Shown: in pieces, positions 1-64,000 of the stretch
Position numbering within the stretch: the first letter of the stretch is position 1
Layout of the letters: each line of letters begins with the position of its first letter
Source: Lytechinus pictus
Lineage: Eukaryota
Reading direction: 5' to 3'
DNA length: 64,000 nucleotides
Assembly (NCBI RefSeq): GCF_037042905.1
Contig: NC_087245.1
Coordinates: 35,032,001-35,096,000, forward strand
Position numbers and translations under genes: made by a program
Notes under the pieces: model-generated
The model's database searches: none
Seen by the model: only the letters and a program-made list of their open reading frames with translations
What the model was told of the DNA's origin: nothing

Positions 1-125
1 AATAACTTATTTTAAATTAGAATATCTGCCGCAGTCTCTTTCCAAGATGTCATATTCATGATTTTGGTGTCCGAGCTAGACATACGGTTTAGTGTTCGTA
101 TAGGTCAATTGTTCAAATGTTCAAA

Positions 126-3100
126 TTAGTTCTGACCAAATGTCGGCTGTGGGGCGGGGGTCCTTGTCATCCATGGCTGCCATTGCTGGAATTGTCCCGC
201 GTCCCACGCAGGCCTGGAGATAAACGAAGGCATTTCATGAGGTATACGAACCTGCTGCTGTCCTCTCGGTAGGCCGGCATCCCATGACCAGGGGTCTGCT
301 TGATGCATCATCCTCTGGTGTGGTTGTGTATGCGGGTAGTACAGCCCTGGCTGTCCATTCATCCTCGGGAGCTCAGTTTGCACCATGTTGACATTGGGGT
401 CCCGTCGCCATTGCTGAGGCTCACCAAGCTGAGTATAGGTCAGAACCGGCGGAGGCTGTCTCCTGCGTGGTGGGTTCCGACGATCCTGCTGCGGAGGGCT
501 ACAGTCTCCTGAGTCGTAGAGGTCAGCATCCTGTGAAGAAAAGAAAGTGGGAGGTGGTGGTGGTGGTGGTGGTGGTAGGAAAGGTGGCATTGGGACAGGT
601 GGGATTGGGGCAGGGGGAGGTGGAGGTATGTTAGCAGGATGAGGTAAGGGTGCTTGAGGTGTGCCTTGCTGGTTATCATCAGCAATCCTGCTGTCTGGTG
701 TTGGCTGCAATGGATACCTTGGCTCAAGTCGAGATGGGGGCTGAGGTGGAGGTGGCGAAGCTGGTGGTGATGCAATGTGTGGATGAACAGGAATAAGCGT
801 GACTTCTTCATCATCCGAGTCACCACTTTCGTCTCTCATCTCTGCTGGGGAGGCCTGTGGTAGTGCCCGAGGTATTCGTCTCTGCCTGTCTCCGCTTGGC
901 TGATCCTGCTGAACTCGCAATCCCAAGTAATCACAGGGCAACAACATATTGCGATGGAGCACTCTAACTCTACCTTGACCGATCTCAGGACAGACTTCAT
1001 ATACAGGGATGTCTGGAGAAAGACGCCGTTTCACGATATGAACTTGCTTCTCCCAGTATGACCGCAATTTTGAGGGCCCTTGCTGTGGTACCATATTTCT
1101 CACCAGTACCCTATCACCTTGCTCTAAGGGGAGTGGATGTAGTCCCTTGTCTCTGGTTTTCTTTGTAGCTTCTGCCTTGGCCTGCGATGTATGCTTTGCC
1201 AGGTCATAGGCTTCCCTCATGGCTGTTTTCCATCTCTGAGCATATGTCTTTTGGTCACCAGTTGTGGAGTGTTCTTCATTCAGTCCGAATGCTAAGTCGA
1301 TTGGTAGCCTTGGTGTATGACCAAACATCAGGAAGGCTGGGGCATAGCCAGTCGCCTCGTTTCGAGTAGAATTGTAGGCGTGGACTACTTTAAGTAGGTG
1401 CTCCTTCCAGTTTGACTTTTGCTCCACGGTAAGCGTCCTCAACATCGAAAGGAGTGTCCTGTTGAAACGCTCAGCTTTTCCATTCCCTTGGGGGTGATAG
1501 GGAGTTGTCCTTGAATTCTGCACCCCTGATAGCTGCTGCAGCCGGTGGAATAACCTATTCTCAAACTCGCCTCCTTGATCATGGAGTATCCGGCGGGGAA
1601 AACCGAATCTAAGTACAAAATCATTAAAGATTCTGTCAGCTGCAGTTTGGCCAGACTTATTCCTCGTGGGATATGCTTGAGCATACCTTGTAAAATGATC
1701 AACCACAACAAGTATATACTCATAACCACCTTTACTGGTTTCCAGGTGTACAAAGTCTATGGAGATGAGCTTTAGGGGCTCAGATGTCACGATTGGTACC
1801 ATTGGAACTCTAATCTGTCGGTTAGGTTTACGCTGGATGAGACAGCTACATTCATGATGGATGAAGTGTTCCACATCTTTCTGCATGTTTGGCCAGTAGA
1901 ACCTTTGCCTTGCTAAATCGAGTACTCGAGCTACACCAAGATGACCCATGTTTACATGCAGATCCTTGAGCACTCGCATCCGGTAGCATGGAGGTAGGAC
2001 GATTTGTCTTCTAGTTGGTGTTCTACGATGGAGGATACCATCTTGCCCTAACTCCAGTTTCTTCAACTCTCGCAAGAGGGCTCTCTCTTCACTAGAAGCA
2101 GACCTCCAACATGTGGGGGTTGGAGAGTTGTCCTGTTCTTTCAGTTTGATGATCTTTCCAAGCACACGGTCATCATGCTGAGCCTTGGCGAGTTCTTCCT
2201 TGGATACTTCTTGGATTGGGGATGAGCTATCGTCCAAACCCTCAGCCATGGCAATATCCGCTGTAAGGCTGGCTACTAGTGGAAGGGTTTCCTGAGCTTC
2301 ATGCACTTGTGTCACTGCTACACATATACTGGAAGCTGGCGATTGTTCTGTGCATTCGTCGATGTATGTCTCTATGTTCAGAGGCATCCTTGACAGCGTA
2401 TCTGCATCAGCGTTGGCATGGCCTGGGCGGTATTTCACTGTGAAGTTGAAGTCAGCAAGCTCTGATACCCATCTTTGCCCAGTTGCATTCAACTTTGCGG
2501 TAGACATCATGTAGGTCAGCGGATTGTTATCTGTGTAGACAAGGAAAGAGGGAGCATAGAATAGGTAGTCGCGGAACTTGTCACATACTGACCACTTCAG
2601 GGCTAGAAATTCCAATTTGCCAGAGTGCAAATTATAATTCCGCTCTGCCGGTGTAAGGGTGCGGGATGCATAGGCGATCACCCGTAACTTTCCATCTTTG
2701 CGCTGGTACAAGACTGCTCCAAGACCTTCCTGTGATGCATCTGTGTGTAACACGAATGGCTGTGAGAAATCTGGAAAAGCCATAACGGGTGGTTGGACCA
2801 AATGATCGATTAGCATCTCCACTCTCTCTTGGTGAAGTTGTGTCCATGTTACAGGAGTGCGGGAAGAAGCCTGGTGGTGTTTCTTAGATGCCTGTTTGTT
2901 AGATTTCTTCTTCTTCTTGGTTCCTCCTGAGCTGACGTCTGTTGTTAAAAGGTTGTACATGGGTTTTGCCATCTTTGAGAAATCTGGTATATACCGACGG
3001 TAATAGCCGAGTAGACCCATGATTTTCCTCACGTCTCCAACGGTGGCTGGTTTCTTTTCCTTCAAAGCCAGTACTGCAGTTATGTCGGCCGGGTTTGGTC

Positions 3101-3317
3101 GATGGCCCTCAGCTGAAACAAGGCGTCCCAGGTAGTTAACCTCTTCCTGGAAAAGATGACATTTGGCAGGCCGTAGCTTCATTCCATGTTTTTGCACTGT
3201 CTGAAGGATTGTTCTGAACCGAGAAACATGTTCCTCAAACGTCTTACTGTAGACAAGAATGTCATCCAGGTATGTGACACATATTTCGTTGTTGAGACCC
3301 TCTAGACAAGATTCCAT
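126..3317 (-). CDS. pol: Gypsy Pol, C-terminal part (RT palm/thumb, RNase H, integrase, Pro-rich tail), separated from the N-terminal part by a frameshift
   Basis: Motifs: YLDD (RT); LHTDAS...EFLAL...YTDN (RNase H); HVNMGH...CSC (IN zinc finger); SIDF...HDQG...AERFN (IN DDE). Stop at 126-128. Confidence 0.93.
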   Translation of the reverse strand: MESCLEGLNNEICVTYLDDILVYSKTFEEHVSRFRTILQTVQKHGMKLRPAKCHLFQEEVNYLGRLVSAEGHRPNPADITAVLALKEKKPATVGDVRKIMGLLGYYRRYIPDFSKMAKPMYNLLTTDVSSGGTKKKKKSNKQASKKHHQASSRTPVTWTQLHQERVEMLIDHLVQPPVMAFPDFSQPFVLHTDASQEGLGAVLYQRKDGKLRVIAYASRTLTPAERNYNLHSGKLEFLALKWSVCDKFRDYLFYAPSFLVYTDNNPLTYMMSTAKLNATGQRWVSELADFNFTVKYRPGHANADADTLSRMPLNIETYIDECTEQSPASSICVAVTQVHEAQETLPLVASLTADIAMAEGLDDSSSPIQEVSKEELAKAQHDDRVLGKIIKLKEQDNSPTPTCWRSASSEERALLRELKKLELGQDGILHRRTPTRRQIVLPPCYRMRVLKDLHVNMGHLGVARVLDLARQRFYWPNMQKDVEHFIHHECSCLIQRKPNRQIRVPMVPIVTSEPLKLISIDFVHLETSKGGYEYILVVVDHFTRYAQAYPTRNKSGQTAADRIFNDFVLRFGFPRRILHDQGGEFENRLFHRLQQLSGVQNSRTTPYHPQGNGKAERFNRTLLSMLRTLTVEQKSNWKEHLLKVVHAYNSTRNEATGYAPAFLMFGHTPRLPIDLAFGLNEEHSTTGDQKTYAQRWKTAMREAYDLAKHTSQAKAEATKKTRDKGLHPLPLEQGDRVLVRNMVPQQGPSKLRSYWEKQVHIVKRRLSPDIPVYEVCPEIGQGRVRVLHRNMLLPCDYLGLRVQQDQPSGDRQRRIPRALPQASPAEMRDESGDSDDEEVTLIPVHPHIASPPASPPPPQPPSRLEPRYPLQPTPDSRIADDNQQGTPQAPLPHPANIPPPPPAPIPPVPMPPFLPPPPPPPPPTFFSSQDADLYDSGDCSPPQQDRRNPPRRRQPPPVLTYTQLGEPQQWRRDPNVNMVQTELPRMNGQPGLYYPHTQPHQRMMHQADPWSWDAGLPRGQQQVRIPHEMPSFISRPAWDAGQFQQWQPWMTRTPAPQPTFGQN

Positions 3318-4858
3318 CTTTGGAAAGCAGCCGGAGCGTTTTTCAAGCCGAAAGGAATCCTCACCCATTCGTACAATCCCCAAGGTGTAATGAAGGCAGT
3401 GAGGGGACGGCTGGCCTCATCCATAAAACCTTGGTGGTAGGCTTTACCCTGGTCCAGCGTTGAAAACCACCGATTGCCATCTAAAGTGTCCAATGTGTCT
3501 TGGATTCGGGGTATTGGCTGGCGATCGGCCATGGTCCTCTGATTAAGTTGGCGATAGTCCACACACAATCGCAAAGTCCCATCCTTCTTACGCACGCACA
3601 CTATTGGAGATGAGTAAGCAGATTTTGACTTTGCAATCCAGCCTCGGCTAATCAGGTCTCGTAGATATTCACGCACTTCCTTCATCAGGGGTGGAGGGAC
3701 CGCCATGTATGTCTTCTGGACCGGTGTATTGTCAGTCAGTGTAAGATGCATCTGTAATGATTGGATACACCCCATGTCTTGTTCATTCTTGACAAATGCA
3801 GCGCTTTCTTCCTTCAGCATCGCCTCCACTCCTGCTTTCTGGCCGTCATCCAGATGGGACAAGTCGACTGATGGGGCCCATTTCTCAGTTAGCAGGCTGT
3901 CAGCAGATGTAACAGACACCTCGGCGACATGCGCCTTCATGGTTGGGTGTGGTCTGCCCTCCTGGAGCAACTCTGCTGGTAATACAGAGCGCAGTGCAGT
4001 TAGTTTCCCCAAGCATGAATACGATGGTAAGGTGATACTGCACTTCCTGTCGTTGGTGATTGGGGTGGATATCTTCATGCGTCTCCCAGCCTTGAGGTCG
4101 ACAGGTGTTGACTCGATGCTCAACCCGTCGGGAAGGACATGAAGGGGGTCGGCTTCCAACAGGACAGTGGTTGAGTCGGCGAGGTTGAGGCGGACATTGC
4201 AGACAATCATTCGAGTCTGTCCAGGGTTGATTGTAATGGGATGTCTGCCCATCAGGACACTGCACATATCCTCTCCTTCATGGCCCTTCAGAATAGCAGT
4301 GAGCGCATTGATTTTCTGCCAATGAGATTTAGGGAGGATACGATTAAGGGATATCTTGGCATCATTCTTGGAGTCTTCCTTGATGAGTTCCTTGATAACA
4401 TTGTAACCGATGATCGGGTGCCTCATTGCTTGATTGGTTACGAGGACAGGAACGGTGATGGCTGGTTTCTGTTCACGCCTTGGTATTCTCAACTGCAGCT
4501 TCACCCATCCTTCATATGAGACGACTGTATCATTCACTGCAGCCACCTGCAAAGTCTCCTCTCCATCTAGGATTGCTGAAATGGGTAGGACTTGGGTTTT
4601 GGGTATGTAGGTTTTGGGTATGTACTGTCGCAGCCAATCTAAGGAAATTATTGAGACTTGTGCTCCTGTGTCCCACAAGACTTCAACATGCGTATCATTC
4701 AGCACCAAAGATACAAGGCATTGTTTTCCAATAAGTTTTATCATTCGCGTCCTCGTCTTGGGGTTTATTGTAGGTGTTGTCGAGTTGAGGGTAGGTCGGG
4801 ACTTTGATGGATCGGAGGTTACTGGTTGTCCCTCCCAAGTAACCCTACCCCGTTTCCC
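3302..4858 (-). CDS. pol: Gypsy Pol, N-terminal part (aspartic protease, linker, RT fingers), entered from gag by -1 frameshift
   Basis: LWDTGA protease motif, LRLCVDYRQLN, and PFGLKNAPAAFQR. The frame then stops (WNLV*) while MESCL...YLDD continues in another frame at 3317. Confidence 0.92.
   Translation of the reverse strand, partial: GKRGRVTWEGQPVTSDPSKSRPTLNSTTPTINPKTRTRMIKLIGKQCLVSLVLNDTHVEVLWDTGAQVSIISLDWLRQYIPKTYIPKTQVLPISAILDGEETLQVAAVNDTVVSYEGWVKLQLRIPRREQKPAITVPVLVTNQAMRHPIIGYNVIKELIKEDSKNDAKISLNRILPKSHWQKINALTAILKGHEGEDMCSVLMGRHPITINPGQTRMIVCNVRLNLADSTTVLLEADPLHVLPDGLSIESTPVDLKAGRRMKISTPITNDRKCSITLPSYSCLGKLTALRSVLPAELLQEGRPHPTMKAHVAEVSVTSADSLLTEKWAPSVDLSHLDDGQKAGVEAMLKEESAAFVKNEQDMGCIQSLQMHLTLTDNTPVQKTYMAVPPPLMKEVREYLRDLISRGWIAKSKSAYSSPIVCVRKKDGTLRLCVDYRQLNQRTMADRQPIPRIQDTLDTLDGNRWFSTLDQGKAYHQGFMDEASRPLTAFITPWGLYEWVRIPFGLKNAPAAFQRWNLV
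4798..4858 (-). promoter_or_regulatory. Programmed -1 ribosomal frameshift signal (G GGA AAC slippery heptamer plus downstream stem/pseudoknot)
   Basis: GGGAAAC at 4858-4852 is in gag frame and pol is in the -1 frame. A 7-nt spacer is followed by the stem GGTTACT/AGTAACC. Confidence 0.8.
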
Positions 4859-6132
4859 TGCCTCCTCATGTTGCATCCCCTGGCATAATGTTCAGAGCTT
4901 CCACACCGGAAACAGTGGCGGCAGCTCTCTCCTTGTCCTTGTTGCTGGCATGCCTCGCAGCCCCTCTCTCTCCTGCCAGATCTTGGTCCTCTCGGTTGAG
5001 CCATCAGAGCACTGAGCTCGGCCTTCACAATCTGTTGGATGCTGTTCGTCAGCTCTTTCAAGTTCAGTGCCTCTGTCTTACTCGTTTGCTTAGAGGTGGT
5101 CTCAGGCTTTGCCGGTTCTGCGATGGCAGCAGCAACTCGGGCTTGGCGAGGTTTCAGCTTTTGTTGACGCTCACTCTCATGTGCAACTGCAGTGGTCAAC
5201 ACCTCCAGAAGCTCCTCATCCGATACATCTTGTTGTAGAGTAGACCTGAGCTCATGCTGGATAACAGCATCCTGGAGACCGGTGGAGATTGCTCTCCACG
5301 CCATCTTGTGGACCTGCGTACTCCCATAGCAGATTGCTGCCCCCTTTTCCTCTGAGGCGAACAGTACCTTTTGTTTCAAGTCCAGGGTGCGGAGCACGAA
5401 GTCATGTGGCGATTCCTTTGGAACCTGCACAGCCGAGGATAACTCCTGGAAGAGTGCAGTAGCGTCCCTCTCCCTAAAATGGGATCGCAGGAGGCGACGC
5501 AACAGTGGCAAGTCCAAATCACCTCGACCCTCCAAATAGCTCCGGAGCGAGAGCCCTGGATTCACAGCACGCACCACTGCTTCGGTGATCTCCTCAGCTG
5601 GAAATCCTTTTTTCAAGCCACTGTTAATCTGTCTTGCGAGGGAAACGAAAGAGAGTTTGTCCTTCTGGCTAGGCTCGCCAATCTGCCCCTGTATCCTAAA
5701 CTCCTTTCTCCACGTGACTGGAGTATGTGGCAGCTGGTTGGTCATCTTGAGGATGGGGGATCTCTGTGACGTGTCGTCTGCCTCTTCAGCTGGCTGGTCT
5801 GACTTTGGCTGGGTGGGTGGTTCCCTTGGAAGCTTAGTGGTCCTGGCCTTTACCTCAACCACATTCTCATCTCCATCTCTGTCCCCCTTTCCCAGGATCT
5901 TGGCCAAACCCTGCAACACTGATTTGCCTCCGTCCTCTGAATCCTCCAGCTCATCCCCATCTACGAAGCGTCTGACGACATGCTTCAGTCCTGCTCGCCC
6001 TTTCGACTTGGCCTTCCCCACGTCTTCCTCAGGTAGCTTGAGCTCCGCTGCCGCCTTTAGTAGCTGCTCCTCCGTGCTCGCTGACAATCTCTGCAGCACA
6101 TCGTCGATCAGCTCCTCAAATCCTGCCATCAT
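4819..6132 (-). CDS. gag: Gypsy Gag (capsid plus zinc-knuckle nucleocapsid)
   Basis: Open frame from the first ATG at 6132. Contains CFRCGSSEHYARGC (CX2CX4HX4C) and lies between the PBS and pol. Confidence 0.92.
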   Translation of the reverse strand: MMAGFEELIDDVLQRLSASTEEQLLKAAAELKLPEEDVGKAKSKGRAGLKHVVRRFVDGDELEDSEDGGKSVLQGLAKILGKGDRDGDENVVEVKARTTKLPREPPTQPKSDQPAEEADDTSQRSPILKMTNQLPHTPVTWRKEFRIQGQIGEPSQKDKLSFVSLARQINSGLKKGFPAEEITEAVVRAVNPGLSLRSYLEGRGDLDLPLLRRLLRSHFRERDATALFQELSSAVQVPKESPHDFVLRTLDLKQKVLFASEEKGAAICYGSTQVHKMAWRAISTGLQDAVIQHELRSTLQQDVSDEELLEVLTTAVAHESERQQKLKPRQARVAAAIAEPAKPETTSKQTSKTEALNLKELTNSIQQIVKAELSALMAQPRGPRSGRRERGCEACQQQGQGESCRHCFRCGSSEHYARGCNMRRQGNGVGLLGRDNQ

Positions 6133-6260
6133 AGATAGCTCCGGAATCGGCCTTCTTGTCAAGCTGTCTCTGGAATTGGGTAGGGCCTCGTCTAGGGCTG
6201 TTCGGAGATGTTGGAGTTGGGTGGAGTCGCTAGGGAGAACTCGTACACCATCTCAGCATC

Positions 6261-6278
6261 CTCCGGGCAGTGCCTCCA
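6261..6278 (-). promoter_or_regulatory. Primer-binding site, tRNA-Thr-like
   Basis: TGGAGGCACTGCCCGGAG begins 3 nt after the LTR-terminal CA. TGGAGGCAC is complementary to the 3' end of eukaryotic tRNA-Thr as I recall it; not checked against this genome's tRNAs. Confidence 0.7.
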
Positions 6279-6281
6279 AAA

Positions 6282-7184
6282 TGTAGCCCGCCTTGACCCT
6301 TTAAATGAAGAGAAAAGACAGACACGTGTTATTTCTTGGTAAAAGTAACAGTAGAATGCCCTTCTCACAAAGTGTGGTCAAACTCCTGCAGTATCTGGAC
6401 TCTTCGATTATGTTACAGGGGTAACCATCATTACCAATAGAGGGACTGCCAGGTGTGCTAATTAAAGGCCTGCTTGTACCTTTGTGTACTTTGTGGGCCT
6501 GCCCACACTCTGGTATATTGTAAACCTGGAAAGTACCATTGGTGATATAACATTTATCTTTTCTTTATCACTCTAAACAAACTCTTATTCTATCTACATG
6601 CTCCAATACTAAACTGGGGATAAACTTCCATAAGAATGTATAACAGGTCTGTACTTCATTCTATGAGAACCTTACAGACATAAACATTCAAAGTTTATGA
6701 TTTTGCCTACTATTCTTTGCATCAGAAAGTTCAAACCACAATGGAACTACATAATGTTCAATTAATAATACTCTTCCAATGTACTTCTTTTCTGGCATAG
6801 AAATCACAGTCAATCAACATCACTCTTCAACAATTAGTACTTCTTAGAACTCCTTCTACATCATATAGTCACTCACATAATCAATAACTTTTAACTGGCA
6901 TTAGTTAATATTCAACATCCAATCACACTCAACAATTCAATGATTATAATAACTTGAAAGATGAACCAAGCTTACCTTTAAATGAAGAGAAAAGACAGAC
7001 ACGTGTTATTTCTTGGTAAAAGTAACAGTAGAATGCCCTTCTCACAAAGTGTGGTCAAACTCCTGCAGTATCTGGACTCTTCGATTATGTTACAGGGGTA
7101 ACCATCATTACCAATAGAGGGACTGCCAGGTGTGCTAATTAAAGGCCTGCTTGTACCTTTGTGTACTTTGTGGGCCTGCCCACA
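6282..7184 (-). repeat. 5' LTR (TG...CA, 903 bp) with an internal 210-bp direct repeat (6298-6507 = 6975-7184)
   Basis: Starts TGTGGGC at 7184, ends GGGCTACA at 6282, and is followed by the PBS. The two 210-bp blocks appear identical. Confidence 0.82.
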
Positions 7185-7211
7185 GTAGTAGTAGTAGAAG
7201 TAGTAGTAGTA

Positions 7212-7242
<31 letters not shown>

Positions 7243-7271
7243 AAGTAGTAGAAGTAGTAGTAGTAGTAGTA
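7185..7271. repeat. (GTA)n microsatellite with GAA interruptions
   Basis: Read directly from the sequence. Confidence 0.97.
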
Positions 7272-8459
7272 ATTTCACAAACAGTCATGCACATCTTGGT
7301 CAGTTTGCAAATAAGGGAACCAGTGACGTCACCCACTCACTATTTCTTTTCTATCTAATTATGTGAAAATTGAATATCATTTTCATATTATAATGCAAAC
7401 AATGAAATATTGTGTAATTCGAAACACAATAGAAATATGAAGAGTTTAGTTGCAAAAGGGCTTAGGTCCACTTTGGACCATTCTGAGAAAAACCATGTTT
7501 TTTATTCTCACTTACTGCACTATTCTTATGAGAAACTAAATTGTCATGATGTACTACCCTATCATGTGAACATAAAATTGGGTATAAAAGAAATCTACCT
7601 GTCTTCAATTTTTTTCTATAAATTCTTTTAAAAATTATCATTGTGGACCTAAGCCATTTTGCAAGTAAACTGAAATGAATCCAATCTATTTTGATTAAAA
7701 AAGTGATTTTTCTTTGCCACTTTTTTTCACGTTTTCATATTAATTTCAAATTTTCTTTGTATTCAGCAAAGCGACTGAAAATTTAGAGGTTTTGAGACAG
7801 AAAACAATAAAATTTATGAACAATGGAACTAACACCTTTTGACAAATGAGCTCTTCAGAAGAGTTTGTTTGCAAAAGGGGTTAGGTCCACTCCAAGAAAA
7901 TCATTTTTTTTTTTATTCTCCTATATTGCATATTCTTATGCGAAACTAAATTTTCAAGATTCCCTACCATGACACATAAAATTGGGTATAAAAGAAATCT
8001 ACCTTTATTCATATTTCTTTAAATATTCTTTTCCAAAAAAATTCGGTGTGGACCTAATCCCTTTTGCAACTAAACTGAAATGGACCTAACCCCTTTTGAA
8101 AAAAAAGTGATTTTTCTTTGCCATTTTTGATCACTTTTAAATAGGAATTTCAACTTTTCTTTGGTATCATTTTATAGAGCTACTAAAAATCTATACATTG
8201 AGACCAAAAAATCAAATTTGATGAAAAATGGACCTAAGCCCTTTTGCAAGTGAGCTCTTCATATAGTAAATGACATCATGGACTCTCTAATTTGCACATC
8301 CCCATGTTCTACATAATATATAATTTGTGTAAAAAAATACAATTTAAAAAATCAAAGTTTTTGTTTTACATCTGATTTTGATGAAAATTTCATTGTTATA
8401 CATGTTTAATTTTTTCCCTTTTGATTCATATCAATTTTTCTTTGGTGTGAACTTCCCCT
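7272..8459. mobile_element. Right part of a Kolobok-type non-autonomous element, with a nested insertion
   Basis: Ends GTGAACTTCCCCT|TTAA. The body resembles the copies at 25938, 52828 and 60876; the left end is missing in this window. Confidence 0.7.
7439..8260. mobile_element. Head-to-tail dimer of ~410-bp TIR units (GAAGAG...CTCTTC), flanked by ATAT
   Basis: Unit 1 is 7439-7856 and unit 2 is 7858-8260. The outer ends form an imperfect ~30-bp TIR, with ATAT on both sides. Confidence 0.75.
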
Positions 8460-8845
8460 TTAAGTATTGTTATCTTGTACTGTGTTTAACTGTGACAGAA
8501 TTCAATTTCAATAAATTTTATGAGACGACAATATGAATCAAAGTGTTTAAGAGCAGTGATTTAAGTGGGTTCTTACAGGTCTTGAAATACTGTGAAGTCT
8601 TGGTTTTGGTTCATCATTTTGATACCACAGGTTCATTTACCCTAAATGACCTTTGACCTTCATCATGTGACCTGAAAATCCTGCAATATCATCAGTAATA
8701 CTTGAGTACCTTTGTATTCAAGTTTTATGAAATACATCCATAAACTTTCAAAGTTATGGTGACCTTTCCAATACTTAATCTTGGTTAAGATTTCATAAAT
8801 CATGGTATGTGAAAATTTGTCAAACTCATGTTTGTTATTATTTTC

Positions 8846-10100
8846 TCAATCCTCTTCACACTTGGCAGTACGTAAGGTCTCAACAGCTGAACGCAAGTTT
8901 CTTCTGTTCTGGGCGAGTATCGCCAGCCCATTCCAAGTTTGGTTGATTTGTATAATTTCTTGTTCTATGGTTCTCCTGCATGTCCCTTTTGGTCTGCCCC
9001 TCTTTCTTTGCCCGTGTGGTGTCCATCGTAGTGATGTCTTGTATGTCTGGTACTGTCCATGTGCAGTATGCGTCCCAACCATCTCCAACTTCTTCTAGTT
9101 ATTTCTATGTTTATGTCATTGATTCCTGTTATTTCTTGCACTTCCTTGTTTGTTATTATTTGTAGTCATATTGGCCTGTATTCTGAAGTCAGGTTTAACT
9201 TAGACTCAGGTTTAAAGTTGTGGTTTAAGTATGGGAAGCCAAAAGTATCAATTTTTTTATTAAGTTTTACGTTTCTTATGTTTACTGTGCTCTTTCCTGA
9301 TTCATCGATGGTGAAGACAATAATCTATATAATACTTCCTAGACAATTATGAATGATTTGAGAGCCAAATGAGCTGAAATATGATATCTCTACCGTTAGT
9401 GATTTATGTAACAATTGGCTGTCCATACTTAAACCACAACTTTAAACCCGAGTTTAAGTTAAACCCGACTTCAGAATACGGGCCCTTGTATTTAGAATTC
9501 TGAGGACATCTCCCCTCAAAGCCCCTCAGCTTTGACTTTATTATTTTGTTGGTCGTTGATGTTTCTACTCCATAGAGTAATACTATCCTATACTTCGGTA
9601 CTGTTTTATATTTGTAGTTCTTGATATCTCTCTTGATTTCCATATAATGTTCAGATTGCTGAATGCACTTGCTGCTTTAATCCCCAATCCTTACTTTTAA
9701 TCCTGTCATGATATTTCTACTGTTGTTTATAGAGTGATCCTCAAATAGCAAATATCATCAACTTGCTCAATGTCTTTCTCATTTAATTGAGCAGACTATT
9801 TGTGATTCCCATTGATCACCATCAGTTTTGTCTTCTCATTTATTTTGAGTCCAACCTGGCTGGCTTCAAAAGCTCATGTGTGTCTTTTCTTGCATTTAGT
9901 TTCTATAGTATGTGATGTCAGATAGATGTCATTGGCAAAATGTTAATCTTCTAGGGAAGTCGTCAATGTTCATTTTATTCCTGAATTTGTTCCATTATTA
10001 GTTCAGTAATTCTCGGCATGACCCAGTCAGCTGCAAACAAGAAAAGAAAAGGTGATAGCATACACCCCTGCCTTACTCCTGAAGTTATATTAAACCAATG
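8846..10100 (-). mobile_element. Degenerate 3' fragment of an RTE-type non-LTR retrotransposon (RT C-terminus)
   Basis: Minus-strand translation gives SGVRQGCMLSPFLF (~10085), a decayed LED*HFANDI (FADD motif) and C-terminal WTPHGQRKRGRPK...LAQNRRNLRSAV. Confidence 0.85.
9173..9484. mobile_element. MITE with ~60-bp TIRs (GGCC termini, Harbinger-like) inserted in the LINE fragment
   Basis: GGCCTGTATTCTGAAGTCAGGTTTAACTTA... / ...TAAGTTAAACCCGACTTCAGAATACGGGCC. Confidence 0.85.
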
Positions 10101-11021
10101 CACATGAACCCGTAATACATTTTCTTGATTATGTTTACATATTTTGTTCAGTTTTGTTCAGGGATATTTGATTCTGCTGAGGCTAAGGTCAGGTCCACAT
10201 AGTCCAAGGAGAACATATAGGTAGGCCTAAGTTTAAAACTCCTAGCAGACAGTCTAATGGCAACTAGTTGTGAGAATTTCCATTTCTTAAATTACAAAAA
10301 AAAATCATAGTGCTTTAGACCAAATAGACAATGAAGTCTAAAACATATATTTCACACATTAATGCTTGGATATATTCGGGGGAGCTCAATAGAGTCCTAT
10401 GTTAGACCCTAATTTTAGCCTAAAAAGAATGTTATGTTGCCCTCCGCACATCCGACCGACCGTTATAAAATGGACAAAAAAAATCAGTATAGACTCAAAC
10501 ATACCAATGCAATGGTGTTGTTTTTTTATAAAATGTCAGATTTGGCCAAAGAATTTGCTAAAATTTGCAATCAACGGCTTAAAAAAACGACTGACCAACC
10601 AAAAATTTCTGATTTGGGCATCGTCAAATTTTTTTAAATCTAGGCCTTAAAACAGTGTGTGCACCACTGATCTGAACACTACAGACCAGTGGTGTGCATG
10701 GAGTCTACCGTAGTGCATAATGCAGGTTAACCCTAAAAGGACTGGGCTATATGAGATGTATTGAGGACTGGGGGCAAGATGCCCCCCCCCCTTCTGATCT
10801 CGGCTGCCATTCCTGCGATTGCACCAAACTTTGGCACGCACATACTTTACCACATAAAGTACAAGCCAGTATTGAAAAAAAATATATATATATTTATTAT
10901 GGATAAATTATGCGAATTTATTCTTTAACACCCAATTACACTTCAAATTTTCATTTTTTTCCAGGTGTCATCTTTTTAATCTTATATAAAGGATTCCACA
11001 AAGAAAAATGGCAAAAGTCAA

Positions 11022-11703
11022 TTTTTGTCTCACCTGCATAGCAGAGTGAGACTATAGGCACCGCTTTTCCAACGGCGGCGGCGGCGTCAACACCAAATCT
11101 TCATTAACCGAAGGTTAAGTTTTTGAAATGACAGCATAACTTAGAAAGCATATGGACCTAGTTCATGAAACATGGCCATAAGGTTAATCAAGTATTACTG
11201 AACATCCTGCCCGAGTTTCATGTCACATGACCAAGGTCAAAGGTCATTTAGGGTCAACGAATAACTTTGGCCAAATTGGGGATATCTGTTGAATTACCAT
11301 CATAACTTTGAAAGTTTATGGATCTGATTCATGAAATTTGGACATAATAGTAATCAAGTATCACTGAACAATCTGTGCAAATTTCAGGTCACATGACCAA
11401 AGTCAAAGGTCATTTAAGGTCATTGAACTTTGACCATTTTAGAGGTAATTATTAGATTGCTGTCATAACTTTCAAAGTTTATAGATATAGTGTATAAAAT
11501 GTGGATATAGGGGTAATCAAGTATATCACTGACAAGTTTTAGGTCACATGATCAAGGTCCAATGTCAATGAACGTAGTATTGTATCATTATATGAATGGT
11601 GTTTTTTGTGAATAATTATTTACATGGTGTTTTTCAAAGTCAGCACTGCTGCTATATTGAATCGCGTGATGCAGGTGAGACCGCCAGAGGCATTCCACTT
11701 GTT
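11022..11703 (+). mobile_element. Helentron/DINE-like non-autonomous element
   Basis: Subterminal inverted repeat GTCTCACCTGCAT / ATGCAGGTGAGAC, short 5' IR, T-rich ends without TSD, and internal tandem subrepeats with the AAGGTCAAAGGTCA motif. Related fragments occur at ~8620-8790 (reverse), ~39890 and ~42820. Confidence 0.65.
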
Positions 11704-12617
11704 TCCTTATGTATTTCTTTGTTTTTAGAATTTCTTATGTATTTCTCTGTTTTGTCATCATCACAACTAAATTAAATCCTGAAGTAATTACAGACTGAAA
11801 AAAAAGAAATAACACCAACTAATCCTGGTGATTAAAAGAAATCAAATTTCTGTAAGAAGACTCTCCTCATTATAGCTGGTGATAAAAAGGACATTAACAT
11901 TGAAATACAGTTCAAATTATCAACAAATAACACACAACAAATACATAATTATAAAAGAAAAAAAGGAAATGGTAGAAATAAAAAATGAAAGAGAAAAATA
12001 AGAAAAGAGAGAAAAAAAGAAGAAGAAGAGGAAGGAGGAGAAAAGTAAATAGATGATGATAGTAACGAAAGAACGAAGAACAAATCAATGTGCCCTTTTT
12101 GTTTTAATGAAATACTTTACCTTTTTTGAAGTAAAACATTATTTTAGGTTTAAAAAACTCGCATCGATTAGTAAGGTCTTTCCTTGTTTACAAAAATGCT
12201 TAGAATGTTCAGTTTTCAGGTTAGAATATCACATTTTTTTTGGCCCGTGCGTTTTGCGGTCTCATCAATTATTGTTTAATAATTAAGGTACTAATATTGT
12301 TCTCGGTTACAAGTGCGTTTAGAATGTCCAGTTTTCAGGTTGAAATATCACAATTCTTGAGCTCGCGCTTCCTGCTCGCATTGTTCGATTGGTGAGATAT
12401 GTCCCGTAGGTATGTATCCTATCATTCACTAAATGTAGTCCAGTATATTAAAAATTTCAGGTCGTGCTTTGCGCTTGCGTCAATTCTTTAATTAGATACA
12501 AATTTTTTTTCAAGATAACAAAAACTGCTTGGAATATGCCATTTAATTTTCATGTCTTATTATTAAATGAAATGCCCCAAAGTTTGAGCTTGCGATTCGC
12601 GCTTGTAACATCTCGCG

Positions 12618-13213
12618 AGGGTAGGCTGGAAATATTTACATCTCAATAAATAGAATAAAATTCACTAAGCAAAATGCTGAAAATTTGATCAAAATGGGAT
12701 AACATAAGTTATTGAATTTCTAAGATTTGCATTATTTCGGTGAAACAGTTCGTCTAGGCATGTCTTCATAATATTTATTTGGTGGGCTGATGATCATATC
12801 CCACTTGTTCTTTGGTATTTCATTATATGAAATTAGGTTTATTAAAAAATTTCTACCAAAAGCAAGAACTAGAATAATTGGATTGACAACTGATTAAGTG
12901 CGTTATAGTCATCTATTGCCGCAACTTATCATAATAGAGACACATCATTTACACATGTATGAAAAAATGAAACAATTATGATTTCATGTAATAACATATA
13001 AGAAAAAGGAAAATGGGGATATGACATCATCAGCCCACCTAATGAATATTCATGACGATGTACGTATAACTGCTTTCACAAAATATTGATAAACTTTAAA
13101 ATTCAATAACTTTGTTATTTGTTATCCGATTTTGATGAAATTTTTAACATTTTGCATTGTGATTTTTACTCTATTTATTTAGATATAAATATTTTTAGCA
13201 CGGACCATCCCTA
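12618..13213. mobile_element. Kolobok-type MITE nested in a CTCGCGCTT-motif repeat (~12150-13478)
   Basis: Internally inverted structure ending CGGACCATCCCT. The flanks on both sides match the continuous repeat at ~32150-32830. Confidence 0.55.
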
Positions 13214-13901
13214 TAATAACAGTAATTAGCGCCATAATTGACCAAAAAGCGAGTTTCACAATTGAAGATTTGATTTTTTTCTCTAAAATTACAACCTAAA
13301 TATATATATGTTATCAATTAGAAATCACTTTAAAAAAAGGCTTTGCTCAATCACTACAAAATACACAACTACTTCATGCATTCGATAATCCCATGGTAAA
13401 TATATCAATTTGCACCAAAATGCAGGTTCCTAGCTGCCCCCCCCCCTAGCTCCATGGGCCCCACTGAATATGCCACTGTGTAGGTATATACTAAAGTTAC
13501 TTTATACAAAATTTTGTGAAAATAGGTAAATAGATTATATAATTACATAGACTGATGGATCTATTTTTTTATCTTTGTGGTGATCTTTTTTTTTTTTTTT
13601 GGGGGGGGGGCTTGATCTTTTTAGGGGAGTTGAACTGCCTCTGCGTGTCATATGCCTGAATATAGCCCCTTTTATTATCAAACCGTTTGTCAAATTCGAT
13701 CAGAATGTAGTTTGGATCTTATTTCTCTCTGGCCCTTTAACGATGCCGTAGTAAAACCCACTACTTTTGGCTGCATTTTTGGTATGCTAACTTCACGCGA
13801 TTTACAGCTTGAAAGCGCCATATTGGAATGTGAAATCTTTGTGTTCAACCGACGTTGTTCTTGTAATTTTTCACCTCTGAGAACAGAATAATTGAGCAAT
13901 T

Positions 13902-14160
13902 ATGGCAGGAACAGGTGCAAACAGTGTTCCTCTGGGAGCTTTGCATCCAGTCTTCAGTGGAGGAGGAAAATCATCTGGAAATGACTCGATGTTGAACGCT
14001 GCCCGTGAAGCAGCTGCGAGGGTGACTGCGAACATCCTGAAACGGGATCACGCCGGGATTGCCGGCCGACCAGCGCAGGCCCAGAGTACCGCTACCAGCG
14101 GACCTGTGTCGGCCGCTCATCACCCATTAACAATGCCCGGTCAGCGCCAAATCATTGAAC
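13902..14160 (+). CDS. SF1: SF1 exon 1 (coding part)
   Basis: [15 protein letters not shown]...; donor GTAAGA at 14161; phase 1. Confidence 0.9.
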
Positions 14161-17100
14161 GTAAGACACTAAGACGGCTTACTTTAGACAGTATGTTGGT
14201 ATGTTTAGCTATATTACCCAGGGCAGGGTGACCAGATTTCACAAAATGAAATACGCAGCCTAGATCTAGTAGTACTCAGTAGAATAGATTAAAAAAATAA
14301 TTATAGGCCCTACGCCTATAATAATACGGGACGACAAAAAAGATCAACAAAGAAGGCTACACAGTGAGTTAGAGTTAGACTTGTGAAAAAAATAAAGAAT
14401 TGGAAGGGAGGGTGATATGAAGGAGAGAAAGAAAGAAAAATTGAAAGGGAAAATGAAAGAAAAGGATGAAAAATTGAAAGAAAGAATAAAAAGAGAAAAA
14501 AAGGTTTCCGTCAATATTTGAATTGAATTTAGAAAGAAAGAAAAAGAAAGGACTTCGGGAAGATGAATAAATGTGTTGAAAGACAAAATGAAGGAGGAAA
14601 GAAAAAAGAAAGTTAGAAAAAAGGAGGAAAGAATGATGGAAAGAAAATTGTTTCCTTCATTCTTTTCTTTGAAAGAAACATAAAAAAAAACAGGAAGGGG
14701 CGAAGGAAGGGATGGAAAGAAAGAATAAGGGAAAAAATAAAATGAAAGAAAGGAAGAAAGAATTGAGGGAGGAGAGAATGAAAATAAGAGGGGGAAGAGA
14801 GAAAGAACGAAAAGAAAAATGAGAGCTAAGGGAGAAGGAAGCAAAGGAAAGAAGGCAGGTAAGACTAGAGAAAGAAAGGAAAATGAACAGAGAAAGGATC
14901 AGGACAGAAAGATAGGAAATACAGATTCATGTAAGATGGAACAAAAAAGGGCAGGCAGGAAGGATAGGACGAAGAAACGGGAAAAAAGTTCAAGCAACAA
15001 AAACAATCCAATCATCTAACAAAAATCATAATATTTGGTGTTTTTTAAATAAATTTGTATTAAAAAAAAATGTTTTAGAAATGAATAAAATTTCAAAGTG
15101 AAACATTTTCAACTTAATAATCAGAAGAAACATCGGGGCATCATACACAACAAGACTCAAAATGAAAGCTGAAACCATTAGATAAAAACTCTATAACTTG
15201 TTCCTCCGATTACATCTCCAAATCAGTAATCTGAGAATCCATAATATAATTATACAAATTTCCCGCCGATTTTGTTATTATTTTGGAAAACTGTTTATAA
15301 TGTCATTGTTTGCACCATTGAGAATCTGCTCCGATCCTACATGCCTAGCTAGTAGCCTGCCACACACAGGCAGGAGGCCAGTTCGTTTGCAATGCATTGC
15401 GTTTAGCAAGAAAATCACCGCAGAACTTGCAGAAGTTTAGTTATTGATTTTATTGTTGTTTCTGCTTCGTCATCTGTTGGTATTCGATGAAAATTTACCT
15501 TTTTAAAATGTATTAACTACATTTTGTTCAATATTCTGAAATACAGGACAAATAGGCGTCCCGGGAAGGGTTCATTGGGACGCCGGGACAAAGGAGCAAA
15601 ATACAGGACGATCCCGGGAAATACGGGATGTCTGGTCACCCTGATATTACCCAAAAATTAAAAGGCAAGACTTCCATATGTCCCCTCGTGCCTCGGCCCT
15701 CCACTAAAAATTTTAAAAAAAATATGGAGCTAATGTATGGACCATACTCCATACTAGCTCCATATTTTTTTTTTCAATTTTAAATTTTTAGTGGAGGGCC
15801 GAGGTGACATGGAAGTCTTGCCTTTTAATTTTTTGGTAATATAGCTAAACATGTCAACATATGGTATGAGAAAAGTTTAAAGCCTAACGTTTTGATCTAA
15901 AGTTTAACTTAAAGGTCAAGTCCACCCCAGAAAAACGTTGATTTGATTTTGAATAATCTAGGTTCTAAACATAAAAAATCAAACTAATGTTAGAGTAGAA
16001 TAATGCTAAAATGAACATCAAATTTCTTCAAAATCGGATGTAAAAATAAAAGTAAGAAAGTTATGGCATTTAAAATTTCGCTTAAATATTTTTCACAAAC
16101 AAAACAAGTGATATGCACTAACCTTGAGGACTTCGTGTTGATATTTTAAAACATTTTTACATATACTTCTTCATCACGAAGCCTTGAAACCCTTGCCATA
16201 GGCATATAAGCGAGACTTGTCAACAAAGATGGATTATCCTAGGAAATCCATCTTTGAAGATAGAAATCACGTAAATTTGTTTGATTCCATTTATCTATAC
16301 ACCTTCATACGCCTAATGGGTATGAAGGTGCAAAAAAAAGAGTTGATAAAAATGTGAAAAATGAGAGGTTTCTTACCAGACCGATCTCGTGTATATCCCT
16401 CGATCCATTCATAAACACCGCAAATACAATAAGCGTGACCCTTGAACTGCTTCCTTATGACGTACAGTACCTTCGATAAGGAATGTTACAAAATGCTGTT
16501 TTGAAGAACAATTTATAGATAAAAATTATTATTTAACAAATAATAAAATTTGAAACTTGATTATAAATAATTATAATTATAAATTATTAGTATAATAATA
16601 ATTATTTGTAATCAAGCTTCAAATTTGTTTATATCTGTGTTTATCAATGTACATGTAGCTCTGATGCAAGCATCTTCAAGTTGGCCAATGCAGCAGCAAC
16701 CAGAGACTTCTAAGCGTCGCAAACGGAGTCGATGGGGTGGAGAGGATGTCAAGGCTGCGCCAGGTGTGGCTACCGTTATCCCTTCAGGCCTGTCAAAGGA
16801 ACAAGAAACACAAGTCTTATGTGAGTATACCTTTTACATTATTCTGGCTTGAATGAAATTTCATCTATATCTTCAATGTCATTTTCCTCCATTCTAAATA
16901 TTTGATATTTTTCTCTTGCCATATTACTGCCCTGCAAAACAAAGAAAGACTGATATAAGAATCTGGTCTTCGTAAGTTAGCTTGGATTTTTATTTTGATC
17001 TTCATTCTCAATAGGTGAATGTCTTTGCTCTTTACTCAAGTTGTCCCAAGGTTATAATACACATGTTCTTGTATGTATTTTCAATTGGTATTTGGTATTT

Positions 17101-20100
17101 AGCATGTGTACGAAAATAAATGTGATTTAACTTGACACATGAATTTTCTTCTCACAAATTTACAATTTCCATTTAGTTCAGGTTTTCAGATGTGAAGCTT
17201 TGTGAAAGGATGAGCTTGTTTGCTTTCTTGCTTTTTTTTTAGAAGTAAAATAATATGTTGATAAATAGCATGCAGTGTATGATTATCTATAGTCTATTCA
17301 AACTGGACGGTCCACTGGTGCCCGCCTGAGGCTGTTCGTAACTGGCGAAATTTCTTCCAGACCGATGGACTGCTTAAACAAAGAAAAACTTAAGAAATTC
17401 AGAGTCACCACTTCAGGCCTTTATTTTCTGATGTGGATCTATTTATCAAAACTTTCACATGATACCAAGTAGTTGAGGTAGAGCTACAATGTATGAAAAT
17501 AATAGTACGAAAGCAGGATTTTTCAATTTTCTTGCTTGAATTTAATCGGCCCGAAATGTTATAATCCCAGTTGCATGGGCGCAGCCATTTTGTTCTGTTT
17601 TTTATTGCGATGGATCAATATTCTGAAGTAAACTAAAAGTGCAAACAAAGCAGACAGAGCAAAGTGGCTGTACCCATGCAACTGGGATAATAACTTTTCG
17701 GGCTGATAAATTTAAGCAAGAAAATTGGGAGATCCTGCTTGGTTGAATTGGATCTATTATTGATTTCAGGTTTGGAAAAAAAGTCTCAAGTTTTGACCAT
17801 AGGTCTACATGTAGCTAGCAAATAAAGGCCTGAAAAGTGGTACATATGCATAGTCTAGTGACACAGAATTTCTTATGTATTTCTTTATTTTGGCAGTACA
17901 CCTGTCTCTGCCGAAAAAATCCTGGGCGGTAAAAAAAAACCCCGGAATGTCTCACCCCTGATTATCTTCAGTTTTGTATCAATAACAATACATAAAACAG
18001 GCTTCACACAATGCTTCTATATTGAAGGAAATATGATAAGAATTGTACTTCAATCCTCCGTACAAAAAACTACAACAGTGATTGATGAAATACTTAATCC
18101 TTAAGCCTGGTTCTTACCTGGCTAAAAAAATGTTTTGCGAAGAGTTTGCAAGGATGTGAATGTCGAATAATGGTAAAGTCCATCTACATATATTTGCATT
18201 TTATGCTGCAAAAATTGTTTGTGTGTAACTTTGGTTTGCTTTTCATTTGCGAAGAAAATTTAAAAGAAAATAAAAAATACTTACTCTTAGTATTGTGACA
18301 TTCACATTTTTAAGACTTTGTGTTTTTATATTATATTTTTATATATAAAAAAATGCTTTCCCTTTTACCCTTTAGTTTTCTCTTTCCTCATGCATTTTAA
18401 TGGTATCTTATAGTAAGTACATGTAGTAACAAATGTGCTAGCTTTCAAATACACATGTTGATGTAAATTTACATGTATCAATTACGGTTTTTATTTGTGC
18501 CTTTTTGCTTAATTTAGTCTTGTTCAATGTGGCTGATTTATTGAATTTATATTTTTATGTACCTAGTTAACATCTTTCATTATAATCAGGAGAACTTTTA
18601 ACTCCTTTTCTGTGATTGCCATGTAATCTGTGTATCTACGTGTTAACTTCCTTCTATCCAAAATGTCAGTTGGTATTTTTCTTCAAAATTATCTGCAACT
18701 TTCAATATAATTTGGGTTTAGGGTTCAAGTGGCAGTCTCCTTGCCAAACTATTCATTGAAATTTCAGGAAAATCTTCAAAGGGGAAGTAAATGATACAGA
18801 CATCTGGGCCCTATAACATACAGATTTGTGCATTTTAACAGTGTTAATTTTACACATTTTATTTATATTGATCACTATCAGGATGTGCAACCAATCATTT
18901 AAATCAACTTCACAATCGCTTTAATAGCTTTTTGTAACAGGATCCAATTTATTCCAATTGTAGGCTTGTGATGGTATAGCACTGGCCTATATGCGAATGC
19001 TCCAAGGTCTGTTTAATAAGGTTCATTTACACAGTAGATTTTTAAACAAAATGATGCCTATGTGACACTGAAATTTTCTTTACTATGTGCTGTAATCCAA
19101 TAACTGTGCATGTATGATCGAGATAATGTGTTAAAAAAAATACTGAGACGATAACTGACAATGGGTAAGGGCGTTAATTTTGCATATAAGTGAAGTGATT
19201 GCATTTTTATCACTTCACTGAAAATGACATGTGCATCATTTTATTTCCTGTGTATTGAATACCATGGTGTATTGAATTGGTAAATAATCCTATAAAGTCT
19301 CACTTTTATGATTATGCCATGATCAGTCACTGCTCAATACAATTTCTTCCAGACCGATGGATTGCTAAAATAACGAAAATCATGAGAAATTGGACTGAGA
19401 GTAAGACTTACATTTCCTTACCTAGATCTATAGAAAAACTTTTCACATGATACTTTAATTTCCAAACTTCAATCAGCCAACATTCCAATCAGGATTTCTC
19501 AATTTTCTTGCTTGAAATTATCTGCCCATAACATAATCCCTGTGCTTGGGCACAGTCTTTTTGTTCTGTTTTATGTTTAAAGTTACTCCGATCCATAGAA
19601 ATTCTCCTGTAGAGTAAGAGTTGCGAACAAACAAAACAACATGACCGTGCCCATGCAACATGATTATAACGCTACGGGATGATAATTCAAGCAAGAATAT
19701 AGAAAAAAATCCTGCTCAAATGGTTATTATTTTCCGAACTTTGCTTGCTTGATTAAAGGTTTGGAAATATAGTATTTTAAAGTTTCGATAGATCAAGTTG
19801 AGGGAATACAGGCCTTTGGCTTTGGTGACACTGAATTTTGTATTTTATTATTTTAAGTGGTCCTCCGGTCTTCGCAAAAAATTTCTGGGCAGCCACTGGT
19901 AAAAAACCCCACAACAACCTGTAATGACTCTACCCTTATGAAAATATTGGAACACTGACTTTATATTAGTGCCAATTTTTTATTTATCAACAGGAAAAAA
20001 GAACATCGTATTTGTATAATAAAGGTTGCTTGTATGTTTCTTTATGTTTATTGATGAAAGAAAAAAGCAAGCATCAAGTTTGTCCTAAATACTTTTTCAC

Positions 20101-23100
20101 CGCATAATTATAAATGAACATGTATGACCCACTCTTTTGTCTCCTTTCTAACCATACTTTACCCACTACAGTACATCTGCAGATTGAAGAATTGAGCCGT
20201 AAACTACGAACCGGAGAGCTTGGTGTGCCACCCAATGTGGAGGATAGGTTTGTCAAAGACTTCATTAACTGTAACTCCATTCTCATTTGATTTCCTTCTT
20301 TTCTTTTGCTCTAATCCCTATTGTAATTAATTTCATTCATACCCCTTTTTTTCGAATTGAATTTGAAATCACATTCGGTAGGCTTGTGCTCATGTTTGAT
20401 ACACATATTTGTGCAGTTAGGTTATGGGTATTGAATAATACCTGGGCTCTGTTGACAAAGGTTTGCAGTTCGTCAGTAAATACCAGTCAAGATCCCATGT
20501 ATTTTGTTCCAAACACTGACAAGGAAGAAATTGGAACTGTTCTCTCATATATGCAATCCACCGCAAACCTTTGTGTTACAGTACCCAGGCTTATTTTCAA
20601 ACCAGGCACTGAGTCTCTTGACTGTGACCATCTTTGCCAGACTGCATTTTCAACCACAGTATACATTTTGCATTCAAGTGAACTTCTGCTGGTTTAGATT
20701 TTTACATTATTTTTTTGCCACTCATTTGACCCCATCCTATCGTAAAATACTAGAAAATTATTTTCATTAATATTTGATTGAAAAAAATGATTATGTTCGG
20801 TCCATTTTGCTTTCTCATCAATTTTCTGATGTTTTGTGATTGTATTGTGATTGTACAAGCAAATTAGATTGCTTTCCATCCTGATCCAGAATTACTGTAC
20901 ATTCAATTTTGCTAATCACAATTATATTGTAGTTGCATCCTATGGCCTGCGCAGGACACATGGTATTTGTACTGACATATGATTAGCTACATGTAAGCGT
21001 GATTATATGATTAGTGGAGGGGCATTGTATGATGTCAGTATGGCCTCTGTATTGCCAACAACTGGTATACAGAGTGGAAAGTCTTAAAATGGACCTTGTT
21101 TTTAGCCTCAGTGACGTTTAGTCCTACGTAGATGTAGCCCTAGATTTCATCAAATAATTGGGCACCTGATGGTTAGGTTTGACCTACACAGCGTAGGAAA
21201 TAAATGAGGGCGACAGGTGATTTTGCCTTCTTGACTGCCCAAATAGCCCCTAAAATTCCCCCAGAATGCTTGCTTTGGGGCGACCATTCTTTCTAGAGTT
21301 GCCCCAAGATCTGTTTCAAACAATGTTCAAGAAAATCAATATTCTAACTGTGGTAGAAAAATAATATTTGCTTTTACTGCACAATTACTTTTTACCCCTA
21401 AAAATTAGTCCTTCAAATGAAAGAAATACATGTAGCCCCCAAAATTCTGCAATCGCCCCTAAACAATAGAAATTGTATCTTACCCTGGACCTACATGTAC
21501 ATGTACATACAGTGACAAAGGTTTATTAAAGTGGATTTTTCTGTGAACATTAACCATTAAAAATAGGCTTTAACATTCATTTCACTTTTTTAAAGAAAAG
21601 AACATGTTTAAGGGGGGTTTTAATAGGCAAATGTTTTTGAAGGAAACAAATGTTACAAGAAATTACTTTAAAAAAATTACGGTATGATATATATTTTATT
21701 TCATAAATATGATTCAAAAAGAAGAATAAGAGTTTCATTTTTCTCTTCTTATTCAAATCAACATTTTGCTGGGGTGGACTTTACCTTTAAGGGTCGTGTT
21801 GAGCAATTCCTTTTTTCATTGAAAATTCTTCTATTTTTTTTTTGGGGGGGAGGGGGAGGGGGCCATCAGATCATGATTCCCTTTTTTGGTTGCATAATGT
21901 TGGCAGCTATGACACACCTTGAGTTTGCCTTTGATGACTTTCGGAAAAGGGCCTTCTTGCAGAAACCAGGTGCTCAAGTTAACTCTTAAGACCCACCCCT
22001 CGTCACAAGTACATGTTTCAATATTTTTGTTGATCTTAAGTTCCCAGTTTTTCGGCTTTCCGCGATAAGGAATATAGGAAAAGAATAATGGAATTCATGA
22101 AAAACACACAATTCACAGAATTTACGAAGAACATGTTGAAACAAAGCAAAATCCGAAACTTTGCATTCTTAAGTAAACTATCTGCCCATCGAACCTCTTC
22201 ACAGTGTTTAATGTAGCAAGTGGTTGCCAAGCTTTATCTCCATGGAAACTTGTGTTTTTCTCAGATGCTCACTATTTACATAGTCTGCTTTATCATGTTT
22301 CTGTACATGTCACCAAATAATACCAAGTTGGCATACATGTATAAGGAAGTGGAGAACGGAGGTCTTTGAAGTCTCTGTCTCGTATTAATTGATCAATATC
22401 AGGCAATCTAAAGTACATATAGGATGGAATGTCATGTATTGATATGATTTGCATTTTCCACTATTTTAATTCACTTTTAGTTTTGAATTTGTAGCTAGTC
22501 TTTTATCTTAACTTTGATGAAATACAGGTTTATTTTTCCTTACAAATGTGTGCTCAACCGGTATTTTTTTAATGTGCTGGCAAAGATATAATAGTTATTA
22601 AATGCATGCTATCTCATGTTTTTGTCTAGCATAAATAGGTTGATACTGTATGTCAGGGAAGCATATAACCATTTCATTGTCTCTCTCCAAATCACATAAG
22701 TCATAATGATCTTTTCCCATATTTCTTTTTCACAAATGATTAAATCCTAACCAAAATTTTCTCCTAGAGATTTACAAGTTTGCATTTGAATTTCAGTTAT
22801 CATGCAGACTATTATTTTTCACAACTGATTAAATCCTAACCAAAGTTTTCTCCCAGAGTTTTGCAAGTTTGCATTGCTAGTACTATTATAACCATAATGC
22901 AAATGATTGCTAACCTTTTCCCTCCAAATGAAAATTGTATTTTCTCACGAAATGTTATGTATTTTATGATGAGAGCAATGATTGTTTTATAGCCTAGCAA
23001 TTAAAGAAGGTTGACCTCTGCTTCCAACTGAATTTCCCTTGGGCCATGCCAGAAAGATGACCTGGTCTTTTGCACCCAACCAACCTGGACATCAAAATTT

Positions 23101-26100
23101 ATTCTGCTCAAAGCAACATGATGAAATAGATATTGGCTTGATGAATCACATTTTCTGTTTTCATTCCTGTCTCAGTGAGATTATTTTAAAATTTTAGTAT
23201 AAATTCTGGATTTCTTTTAGTGATCTGAGTTTTCATATCACAATCTGAAGTTCTATTTTCTGTCAGTTAATCATTTGCCCCAAATAAGGCTCTAACGAAA
23301 ATAACCATGACCTTTTTTCATTATATGTAGTTTCCCTTTTATCATCTTGGAGAATATTTGAATTTGGCCATTTTCAGGTTTGGTCATCTTTAAAATGGAG
23401 GCTCAAATGAAGGTTCCATTTTATGGAGGGAATTCTTGCAACTTGTTGTTTTTCCCCTTACATGTACTATAAGTTTTTTTTTCATCAAAATGATTTAACT
23501 CTGCTTGTTAGTAAGACTGCAAAATGCAAACTGGATGTGTTGTGTAAGTTAATATGGTATGTTTTTCAGGATTTTAATGTGAGGTCACATATCATGAACT
23601 GGTACCCCCAAAAGGGTGGAAGAGTTACATTTTTCAAAATGTTGACAGCGAAAAAATGTTGTAGATCACCAACCCCTTGTCCCATCAGCCTAGTTGATAT
23701 CTCATTTTAAAGGAAACCAAATCCCAAGAAGAGAAACAATCTTATTAGAAAGAGTAAATTGAGAGGAACAATTTAAAATAAGTTTAATCAAAATCGGTTG
23801 TGAAATAAGCAAGTTATGGACATTTAAAAAGTCTTGTTGTACTTTCTATGGGGATCCTCAAATTGGCAAACATGCCTTAAAATGGCTGATTTTGTGGACA
23901 ACTCTCCATTTGTTTTGTACACAAATTTTCAGATTTTCCCATGTATTTTACATTATTTCACATCTCCTGACCTTGACATATGTGGTGTTAATTATATTTT
24001 TCCATTTTTTCCATGCTCAGAACGAGGCAATATGCAATTTGAAAGATAATGGGTAAAATCTGAAGAAAACAATTGTGTACAAAACAAATGGAGAGTTGTC
24101 CACAAAATCAGCCATTTTGTGTTTTCTTACAGACTGAGCTTGGTTAGATGAATTTATATATTTGTTAATTACACCTGAATTTTACTGAAGAAGGGGATAC
24201 TTTCCATTCTAATAATAATTTTTTTTCATCAAAGAATGCACTTTTAACAAAATTTTGTATTGTTTATGATAAACATACAGACTGAGTTCTTATGTTAGCC
24301 TTATTTATTTCAAGGTCAATTGCATCATGTTTTATGGCTTCTCTCTCGAAAGAATTGTATATACAGTCCGGCCTCTCTTATCCGGACAGGTTGGGACCAG
24401 CACCGATCCGGATAAGGGATTTATCCGGATCTGGGAGACTCAGTATTAATACATGCAGCTGCCTCCCCAATGGTAGCTACATGTAATCTATTGTAGTGGG
24501 CATACACAGACAGTATTTCAGTGCTGTCAGTGCAAATTATATACGTTTTTTTACGGAAATGAAAATGATTGGTTTCCATTCCAAAACTCTTGGATAATTT
24601 ACCTGGTGAAATGAATGAGGAATACATCGAGCATACCTCGAAAGAAAGAGAATGACTCAATGAAACTAATTTTGAAAATTGGATCATCGTAGCTTCGCAA
24701 AGTCAGCCATTTTTATACTGACTGTAGGCTCAAATATGATGGATGGCGCTGTCCGTAATGCAAGACGAAGCCTGAGCGAGACATGTGTTGTTGTTTTTCC
24801 TGAAAAAAAAATGTGCAGTGCCCTGATTTACTGGAAAATTATCCTGTCTAAGTTTATTCGGTGATTTGATATTTTCATAAAAAATAATGATTGTAGGTAG
24901 ACTATATTGGAAAATTCATGTAATCAGAGTGAGTTTGTGTAGGAATTTTGAGTTTAGATTGAAATATCATTTCCCCACGTACTAGATTTAAAAAAAAAAT
25001 CTCGGCAAGTGTGCATCCGGATAATAGAGAGATCCGGATGAGGGAGGTCGGACTGTATTTAAAATAATCCATTGGAATGAAAATGGACGATTATAACTAT
25101 TGAAATTCTGTGTATGTCATTAGTTAGTATATGTTTGTAATGTGAGTTTTATGAACAGGACCTGAAGACTCATAGAGTTTTATTAATGAATTGCCAAGCC
25201 TGTGCACATTGCAGGATCTGATGCGACCCAATTTTTCTAACAAATTAATTTCGCATGAAAATATGGAACAAGTAAAATCATCTTATTTGAAATTTTGAGT
25301 AATGCTAGAAAGGGTCTGCATTACTACAAACCTTGACGTTGGAGTGAAGTTTAAGTTGGCTTCAAACTGTGGAGGATGGCAAGATTGCTATGACATTGTT
25401 ATGAATGAGAAATTAATTTGCTTTCACTCCTACAAAGAGGCTGACAATTGACTGGAATTTTGATTTTAGCACTCATATTATTACTCATATATTGATTCAG
25501 AACTTTAATACCTAAGATTTAGCAGTTGAAAAGAGCTTTCCAAATGCAACTTTACCTATTTTTTCCAAAATGGGATGATAAATAGATGTGCAGTTGCAGC
25601 AAGCTTAACTCTTCTTCCATTTTGAGTCTTGTTTATGGAGCCGTATGAGGTTATTATGCCTCTTGTCTTCTCTTTTGATCCTGAAGGTCACCTTCACCCG
25701 AGCCTATCTATAACCATGAGGGCAAGCGTCTCAACACCAGGGACTATCGGATGCGCAAGAAGTTGGAGGAGGATCGTCACAAGATGATCCAGGAAGCACT
25801 CTCTATGAATCCAGAGTACAAGCCTCCAGCAGATTACAAGTAAGTTTTCACCAAAAAGGGACCATCTTTTGTGCAGTGCCCTCGTAAAAAGTTTGATCAG
25901 TTTCTTGTGGAACTCAGTTTATTTACAACTTATTTAAAGGACAAGTCCACCCCAACAAAAAGTTGATTTGAATAAAAAGAGAAAAATCCAACAAGCATAA
26001 CACTAAAAATTTCATCAAAATCGGAGGTAAAATAAGAAAGTTGTGACATTTTAAAGTTTCGCTAAATTTCACAAAACAGTTATATGCACATTCTAATTTT

Positions 26101-29100
26101 TCCTCATTGTCAAGTCATACAAAGATTAATTCCTCCCTGAACATGTGGAATTAGCATTGTTTAATACTATATTGTTCAGTCAAGTTGGTCCTTATTGTCA
26201 AATCTATAAAAAATGAAATATTGTATAATTCAAACAATAAAAAACAAAAGAAATAGTGAGTGATGGACATCATCGACTGAGTCACCAAGTTGTGCATATC
26301 ACTGTTTTGTGTAAAATAAGTGAAACCTTAAAATGTCATAACTTTCTTCTTTTACATCCGATTTTGATGAAATTTTCAGCACTATGCTAGTTAGATTTTT
26401 CTCTATTTATTGAAGTCAGCATTTTCCTGGGGTGGACTTGACCTTTAAGTATTAAGCCCTCAAACCAACCACAAGTCTTGCAGTGAATTGCAAGTTTGCA
26501 ATCAGTAGCTGGTCTGTTCCTTGCAAAGGAAACTAGATTTGCTGAAAATGAATTTAATACATTATTTCAAATATTTCAATCAAAGCTTGCAAGTGGCCTC
26601 AACTAATGTTCAAACGACTACCGATTCGGCTTTTTGAGTGAAGATAGCTGTTACCATGTAGGATATTGACGACAGATATTGATTGTGTACTATTTGCAGG
26701 CCACCTGTCCAGCGAGTGAGTGATCGGGTCATGATACCACAGGATCAGCATCCAGATATCAACTTTGTTGGCTTACTCATCGGACCTCGGTAAGTTCTTT
26801 GTCTTTATCCAGGGGCCCATTTCATAAAGCTGTTCGTAAGTTACGAATGACTTTACGCAAGACTGGTGATCCTTTTTTGTGCCAAATGATATCCCTATGT
26901 AAGTGATTTAGCGCCTAAGAACAGGTTTCAGTCGTGCGTAAAGTTGTGCGTAACTTTACGAACAGCTTTATGAAACACCACCGTAGTACAAGGCATCATA
27001 ATCAAGGTTCAGCTGTAAGATAATTAGTTTTTCTGATTTCTAAATGGAAAAAGCAAAAACTAAATATTGAGTGAAAATTGATTTTATTGTTGAGATATAA
27101 AACAGAAAATTGGTAATTTTTCAATATTTTGATTCAAGAACAAAACATGTAAAAACAGGAAAACAGAAAAACAGTTTACTTTAAAAATATATGGATCTAT
27201 TTCATGAAACTTGGCCATAATCACTGAACATTCTGTGAGATTTTCAGGTCACATGATAAAGGTCATGTAGTGTAGTAGTGTCATGTTGCTCTAATTGCAT
27301 GTCTGATGTCAGTAATGTACAATAAGTATTATTGAAAGAATCATGATCTAGAGAGACTAGCGTTTCTGACTCTCACCTTTCAATTATGAAAAGGTCAAAT
27401 GGGTATCAATTATGAAAGGGTTATATGGGTTTCAATTATGAAAGGGTCATATGGGTTTCAATTATGAAAGGGTCATATGGGTTTCAATTATGAAAAGGTC
27501 AAATGGGTATCAATTATGAAAGGGTTATATGGGTTTCAATTATGAAAGGGTCATATGGGTTTCAATTATGAAAGGGTCATATGGGTTTCAATTATGAAAG
27601 GGTCATATGGGTTTCAATTATGAAAGGGTCATATGGGTTTCCAATTATGAAAGGGTCATATGGGTTTCAATTATGAAAGGGTCAAATGGGTTTCAATTAT
27701 GAAAGGGTCATATGGGTTTCAATTATGAAAGGGTCATATGGGTTTCAATTATGAAAAGGTCAAATGGGTTTCAATTATGAAAGGGTCATATGGGTTTCAA
27801 TTATGAAAGGGTCAAATGGGTTTCAATTATGAAAGGGTCTCAATTATGAAAGGGTCATATGGGTTTCAATTATGAAAGGGTTATATGGGTTTCAATTATG
27901 AAAGGGTCATATGGGTTTCAATTATGAAAGGGTCATATGGGTTTCAATTATGAAAGGGTCATATGGGTTTCAATTATGAAAGGGTCATATGGGTTTCAAT
28001 CCCAGCAATGACATTTAATTCCCTTCAGAAAGGAATTTATCCACAGTTTGACCCAGGTTGATGTAAATGGAGACCTTGAAGGCATCATTCTTTGAAATGC
28101 TTGTGTGCTGTAAAGGGCTTTGGGGATAAGGCAAGGGTAATAATATCCAAGTCTTGAAGATGCTCATATGGATTTTATAATATGATATGTGCTATGTAAG
28201 AACTGTGTTTTATGATTATTTTTATAGTTCTTATTATTTCCTTTATATATTTTTCTTCCTCAGAGGTAATACCTTGAAGAAACTTGAGAAGGATACGACC
28301 ACCAAGATTATGATCCGCGGCAAGGGATCAGTGAAAGAGGGCAAGGTTGGGCGTAAAGATGGCCAGCCTTTACCAGGAGAAGATGAACCTCTCCATGCCC
28401 TTGTCACAGCCAACAATGCTGAGAGTGTCAAGAAAGCAGTCATTCAGGTGAACCCTACTCCCATGTAGTTTGCCATAAGAGAGGGGTATACAAGTTAGGA
28501 GGTTGTTATGATATGAAAGCTCCATGATCTGTTAATTTTGAACAGACCGAGTGACTTCTGTGATGATGGAACTAGACATGAAATTCTTTATACTGTGAAA
28601 CCTTGAAGAAACTGCTAAACTTGACTTTATGTAATTATGAGACCGGAACCTGTTTCGTAATCCCATAATCCTTATTAATTACAGATGCCAGAAATCAATA
28701 ACAAATATTCGCCTGGCCATCCAAATTTTAGGATTTCTGGGTCAGTAACACAAAGGTTAGTGATCAATCGTATGCTTGATTTTCACGATTGATTGTACAA
28801 CACAGTCAATGGAATCAATCGTAGAAAATTTTTCTACGATCATTGCTAATCTTTGTGTTACGGGCCCCAGAAGTACATGTAGCTTGTAATTTGGTATTCA
28901 TACCAAGCTTTTCGAAAATGTGACCGAGATTGTTGCCATGATGCCCCTTTTAAACGACGATTATTTCTTTGAAAAAACCAAGAGAGATAACTTCTTGATG
29001 AGGTTTTCACAATTAGTCTTCATGCCTTCTCTTTCTGAATTCTCTGCTCACTTTGGGACTGATTCATGTTCCGTATAATCTCCTCTGCTCAGACTAAGCT

Positions 29101-32100
29101 ATATTTGTGCAATATATTTTAGGATATAGAACACGGAATCTAAGAGCATTAAAATTTCTTGCCTACCATATCACCTTTTGCTACCTTTATTTGCCTGCGC
29201 AGCGAGTTGCAATCTAACAGAACCCCCAACCCAACTTTATTTTTAACCAATCAGATTTAGGACCGGGGACTGTTTCATAGAGCTGTTTGTAAGTTAAGAG
29301 CGACTTTGGGAACAACTGGTGATAATTTCTTGTAAATAATATTTACCATGGGATCTAGCGCGTAATATTCTAAGTTCTCTTTCTGCAATAGACCTTGGGT
29401 AAGGTAGGAGGATTCTTAAATTTCTGTGGGGCTATTATATACAAAGCAAAAATATTGAAATTTCAGTTATAACAAACTATTTGTAGTTTTGTTAATTTGA
29501 ACTGCTGTACATCATTTTGTAAAACTTTATTTCTGGCAACTTGTAGGAAGGATTCACCACTAGAGCATTCATTACGTTAAAGGTAAATTGTGACATTGGT
29601 TTATTTCAAAACTTTCGTTTAGATTTCACTCTTCGCTTTTCAAAATACTCATAAACAAGTTCTGAGTCCATAAAATGTATTGCATTGGCCAAAAGAACTG
29701 TTTTTATTCTCAAAAAAATATATAAAGAAGAGAAATTTTGCCAAGTGAGCTTTCTTTTGATGCAGATTTTGAAATTGATATAAAAAATGAAGAGCGCCAC
29801 CTTGAGACCAAATGACATCAATACCTGCTCATGAATATTCATATCCATCGCCTCTGCGCTTGTCTCACGTGCCGATCTGTATACCGGCTATACAGTACAG
29901 TATCGGATTGAACGGCGGAGTCTGTTTGCGACTTTTTCATTCATATCCTGTAGGAGCGTGTGCATTCGCGCAGTCCCTCGACGGCAAATTAAATAACTTG
30001 GAAACAACCAAGGAACTTTTTTAAATGACCATCATAATAATTGTGATGTTATGCACGTTGTTTTTCAAATCGCGGAGAATAGGTCCTACGTACATCTTGA
30101 TATCTGGGCAGAGTACCAGGTACCGAGAGACGGCTTCCTTCCCTTTCCTTGCTTTTCATCTTTGCTTCGTTTCTCTAGCTGTATTTTTTTTTCTTTACTT
30201 GTCCAGGGTATGAAGGGAGGGAGAATTATGGTTGCTTGTGAAAGGGCTATTCTTATTTTTTCCCCGTTTTTTATTTCTATTTTATAATTATATTTACATA
30301 CGCATTTTTGTTTCGATTCCGATTCACTGAATCGTTATCAATTTCTTCAGGTTCTGTATTTTGATTTGTTCATTATTATAACGTGTTGTAACATTTTTTT
30401 TTAAAGGAAAAGGAAATCATTTTGTATTGAACTAGCTTTGCCGCCATTCTTCATTATTTTGCTTTGTGCGTTATATAGGCCTATAAGATGCTCTTTCTCT
30501 TCCAGTGATTATTTGTCAATATACTGCCTCAATGTATTTATCACAAAAAAATGACAAATACCGCGTGGCCTATGCCTTTTTTTTTAAACAATATATTCTG
30601 GGGCGGATCCAGCTTTCACAAATAACGGGGCCGGGGTGAACAATATTTTCATCCACATTTTTCCCGATCGATCGGCAGCTCAAAGCTAGTTTTTGTTGGA
30701 ATCTATAGTCGTAACAGTACTAAACCCTATAAAAAATGCGAGCGTGAGGTATTATTTTCGGACTGTGTATTGTGTCCTGAAAATTGATCTGAGCAATATG
30801 ATCATTAAACAATTAAGATGCACACTGACGGATAATAGGTGCTCAAAAATTTGAATAAGTAAAGGCCTATTTAGTTCCCTTGTTCGTTTTACTATAAGCC
30901 CTTCAACAATGTTTCCGTGTTTTGTATTACATTGATCAGTTAATATTTCTTTATGTCTCATACTATTTCGATATGAATTATACCTTGTCATTGTACTTGT
31001 TACTATGATTTTATATACTAATAACTCTGAACTTGTGAACCTGTTTAACCATAACTGAATGAATAAATCAATAAATGAATTGGTATAGGTGAATATATGT
31101 TCCATCGAACAGGCAATGCGAACACAAAGCGCGGGCTAAATTGTTTTTATACTTGTGTAGTGACATGATTGGCTCCCACCCCTCCCCAAGTCTGAATTCC
31201 CCTCACCTTTTTTTATTCATTCTTCCTCTTATATTCCCCCCCCCCTCTGCTTTCGTTCATATTACTTTGCGCCGCCAATATCGGGGGGGGGGGGGGCGTA
31301 ACGTCGGCCTCCTGGATCCGCCTATGATACCGGTGCGTAGGTCTGTATGTTATAACCATGTAACATCGATCCCCCTCCAAGTTTCTCTTTGCATTTTTCT
31401 TTTCAACTTGTTATGGTAGTATACTGAACAAGAACAAGTATGACGTCTCCTAGGTGCCTCTCCCTCCACCCACTCCTCCTCGGTCCGCTGCATGTGCTCG
31501 GATAATAAAATTACGTACTTATCGTGGTGATATATATATAATAAAATTGCAAATTTTATTGCAAAAACTGCATTACTCGTGAATTTGTGTTTCGCATTTC
31601 TGATGTCTTATTAAATATATATATATATATTCGAGGACATACAGCTAGGCGGAACTTTTTGGGGGAAGGGGTCTTCCATCTCTGTGTGATTCCGAAGTTC
31701 CGATGATGGTTCAGAGAATGTACTTCATGCAAAATCACGTTTTGGCATGACCTCTCAGCGCTGGGCATATCGACGGACAAAAAAATGCAAAAATGTGATG
31801 GATCGAAATGGTAAAAAATATATATTTTAAAGAAAACCATCGTTATAAAATGCAGTCATACCAACATATTTTTGTTAATACCAGTTTGAACTTAGATAAA
31901 AATTATAACCCGAGGCTATATTAGCAGCAGGGGCGGCGGAACCGGGGGGCGGCAGGGGCACTTAACCCCCTACATAAAAAAATCCCAGTAGGAAAAATGC
32001 CTTTTTTAAATGGAGAGTGCACTTATTTCAAAATGATGTACATGAATGTCCCTTTTCAAAATAAAATACCCTTTTTGAAGTCAAACGATACATTTTAGGT

Positions 32101-35100
32101 TGGAAATCACAAAATTTTTGGCTCGCGCTTCGCGCCCACATCATTTATTTTTTAGGAAGGCACTCACTTTGTTTTGGTTACAACTTGTGCTTATAATGTT
32201 CAATTTTCAGGTTTAAATGTCACAAATCTTCAGCTCGCGCTTTCCGCTCGCATCAAAGGTACACATTATGTTCTTGGTTTCAAACTGCTTAGAATATCCA
32301 GTTTTCAGGTTGAAATATTACAAATTTTCGGCTCGCCGCGCTTCGCATCAATTATTATTTATTAAGACACACAATTAAGTACTTGGGTTAAAAACGTGCT
32401 TAGAATGTCCAGTTTTCTGGTTGGAATATCGCGCTCGCGTCCATTCTTCAATTAGATGCACATCTTTTTCATAACAAAATTGCTCGGAATGTTTGATTTT
32501 CATGTCTTATTAGTCATGTTAGTACAAGCAATGTCTAGAATTTATAGCTCGCGATTTGCGCTCTTAACACCTCGCAAGAATGCTCTTTTAACAATAATTT
32601 GCGCGATTTGACCAAAAAGCGGCGAGTTTCACAACTTCAGATTTGAAAATGTTCAAACTGTTTGCTTGCTACGCTCGCTCCCGGAAAAATAAAGCCTAAA
32701 TAGATATTTTCTCAATCAGAAAAGACTTTAAAAAGGTTTTGCTCAATTTAATTACTACAAAACGCACAACTACTTAACACAGATGATAATCTCATGGTGA
32801 AAATATAAGTTTGCATAAAAAATGCAATCTTTTGCATATAAGTGCCTTTTTTCGCTTTGTCCCCCCCCCCCCAAAAAAAAAGAAAAAAAAAAAAAAATTG
32901 AAAATACGTTCCGTCGCCTATGATTCCGTCACCTATGGCACTCGCTGGTATTTGAATATATCATCATTTACACCCTCTCAAAGAAAGCAGACTTACTTTT
33001 GCCCTTTATTTTGCCCACAATGGAACTTACAGGAAAGCATATCAAACAGGATGCAAATGGAGGTCTATTCAGCCGGACGTTATTATACGCTTTGGAGTTT
33101 GGATTCTTGTTTGCCTAGAAAACGTAAAGTATTTCAAGAGTTTTTATATTTTCATTACATCTTTGTCCTTATTTCTCTATATCCGTAGCTCTACCATGTG
33201 CGTATTCGGGGGCGCCAAAATAGGGAGAAAAGGGAAGGAAAGAAAAGGGGTTGACGAATTGCTGTTTGACATGGGGGGGGGGTGGATGCGCCGAATTGAT
33301 GTTCAACCTAGAGTATGTATATAGCGGGTGCCGAATTTATGTTTTGCTTAGGGGCGCCGAATTGATGTTCGACCTAGGATGTGCCAAATTGATCTTCATC
33401 CTAGGGGGGGGGGGGCGAATTAATGTTTTACCTCGGGGCGCCGTATAGATGTTCGACATAGAGGCACCGAAGGGCACCGAAATGATGTTTAACCTTGGGG
33501 ATGGGGCGCCGAATAATTTTTTTCTATATACGGTTGTCGAGTTGCTGTTTGACATATAGGGGCGCCGAATTGATGTTCAACCTAGGGGGTGCCGAATGGA
33601 TATTCACCACACGCCAATTTGATATTTGTCTCGGTGCATCAAATTCAGGTTCAATTTACCTAGGGAGGGGAGGGGGTGCCAAACTCATGTTTGCTCCCAT
33701 CAATTACCAATCATGTTCATGATTACCAAAAGTGCCTAGAAAGTCCTAATTTTAGATCAGAATATAAAAACAAATTCATCCTACTCTTCGCATTAATTGT
33801 TTAGTAAGGTGGCGATCCTGTTCATGGTAAGATAAGTGCTTAGAATGTCTGACTTTGTATCAAAATATATAGATTTTTATTCAGCTCGCGCTTCGCGCTC
33901 GCATAAACTGTTTTGTTACTGATCATCCTTTTCATGATAACCGAAAATGCTTACTCAAATGTCCAAATTTTAGGTAAGAATATGAAAAAAATTTCATCTC
34001 GCTCTTTGCGGACGCATCAATGTTTAGTTAGATGACAATCCTGTTCATGATTACCAAAAGTGCTTAGAATGTCCACATTTTAGGTCAAAATATCAATCAC
34101 TTTTTAAGCTCGCGCTTCGCACTCGCACAAATTTACGAGGTCAGAATATCAAAAAATTTGAACTCGCGCTTAGCGCTCGCATTAATTATTTAGCTATATA
34201 CCCATCCTGTTCATGGTTATAAAAAGTGCTTATGATGTCCAGTGTTGGATTGGGAATTCAAAAATTGTCAGTTCGCACTTCGTGATCGCATAAAATGTTT
34301 TGTTACTGATCATCCTTTTCATGATAACCGAAAATGCTTACTCAAATGTCCAAATTTTAGGTAAGAATATGAAAAAAATTTCATCTCGCTCTTTGCGGAC
34401 GCATCAATGTTTAGTTAGATGACAATCCTGTTCATGATTACCAAAAGTGCTTAGAATGTCCACATTTTAGGTCAAAATATCAATCACTTTTTAAGCTCGC
34501 GCTTCGCACTCGCACAAATTTACGAGGTCAGAATATCAAAAAATTTGAACTCGCGCTTAGCGCTCGCATTAATTATTTAGCTATATACCCATCCTGTTCA
34601 TGGTTATAAAAAGTGCTTATGATGTCCAGTGTTGGATTGGGAATTCAAAAATTGTCAGTTCGCACTTCGTGATCGCATAAAATGTTGATAGATACTCATC
34701 CTGTTCTTGATTGCCAAAAGTGCTCATAGATTTTTTTCCCCTCAAATTTTAGGTCAGAATATAAAAAAAATTCAGCTCACGTTTCGCGCTCGTATCAATA
34801 ATAATTGTTTAAATAATTCATATACATATCATGTTCACGGTTGCAAAAAGCGTAGAATGTTTGATCGGAAAACAGATGAAAATATCCCCCTCCCCTATTG
34901 GCGAAAGCTGGATCTAGCCCCGGTTAAGAAATTACAGCTCCCGCACATAATTTTAGTATGGTCTACCACTCTGATGAAAAGTTGAACTAAATTGAAACCC
35001 CAAAACGCTTAAAAATTCTATGCTTTCTGGTCGCATTTATTCTTTTCAAGAAGTGGATACAACTTTGATCTTTTTTTACATGGACACACTATGGACACAT

Positions 35101-38100
35101 TAAAAAAAATGGTCTTCGATTGCCTTTTTCACGTGGTTGTGGAATAAGACAATTCAAAATGCATTTAGGCACTTTGATTGCCTGAGTGGTCGGGTCGGGG
35201 TGCAATTTTCCGAAAAGTTCACAGGGGCGCAAAAATAGTGACCCCCTCGTGGTGCAAAATCCTGGATATGCGCATGTCCGTCGGGCATCGTTTCCACTTT
35301 TGTACCTCTTTATCTATACCGGTGTGATACTATATAAGTCCATGGATCAGTTTACTTCCATTTCGTCTGATGCCAAATCGTCAAATTGCCAACTCGCCTA
35401 CTATCATTAAAGTCTACCATAATTATGTTCATCCACTATCGTCTAGTAACCAGTTGGTCCAATAGCCATTCAGTCCATATACCATTTGGTCTAATTGGAC
35501 AACGTGCTATTGTGCAAAATGAATGAAAATGAATTGGATACTGGACCAAATAGTTGTTCGACGAAATATTGATGGACGGAATGGATATGGACTAAATTAA
35601 ATCAGACCATGTGGTGAGTGCAAGTTGGCACTTGGCAGTCGACGACTTGGCAATTTACCAATGGACCTACTAGGCCACTAAATTGAACTTGTCCGAGTGT
35701 GCCATAACACCTAAACTGCAGGCTTTCTCATATCCGATACCCCCCCCCCCATCCCCGCCGCCCCAAGAAAGGGAAGGGGGGCATGGAGGAGAGAGAAGAA
35801 ATAAAGAAAGAAGTAGATTGTTGAAAGGGAATCAAAATAATATGAATCAAAGGGAATGTAAACGCAATATCATACTCTGTTTGAATCGCTTCTCTTTCAT
35901 GGAATTTATATTTTGAATAGATCGTTTCATTTCAGTCTTTCACATTATTTTACTTTCAACCCTGTATTTCATCAGCTTTACTATCAAAAGCCTGCGTAGC
36001 GAATTACAAAACGTCCCATCCTTGTTTCACCACCCATGACATTACGTAATTATCATTTTATTATTATCATGTAATGAAATTCATACTGTGTTTACACGCT
36101 GCATCTGCTGTCAGTTTGACTACCTTGTAAATATTTATTTACAAGGTAAAGCTTATTTCCAAGGTAATATTTATTTACAAGGTAAAGCCTATTTCCCCAC
36201 TGGAAAATAGCTTTAGAGCTTTCGTGGGTCATCCTGTGTAAGCCTGTTGTTTTTAATGCTACTGTATATATATTATGGTGACTTGCGAAATAAAATCAAT
36301 CAATCAATATTTTTTGACGATATCCAGTTGAAATCAGTGGCGTTCAAAATAATGGGGAAGGATTGGGGCTATATGGATTCCCAAATTTGTCACGGCCAAT
36401 ACAAAAAGAAAGCGAGAAGGGGAACTAATATCTGAATATTATGTCAAAATCTATCACCGATAAAAAATGATTTGTGCCCGACACATATATCTGGCCCCTT
36501 AATTCATATATTTTACGTTTATTATTTACGCCAATAGTTCAAGCAAGGTTCCTAACATCTTTCTGTATTTTTCGATGTTTACACAATTCCTAGCCTTGGG
36601 TTGGGGGTTGTGTGTATTCCTTATGTTCGCATTTTTTAATGTTATTTTTCTATTTATTTCAATATTATCCTCTCCAACTTTATTATGGTATGACTATTCA
36701 AGGAATTATAATTACTCGTTTGCTTGCATGCTCCATGACCGCTTTGCCTTCACTCCGGGGGGGGGGGGGGGGGGGGAGGGCACTTACATTGACGAGTGGA
36801 TACCATGCGCGACCCCAAAAACACAAAAATATTTAAAAAAGGGTATCTATGTTGCTATGAAAGCTACGTGTTTAGGGTAATATTTTCGGGGATGATGAAA
36901 CAAAATAAAAATGTTTTATAAAGGATGTCCTTTTTGCCCCAACACTACGTGTTTAGAGTCCGACTTGCGCGAGTTGTGGAAGGTGCATGGGGCCGTACTA
37001 AACCAAAATAATGATGTGTAAAGGTAAAACCAACGACCGACGGACCCGACATAACAATAAAATATCGCTGTACTTGTTTAGGGGTTCATTTCGGGAATAC
37101 TTGCCAAGAGTATCGTTTTGTTTCCAATACTTGTTAAGGGTCGGTTTGAGACGCCAATACTTGTTAAGGGGTGCAGTTTGAGAATATGGAAAATACGTGT
37201 TTGGGTGCTTTTCGAGACCCCATGGTCGCGCATGGTATCCACTCGTCAATGGAAGTGCCCCCCCCCCCCCCCCGGCCTTCACTTCTCTCAGTGCGTATTC
37301 AGAACTATTACTGTATTCTCATTGATCCCCCTGGAGTTGTAAAAAACCCATAAAGGCAAAATATTATATTTTCATCGGCAGCACATGTGCATTAATTACA
37401 TCATCATAAATTAAGTACATCAGGGATGCAAGTAATGTCTTTGTCCTGCTCATGTCGCAGTCATTCACATTTTTTCAACGGTTGAACTGCTCGTGCACAC
37501 TCTGTATGCGTATAGGCCTTTCCCGGAGGCCTTTCTTCCTCTCATTTGTTATAAAATTTCATCTTTTTATCAATTCTTTCTACTTGTTTACTGTCTATGA
37601 AGGGGTAGCAAGTTGATCTCCCATGGGGTGCCCCTATCTATTGCTGCATCATTTGTATCCATTTCTCTTTGACCATCCATTTCTTGGGAAAATACATCAA
37701 TTGGATGATCCATTTATATATGCCTATCCATCCATTCTTTCAGTCATCCATCCACCGGTCGTGCTGATGGTTTGATTATAGCATGGACCTAATAGGTCCA
37801 TGATTGTATAAAGTATAAAGCGCCCTACTATATCATTATAGGCTACCCCCACCCCCTCCCCATACTACATAAAAACTCGGCGACCCATGTACACATTTCA
37901 AAGCAGACGTAATGTACATGCACAATTCCCTTGTACATGTTGCACCTTGCTGCTTCTCCAGGTTTGCTTAGTCTTCTTTCACATACGTTGTTGCACTTTG
38001 CCCCACGGCGTGCCTTGTAAAGTTCTGTTGTAAGACTCTACATGCTGGTCGGCCCTGGAAATCACAACTCTGAAGCACGTGCACCGCGCAATACTCAACT

Positions 38101-41100
38101 TCTCATTTTTCCATATCTCGATGCAAGCTTTCTTGTGTGGATGCAAAAATAAGAGTTTTCCCAGAAATCTTGTCCCTGACGTCATGTCTGCCCCCCTCAT
38201 TTTTTTACTCATGACGCCTTTACTCTGCTTGTTCGACCTTGAGCCGTTGGTCCCCTGGTTGCTTGCTCACAGGCATTCGTGCTTTCTTAGCAGTCAGGTA
38301 AAAACCTCGGCACAGAAATAACAGAAATTAGCAACTTGATGCGTACGTTGGTCACATTCATGCTATCACGGTCTACACAATGTAGACTACACGTACGTAC
38401 TTCGCATCAACAGGTTTCTCAGCTCACCTTTTGACCTCGCGAGTTCAATCTAAACAAACGAAGAGTAGTCAAGTGTTGCATTGGGATTGTATCTTCGTTA
38501 TGTTTTACTACAGGCCTATATTTAACCCCGCATTGGGGTTGCATCTTCGTTATGTTTTACTATAGGCCTATATTTAACCCCGCATTGGGGTTGCATATTC
38601 GTTATGTTTTACTATAGGCATATATGATTGCATCTTCGTTATGTTTTACTATAGGCCTATATTTAACCCCGTATTAAACAAACCCTGTTTTATATCGTAG
38701 AACCTGCTCTGAAAGTAATCGTTTTTCTCTTCGCCCTTTCCCTTCATGCTTGGCTGTAGACAGAATGGTGGTGGCCGTCTGTTTAGAGTTTTAAATATTT
38801 TTGGTCTAACTTTTTTTTTCCAATTTCTCCTCTGTACTTTGCGAGTGGATCTAAATAATCTGAAACTGACTGAAACATTCAGGAAAGATAAAAAAACACC
38901 AAAATATCAAATTAGGGTATGTTGTATCCATATCCCTTTATGATGGCTCTCCTGATTCTCTTTCACCAATCCACTTCTTTCTTTCTTCTCTCTCCTCCCT
39001 CCCCCTTTCCTTTGGGGAGGGCCAAGGAGTCCAGTGAGCTGCGCTATAGCGCCTCGCTGTAGTTCCCGTATATGTATCACGCCAAGCTATACATGAAGGG
39101 AAAGGTGCATAAAAGAGCTACAATCCACATGAATAAAGATCAAACTCGGAACTCGGCCCTTGCCCATCTCTGGGATTCTCGTATCTCTTTTAGTCTTGGA
39201 GTACTTTCAGATTCATGACATAAGAGTCCGAAAGTAAGCCGTATTGGGCAATCCTTTGCTTCGTCATTCACGTCAGATAATCAACGTGTCTGAATCCTTT
39301 TTCATGCGTACGATACATTTATGGATGTAGCTCAATATAGTATTCTTATCCTGTGTGTGCTATCGCAAATAGTGGATTATATCTGAAACTAATACAGAGC
39401 GCAAGCATGTCGCTAGCCGCCTAGCATCGGCTCATTGAGCTTGCACGCACCGTTCGATGTTTGCTTTCTACTCAGCTACACACACAGAGTACTGCACTTT
39501 GTTGATACGGGGATTTCTTGATACTGCGCATGCGCCATGACGTATTTCATCAATATGCATGAGTCGTAATGAATATGCATGATTCGAACGGTGTTCTAAT
39601 ATCAATTTATTTTTTAACCCGAGAGGGCGTCAATAAGAAAGTTCAAACTTTTATCGTTTAACCGACATTTGTTATAATATATGTTTCACCCCTCAATATC
39701 ATGAGAATATAAAAGTTATGCAAGTTTCTTTTCCGTGATAAAATAGAGCAATAATATAGGTATTTAATGAATGTAATAATTTCAAAATTGATTCATTGCC
39801 CTTGTCTGAGATCAACCAATCATACACTATACCTTTAATATTATGTCATTTGTACTTCTTGACCTGTAATTAGTTTTTATATGAGGAATGTTTTTGTGTC
39901 GCCTGCATAGCAGAGCAAGACTAAAGGCACCGCCTTTCATGAAAATCATGAAAATCAATGATACACTCAACAAAAGTAAAGATACCGAAGGTGAAGCTGA
40001 TTGATTATTTTACTCTTTTTTTTTTTTACTGTGTTCCCGTAAGATGGTCATGACAGATATTTTATTGATAATGTGATAAGTTTGTTGAATGTTTGAAGCC
40101 GTTTTCACAATGTGTTATTTATTTATCGTCCACAGATTCAAGAGATCATAAAACAAGGTATTGAAACACCCGAGGGTCAGAATGATCTTAGAAGGATGCA
40201 GTTGAGAGAGCTTGCCCGGCTGAATGGTACACTCAGGGATGAAGATATGCTCAGGTATTCTAATTCTACTCTATACCTTCTTAAGCTGTGTAAATGGCAC
40301 CTATCTATAGCAGCCACCTGCATATGGCAACTATTGAATTTCATTTACTCAGAGATATAATGTGTTTAAAGACCTTATTTGAAGAGAAAAATTTGACAAT
40401 TTATGTCCCCTTGGTCACTATAGACAAGACAAGTTTAGAGTGAGGTTGCCTGCCTGATCCTAGGACTGATAATAGCTAAATTGATGCGTATCTCATGTGA
40501 TGAAATTCACTTGAAATCATGAGTGTAATTTCAAGTCATCTAACAAATGTATCTCTGAACAAGTCAGGGCAAATTAAAACTTTCTAGAATGGGGTTAAAA
40601 TTAAATTAGTACGACTTTTTGATGATAAAACAATTTAAATGATAGAAGGAGTGATTGGGCATGTACAGTGACCTGATAAGATCACTTGTTTTGTTGTCTT
40701 TCTGTATTGGTTCTTTAATTTCATGGTATAATTCTTGAACACTCTAGGTGCTCCAACTGTGGGTCCACAGAGCATCGTACCTGGCAGTGTACAGAGAAGC
40801 AGAATATCACCAACAACATCTTATGCTCTCTCTGTGGCTCAGCCGGTCACATAGCTGCCGATTGTAGGGAGAAGGCCATCGGAGACCGCCCCCTTGCCCA
40901 ACCTATCGTCAACTCAGCGGACAAGGCTAAAATGGACTCGGAGGTAAGAATTGGAGGATTTGCATGTTTTAGAACGATTCCAGTGTTACGATTTTTGTTT
41001 GAATTTCAGACAGCTTCATAGGTATTTGTATGAATTGAAAATAGTCATCTGCCGAATGATTATCAAGGCCCTGTGATGCAAAGCTTGCTACTTGATTGTA

Positions 41101-44100
41101 CTGCTGATTTTTTTCATTATTGATTTTCTTGTATTGGATTACATTCACTATTATTTGTAATCAAACGTTCAATTCAACTGCGTAAAATATATGCAGATCA
41201 TGATGCGCACAAACATAGCTGTGTAATGTCCTTAAGACATTTTATAACCAAGAGATTGATATAAAGAAGTGAGAATTCAATTGTACAAATTGAGCTCTTT
41301 TCCAGTATCTCGCCAATGTCTCACCCTCTGAGACACAACAAATTTCTCTTCAAGACCAAGACAGAAATGAAACTCATGTCACACAATCACTAGCAAAACA
41401 TATCTTGAGACCAAGACATATTCAAAGACACCCAACACTGATATCTTAGTCAATGAATTCTCTATAACGCTGCCATCTATTCACATTGTGTTAGAAATTA
41501 TGTTTACTAATATATTCATGGTCAGTCAATGACAGAGGCGTAGCGTTTGACTTCATGCAGTTCATTCATCTCATCTCCTATCGATTCCATCTTCCTTCCA
41601 GTACCTCTCTCTCATGGCTGAGCTTGGTGAAGGTCCTTTGCCAGGTGGAGGAGGAGGAGGAGGACCACCCCCACCACCAAAGGTCAGTATGGGTGGGCCT
41701 CCTAGTGGTCCTAGACACCCCCCACCCCCTATCTCATCGGCTCCGCCCAATCGCCCTATGATGATGCCCCCAGGCGGTGGGCAGGGCAACAACCAGGATC
41801 ACCCTCCCCCTCTGGTGAGTACATCCCGCTATCTTTTGCTAAATTAACTTATTGATTTTGTGCAAGGTACCCTGGTATGGCACGTCCAATTTCTGTATAA
41901 AGCACTTTGTAATGGCTATGCTAAAGCTGGGATGATAATTGTGCAGTGCTAGGAGTGCCATGTTTTACAGATATGAGATGAGGGCTATATTATATTACAA
42001 ACTTCTATTATTATTTTCATCTTGTACTTTTTTTGGCTCAAATGCCTACGAATATTCTTCTTTGATGATGAGTTGAAAAGGGCTTATTACATAATTTGGG
42101 TTGAGAATATAAAATTTTCAGGTTATACCGTCCAGATTTTCGATTTTAAATAATGTATTGTAAAACGGTTAATTGAACCTTAACTAAGAGTAATGATATT
42201 TCGTTTCCATCAGATGGGTCAGAACCTGAACTTACCTTGGAACAACCGCAGTCAGAACAAGCCAATGTCCCTGCTTAACTCTGGCCCTGCACAGCGGCCT
42301 CCTCTGGGCCAGGGCCCCCCTCCTCCTCCTCTCCCCCATCAAGGCCCTCCACCGCCCTCTAACAGCGGACCTCCACCCCATCACAACCAGCCCCCGTTCA
42401 TGGGCCCACCACGCCCCCCTATGATGAATAGACCCCCTCCCGTTGGTCCTCCCGGTGGCATGCCTCCGAACATGATGCCGTCTCACATGAGCCAAGGACC
42501 CCCCGGACCCCCTCCGTCTGGTGGATTCAACCCAATGATGCCCCCTCCACCTCGAGGGAGATCTCAGCTGCCCCCATGGGCATTCCATGGTGGACCTCCA
42601 TCTTCTGGACCCCCTAATTCATCAGCACCAGGTGAGACACAACACTAATTTCATTTCCCACTTTAAGTAATACATATGAATTATGTTTGGTCACATTGAT
42701 ATCATTACTGAAGCTTTGCCAGGTAATAAATACTAAAAGAGAAATGCAGGTGCTATCATTGCCTTACTCGGTCAAAGGATTTGAAATAGATATATCTTTT
42801 TGAGAATTCTTGATTTCATTTTTGTTGTCTCGCCTGAACAAAGTTCAGCAGAGACCTAGTGATCACTTTTCCTGCTGGTCTGTTAGTTTGTTACAAAAGT
42901 ATTTAAGTTTTTGTTCAACTTTCTGTCATTTCTTTATTTCTGCTCAATTATGTACATTCTTGGTACATATGATTCTTGGGTAATACTACATGTGTTGTTG
43001 AAGATGGGGTCAATGGTCATCTAGAGGTAAAAAGATCATGTTGCATATTTCATTGATCGCAAAATCAGGCAAGATTCTAATGAATCTAATGAATTTGAAG
43101 CTTAATTTCTTTGATCCAACATTAAATGAAGATTTTTGTTTGATTTTCATTCCAGCTCCAGCGCCGGTTCCTCCCCCATCCCTTCTGGTTGCCCCGCCCC
43201 CACCCCCACCTAGCAGCGAGCCGCCTCCACAACCCCCCACTAGTGCTCCATGGCAGATTTCGTCATCAAGTAAGTCATTGAAAATTTCCCTCTCTTTTTT
43301 GGTAGCAAATCAGTGTGTGGATTATTCATTGGTCAAAATTTTATTTGATCACAATCCAAATTTAATGGCATTACAATAACAATGGCATTCCCATTATTGG
43401 TGTTCTTTTATTGATATAAAACATGATATAAGTGAATGCATTGTTGCGAATTGTAATATATTAATTTATTAGATGATGAATTCTTATTGGCAATAATGCT
43501 TTGATAAGTTAGTTTTACTCGTTGGCTTTTTATTATGTTATTGTTAGTGTTTCTAGTGCCAATATATGGACTTTTCAATATGTAAAAGTACACATGTATA
43601 AACATGACTACTCTTCTTATTCAAGAGTAAGAGATAAAGAAATAGAAAATTTGTAGTAATCTTTAACATTTTTCCCAGATTTGAAGTCAATTATATTCTT
43701 ATCAAATTCTAGATTCAAACATATCAACTTTGAAGATGAAACTAATTCTAAGGCCTTTCAATGACGCTTACTATCAGGGGTATAAGGATAACTATATCAT
43801 GATGAGTAGGAAAAATAAAAATACAGCTCTTACTTGAAGGCTATCTTGTATGGGGGATTGAGATGGTTTAAGAGTGCTGTAGGATAGAGTGGTGAGTGAA
43901 GGAATACAAATCTGAGTTTTGTCGATGTTAGAATTCCAAGGGCCTTTTATGGTGGAAAATATTTAGGATTATGAATATAGTGAATATCATGCTTGAATGG
44001 CCACCTGACATCTGCTGCCTGCCTACGTATATGCTTGGTTTACAGGCCAAGGGGTAGGGACATCTCCCCCATCTCAGCCTCCATGGCAGTCCCAGGCCAT

Positions 44101-47100
44101 CCTACAGCAGGCCCTAGCCCTCTCGCAGCCTCAGCAGGCAGCGACAGGTTAGCTCCATCGATCATTCATCTCAGATAAATACATGGATAGATCATTGTTA
44201 TTGCTGCTGGATCATTGTTAATGCTGCTGCTGTTGCTCAACACCATTTTCAATCAATTCGCACATCTTGTAGCTCCCGCTGCCTGTCGTTTTAAATTTTA
44301 TCCATATTTTGCGAATCTCATATTGCAAATATTTGTTCTTAAACTGACTTAGGACTAGAATATCATGGTTCACTGGCGGATTCAGGGGGGGGGGGGAAGC
44401 TGGCCAGTGCCCCCCTACCTTTGCAAGGCACAATTAAAATTTGTAATGTAAAAATGCCATAAAACAGAAGTGTCCCCCCTTTGAAAGTGAAGAACCTTTT
44501 TTTTTTTTGCTTGGGAAAATGTGCCCCCCCCCCCCCTTTTGGAAAATCCTGGATCCACCCATGCCATGGTTTACATAAAACCCATTCTGGACACCCTAAT
44601 TGCTGCGGTTAAAATATCACGAATTTTCACCTATCTGAGTTAAAGTTCTAAATGTGGTTTTCCAAATTGAAGCCCAGCCCAAACATAAAATTTCCAATCT
44701 CTTTTGTATCAAGGTGTAAGTGAATAGGAGAGTTTCAATTAACTGATGCCTTTGGTTGGCTGGCAGCCTTCTTGCCATCAGAACGGGCTCCTTTGACGAA
44801 GATGAAGATTTGATATATCATTGTGGCATTCATGCAGACTGCACCATGTCTCAATGTCCTATCCATGTACATACCTGAGATTAGTGAGCAAATCTTGTGC
44901 ATGCTGCCTCCCCATCAGTGTCTTTTTGAAGATGTTTAAACACGAAAAATATTAGGGTGATATAAAATCTGGATATCCTTTGCTTGTAGTGGTTTTAGTG
45001 TCTTTGGTTCCTCATTTTTACCTGTAAATTGTTTTGGATGAAAATAAACTGGGTTCCAAAAGAAACTGATCAAACTTTACAAGAGCACTGTACAAATTCC
45101 ATGAGTGTGGTCAAAATGAAGAATATTTTGACACAGGCTAGCTTCAATATTCTTCACTAAGCACATGTCAATAATTAAGAGATTGGTTCAATCACGGAGA
45201 GACTATAGCCCCTCACATCAATTGGTTTCAGAACCCAAGGTCACAAAATGGCAAGAGACGGACCAATGAAAATGAGATGGATTAAACAAACTTCCCAGTT
45301 TATTATTACACATGTCCTTCACAGGCATGTTAAAGTGATTGGCTTGATCACAAAGAATCTACAGGAAGTTAACATAACATTTTTTAAATGACTGGAACAA
45401 CAACACCCACACACAGATCCCCAGAGTGTCCCGGTAAGCAGGGGATAATCTGAACACAGTGTTATCTGTGCGTGGTTGAGTAAGATACACACAGACACTT
45501 GCCATGTTCAGATTATCCCTGCTTACAGGGACATCCCAGGGGGTTCGTGTGTGGCTGCGTGATTATTCATTTTGACTGAGCGAGTGGAATTTGTGCAGTG
45601 CCCTTGTACAGTTTGATCAGTTTCTTTTGGAACCCAGTTTATGTATATTTTTTTTTCAAGATGGCAGATGCTTGTGCATTTTCTTTGTTATTTCTGATGC
45701 TGTTATGACTTTATTATTTTGTTAATACTATTTTTGTTTTATTTTGGAGCTTGATGTTTCTTATGTAATCATCCATGTCTTTCTGTACCGTAGTCCAGTA
45801 GACGGTCTCATAGGGCATGTACAAGACCTGGAAAAGTACAAGGTTTTTTTTTTTTTTACATTGGTTAAAATGGAAAACTAGTGTCATAAAGGAATTCCTC
45901 ATCATAGAAAACCCTAGAAGGACCGTATTATACATGTATTGGGGATTTTCTGGATAGACATTCACAAATACTTATACATCACACATAGATGCTAATTAGC
46001 TAATTAGGCTGATTACGATGATTGAATTACTTTAAAATAAAAGCTATTGTCATGAAATAATTCCTCGTCACAGAAACCCTTAGGAAAATGGTATCATTTA
46101 TGTTTTCAGTCTTTCTGGTTTAAGAGTAGTAGCTTATTACATCTTGTATATATGCTAATTAGATGATTATGCTTATTAGGCTAATTAAAAAAAATAATCA
46201 AGGTTGCCAAGGTGGCAACCAAGCTGAATTTACATCAATACCCATCTAGAACACAAATCAACAAAAAAAAAATTGTACTTTTCCAGGTATGAAAAATATC
46301 TACTGGACTACTGTCACTCCCATACTATTTTCTTGTGAAAAAAAGTTGAGATAATGTTTTCTCTAATCCAGGCTTGATAAGTATGTCTGTTTTTTGTTGT
46401 TGTTTTTTGTCTTTCGAATTCTAACTTTTGACTATCTTTTAACAATATAAATGATTAAGCTTCATTATTAATACTACAATGTATTTAATTTTTTTCTTAT
46501 TGACTACCCCCTCTGTTTCTCTGTGATTTTTATTTTATTTTTGCTTAGAATATTTCAATTTAAGCTGTCTCATTTCAAAATCTATCAATTGCTCAATGGG
46601 AACTTGTACCTTCTTGCCTGGAATGAATGTTTTTCTGACACTAGCACTAAAACTTCTAAATGGCAGAGAGCACTATTAATCCAATGCAAGCATGATATCA
46701 AAACATAGACATTTTAAAGCCATGTGTACTTTCCTATTGGCTAACTATATTGTTTGCCATATCGTGTGAAAGTGAACATGGTTTCTTGTACAAATAATCA
46801 ACAGATGTGAGTGCATTATTGGCAATGAAACATACTTGAAGGTATTTACAATGAAAGCACAAGGCTTGCCAATTGCTCTCCCACAACATTGTAAAAACCC
46901 AAAGTGCGTTCAAAGTCACCAATATCGCAAACACAGACCTGTGCATTATTCATTTAATGAAATGGGTTAACAACATGATTATGTGGCAGAAAAAGTGGAC
47001 AAGCGTTCATGATTTTCATTTTTCAATAAACCCAAAGTCAATACAAGGCTGGCAATTTCTGTGATAATAATAATAGCCAATTTTTATATAGCGCTTTTCC

Positions 47101-49680
47101 CAGGATGGCTCAAAGCACTTTACAGCATATTATTACCCCGGTCATTGGATTCATTTCAATCCTGCACGAAAAGTGCACAATTTCTACTTCCTGGGTGATG
47201 ACATCACTGCTATAGCACAGCAAAAAGGTGAATTGCATGCTGTATGTGTGCGTCTCCTAACGCATCGATGGAGCAAACTGCATATATTCTTTGTGCACAT
47301 TAGAGTGCACGTTATTATTATCATTTTTTTGCTGCACAATTGTTACACTGTTCGTACAAAAAAAAAGTTCACACATGACCCATTGGAGCACAGGTGATTA
47401 GCCTCAATCTTTAATCAGTTTTATAATAGATTATGACATTCAGGCAATGATATCCTGGCAATCATATGTCTTTTAAACTCAGTATATTCTTGTTTAAATG
47501 AGTTGAATGTTTTACCTAAAAAAAAAATTGGACAATAAATTCAAATTTAACATGTGTTAAAATCAAGATTCCACAAATGAAATTATTCCTTGTTATTCTA
47601 GGATTGTATCTAACATACTTAAACCGATTTATTGTGTACATTTTTCACTTCAGCTACTGCTACGACAACTGAGACCACTACATCCACAACCAAGCCATCT
47701 CCTCCAGTACCATGGCAACAGCTTGCTGCAGGTAAGACTCACATTGCAATTCAAACATTCAATCCTTCTATTCTGCTCATTGTTCAAGACCACTGTGCTG
47801 AAATCAGACCCAGTGTACAAACTTTGCCGTTTTCTGTCTTGAATTTATTTAGAGAAAATAATTTCTTAAATTGTGGGCAATAGCATGAAATATGGACGAG
47901 TTTTTCTTCCTTCATCGATAGGAATATTGTCAGTGGGTTGTTTTAATCTTTGTACTCGAAATTAAAAAAATATATATATATATTTGTAAAAAGCTCAATG
48001 ATAGAGTTATTACACAAGTTGCAACCTTTCTTGACTAGAAAGAGTTCAACACAAGAATTAGGAGACTTGTTCTAGTAGAACCTTACTGCAAGGGTAAAAT
48101 GGGGTACAAATGCAATTTTTTTGCTGGAAATGATAGTTGTGGGAATACTAATTTGAAATCAGGTTAATGTTGCTTTGGCTCCCTTTAGCATTTTGTTTTA
48201 ATTAACGTTTTAAGCCACCCCCACTTTTTAGGCAAATAATCATAGAGAAATGATATTGTTTTACCCCTCCCCTTTAAAAAAAATGCAACAAAAAGTTTTT
48301 CAACAGTTTTTTGGTACTACTTGACCTTAGGGGATTCCATACTAAAAGTCTATCAAGATCCACACCTGAGCAAAGTGGTCATTTTCAAGATGGCCGCCAT
48401 TCGCTGAAAATAGACACAACTCACTCATCCACCCTACACATCCTATTTTGTTGCATATTCCATGGTCTAGGGGGTAAATAGATCTATTGATACAAGTTAA
48501 GAGTGATTTATGCACTTTAGGGTACCTGGAAATCCAAGACGGCATCCAAAGCGGCAGCCATAGTCTAAAATTCCACAATTTATCTATTATTTTAGTGTTT
48601 TTAATTCAGTTTCTATTCAATGGTTTTAAGGGTCAAGTACATGTAGTACTCCATATTGACCAATGTTTTTTCAAACATAAACATGAGCATGAATTCAAGG
48701 TGATATATATTTCAAGTGCTCTTTTTAATACTCATTTCTGAATTTGTCTTCATGTATGCTTTTGTTTCGATACCAAACATGACAAGTTGTTCTTTATTTG
48801 TTGTTTTTCAGTTAGTGGGCATGATCAATATTCTAGTAAATCACCTCATATGGCCTTGAATTTGACCCTTATTGACCGAAAGTTCTTAGTTGTTTTCAGA
48901 TTGTTCATATTTACCTTTACATGAAATTGGATTGGTTTGATGCTAAATGTATGATATGTATATACGTAAATTGCATTTCCCTATGTAATTATCAGCTTGA
49001 AAGTGGGCATTGATTAAAGTATTAATTAAAAAAAAATGCTCATGGGTGCCAAAGTGGCACCAACCTGATTTCAAATCAGTATCCCCTCAACTACCATTTC
49101 CAGCACTTTATTTTATGCTTATGCTGAAATGATGATGAGTTCTACTGGACTGTTTTTTCAGGTGATATGAGCTTTCTACCAATGCAAGAATTCTAAAATA
49201 CTACCTTTTTACGCTGGTGCTAATTGAGTACCCAAATATGCTCTTTAACCTTGTGATTTAAACCCTTTTAATATATGTGTATCATTTTCCTTTTGTGTTT
49301 GTTTAGCTGCAGCTGCAGCCAATGCTCCTCCAGTCAGTTCAGCTAGCAGCTCATCACCAGCCCTACCGCCCTGGCTACAAGCCTACACAGCAGCTGCTGC
49401 AGCAGCGGCAGCTGCAGCTGGTGGAGGAGTTTCTACAAGTACGTCAGGCCAACCTACACCCCCGCAGTGGGCGCAAGCAATGCCTCCGCCACCACCCCAA
49501 CCCGTCCCCCCTCCCTCTATGCCAGGAATGCCCCCCATGGGGGTGCCACCTCCCCACATGCAGCCCCCGATGCCCCCCTTGCCATTCCAGCAGGGTGGTA
49601 TGTCTGATGTTGCACCACCCCCTGCAGTACCCCCTCCTCACCTGAATGCCCCTCCCCCACCCCCGCCTCCTTCAAGTTGA
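13902..49680 (+). CDS. SF1: Splicing factor 1 / branchpoint-binding protein. 14 coding exons: join(13902-14160,16659-16820,20172-20247,25687-25839,26700-26789,28264-28447,40136-40254,40748-40943,41602-41814,42214-42631,43156-43269,44046-44147,47654-47731,49307-49680), 845 aa
   Basis: All introns are GT-AG with matching phases; total 2538 nt. Contains [11 protein letters not shown], the [20 protein letters not shown], the KH domain [19 protein letters not shown]2 [13 protein letters not shown], zinc knuckles and a Pro-rich C-terminus. Confidence 0.96.
14192..15861. mobile_element. Foldback (palindromic) MITE split by a later hAT insertion
   Basis: The left arm (14192-14218 plus 15652-~15740) is the reverse complement of ~15750-15861. 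Confidence 0.75.
14219..15643. mobile_element. Non-autonomous hAT-like element with a purine-rich core
   Basis: TIR CAGGGTGACCAGA / TCTGGTCACCCTG; 8-bp TSD ATATTACC at 14211-14218 and 15644-15651. Confidence 0.88.
16659..16820 (+). CDS. SF1: SF1 exon 2 (U2AF ligand motif)
   Basis: TAG acceptor; KRRKRSRW...[18 protein letters not shown] donor. Confidence 0.92.
17351..17950. repeat. Interspersed, internally inverted repeat; second diverged copy at ~19343-19920
   Basis: Both copies begin TTTCTTCCAGACCGATGGA and share CAGGATTT...AATTTTCTTGCTTGAA and CCCATGCAAC blocks. Confidence 0.65.
20172..20247 (+). CDS. SF1: SF1 exon 3
   Basis: [28 protein letters not shown] / GTTTGT. Confidence 0.94.
24364..25055. 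mobile_element. Tc1/mariner (pogo-like) non-autonomous element
   Basis: TA|CAGTCCGGCCTCTCTTATCCGG ... CCGGATGAGGGAGGTCGGACTG|TA. Confidence 0.85.
25687..25839 (+). CDS. SF1: SF1 exon 4 (SPSP motif, helix hairpin)
   Basis: [18 protein letters not shown]...KPPADYK; AAG / GTAAGT. Confidence 0.95.
25938..26444. mobile_element. Kolobok-type MITE
   Basis: TTAA|AGGACAAGTCCACCCCA ... TGGGGTGGACTTGACCT|TTAA. Confidence 0.88.
26700..26789 (+). CDS. SF1: SF1 exon 5 (start of KH domain)
   Basis: [33 protein letters not shown] / GTAAGT. Confidence 0.95.
26811..26982. mobile_element. Short MITE 20 bp downstream of SF1 exon 5
   Basis: TIR TTTCATAAAGCTGTTCGTAA / TTACGAACAGCTTTATGAAA; related fragment at ~29265. 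Confidence 0.75.
27340..28225 (+). mobile_element. Degenerate tRNA-derived SINE hosting a minisatellite
   Basis: tRNA-like head ...CTGACTCTCACCTTTCAA...GGGTTTCAATCCCAGC, a body with TTTATCCACA...GACCCAGGT...GTAAATGG, and a 3' tail GGGTAATAAT...GCTATGTAAGAACT...TTATT. Boundaries are approximate. Confidence 0.6.
27379..28000. repeat. 26-bp minisatellite (TTCAATTATGAAAGGGTCATATGGGT), about 24 copies
   Basis: Direct tandem units with few variants and one truncated unit near 27840. Confidence 0.97.
28264..28447 (+). CDS. SF1: SF1 exon 6 (KH domain)
   Basis: [27 protein letters not shown]...[12 protein letters not shown] / GTGAAC. Confidence 0.95.
31928..32922. mobile_element. hAT-like non-autonomous element with internal CTCGCGCTTCGCGCTCG subrepeats
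   Basis: CAGGGGCGGCGGAAC / GTTCCGTCGCCTATG termini; TSD not recognisable. Homologous to ~12150-13478. Confidence 0.55.
33909..34682. repeat. Apparently perfect 387-bp tandem duplication
   Basis: 33909-34295 is repeated at 34296-34682. Confidence 0.9.
36755..37275. mobile_element. MITE with poly-G/poly-C termini
   Basis: TIR CACTTACATTGACGAGTGGATACCATGCGCGACC; 8-bp TSD CCTTCACT. Same family as 63019-63559. Confidence 0.9.
38478..38672. repeat. 52-bp minisatellite, about 3.5 copies
   Basis: Unit TGCATCTTCGTTATGTTTTACTATAGGCCTATATTTAACCCCGCATTGGGGT. Confidence 0.9.
40136..40254 (+). CDS. SF1: SF1 exon 7 (QUA2)
   Basis: [38 protein letters not shown] / GTATTC. Confidence 0.95.
40748..40943 (+). 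CDS. SF1: SF1 exon 8 (two CCHC zinc knuckles)
   Basis: [14 protein letters not shown] and [14 protein letters not shown], ending KAKMDSE; TAG / GTAAGA. Confidence 0.94.
41602..41814 (+). CDS. SF1: SF1 exon 9
   Basis: [12 protein letters not shown] followed by Gly/Pro-rich sequence; CAG / GTGAGT. Confidence 0.93.
42214..42631 (+). CDS. SF1: SF1 exon 10 (Pro-rich)
   Basis: [11 protein letters not shown]...PPNSSAP; CAG / GTGAGA; phase 0 to 1. Confidence 0.9.
43156..43269 (+). CDS. SF1: SF1 exon 11
   Basis: [10 protein letters not shown]...[12 protein letters not shown] / GTAAGT; 114 nt, phase 1-1. Confidence 0.88.
44046..44147 (+). CDS. SF1: SF1 exon 12 (probable cassette exon)
   Basis: [40 protein letters not shown] / GTTAGC; 102 nt, phase 1-1. 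Confidence 0.72.
44371..44563. mobile_element. Short hAT-like MITE
   Basis: CACTGGCGGATTCAGG / CCTGGATCCACCCATG termini; TSD TCATGGTT / CCATGGTT (7 of 8). Confidence 0.75.
45044..45642. mobile_element. Unclassified element with ~55-bp TIRs and an internal hairpin
   Basis: ATAAACTGGGTTCCAAAAGAAACTGATCAAACT... and its reverse complement; no clear TSD. An end fragment also occurs at ~25870-25922. Confidence 0.8.
45791..46310. mobile_element. Academ-like non-autonomous element
   Basis: TAGTCCAGTAGA / TCTACTGGACTA TIR; flanks CCG / CTG. A related right end occurs at ~49040-49152. Confidence 0.65.
47654..47731 (+). CDS. SF1: SF1 exon 13
   Basis: [30 protein letters not shown] / GTAAGA; 78 nt, phase 1-1. 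Confidence 0.85.
49307..49680 (+). CDS. SF1: SF1 terminal coding exon
   Basis: TTTAG acceptor; poly-Ala, PPWLQ and a Pro-rich end [12 protein letters not shown] at 49678-49680. Confidence 0.9.
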
Positions 49681-51063
49681 GCATCGTCTCAACATCATCT
49701 GAGTATTACACCATTGTGTTTAAACTTTCCAAGGTGGTCTCCTTTACCATCCAAGAGGTCATTTGAAGATTGACATACTCAACCATTTTATTTTACATGC
49801 AGTGTCCATCTACCGCCTACATTATACTCTATAGTGTCCTTGAAAAGCATAGTTTGATTGCGACTTTTTCATACAAATCTTGTTTTCTCCGTAGAATTAT
49901 TTTTTATATTTGATTTATAGAAATTACCTGCATTTGTTCCATTTTTTTCCCTTATCGATGTTGCCGTCATGGGTTGTTGACTATATCAACATACATCCAT
50001 CCTTACATACGCACATACACCCTTACACAGTCACATACACACATGTATATAGCTTTTACAAATACCTTCAAACAAATGTAAAATCATTGATTTGATTCAA
50101 TTTTGCATGCAATTAAATTTTCAAAAATTGAAATTTAAATTGATTAGTACCTGAGAGAATACCACATTGACAAATCAGAGAATACTAAATATATTTGCCT
50201 TTCTATTCTATTTGTGTACTGCCATCCTTTTAATGATGACTTCATCAAAGGTAGATAATATACTGATTTTTATTTAGAATTAAAGGTAAAAGACTAGTTG
50301 CAGCAAACAATTATTTCATGAGAAAGTTTTTTAAATCAAGTTTAATTGCCAAAATATTATCATACATCTAGATCTGGTACATTTTCCCCCCTTATCAATG
50401 TAAACTTATCTTTTTTTAATTATGAAATATCAGCTCAAAATCGATAATTATGATGATCACTAACACAGAAAACATGTGGGACAGTGTTTTGATATTGCTT
50501 CGAAAAATACCCAACATTTTATGGAATTCTGTGCTTAATTTGCTCATTTTACAGCAATTACGCATTTTCTTCCAGAGCTATTTGGCACATATATTTTACA
50601 TACAAACACTATGGTGGTAATTTCATTGGATTCTGTTTGAACTCATTTTGAGATCATTAACACACCCCCCCCCCCCTTTCAGGGGGAGTTTGGTAAAATA
50701 ATTTGATGCATGGAACATAGAGGATATGAGTACCCATCACATCACATTCCATCATAATTTTTTTTCTATGTTTTGTGCAGTTTTAATTGGGAATTCAATA
50801 TCAGGATCCCATTCATAAATAGTGCTATGAATGACAACTGTAGTGAAATCCTTGTTTGTTTTTTTATCGGGCAGAAAGCACTATACTTTATTGATATTTG
50901 GTAAAATAAGCACATGTACATTATTTGTTATTTGCTTTGTAATTGATCATGGATAGATGATGCACTTACATTTTAGCACTGAATACCTCACTTCAAGATT
51001 TTATTTACAGATTTTTTTTTGTAATTTTGACTATACTTCTATATTTTCTTCCTCTTTTAAAAG

Positions 51064-51069
51064 AATAAA
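51064..51069 (+). promoter_or_regulatory. Candidate SF1 polyadenylation signal AATAAA
   Basis: Canonical AATAAA ~1.4 kb after the stop codon, preceded by U-rich sequence and followed by GU/U-rich sequence. Confidence 0.5.
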
Positions 51070-52827
51070 AGTGCATTTAATATGGTAATAGATTTGTCAT
51101 CCTTGATTTTACAAGAGCAGATATATCAGGTTATTTTCATATATCTTTAATTCATTTGCTGAACATATGCTTTTTGTGATTTCTCATTTCTACCACATGT
51201 CAGAGACATAATTGAAATCTATCTGAACTAGTTTAGAGGGGAATGACTCCTCCCTTTCCTGCGTTGATAAGCTTGTGGGTAACGTGAAATACACATTAAT
51301 TGTAAGATATGTGATAGTGACATGTATGCAGCCTAGTTTTTCATAAGTAAAAACAAGATAACAACCAGCCCCTTCTCGTTATCCTGTATGCTGCTAAGTT
51401 TATATTCATGAACATTTAGCGTTCAAGGGATCACCCACCTAGAAATCATTATCAATTGGATAGTCAGCCCAAAGGGGTGAAAGTTTCATCAAAGTTGGAG
51501 ATAAACTATAAAAGAGTATTGGAATTTCAATTTTTTCATCAGTGTGAAACAATTTAATGCATAATTATGCTAATGATGGAACCAGTGCTGTCATGAGCCA
51601 ACATGTTTCCTTTTTAGTTTTTTTTTACAAATTATTATAATTATCATTAGATTATTATTATAATGATGAATATAAAGTTTTAATTTGCAAAGGTGAGAAT
51701 GGAGATGATTTATCTCCTTTGTATCAAATTTGATAAGATGATTATATTACTCTTTTCATGAAAACTAAAGCTTGCTTTAAAAAAAAGAAGAAAAAAGGTG
51801 GGCATGTGACTTCATAGTTTTGGATACAACCTCATTTACTGTTTTTTAGCAACTATACATCCATCTAGCTCTGTGCACCTGAATAGGAAGCCTAGCTTAG
51901 CCGGGGTAATAATAATAGCAGGGCCCCGCTAGGAGAACAGTTTTCAGAACTGAAGTGGCTACCTTGGGTAAATATACCGTTACTATATTTATCAAAATGC
52001 TGTTATATTTTCATGTGATTGGAGAAATTTAAACCGTTTTGCTTATTTAAAATAAATACTTTTTTATTCAGTCAATTTGATTTCAAGGTGTCTCTCATGC
52101 ATATGACTACTGCAAGGTTTATTGATCATACAGTACATCTTTATCTTTCTAATAATAAATATAATAATACATGAGATTTATATAGTGCACTTTCCATCTT
52201 GATTACATGCTCAAGGCGCTTCAGAGCAGAACAACAAAAACTATTTACATACAATACATGTCTGAACAATAAGTCAATGTCTATCAAAAAGCACTCTTAT
52301 ACTTGTATGTTTTCAGGTTGCCCTTGGAGGTGGTCACTGAGGTCTGAATGCATCATTCAATTGGAAGATTACAGGCCGTACGTTTCATAAAGCTTGTTTT
52401 GAATGGCGAGTCACTGGCTATGGTTAAAAGCTACTGAAATGAAGCATGTTATTGACTGACAGCTGATCTATCACAAAATTTTTGTCATTTGTTTTTCTCA
52501 ACAGGTCTTATGAAATCGGACCATAATTTATATCAAAACAAAAAGATAGCCGTAGTATATTACAGATGCTTGTCATTCATTACATAAAAAGGAGACTAGC
52601 AACTTGTATGTCTTAGGTAGATTGTGCGTGGGAAATCACACTTTTTAGTAAGCTCTGTAATTTCATTGTACTCCCATTGTATATGCCCATGTGGAAAAGA
52701 TTTCAAATTAATTAATAAATGTACATTTTCTGTAAAAATATTGCTGTTGTATTTTGTTGAGTATTTTAAACATTGAATTGTTGATAGTGCTTGAGACAGA
52801 CACACATGAGTAGTAGTGTCATTTTAA

Positions 52828-53138
52828 AGGACAAGTCCACTCCAACAAAAAGTTGATTTGAATAAAAAGAGAAAAATCCAACAAGCATAACACTGAATCA
52901 CTTGACAATGAGAAAATTAGAATATTTCATATAATAAAATACAAAAGAAATAGTGAGTGATGGACATCGACTGACTCACCTAGTTGTGCATATCACTGTT
53001 TTGTTTTAAAAAATAAGCGAAACTTTAAAATGTCATAACTTTCTTATTTTACATCCGATTTTTGATGAAATTTTCAGCACTATGCTAGTTTGATTTTTCT
53101 CTATTCAAGTCGGCATTTTCCTGGGGTGGACTTGACCT
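52828..53138. mobile_element. Kolobok-type MITE (internally deleted relative of 25938-26444)
   Basis: TTAA|AGGACAAGTCCAC ... GTGGACTTGACCT|TTAA. Confidence 0.88.
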
Positions 53139-54550
53139 TTAAATACATGTTCATGTGCATATTGACATTCCATTGATTCATTTAATAGCACACAGAATAA
53201 TCAAGTTTGATGAGATTCAGTATTTCAGGATGTGTCGAATATTTAGGCCTAATCCTTAAAACAATAATGTACTTGTTTCCAATCTTGCATGCCATGGAAG
53301 CTTTGCCCTTCTTGGTGCAAAACTATTACTGATAATAGCGCCATCTATCTGGATACTGTAGAATTCATCCAGAGGCGTAAGGTTATTGATCCCCTTAAGG
53401 GTGTGAACCTCTAGTTTTTAACAACCTTCAAGAGAGAGAGAAAAGGGGATGAAGAAAAGGGGTGTTGGGTTGCAACTTGGATAGGGGAAAGGTAGAGAGA
53501 TGGGGATATGAAGAGTGATGAGGAAAAAAGCGAAAACAAAAGTAAAGGTAAAGACAGGAGGAGAATGGACAGGTGATGGAGTGCATATGGTATTAGACAT
53601 TGGGCAAATGAGAGAGGGGTGATTTTGACATTTTTTAGATTACGGTAGGTTTTGTTTTTAAAATGTAAAGAAGATTAATCAATATATCTTAGAGATTTCT
53701 GGGAAAGGGGTAATGGAATTATCCCCATGTGCTGTCCCTGCGCCCCCTTCCTCAATCCCTCTATAACTTTCCCCATATGTTTTGTACACAACTTGTTGCC
53801 AATTACATGTATGTGAATGCCTATACCTGATGCTGTTGGCTGCCTGTCGCCATGGACGAAAAAGAGCACTCCAATAAAACATTGAAGAGCCTTTCCCTCT
53901 GTCTTGTAAAGGATAGTGAAAAGTCCATGACTAGGATGAGGGAGAAAGAGAGACGTGAAGGCTTGGGGGCCTTAGTATCAGGTAGATGGAAGCCCCCCCC
54001 CAAAAAAAAAAAAAGGGAAATATCAATACATTTGTTTGATCAATGAACAGTCAGTAATAGGGCCTAATAAGACATTAATTTGATCAATGAAAATATCCGA
54101 CAAGCATCGTTGGATTAAAGTAATACATAAAAAAATAAAAGTAAATACATGTAAATAATAATGATAATATCAAATAGGGCCTACCTCCCTCCACCCCAAA
54201 AAAAAATACAGTGGCACCCCAGGATTTTTTTTTTTTTTTGGGGGGGGTAATTATTGGCAAGTGAATGGCATAATGAAATGTTAGGGGGCAAGGGCAGACA
54301 AGAATGGCAAGTTTTGAAAGGGGTTTAGAAGAGTGAAAGATGGTATTCATAGCCTTATTCATAGCTTGAATGGCCGCTTGTGACAGCATGTACCTACCAT
54401 ACTTTTTTTTCTTTATAATCGAGTATAGATTTATGATCTTGAGAAAATGTGCAATGGAGACAGACGCATTACTTTTAATACTGTGTGTCTGAAAATACTA
54501 AATTGCCCAGGTGAATTGCAAGAAATATTGTGACTCGGAACACCATCCAC

Positions 54551-54923
54551 CGGGGGGGGGGGGGGGGGGAAGGCAGTCAAATAATTGCTGTATACACATG
54601 CGTGCCCCCAAAAACTTGTTTAAAGGGGTGGTTTTTTTCAGTTTTGGATGCTGGCCCTCGTAAAGGGCATCAAAAACACAGATTTTCAATAAAAAGGTGG
54701 GATGGTCAATGAATGGTCTATCGCGGGCCGGGTCAAACGTAGGGTAATTGTTGATTTTCCCCAGCATGCAAGCTTCATATCCTGGCGACAACTTGCATTG
54801 GGGGCAAAATGTGCAAATATGCCTGTGAAAAACTTGTTTAGGGGGTGTTTGGAAATAATTTGGTCACGCATGTGTTCAGCAATACATTTGACTGCCCACC
54901 CCCCCACCCCCCCCCCCCCCCCG
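54551..54923. mobile_element. MITE with poly-G/poly-C termini
   Basis: TIR core GGCAGTCAAAT...CACATGCGTG; 9-bp TSD ACCATCCAC. Confidence 0.85.
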
Positions 54924-55568
54924 ACCATCCACAACACTGCATGCAGAGTTCGCTCGTTATATTGGTCTGCTACTGCTAATTAACTCAGCATGCAAGCTAG
55001 CGCAGTGTTCGAGTTGATGCTAGCTCGATAGCTAGCTCGCGCTGTAGTACCGGTATAGCTAGCCCGCCAGAGCTCGAGCAGGCCATCGTTACAGTACGAG
55101 TCCACCTGTGGCTGTGCTTTACTTTAGACTGGATACTGAACACCAATGAAATTGTTTGCCCGATAGTGACAATAATTTGAAGTGAAACATGGCAAAAAAT
55201 CAGGAGGCGAGAAAGCGGAAACATAACTCAAGAAATGGGAGCAGTGGTCGAGGAAATGGAGGTGAGATTCTTTCTCTTAAACATTCCCCATCTTGTTGAT
55301 GATGCACTGCCGTTCGCGTTCGGTGGTATTCCGTTGGTGATGGTGGTGCCTGGTGGTGGTGGTGGCCGTGGCCGTGGGGGGCCACGCGAGGTAAACCCAG
55401 TTGTGTGTCAATCAATTTTTGACAGCCATTTGGAAAGATAACAAGCGAAGTTCCACCATTTTCTAATAAAAAATGTTAGGCAATATTACAGAGAACAAAA
55501 TACAAGATGATTACAAGTATTGTCGCATTGAATTCCGATGTCGAAATTTTGATGTTTAGGGCTCCATG

Positions 55569-56101
55569 TAACCTAACCCAGAGAGCTCCCGCCCGCGCAG
55601 CGGGCGGGAGCCCAGAAGCTTACCGTGTATTTTACCATTGTCACCGGACTAGGGTGATTTATGGTCTAAATATTTCTCCAAATGAATTGTGAAAACGGAA
55701 AGTATACAATTACCACGATTATGTGGATGAAGGTCTAACGAGTGGCAGATTCCTGACATCTGGGCACAGTCTGGAACCTCAAAAAAACGAAAAGTTCTCT
55801 CCTTCTACCCAGTCTCGATCGGCCATTTTGTTACGATTTTTAACAAAAATGGCCGATCGAGACGGGGTAGAAGGAGAGAACTTTTCGTTTTTTTGAGGTT
55901 CCAGACTGTGCCCAGATGTCAGGAATCTGCCACTCGTTAGACCTTCGTCCATATAATCGTGGTAATTGTATACTTTCTGTTTTCACAATTCATTTGGAGA
56001 AATATTTAGACCATAAATCACCCTAGTCCGGTGACAATGGTAAAATACACGGTAAGCTTCTGGGCTCCCGCCCGCTGCGCGGGCGGGAGCTCTCTGGGTT
56101 A
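55569..56101. mobile_element. Foldback element with near-perfect 260-bp arms and a 7-nt loop
   Basis: 55574-55833 is the reverse complement of 55841-56101 with about 4 mismatches and 1 indel; 9-bp TSD GGCTCCATG. Confidence 0.93.
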
Positions 56102-56422
56102 GGCTCCATGCAGACATTTTGAAAAAATGTTGAGAGCCATTTTACAATTTACATGCAGAGCCATAATTTCAGTTTTCCTGAGTCATTCTTTTTTTCTTGA
56201 TAAGCACATGGTTTAGCATCACACTCTGTTCTGCTTGTTGAAAAATCAAATTAATGCATATCATTGTTTTATTGTTATTCACTTTGTTCTTCATTAATTG
56301 TTTTAATTTTTTTCTTTAATTTTGACTTTAATTTACTTTAATTTTATTTTTTGCTTTTAGAAATTAAGCGATTTTGTAAAAGGCTGTGTCTCGTCTGCTT
56401 TTAATGCGTATACACATAGTAT

Positions 56423-57475
56423 CAGGGTGATCAGATTTCAAAAAATGAAATACGAGACAAAAAGAAGCACGCTGCATGCATGAGCGGTTTAAAAAAGCTG
56501 GATCGACCGAGCCAGGTCTTAATAAAAAAAAGATCAACAAAGAAGGCTACACATTACAATGTTAGACTTCATTGTAAAAAATATTAGGGGAAATTTTAAT
56601 CAGTACGAGGGTAATTATGTGTCCAACCAATTGTGGGCAGTATTCTACCCAATGCGGGAAGCATATTGTCCAGTAAGGTTAAAAAATAAGCAGCAATTAC
56701 TTTAGAATGGGCATAATTTTAATCACACTGGACATTTAAAAATGCCAAATGTTGAATGTACTTGGTTGGACACATAATTACCCTCATGGAGCATTTTTAC
56801 CCAATATTTTTTAGAGTGTTGTAAAAAATATAAAGAAAAGGAAGGGAGGGTGCACAAAAGAATGAGGGAGAGAAAGAAATTAGGAAATAAAAGAGATGAA
56901 TTGAGAGGAAAGAAAGAAAAATGAAGGGGAAAATGATGTAAAGAAAATGAAGGAAAAAATAAAAGAAAGAAACTTAGAATAAAAGATGGATAAAAGAAAG
57001 AATAAGTAAGAAAAAAGGTTTCCGTCATTCTTTGAAATGAATACAGAAAGAAAGGATAGGGAGATGAATAAATTCGTGAAAGAAAAATAAAGGAGAGAAA
57101 GGGACAAAAGTAGGAAGAAAGAAAAAAATGTTTCCTTCATTCTTTGAAAGAAACAAAGAAAGAAAGATGAAAAACAGGAAGAAAGGAAGGGAAAGAAAGA
57201 ATAATGGAAAATAATTAGAAGGAAAAAAGAATGAAAGAAAGGATGAAAGACAGGAGGAAAGAATGAAGGGAGGAGAGAATGAAAAAAAAAGAATAATGGA
57301 AGGAGAGAAAGAACAAAAAGAAAAAAGAGATGAAGGGAGAAGAAAGCAAAGAAAAGTTTAAGGAAAGAAAGAATGAAGGAAATTAAAAAAAGAAGGAAAG
57401 TAAGAGAAAGAAGGAAATAAAGAAAAATGAACAGAAAGGATCAGGAAAGAAAGCTAGGAAAGATTATAAAGATAG
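56423..57475 (+). mobile_element. Truncated second copy of the hAT-like element at 14219-15643, with a nested insertion at ~56585-56820
   Basis: CAGGGTGATCAGATTTCA start, AAAGATCAACAAAGAAGGCTACAC block and a homologous purine-rich core. Confidence 0.8.
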
Positions 57476-59526
57476 ATTAGTGAAACTTCCTGAAACTGAC
57501 AGAGTGGTCTTGAAGAACAGAGAAATGTGGGGAAGATGGATTAATTAAATATTGTATTATTCCATATTTGAATAAATAAAGCCCTGTGTGGAAACTGCAA
57601 TGTCGTCTGAAAAATTGTCCACCAATGGAATTCTGAGCTCTATGGGCTATGGATTTTGCGTAACAAAAGAGTGAACCAGTTGAGTGAAGAGCTATTTCAA
57701 AGCATTTTGCATCAATTCTTTTGAAAATCAGTGAAAAAAGGATTCCTCACATATGCAGAAAGAAGGTACAATATGACTTTTTCAGTGATTCGGTCTTCAT
57801 GGACCATGACAATGGCAATTCATGGACATACAATCCTGTATAAGAAAGTTGCTTTAAATACAGTATGTAATGAGCATCAAACTATTATACTTAGACGCAG
57901 TTCTCATTATACTTTCCAAAACTGGTTTACTGGAAACCGGTCCAGGAAACCAGTTTAGAAGATCGCTTTGCTAGCGTTCCCATTTGATCACCTGAAAGTG
58001 GTTTTCAAAATCACTTCACGTAAAGTGGTTTTGTTGCTATGGGAACACTCAGTTGGGTGACATGTTTCGCGCGAAATTTGAAACCGCAGTGTAGGCATTG
58101 CACATACAGTGTGTGGAGTAGCGCGCTTGAAATGTGAGAAGATCACTTCCCGAAGAACGGTTGTGTCCTCTCTTATGCTGAAACCAGTTTAACGAGGCAA
58201 AGCTGAACTGGTTTTGAAGATCCCTTTCAAGACCGTTTTAATCGTTCTCATTACACGTTAAACTAGTTTCCAATTCCAGTAAACTTGCTTTAGGAAGGTA
58301 GCAAGAACGGTTTCTTACTTGAATAATTTAGGCAGCCATGTGTCATGAGGTCACCCACCAAAAAGGGTGGTGCTGTTACATATTTTGGTTGCTTTTTAGA
58401 GTTATTCCTATTTTCAAAACCAAAGCAACTATGCCAACAAGTTTGGTAGGCCTATCATTAATAAAGCTGAATTCTTTGACTAATAATCCAGAAAGTTTCA
58501 TTGCTCTAGGATAATTAGAACTTGAGTTACACGTCTTTAAAGACGGAGCACCAGGGGTGGTGCCGGAAGCAGTACCACCTGTACAAATTCAATGGGGATT
58601 CTCAATATTTTTGCCATTTTTGATAAAACGTTAATATTTTTGTGAAAACTTGACTTCCAACTACATATTCCGTATCAAATTAAAGCTAGAACATTTTTCT
58701 TTACAGTTGACTGTTTGAAAAATAAGACACAGGTCAGAGACATTCAGACCAATAATGTGTGAAGAATCTTAAAAGTATTATTTTTCCTAATGCTATTATA
58801 ATTTCTTTGAAATTATTTTATACCTTAAAGATAAACACAGCAGAAATACCCACCATGTAATGGTAATGCAGAAAAAAAGCACACTATATACACAATAGAC
58901 CTCTTCATTTCTTTATATTTTGTGAAAAAAATTACATAAGTTCTGGTTGATTTTTAAGTAATTTCTTGACCATGAACCCAAATAGAATTATACATTGTTG
59001 GAAAGGTCTGACTCTGTACTGTACAGAAATATGATTATTCTGGTCATAGCCTAGGGGGATTATACAAATTATTATAAAGAATATTAGATTAAATAATTAC
59101 TAATATTTTCTATCCAACACAATATATAACTAAGGCCTTCCACCTAATGCTATTTTTAGTGCATATATGGGTTCAATGAGTAATTTCCTTTCAGAAAATA
59201 CATACTTTTACAATTATAGGGTGTATACTAAAAGTGATAGAGACTTTTGAAGTCAAAAAGGTGAAACAAAAGCAAATATCACCATGTAACTTGATTGGTT
59301 ACTGAAACTAAATACGAACGAGAAATATCTAGGTAAACTTTTGGCCTACGTTAAGCTTTATTTCCTTCAGAGTAGCTAGGGTTTGGAAATGCCCCAAAAT
59401 AGAGTAATCCTATACATGTATGTGTTTGGTGAAATTATGTGATACTCTGTATGATTATAAGATGGTTCGATACGGTAGTTTAAAAATAAAGATAAAATAA
59501 AAAGGTTTGGTAAGGAACCAGTGTTT

Positions 59527-59632
59527 TGGCTCAATTGGTAGAGCATCCGTCTCACAACCGGGAAGTTTGGAGTTTAAACCCCGGCTGCGTCCAACCAAAA
59601 TACATCAAAAAAAAAAAAGGGAGTTGCTGATC
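59527..59632 (+). mobile_element. tRNA-derived SINE head
   Basis: A-box TGGCTCAATTGG and degenerate B-box GAGTTTAAACC; no acceptor stem closure; continues into non-tRNA body sequence. Confidence 0.65.
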
Positions 59633-60875
59633 TGGGGCAGCACAGTGGCTGCCAGGCCCATGATCAATTGGGCAAAATGAATTTTTTGAGTATTTCTCTC
59701 TCAAATTTGTATTTGAAACAATAAAATATGGATTTTCATTTTTCATATGAGGTTCCTTGTACATGGATAAGGGGAAAAGTCTTTTTCTTTTCATATCCTG
59801 GTTTTATTGATCATGTTAACTGAAGAAGAACAAATTTGTTGACTATCTCCTTGGTCAACAATGCACCAGAACCCTGAAGTGTAGTCAACTATATTTCTTT
59901 GTTGTCGGTGTTTAATACAATATTTACTCTCGGCGGATCATCACAGATCATCAGATAGGCCGTGCCAGACATCGTTGTTTGAAACTGAACTTCTAATATT
60001 ATGGTTATTGACACAAACTTCCCTCTATTAAATTGAAATTTATGTATTTACAGTTGGAACACTCATAGAAATACCAGAAATCACTTGTGCATTAGACTGT
60101 CTCTAATATTTGAAGTGTCATGCATGGTTAGTTGTATTGTTGTGATTTGAACCTCACTTGTTTGTAACCTACCTGTCATATGAACTCATCAGAGATATAG
60201 AGCTTAAAGACCCCAGTTTCCTGTGATACAGAAACAATACAGATTCAAAGAATTTTATGGAAAAATGTATGCAATTAAAAAAAAATAATAATAATTAGAA
60301 TAATAAGAAAAATACAGTGACAATCATGAAAATCAAAGCAAACTCCAATAAAACAATCTGCCAAACCTGTACGCAATGTGATCACAAAGGTTTATCTAAA
60401 TTATTGCAGTGCTTGTAAATAGGTTTTCACTATATTTCGCCTGTTTATGTATCGTCGCTGGTCATCCGAACCGTTGTATCACACATACGACAGTGCAAAC
60501 CCATTTCAGAGAAAATCCACTTCAAAGTTTACTATAATTTCAACATTTTGTTCCCCAGTCTTACAACATTTTCATTGCTAGAAAAAACACATTGTTGGAA
60601 AGACCAAGACAATTGCTTGAAATTGGTATCTTTTACCCAAACCAAGAATCAGAGGAAATATCGAAAAAAAAGAGCTACATGTACATACGTACATGCTTGT
60701 AATTTCGGTTTGAGCGATCTAGATTTTCCCTGTACAAAAACGTCATAGGGGATACAGCAACTCTGACAGCGATTTCAATGCGCATGATCAAGCAAAACAT
60801 TGTATCTCTCTTTCAAGTGCAAAGTCGATGCAGTGCCAATATGACAATTTTACTGACCACGCATTTGCATATTAA

Positions 60876-61801
60876 AGGGGAAGTTCACCCTGACAAAAAG
60901 CTTATTGTAAAAATAGCAGAAAAACTAATAAAAGATATTGGCGAAGGTTTGAGAAAAATCCATCAAAGAATAAAAAAAGTTATGAGAATTTTAATTATGT
61001 GATTTGTGACGTAATTATGCGAGCAGCTTTCCTACATATATATATGGTAAAAGTCATTTTCTCAGATAATAAATTTTTACTGTAGGCCTACCTTCAGTAT
61101 AGACAATAGACAAATCATTTCACTCCCATTTCTAAAAACAAAACAAAAAAATGAGCCATTACAAACCCAGAGTGCTACATATAACTTTTTAGAAGCACTT
61201 GGCTGGTAGGACAAGTAAATTTTCAAATAGTTGGAATATACTTGCCCAAAAATCCATTTTACTGGCCCGAAAAAATTCTTGAAAAAAAGTTTTACCTCTT
61301 GAAAAGAAAGTTTTGCGGTTTTATAAACCATTGAACTTTTTCTCTCTTTTGGCATGAACTGATCTACATGTACCTTGTTATTGCATTTCTTTTTCCAAAG
61401 TTATTTTATCTTGCCTGCCATGACCAAAATTAGGGTCAACTCAATATCATATCATATCGACCCTTATTTTGTTCAATCTACTGTGAGAATTTTGCTTGCC
61501 CAATTCGGGCAAGTAGTTTTTGTCTTTACTTCAAAACACTTGCCCGACTTTTACTTTTACTTGCCCTGGGCAATCGGGCAAGTGCTTATGTAGCACACTG
61601 CAAACCATTAGAAAAAATTGAAATTTATATATTTTTTATTACATATCATGGGGGCAGCTGCTCGTTTATGATGTCACAAATCCTAAACTTGAAATTCTAA
61701 TAATTTTCTTTCTTAATCTTCAATGGATTTTCTTCAATTCTTCACCAGTATTTTTTTCTGCTATTTTTACAACAAACTTTTCTTCAGGGTGAACTTCCCC
61801 T
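60876..61801. mobile_element. Kolobok-type MITE with a nested element
   Basis: TTAA|AGGGGAAGTTCACCCTGA ... TCAGGGTGAACTTCCCCT|TTAA. Confidence 0.9.
61168..61600. mobile_element. hAT-like MITE nested in the Kolobok MITE
   Basis: CAGAGTGCTACATA / TATGTAGCACACTG TIR; CAAACC directly on both sides. Confidence 0.8.
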
Positions 61802-63018
61802 TTAATAAGTGCATGCTGTTGTTGTTTGCTTTGCTACAGTATATGTTTCCAATGGGATTTGCGCATTTTATCAAAAATTTGTATGGCATTGACATGAAAA
61901 TCCCCACATATCTCAGAAACTAAAATAAATTGCTGCCTAGAAATTTATGTATGTATATAATAGGATTTGTTTTCATTTTCTGCAAAAATCTCAAAATTGA
62001 TTTTTTTTTAAACCAAAATTTTGCTTATACGACAGTTCTGATGAATGCTGACGGATGTTTTGTACATTACCACTGGCGAGTATGGAATTGGATGTTTAAA
62101 ACATTGTAGAACACAGAATTTGCAGTTTAGAAAATGGGAAAACTGGATAGTTTAAAGCTACACAGTACATTATTATAAATTTCCACTGAAGTGATTTGTA
62201 GATTTACTTCCTCTTTTAGTCGATACCCTCTCATCTGAAAATACCTTTATGAGGTGGAAATAAGCAGACTATTGTATCTCTCTTATCAAAGCGATTAACC
62301 CTAAAGTACCACAATGGAGCTGGTAATATCCTGAAAATCATTCAATGGTGTGTTAGGTGCTGAGCATTTTTTTGGTGGGGGGGTTGGAAGGGATGGATAA
62401 TAATTGACGTATTCACTCTGAAACATAAAACATGTGTGCAATGTGTAAAAAGGAGAAATATCATACACAATTAAAGTAAGAAGACAAAAAAAAAGATTTT
62501 GGTACATAAAAACAGTTTTAATGGGAACGAAAAAATTAAAAACTCCCTTTTCTTTATTATGGTTGATTTTTTTTTCTTTGTTGCTCTGTTCTTTCAGCCA
62601 TTTACTGCGTATGGCAAAGGGAACCCCTGTTGATTGTCGAATCTGATATGATTTTTTAAAGAGGAAAATGCAAAGAAGGAAACCGTTACCTCAAGGGCTT
62701 TGCACATTGGCAAAGTTGTGCTTAGTCATGTACTGTCACTGATCTTACCAAGACTCACACTCCTCAACCGGCTTTCTGTTTCTGTTCTTATTTTAAGAGT
62801 TGGCGAACCCCACAGATAACTGGGTAAGGGGTGGTACTGCAAGAAAATAGTGCCATCCCCACACACATGCCATTTGAGCGGGGTTAAGCAACAAGACAAA
62901 GGTCAATACTAACTGACTAATCAGAAACAAGAATGGTATGGTGTTCAAATTGTGATTTGACTTCTGTTACATACACGGCTGCATCAACAATTGTCTCCCT
63001 TGCAGTGTACATTACATT

Positions 63019-63559
63019 CCCGGGGGGGCCACTTACATTGACGAGTGGATACCATGCGCGACCAAAAAAACACGTAAAAAGGATGTCCTTTTCACGATAT
63101 GGCACGTTACGTACGTAACGTGATAAGGGTGTCAAAAACACAAAAATAATGAAAAAAGGGTGTCTATTTCGCTAGGAAAATTGCGTGTTTAGGGTCGAAT
63201 TTGCGGGAATGTTAAAACAAAATTAAAATGTTTTATAAAGGATGTCCATTTTGCCCCAACACTTCGTGTTTAGAGTCCGATTTGCGCGAGGTGTATGTTA
63301 CTAAACCAAATAAGGTAAAGCCGACGACCGAAGGACCCGTAACAATAAAACATTCATGTACTTGTTTAGGGGTTCATTTCAGGGAATATTTGCCAAGAGT
63401 ATCGTTTTCTTTCCAATACTTGTTAAGGGTAGGGTTTCACACGCCAATACTTGTTAAGGGGTGCATTTTCAGAATATGGAAATTACGTGTTTAGGGTGCT
63501 TTTCGAGACCCCATGGTCGCGCATGGTATCCACTTGTGAATGGAAGTGGCCCCCCCGGG
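63019..63559. mobile_element. MITE with CCCGGGGGGG termini
   Basis: ~45-bp TIR; 8-bp TSD ATTACATT. Same family as 36755-37275. Confidence 0.92.
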
Positions 63560-63897
63560 ATTACATTCCCACGTTCAGGGGCCTTGGCCAACTTTCGGAA
63601 ATAGCCCAGGGTTTCAACAACCCCTGGAGTTACAGTACCAGACTTCTGTAAAAAATAATTTGATTGGTAGCATTTTTCCCAGTCAAGAATTTTTACCCAT
63701 TTTTTGGTAAGCTTTCGCCTGTGAGGCTGCAAGCTTCGTCAGACCTTTGTTGTAGCTTGCATTTTTGCTGGAGCAACACTGACAAGGCATTAGTCAGTAC
63801 CAGAATAAATTTTAGTGTGAAAAGCAAAAAACAAACGAAAAATAAAGGGAAAAAAATAGTAAGGGACCATCAAAAGTCCTCTAGTATTAGGGGTTAA

Positions 63898-64000
63898 AGG
63901 TAAATGCTAGTTTTGGTAACGATATCAAAATGAGTTTGTACATAATCCAATGAAATGACCACCAAAGTGTCTGTTTGTATAAATAAAACGCATGTGCCAA
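63898..64000 (+). mobile_element. Left end of a Kolobok-type element running off the window
   Basis: TTAA|AGGTAAATGCTAGTT; similar to the fragment starting at ~50284. Confidence 0.55.

Follow-up and report, generated by a model that had tools for sequence, protein, structure and literature searches.

A candidate spliceosomal intron that may be rebuilt in the long terminal repeats of a clade of animal Gypsy elements

Introduction

According to the textbook view, an intron that is spliced from a template RNA is lost at retrotransposition. The long terminal repeat (LTR) described here raises the question of whether an intron could be spliced from an element's RNA and still be inherited by its next DNA copy. 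This LTR belongs to a Gypsy element on the minus strand of a 64,000-nt stretch of the Lytechinus pictus genome (NC_087245.1, positions 35,032,001 to 35,096,000). This whole stretch is called the window, and positions are counted from its first letter. The 903-bp LTR contains the same 210-bp sequence twice, with splice-site-like letters at the ends of the copies. A sequence-only reading had proposed that the family may cycle between long and short LTR forms through splicing and reverse transcription. We compared the LTR with contigs from sequencing runs, with related elements and with control LTRs. The object of interest is the long LTR of the clade; the 903-bp copy, a probable recombinant, exposed it.

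Results

Organization of the element

The element has the features of Ty3/Gypsy retrotransposons: pol runs in the order reverse transcriptase (RT), RNase H, integrase, and a TG..CA LTR adjoins a primer-binding site (Table 1), which we take to resemble the 3′ end of tRNA-Thr. The polypurine tract expected before the 3′ LTR was seen for the family in one loose contig end of run X5, and for the relatives L002, L003 and L034. The pol of the window copy is broken by a frame change inside the RT. The gag-like frame matches no Pfam family; its product is 99% identical to a Lytechinus pictus protein and has homologues in other sea urchins and in fish. A 15-nt tandem duplication in the protease-like region (4595-4624) differs from the main contigs of all four runs compared below. 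Contigs of X13 and X15 omit 574 letters of the integrase tail region (window 529-1104), a deleted derivative in organism B. Elsewhere, the window holds a 26-bp minisatellite (27378-28000) and a 387-bp tandem duplication of 98% identity (33881-34686).

Read on the minus strand, the LTR consists of a first copy of A (A1, 7184-6975), a 467-bp spacer S, a second copy (A2, 6507-6298) and 16 bp ending in CA. This order had already been read from the letters, and the comparison bears it out: A1 and A2 are identical at 210 of 210 positions, and the repeat extends in neither direction. A second copy of S is absent within the window, where the best side match is 32 nt at 84%. It had also been pointed out that no polypurine tract stands before A2. 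The full tract is indeed absent, yet the four letters that precede A2, AGAG, are the last four of the family's tract. Within A we distinguish a 5′ part and a 59-nt tail, E, which would be the first exon and the start of R. The E1 boundary was placed from a loose contig end of X15 at 6357 (+677) and from alignment to the E starts of the relatives. The second copy of the U3 part (6358-6507) is apparently special to this type of copy.

Table 1. Features of the element, in window positions
Feature	Position	Strand	Remarks
LTR of the Gypsy element	6282..7184	-	903 bp; TG at 7184, ends in CA
(TAC/AGT)n microsatellite of the host flank, next to the LTR's TG	7185..7271	.	29 trinucleotide units
A1, 5′ part	7035..7184	-	150 nt, starts TG; identical to 6358-6507; putative U3
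E1, last 59 nt of A1	6976..7034	-	pyrimidine tract and AG right before the donor; putative first exon
Donor-like GTAAGC after AAG	6970..6975	-	8/9 consensus positions; kept in two organism B variants
Spacer S, shortened here	6514..6974	-	from the 5′ part of a long intron-like segment in LTRs of the family; contigs of 4/4 runs
Join of S to A2	6508..6513	-	final four letters AGAG, as at the end of the family polypurine tract
A2, 5′ part	6358..6507	-	second copy of putative U3; no such duplicate in L003
E2, last 59 nt of A2	6299..6357	-	initiator-like CATTC start; ends in pyrimidine tract and AG (acceptor-like)
b, end of the LTR	6282..6298	-	terminal 17 nt, CA end; first G common to the repeat
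Primer-binding site	6261..6278	-	18 nt starting TGG, 3 nt past the LTR
gag-like ORF	4819..6252	-	477 codons stop to stop; ATG at 6132; Cys/His motif near the end
pol, first frame	3302..4891	-	protease-like region (motif by eye) and N-terminal RT; RVT_1 1-132
pol, second frame	126..3416	-	remaining RT, RNase H, integrase, proline-rich tail; RVT_1 134-202, RT_RNaseH, Integrase_H2C2, rve

The 903-bp LTR contains neither AATAAA nor ATTAAA. Position 6357, where E2 starts, is one of three initiator-like sites in A. In self-primed (Tf1-like) Gypsy elements a perfect pairing between the RNA 5′ end and the primer site is expected. Here the primer site (6278-6266) can pair with the LTR stretch 6450-6438 at 12 of 13 positions (5 of 500 shuffles); this match was first spotted by eye, and its 11-mer version pairs at 10 of 11 (61 of 500 shuffles). 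The LTR stretch lies upstream of the putative start site, and four relatives share another primer site. Folding of the short LTR with the primer site gave a z of -1.46, which is not significant, and neither Rfam matches nor tRNAs were found.

Splice-site candidates and the regenerated short LTR

Splice sites were scored simply, from consensus motifs, with acceptors ranked by pyrimidine count. The donor AAG/GTAAGC, with its G at 6975, agrees with the consensus at 8 of 9 positions and is the best of the 71 GT in the LTR; 24 of the 2997 GT on the minus strand of the window score as well. By pyrimidine count the AG at 6300-6299 ranks second of 74 in the LTR and 29th of 3561 on the minus strand.

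Removal of 6975-6299 (677 nt) leaves a sequence identical to 6507-6282, a complete 226-bp LTR, and the sequence-only reading had proposed that splicing would regenerate it exactly. The identity holds, but as evidence it carries no weight, since any deletion between the repeats yields the same product: all 210 equivalent 677-nt deletions give these 226 bp, and two of the 210 have GT..AG ends. We have thus discarded exact regeneration as an argument. Moreover, the 6976-to-6298 joint has the same letters as the end of unspliced A2, so that junction reads are blind to splicing.

The spacer and its joints in sequencing runs

Of 24 listed runs, 17 contain at least half of the words sampled from 6282-6974, a region in which the short LTR makes up just one third; in X1-X4 the share is 0.79-0.94. 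We compared contigs of two runs from organism A (X1, X5) and two from organism B (X13, X15) with window 1-6974. All four cover S, and X15 matches 6514-6749 at 99%. In organism B the joint between A and S occurs in two variants, with small indels on both sides and AAG/GTAAGC intact; its short side is 66 letters in X13, at low depth, and 30 letters in X15. The spacer is thus family sequence in two organisms, and not the unrelated DNA of a one-off rearrangement. Contigs of X1 and X5 also span the order gag, b, A; against the main contigs of the four runs the window copy differs at one letter of b (6294).

In three of the four runs S continues into other sequence, the exit lying at 6514 (X13, X15) or 6520 (X5), and a second S variant exits at 6795 (X1, X5). 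Behind 6511, a loose end of X5 carries a G-rich polypurine tract that leads into A and ends in AGAG, as do the letters before A2 in the window. In X15, one contig follows A as far as 6357, beyond which come 204 other letters, AT-rich where shown, with an AATAAA that ends 3 letters before the join. The contigs that continue past S, together with this loose end, indicate that S is the start of a longer family segment. From these contigs, the final ~60 nt of A can be preceded by something other than the 5′ part of A, and it seems that as a rule no more than these ~60 nt are duplicated. The sequence that enters them in X15 would be the far end of S; this putative second E of the sea-urchin family comes from one contig in one of the four runs, at 85% likeness and without a shown link to S.

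The join of S to A2 is listed for X1 only (record 6, 6482-6824), with no difference over 343 letters and with 26-30 letters on the A side, below our 31-letter bridging threshold. The internal contig of X1 differs from the window by 17 other letters and 19 gap letters in 4693. The join is perfect although that contig differs, and is thus at least not peculiar to this assembly.

X1 also has a joint between 6394 and 6895 that connects early S with mid-A over a 4-letter overlap and may represent a second A-S-A form. It was rejected as a splice product: by eye, no register gives GT..AG. The end of S (..GTTTACA) was likewise considered as a separate LTR end, but the letters beyond it are common to organism B and so are not a flank. 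Finally, a duplicated A tail was considered from depth in X5, where contigs 96 and 120, which hold the tail, are deeper than contig 121, the 5′ part. The contig break is accounted for by a variant near 6326, parts cannot be ranked by contig depth, and X5 may be RNA; depth was not used as evidence.

Related elements

Relatives found from the Gag alignment lie on animal-derived contigs inside two bacterial genome bins. Bin G001, which holds L002 and L003, has 278 pol matches and G550 has 20; these animal LTR-retrotransposon contigs are host contamination of reference genomes. Five clade members were recovered (L002, L003, L034, L035 and L130). In a quick tree of 31 kept rows, from which rows without a 500-column match were excluded, the window element, L002, L003, L034 and L035 form one clade with an SH-aLRT of 100. 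L130 comes from another bin and was placed by Gag only (38%); Gag identity of L003 and L130 to the window is 32-38%.

Both LTR ends are visible in L003 and L130, and both have the same order: E followed by GT, 1.7-2.2 kb, an identical E ending in a pyrimidine tract and CAG, 20-40 nt, and the primer site. In L003 a polypurine tract is followed by TG at 7702 and by E1 (7801-7884), whose pyrimidine tract and CAG are followed by GTAATA. At least 1065 nt then run to the contig end, which the contig start overlaps. E2 (832-916) precedes b and is identical to E1 in 84 of 85 columns, the GT..AG segment being about 1.7 kb. After a gap, the same contig carries a short LTR of 223 bp (1061-1283) in which E is joined straight to the 40-nt b. 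Its U3 differs from that of the long LTR at 5 of 199 positions, which argues that the short LTR is a real variant and not an assembler path. In L130, 61 nt ending in CAG are followed by GTATTG, 2175 nt, the same 61 nt (61/61), a 20-nt b and the primer site. The GT..AG segment measures 2236 nt, and as the contig starts inside E, E may be longer. Both are short-read bin contigs of collapsed repeats, which do not establish the order on one molecule; their junctions should be real, and the assembler may have helped the identity of E1 and E2 in L130.

The donor agrees with the U2 consensus at 8 of 9 positions in the window, 7 of 9 in L003 and 6 of 9 in L130; in these two relatives it is moderate (rank 4/90 in L003, 31/142 in L130). 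The acceptor ranks 2/74 in the window, 1/48 in L003, 2/93 in L130 and 1/17 in L002. In L002 it is strong and lies 27 nt before the end of an LTR of more than 760 nt that is 75% like that of L130. L035 has a weak acceptor (3/6) 31 nt before its LTR end. L034 has a 9/9 donor 46 nt from the LTR start, not preceded by a pyrimidine tract, and is a possible exception to the layout.

AG/GT occurs at 0.002-0.006 per position in the LTRs of the window and the relatives. The duplicate ends exactly at AG/GT on one side and at AG/b on the other in three unrelated LTR sequences. The letters after the second copy are AC in L003, CA in L130 and GG in the window, and b has no GT start in the relatives. When E tails were compared between families, 9 of 10 pairs showed no greater likeness than shuffled sequences. 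Identity within a family combined with unlikeness between families calls for a process that homogenizes E. Close to the start of E, alignment of the window with the relatives reveals a GCCATTT-like motif beside initiator-like letters, followed by AATAAA in L002 and L035; canonical AATAAA is absent from L130 and from E of L003 and of the window. Start sites read from these motifs are suggestive and post hoc.

Control LTRs and searches

The layout was found in none of nine non-coding control stretches taken from other clades; in five of them the primer-site end was visible, and the bounds of the other four were guessed. Their longest exact repeats were 12, 13, 67, 16 and 22 nt, or below 12 nt; the 67-nt repeat has GT after one copy but no AG end. 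Good donors occur in LTRs without duplication (L036, L046, L069, L082), so that donors are a frequent feature of LTRs and, taken alone, weak evidence. As judged from these sequences, the mark of the clade is the duplication with exact splice-site ends. Two sister-clade elements have LTRs of 2.1-2.4 kb (L036, 8061-10188; L037, 10891-13264). These contain donor- and acceptor-like sites but lack a duplicated exon, and in both elements a long AT-rich leader precedes gag. L037 carries an extra 263-codon ORF (13599-14387) between the primer site and gag, and L079 a 266-codon ORF in a similar place.

Gag matches at E<=1e-8 were obtained in 2 of 380 genomes, with two further weak matches, and pol matches in 4 of 400, none of them close outside G001. 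The window's primer motif gave 11 matches. No further LTR contigs were found for L002, L034 and L035, and the viral contigs scanned contained no relatives. Among metagenome contigs, the sole match to the first letters of the LTR was an exact 24 nt at L001 8001-8024. It lies ~100 nt from an unrelated element with 361-bp repeats, shows no further likeness, and was dismissed as chance. The layout was not found described in the literature searched, where coverage of subscription papers and Repbase reports was thin.

Proposed replication cycle

We propose that the standard long LTR of this Gypsy clade would read U3, E, GT...(kilobases)...E-AG, b. Transcription would start at the first E, and the cap-proximal intron would be removed at the RNA 5′ end, leaving E-b and the primer site. 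At the RNA 3′ end, cleavage and polyadenylation would fall inside the second E, before the acceptor AG; the intron could then not be removed there and would stay. The pyrimidine tract near the LTR end, read here as part of an acceptor, would however fit a U-rich element downstream of a poly(A) site as well. Strong-stop DNA would be a copy of E-b with two landing sites. By landing on the second E it would produce U3-E-intron-E-b, overwriting E2 with the letters of E1 and so keeping both identical. By landing on the first E it would produce U3-E-b, an intron-less short LTR (226 bp here, 223 bp in L003). We give this cycle, read from the arrangement of the LTRs, a probability of about 0.6. Splicing with two landing sites accounts for the boundaries, the identity of E and the two LTR sizes. 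That a whole clade of animal Gypsy elements replicates from 5′-spliced RNA, rebuilding a kilobase-long spliceosomal intron in both LTRs at each cycle, is a wider claim, to which we give even odds.

In this view the 903-bp form combines a short LTR with a long one that breaks off 461 nt into its intron, the two being joined at the four matching letters AGAG. It is probably a recombinant that kept both donor and acceptor, and the join would have arisen most simply by a template switch during minus-strand synthesis. Two parts of the sequence-only reading are thereby revised. The 903-bp form was taken for the standard long LTR; its spacer is cut short, and the usual duplicate seems to comprise only the last ~60 nt of A. 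Moreover, short LTRs would come not from splicing alone but from the choice of landing site at the first strand transfer. The cycling between long and short forms that it suggested gains in part: both forms coexist in L003, and a duplication bounded by splice sites recurs in unrelated LTRs of the clade.

Alternative explanations

The same layout could be read without any splicing. The second E would then be the place where transcription starts; the poly(A) signal would lie in U3 shortly before it, an arrangement known from RSV and MMTV, and the pyrimidine tract would be a downstream poly(A) element. The role of the donor behind the first E would be limited to binding U1, which silences the poly(A) site there, and frequent recombination between co-packaged RNAs would keep the copies of E alike. 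The AATAAA just upstream of the 6357 join in X15 speaks for this explanation, as do the U3 poly(A) signals and the U1-mediated suppression described in PMC12789967, and no splicing was seen in the runs, all of which were contigs. However, it leaves unexplained why the duplicate ends exactly at AG/GT and AG/b in three unrelated LTR sequences, and why E is identical at 84/85 and 61/61 positions within families while differing between them. We therefore regard it as unlikely.

Two further explanations concern the 903-bp copy. The whole A-S-A-b could be the family's long LTR, from which splicing alone yields the 226-bp form. Its donor and acceptor are both good, X1-X4 contain most of the sampled words (0.79-0.94), and the perfect join in X1, together with the second S-to-A joint (6394 to 6895), leaves room for inherited A-S-A forms. 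That join, however, is seen in one of four runs, below the bridging threshold, and bears the polypurine-tract end AGAG; S continues into other sequence in three of the four runs, and L003 duplicates only the tail of A. These observations make a standard 903-bp LTR quite improbable. The window copy could also result from an accident at the DNA level: insertion of a short-LTR element into a solo LTR of the long type from the same family, a tandem of two elements of which the first was mostly deleted, or a local assembly error. AGAG could be what a deletion left of the polypurine tract, or could belong to a target site, and the element's other end lies left of the window. Against this stand the 210/210 identity of A1 and A2 and the join in X1, with no differences despite a differing internal contig and a short side of 26-30 letters. 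We consider such an accident a poor candidate; if it did occur, the template-switch origin falls while the layout of the clade stands.

Discussion

If splicing and rebuilding both take place, an LTR intron would be heritable despite being spliced, which would provide a concrete route for reverse transcriptase to make and to keep introns. The intron would keep the poly(A) site out of the RNA 5′ end, a new answer to the question of why transcripts would not be terminated by the 5′ LTR from which they start. Mis-landing would give rise to short LTRs, and the long and short classes within one family would be explained as two outcomes of one strand transfer. LTR finders will report only the short form.

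For the Barthez clade of Ty3/Gypsy, three families are listed with LTRs of 259 to 1116 bp and Pol of 1563-1580 aa (PMC11117352, PMC4746887). The Pol frames of our relatives (1551-1584 aa) are close to these, and fish Gag homologues occur too; the comparison is one of size only, and the name Barthez is a lead for the clade. The word 'intron' is absent from PMC11117352.

The layout resembles the introns described by Hellsten et al. 2011 (PMC3265369), where duplication of an AG/GT-containing sequence can make a working intron, 6-16% spliced. In both, the duplicate gives a donor at the first copy and an acceptor at the second, and splicing restores the original letters; ordinary RT-PCR in that study cannot distinguish spliced from unspliced products. 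Those introns are wholly duplicated, with AG/GT at both ends. Here 467-2175 nt between the copies are unique; since most of the intron is unique sequence, it is not of that type. Theirs arose by a one-time DNA duplication in a host gene, whereas here reverse transcription would remake the structure at each cycle, with kilobases of unique sequence between the copies and with copies still identical in families that have diverged.

Split-intron retroviral vectors (Ismail et al. 2000, via PMC3182074) come close in principle, as an intron arises there when reverse transcription carries a splice site from one LTR to another. According to PMC3182074 they are engineered and one-way, with the acceptor outside the LTR, the packaging signal removed and no duplicated exon.

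In retroviruses, strong-stop DNA is made on the 5′ end of the RNA and then transferred to the 3′ repeat; strand transfer proceeds via R, which can be as short as 15 nt, and cleavage occurs 15-23 nt after the hexamer (PMC12789967). As in HIV-1 and foamy viruses, strand transfer through R would rebuild the LTR, and a donor near the LTR affects poly(A) choice (PMC12789967). Packaged retroviral RNA must stay unspliced (PMC12789967), while here the spliced 5′ end would itself be the template. Finally, unlike the retroviral occlusion of the 5′ poly(A) site by U1 at the major donor, both donor and acceptor here lie inside the LTR.
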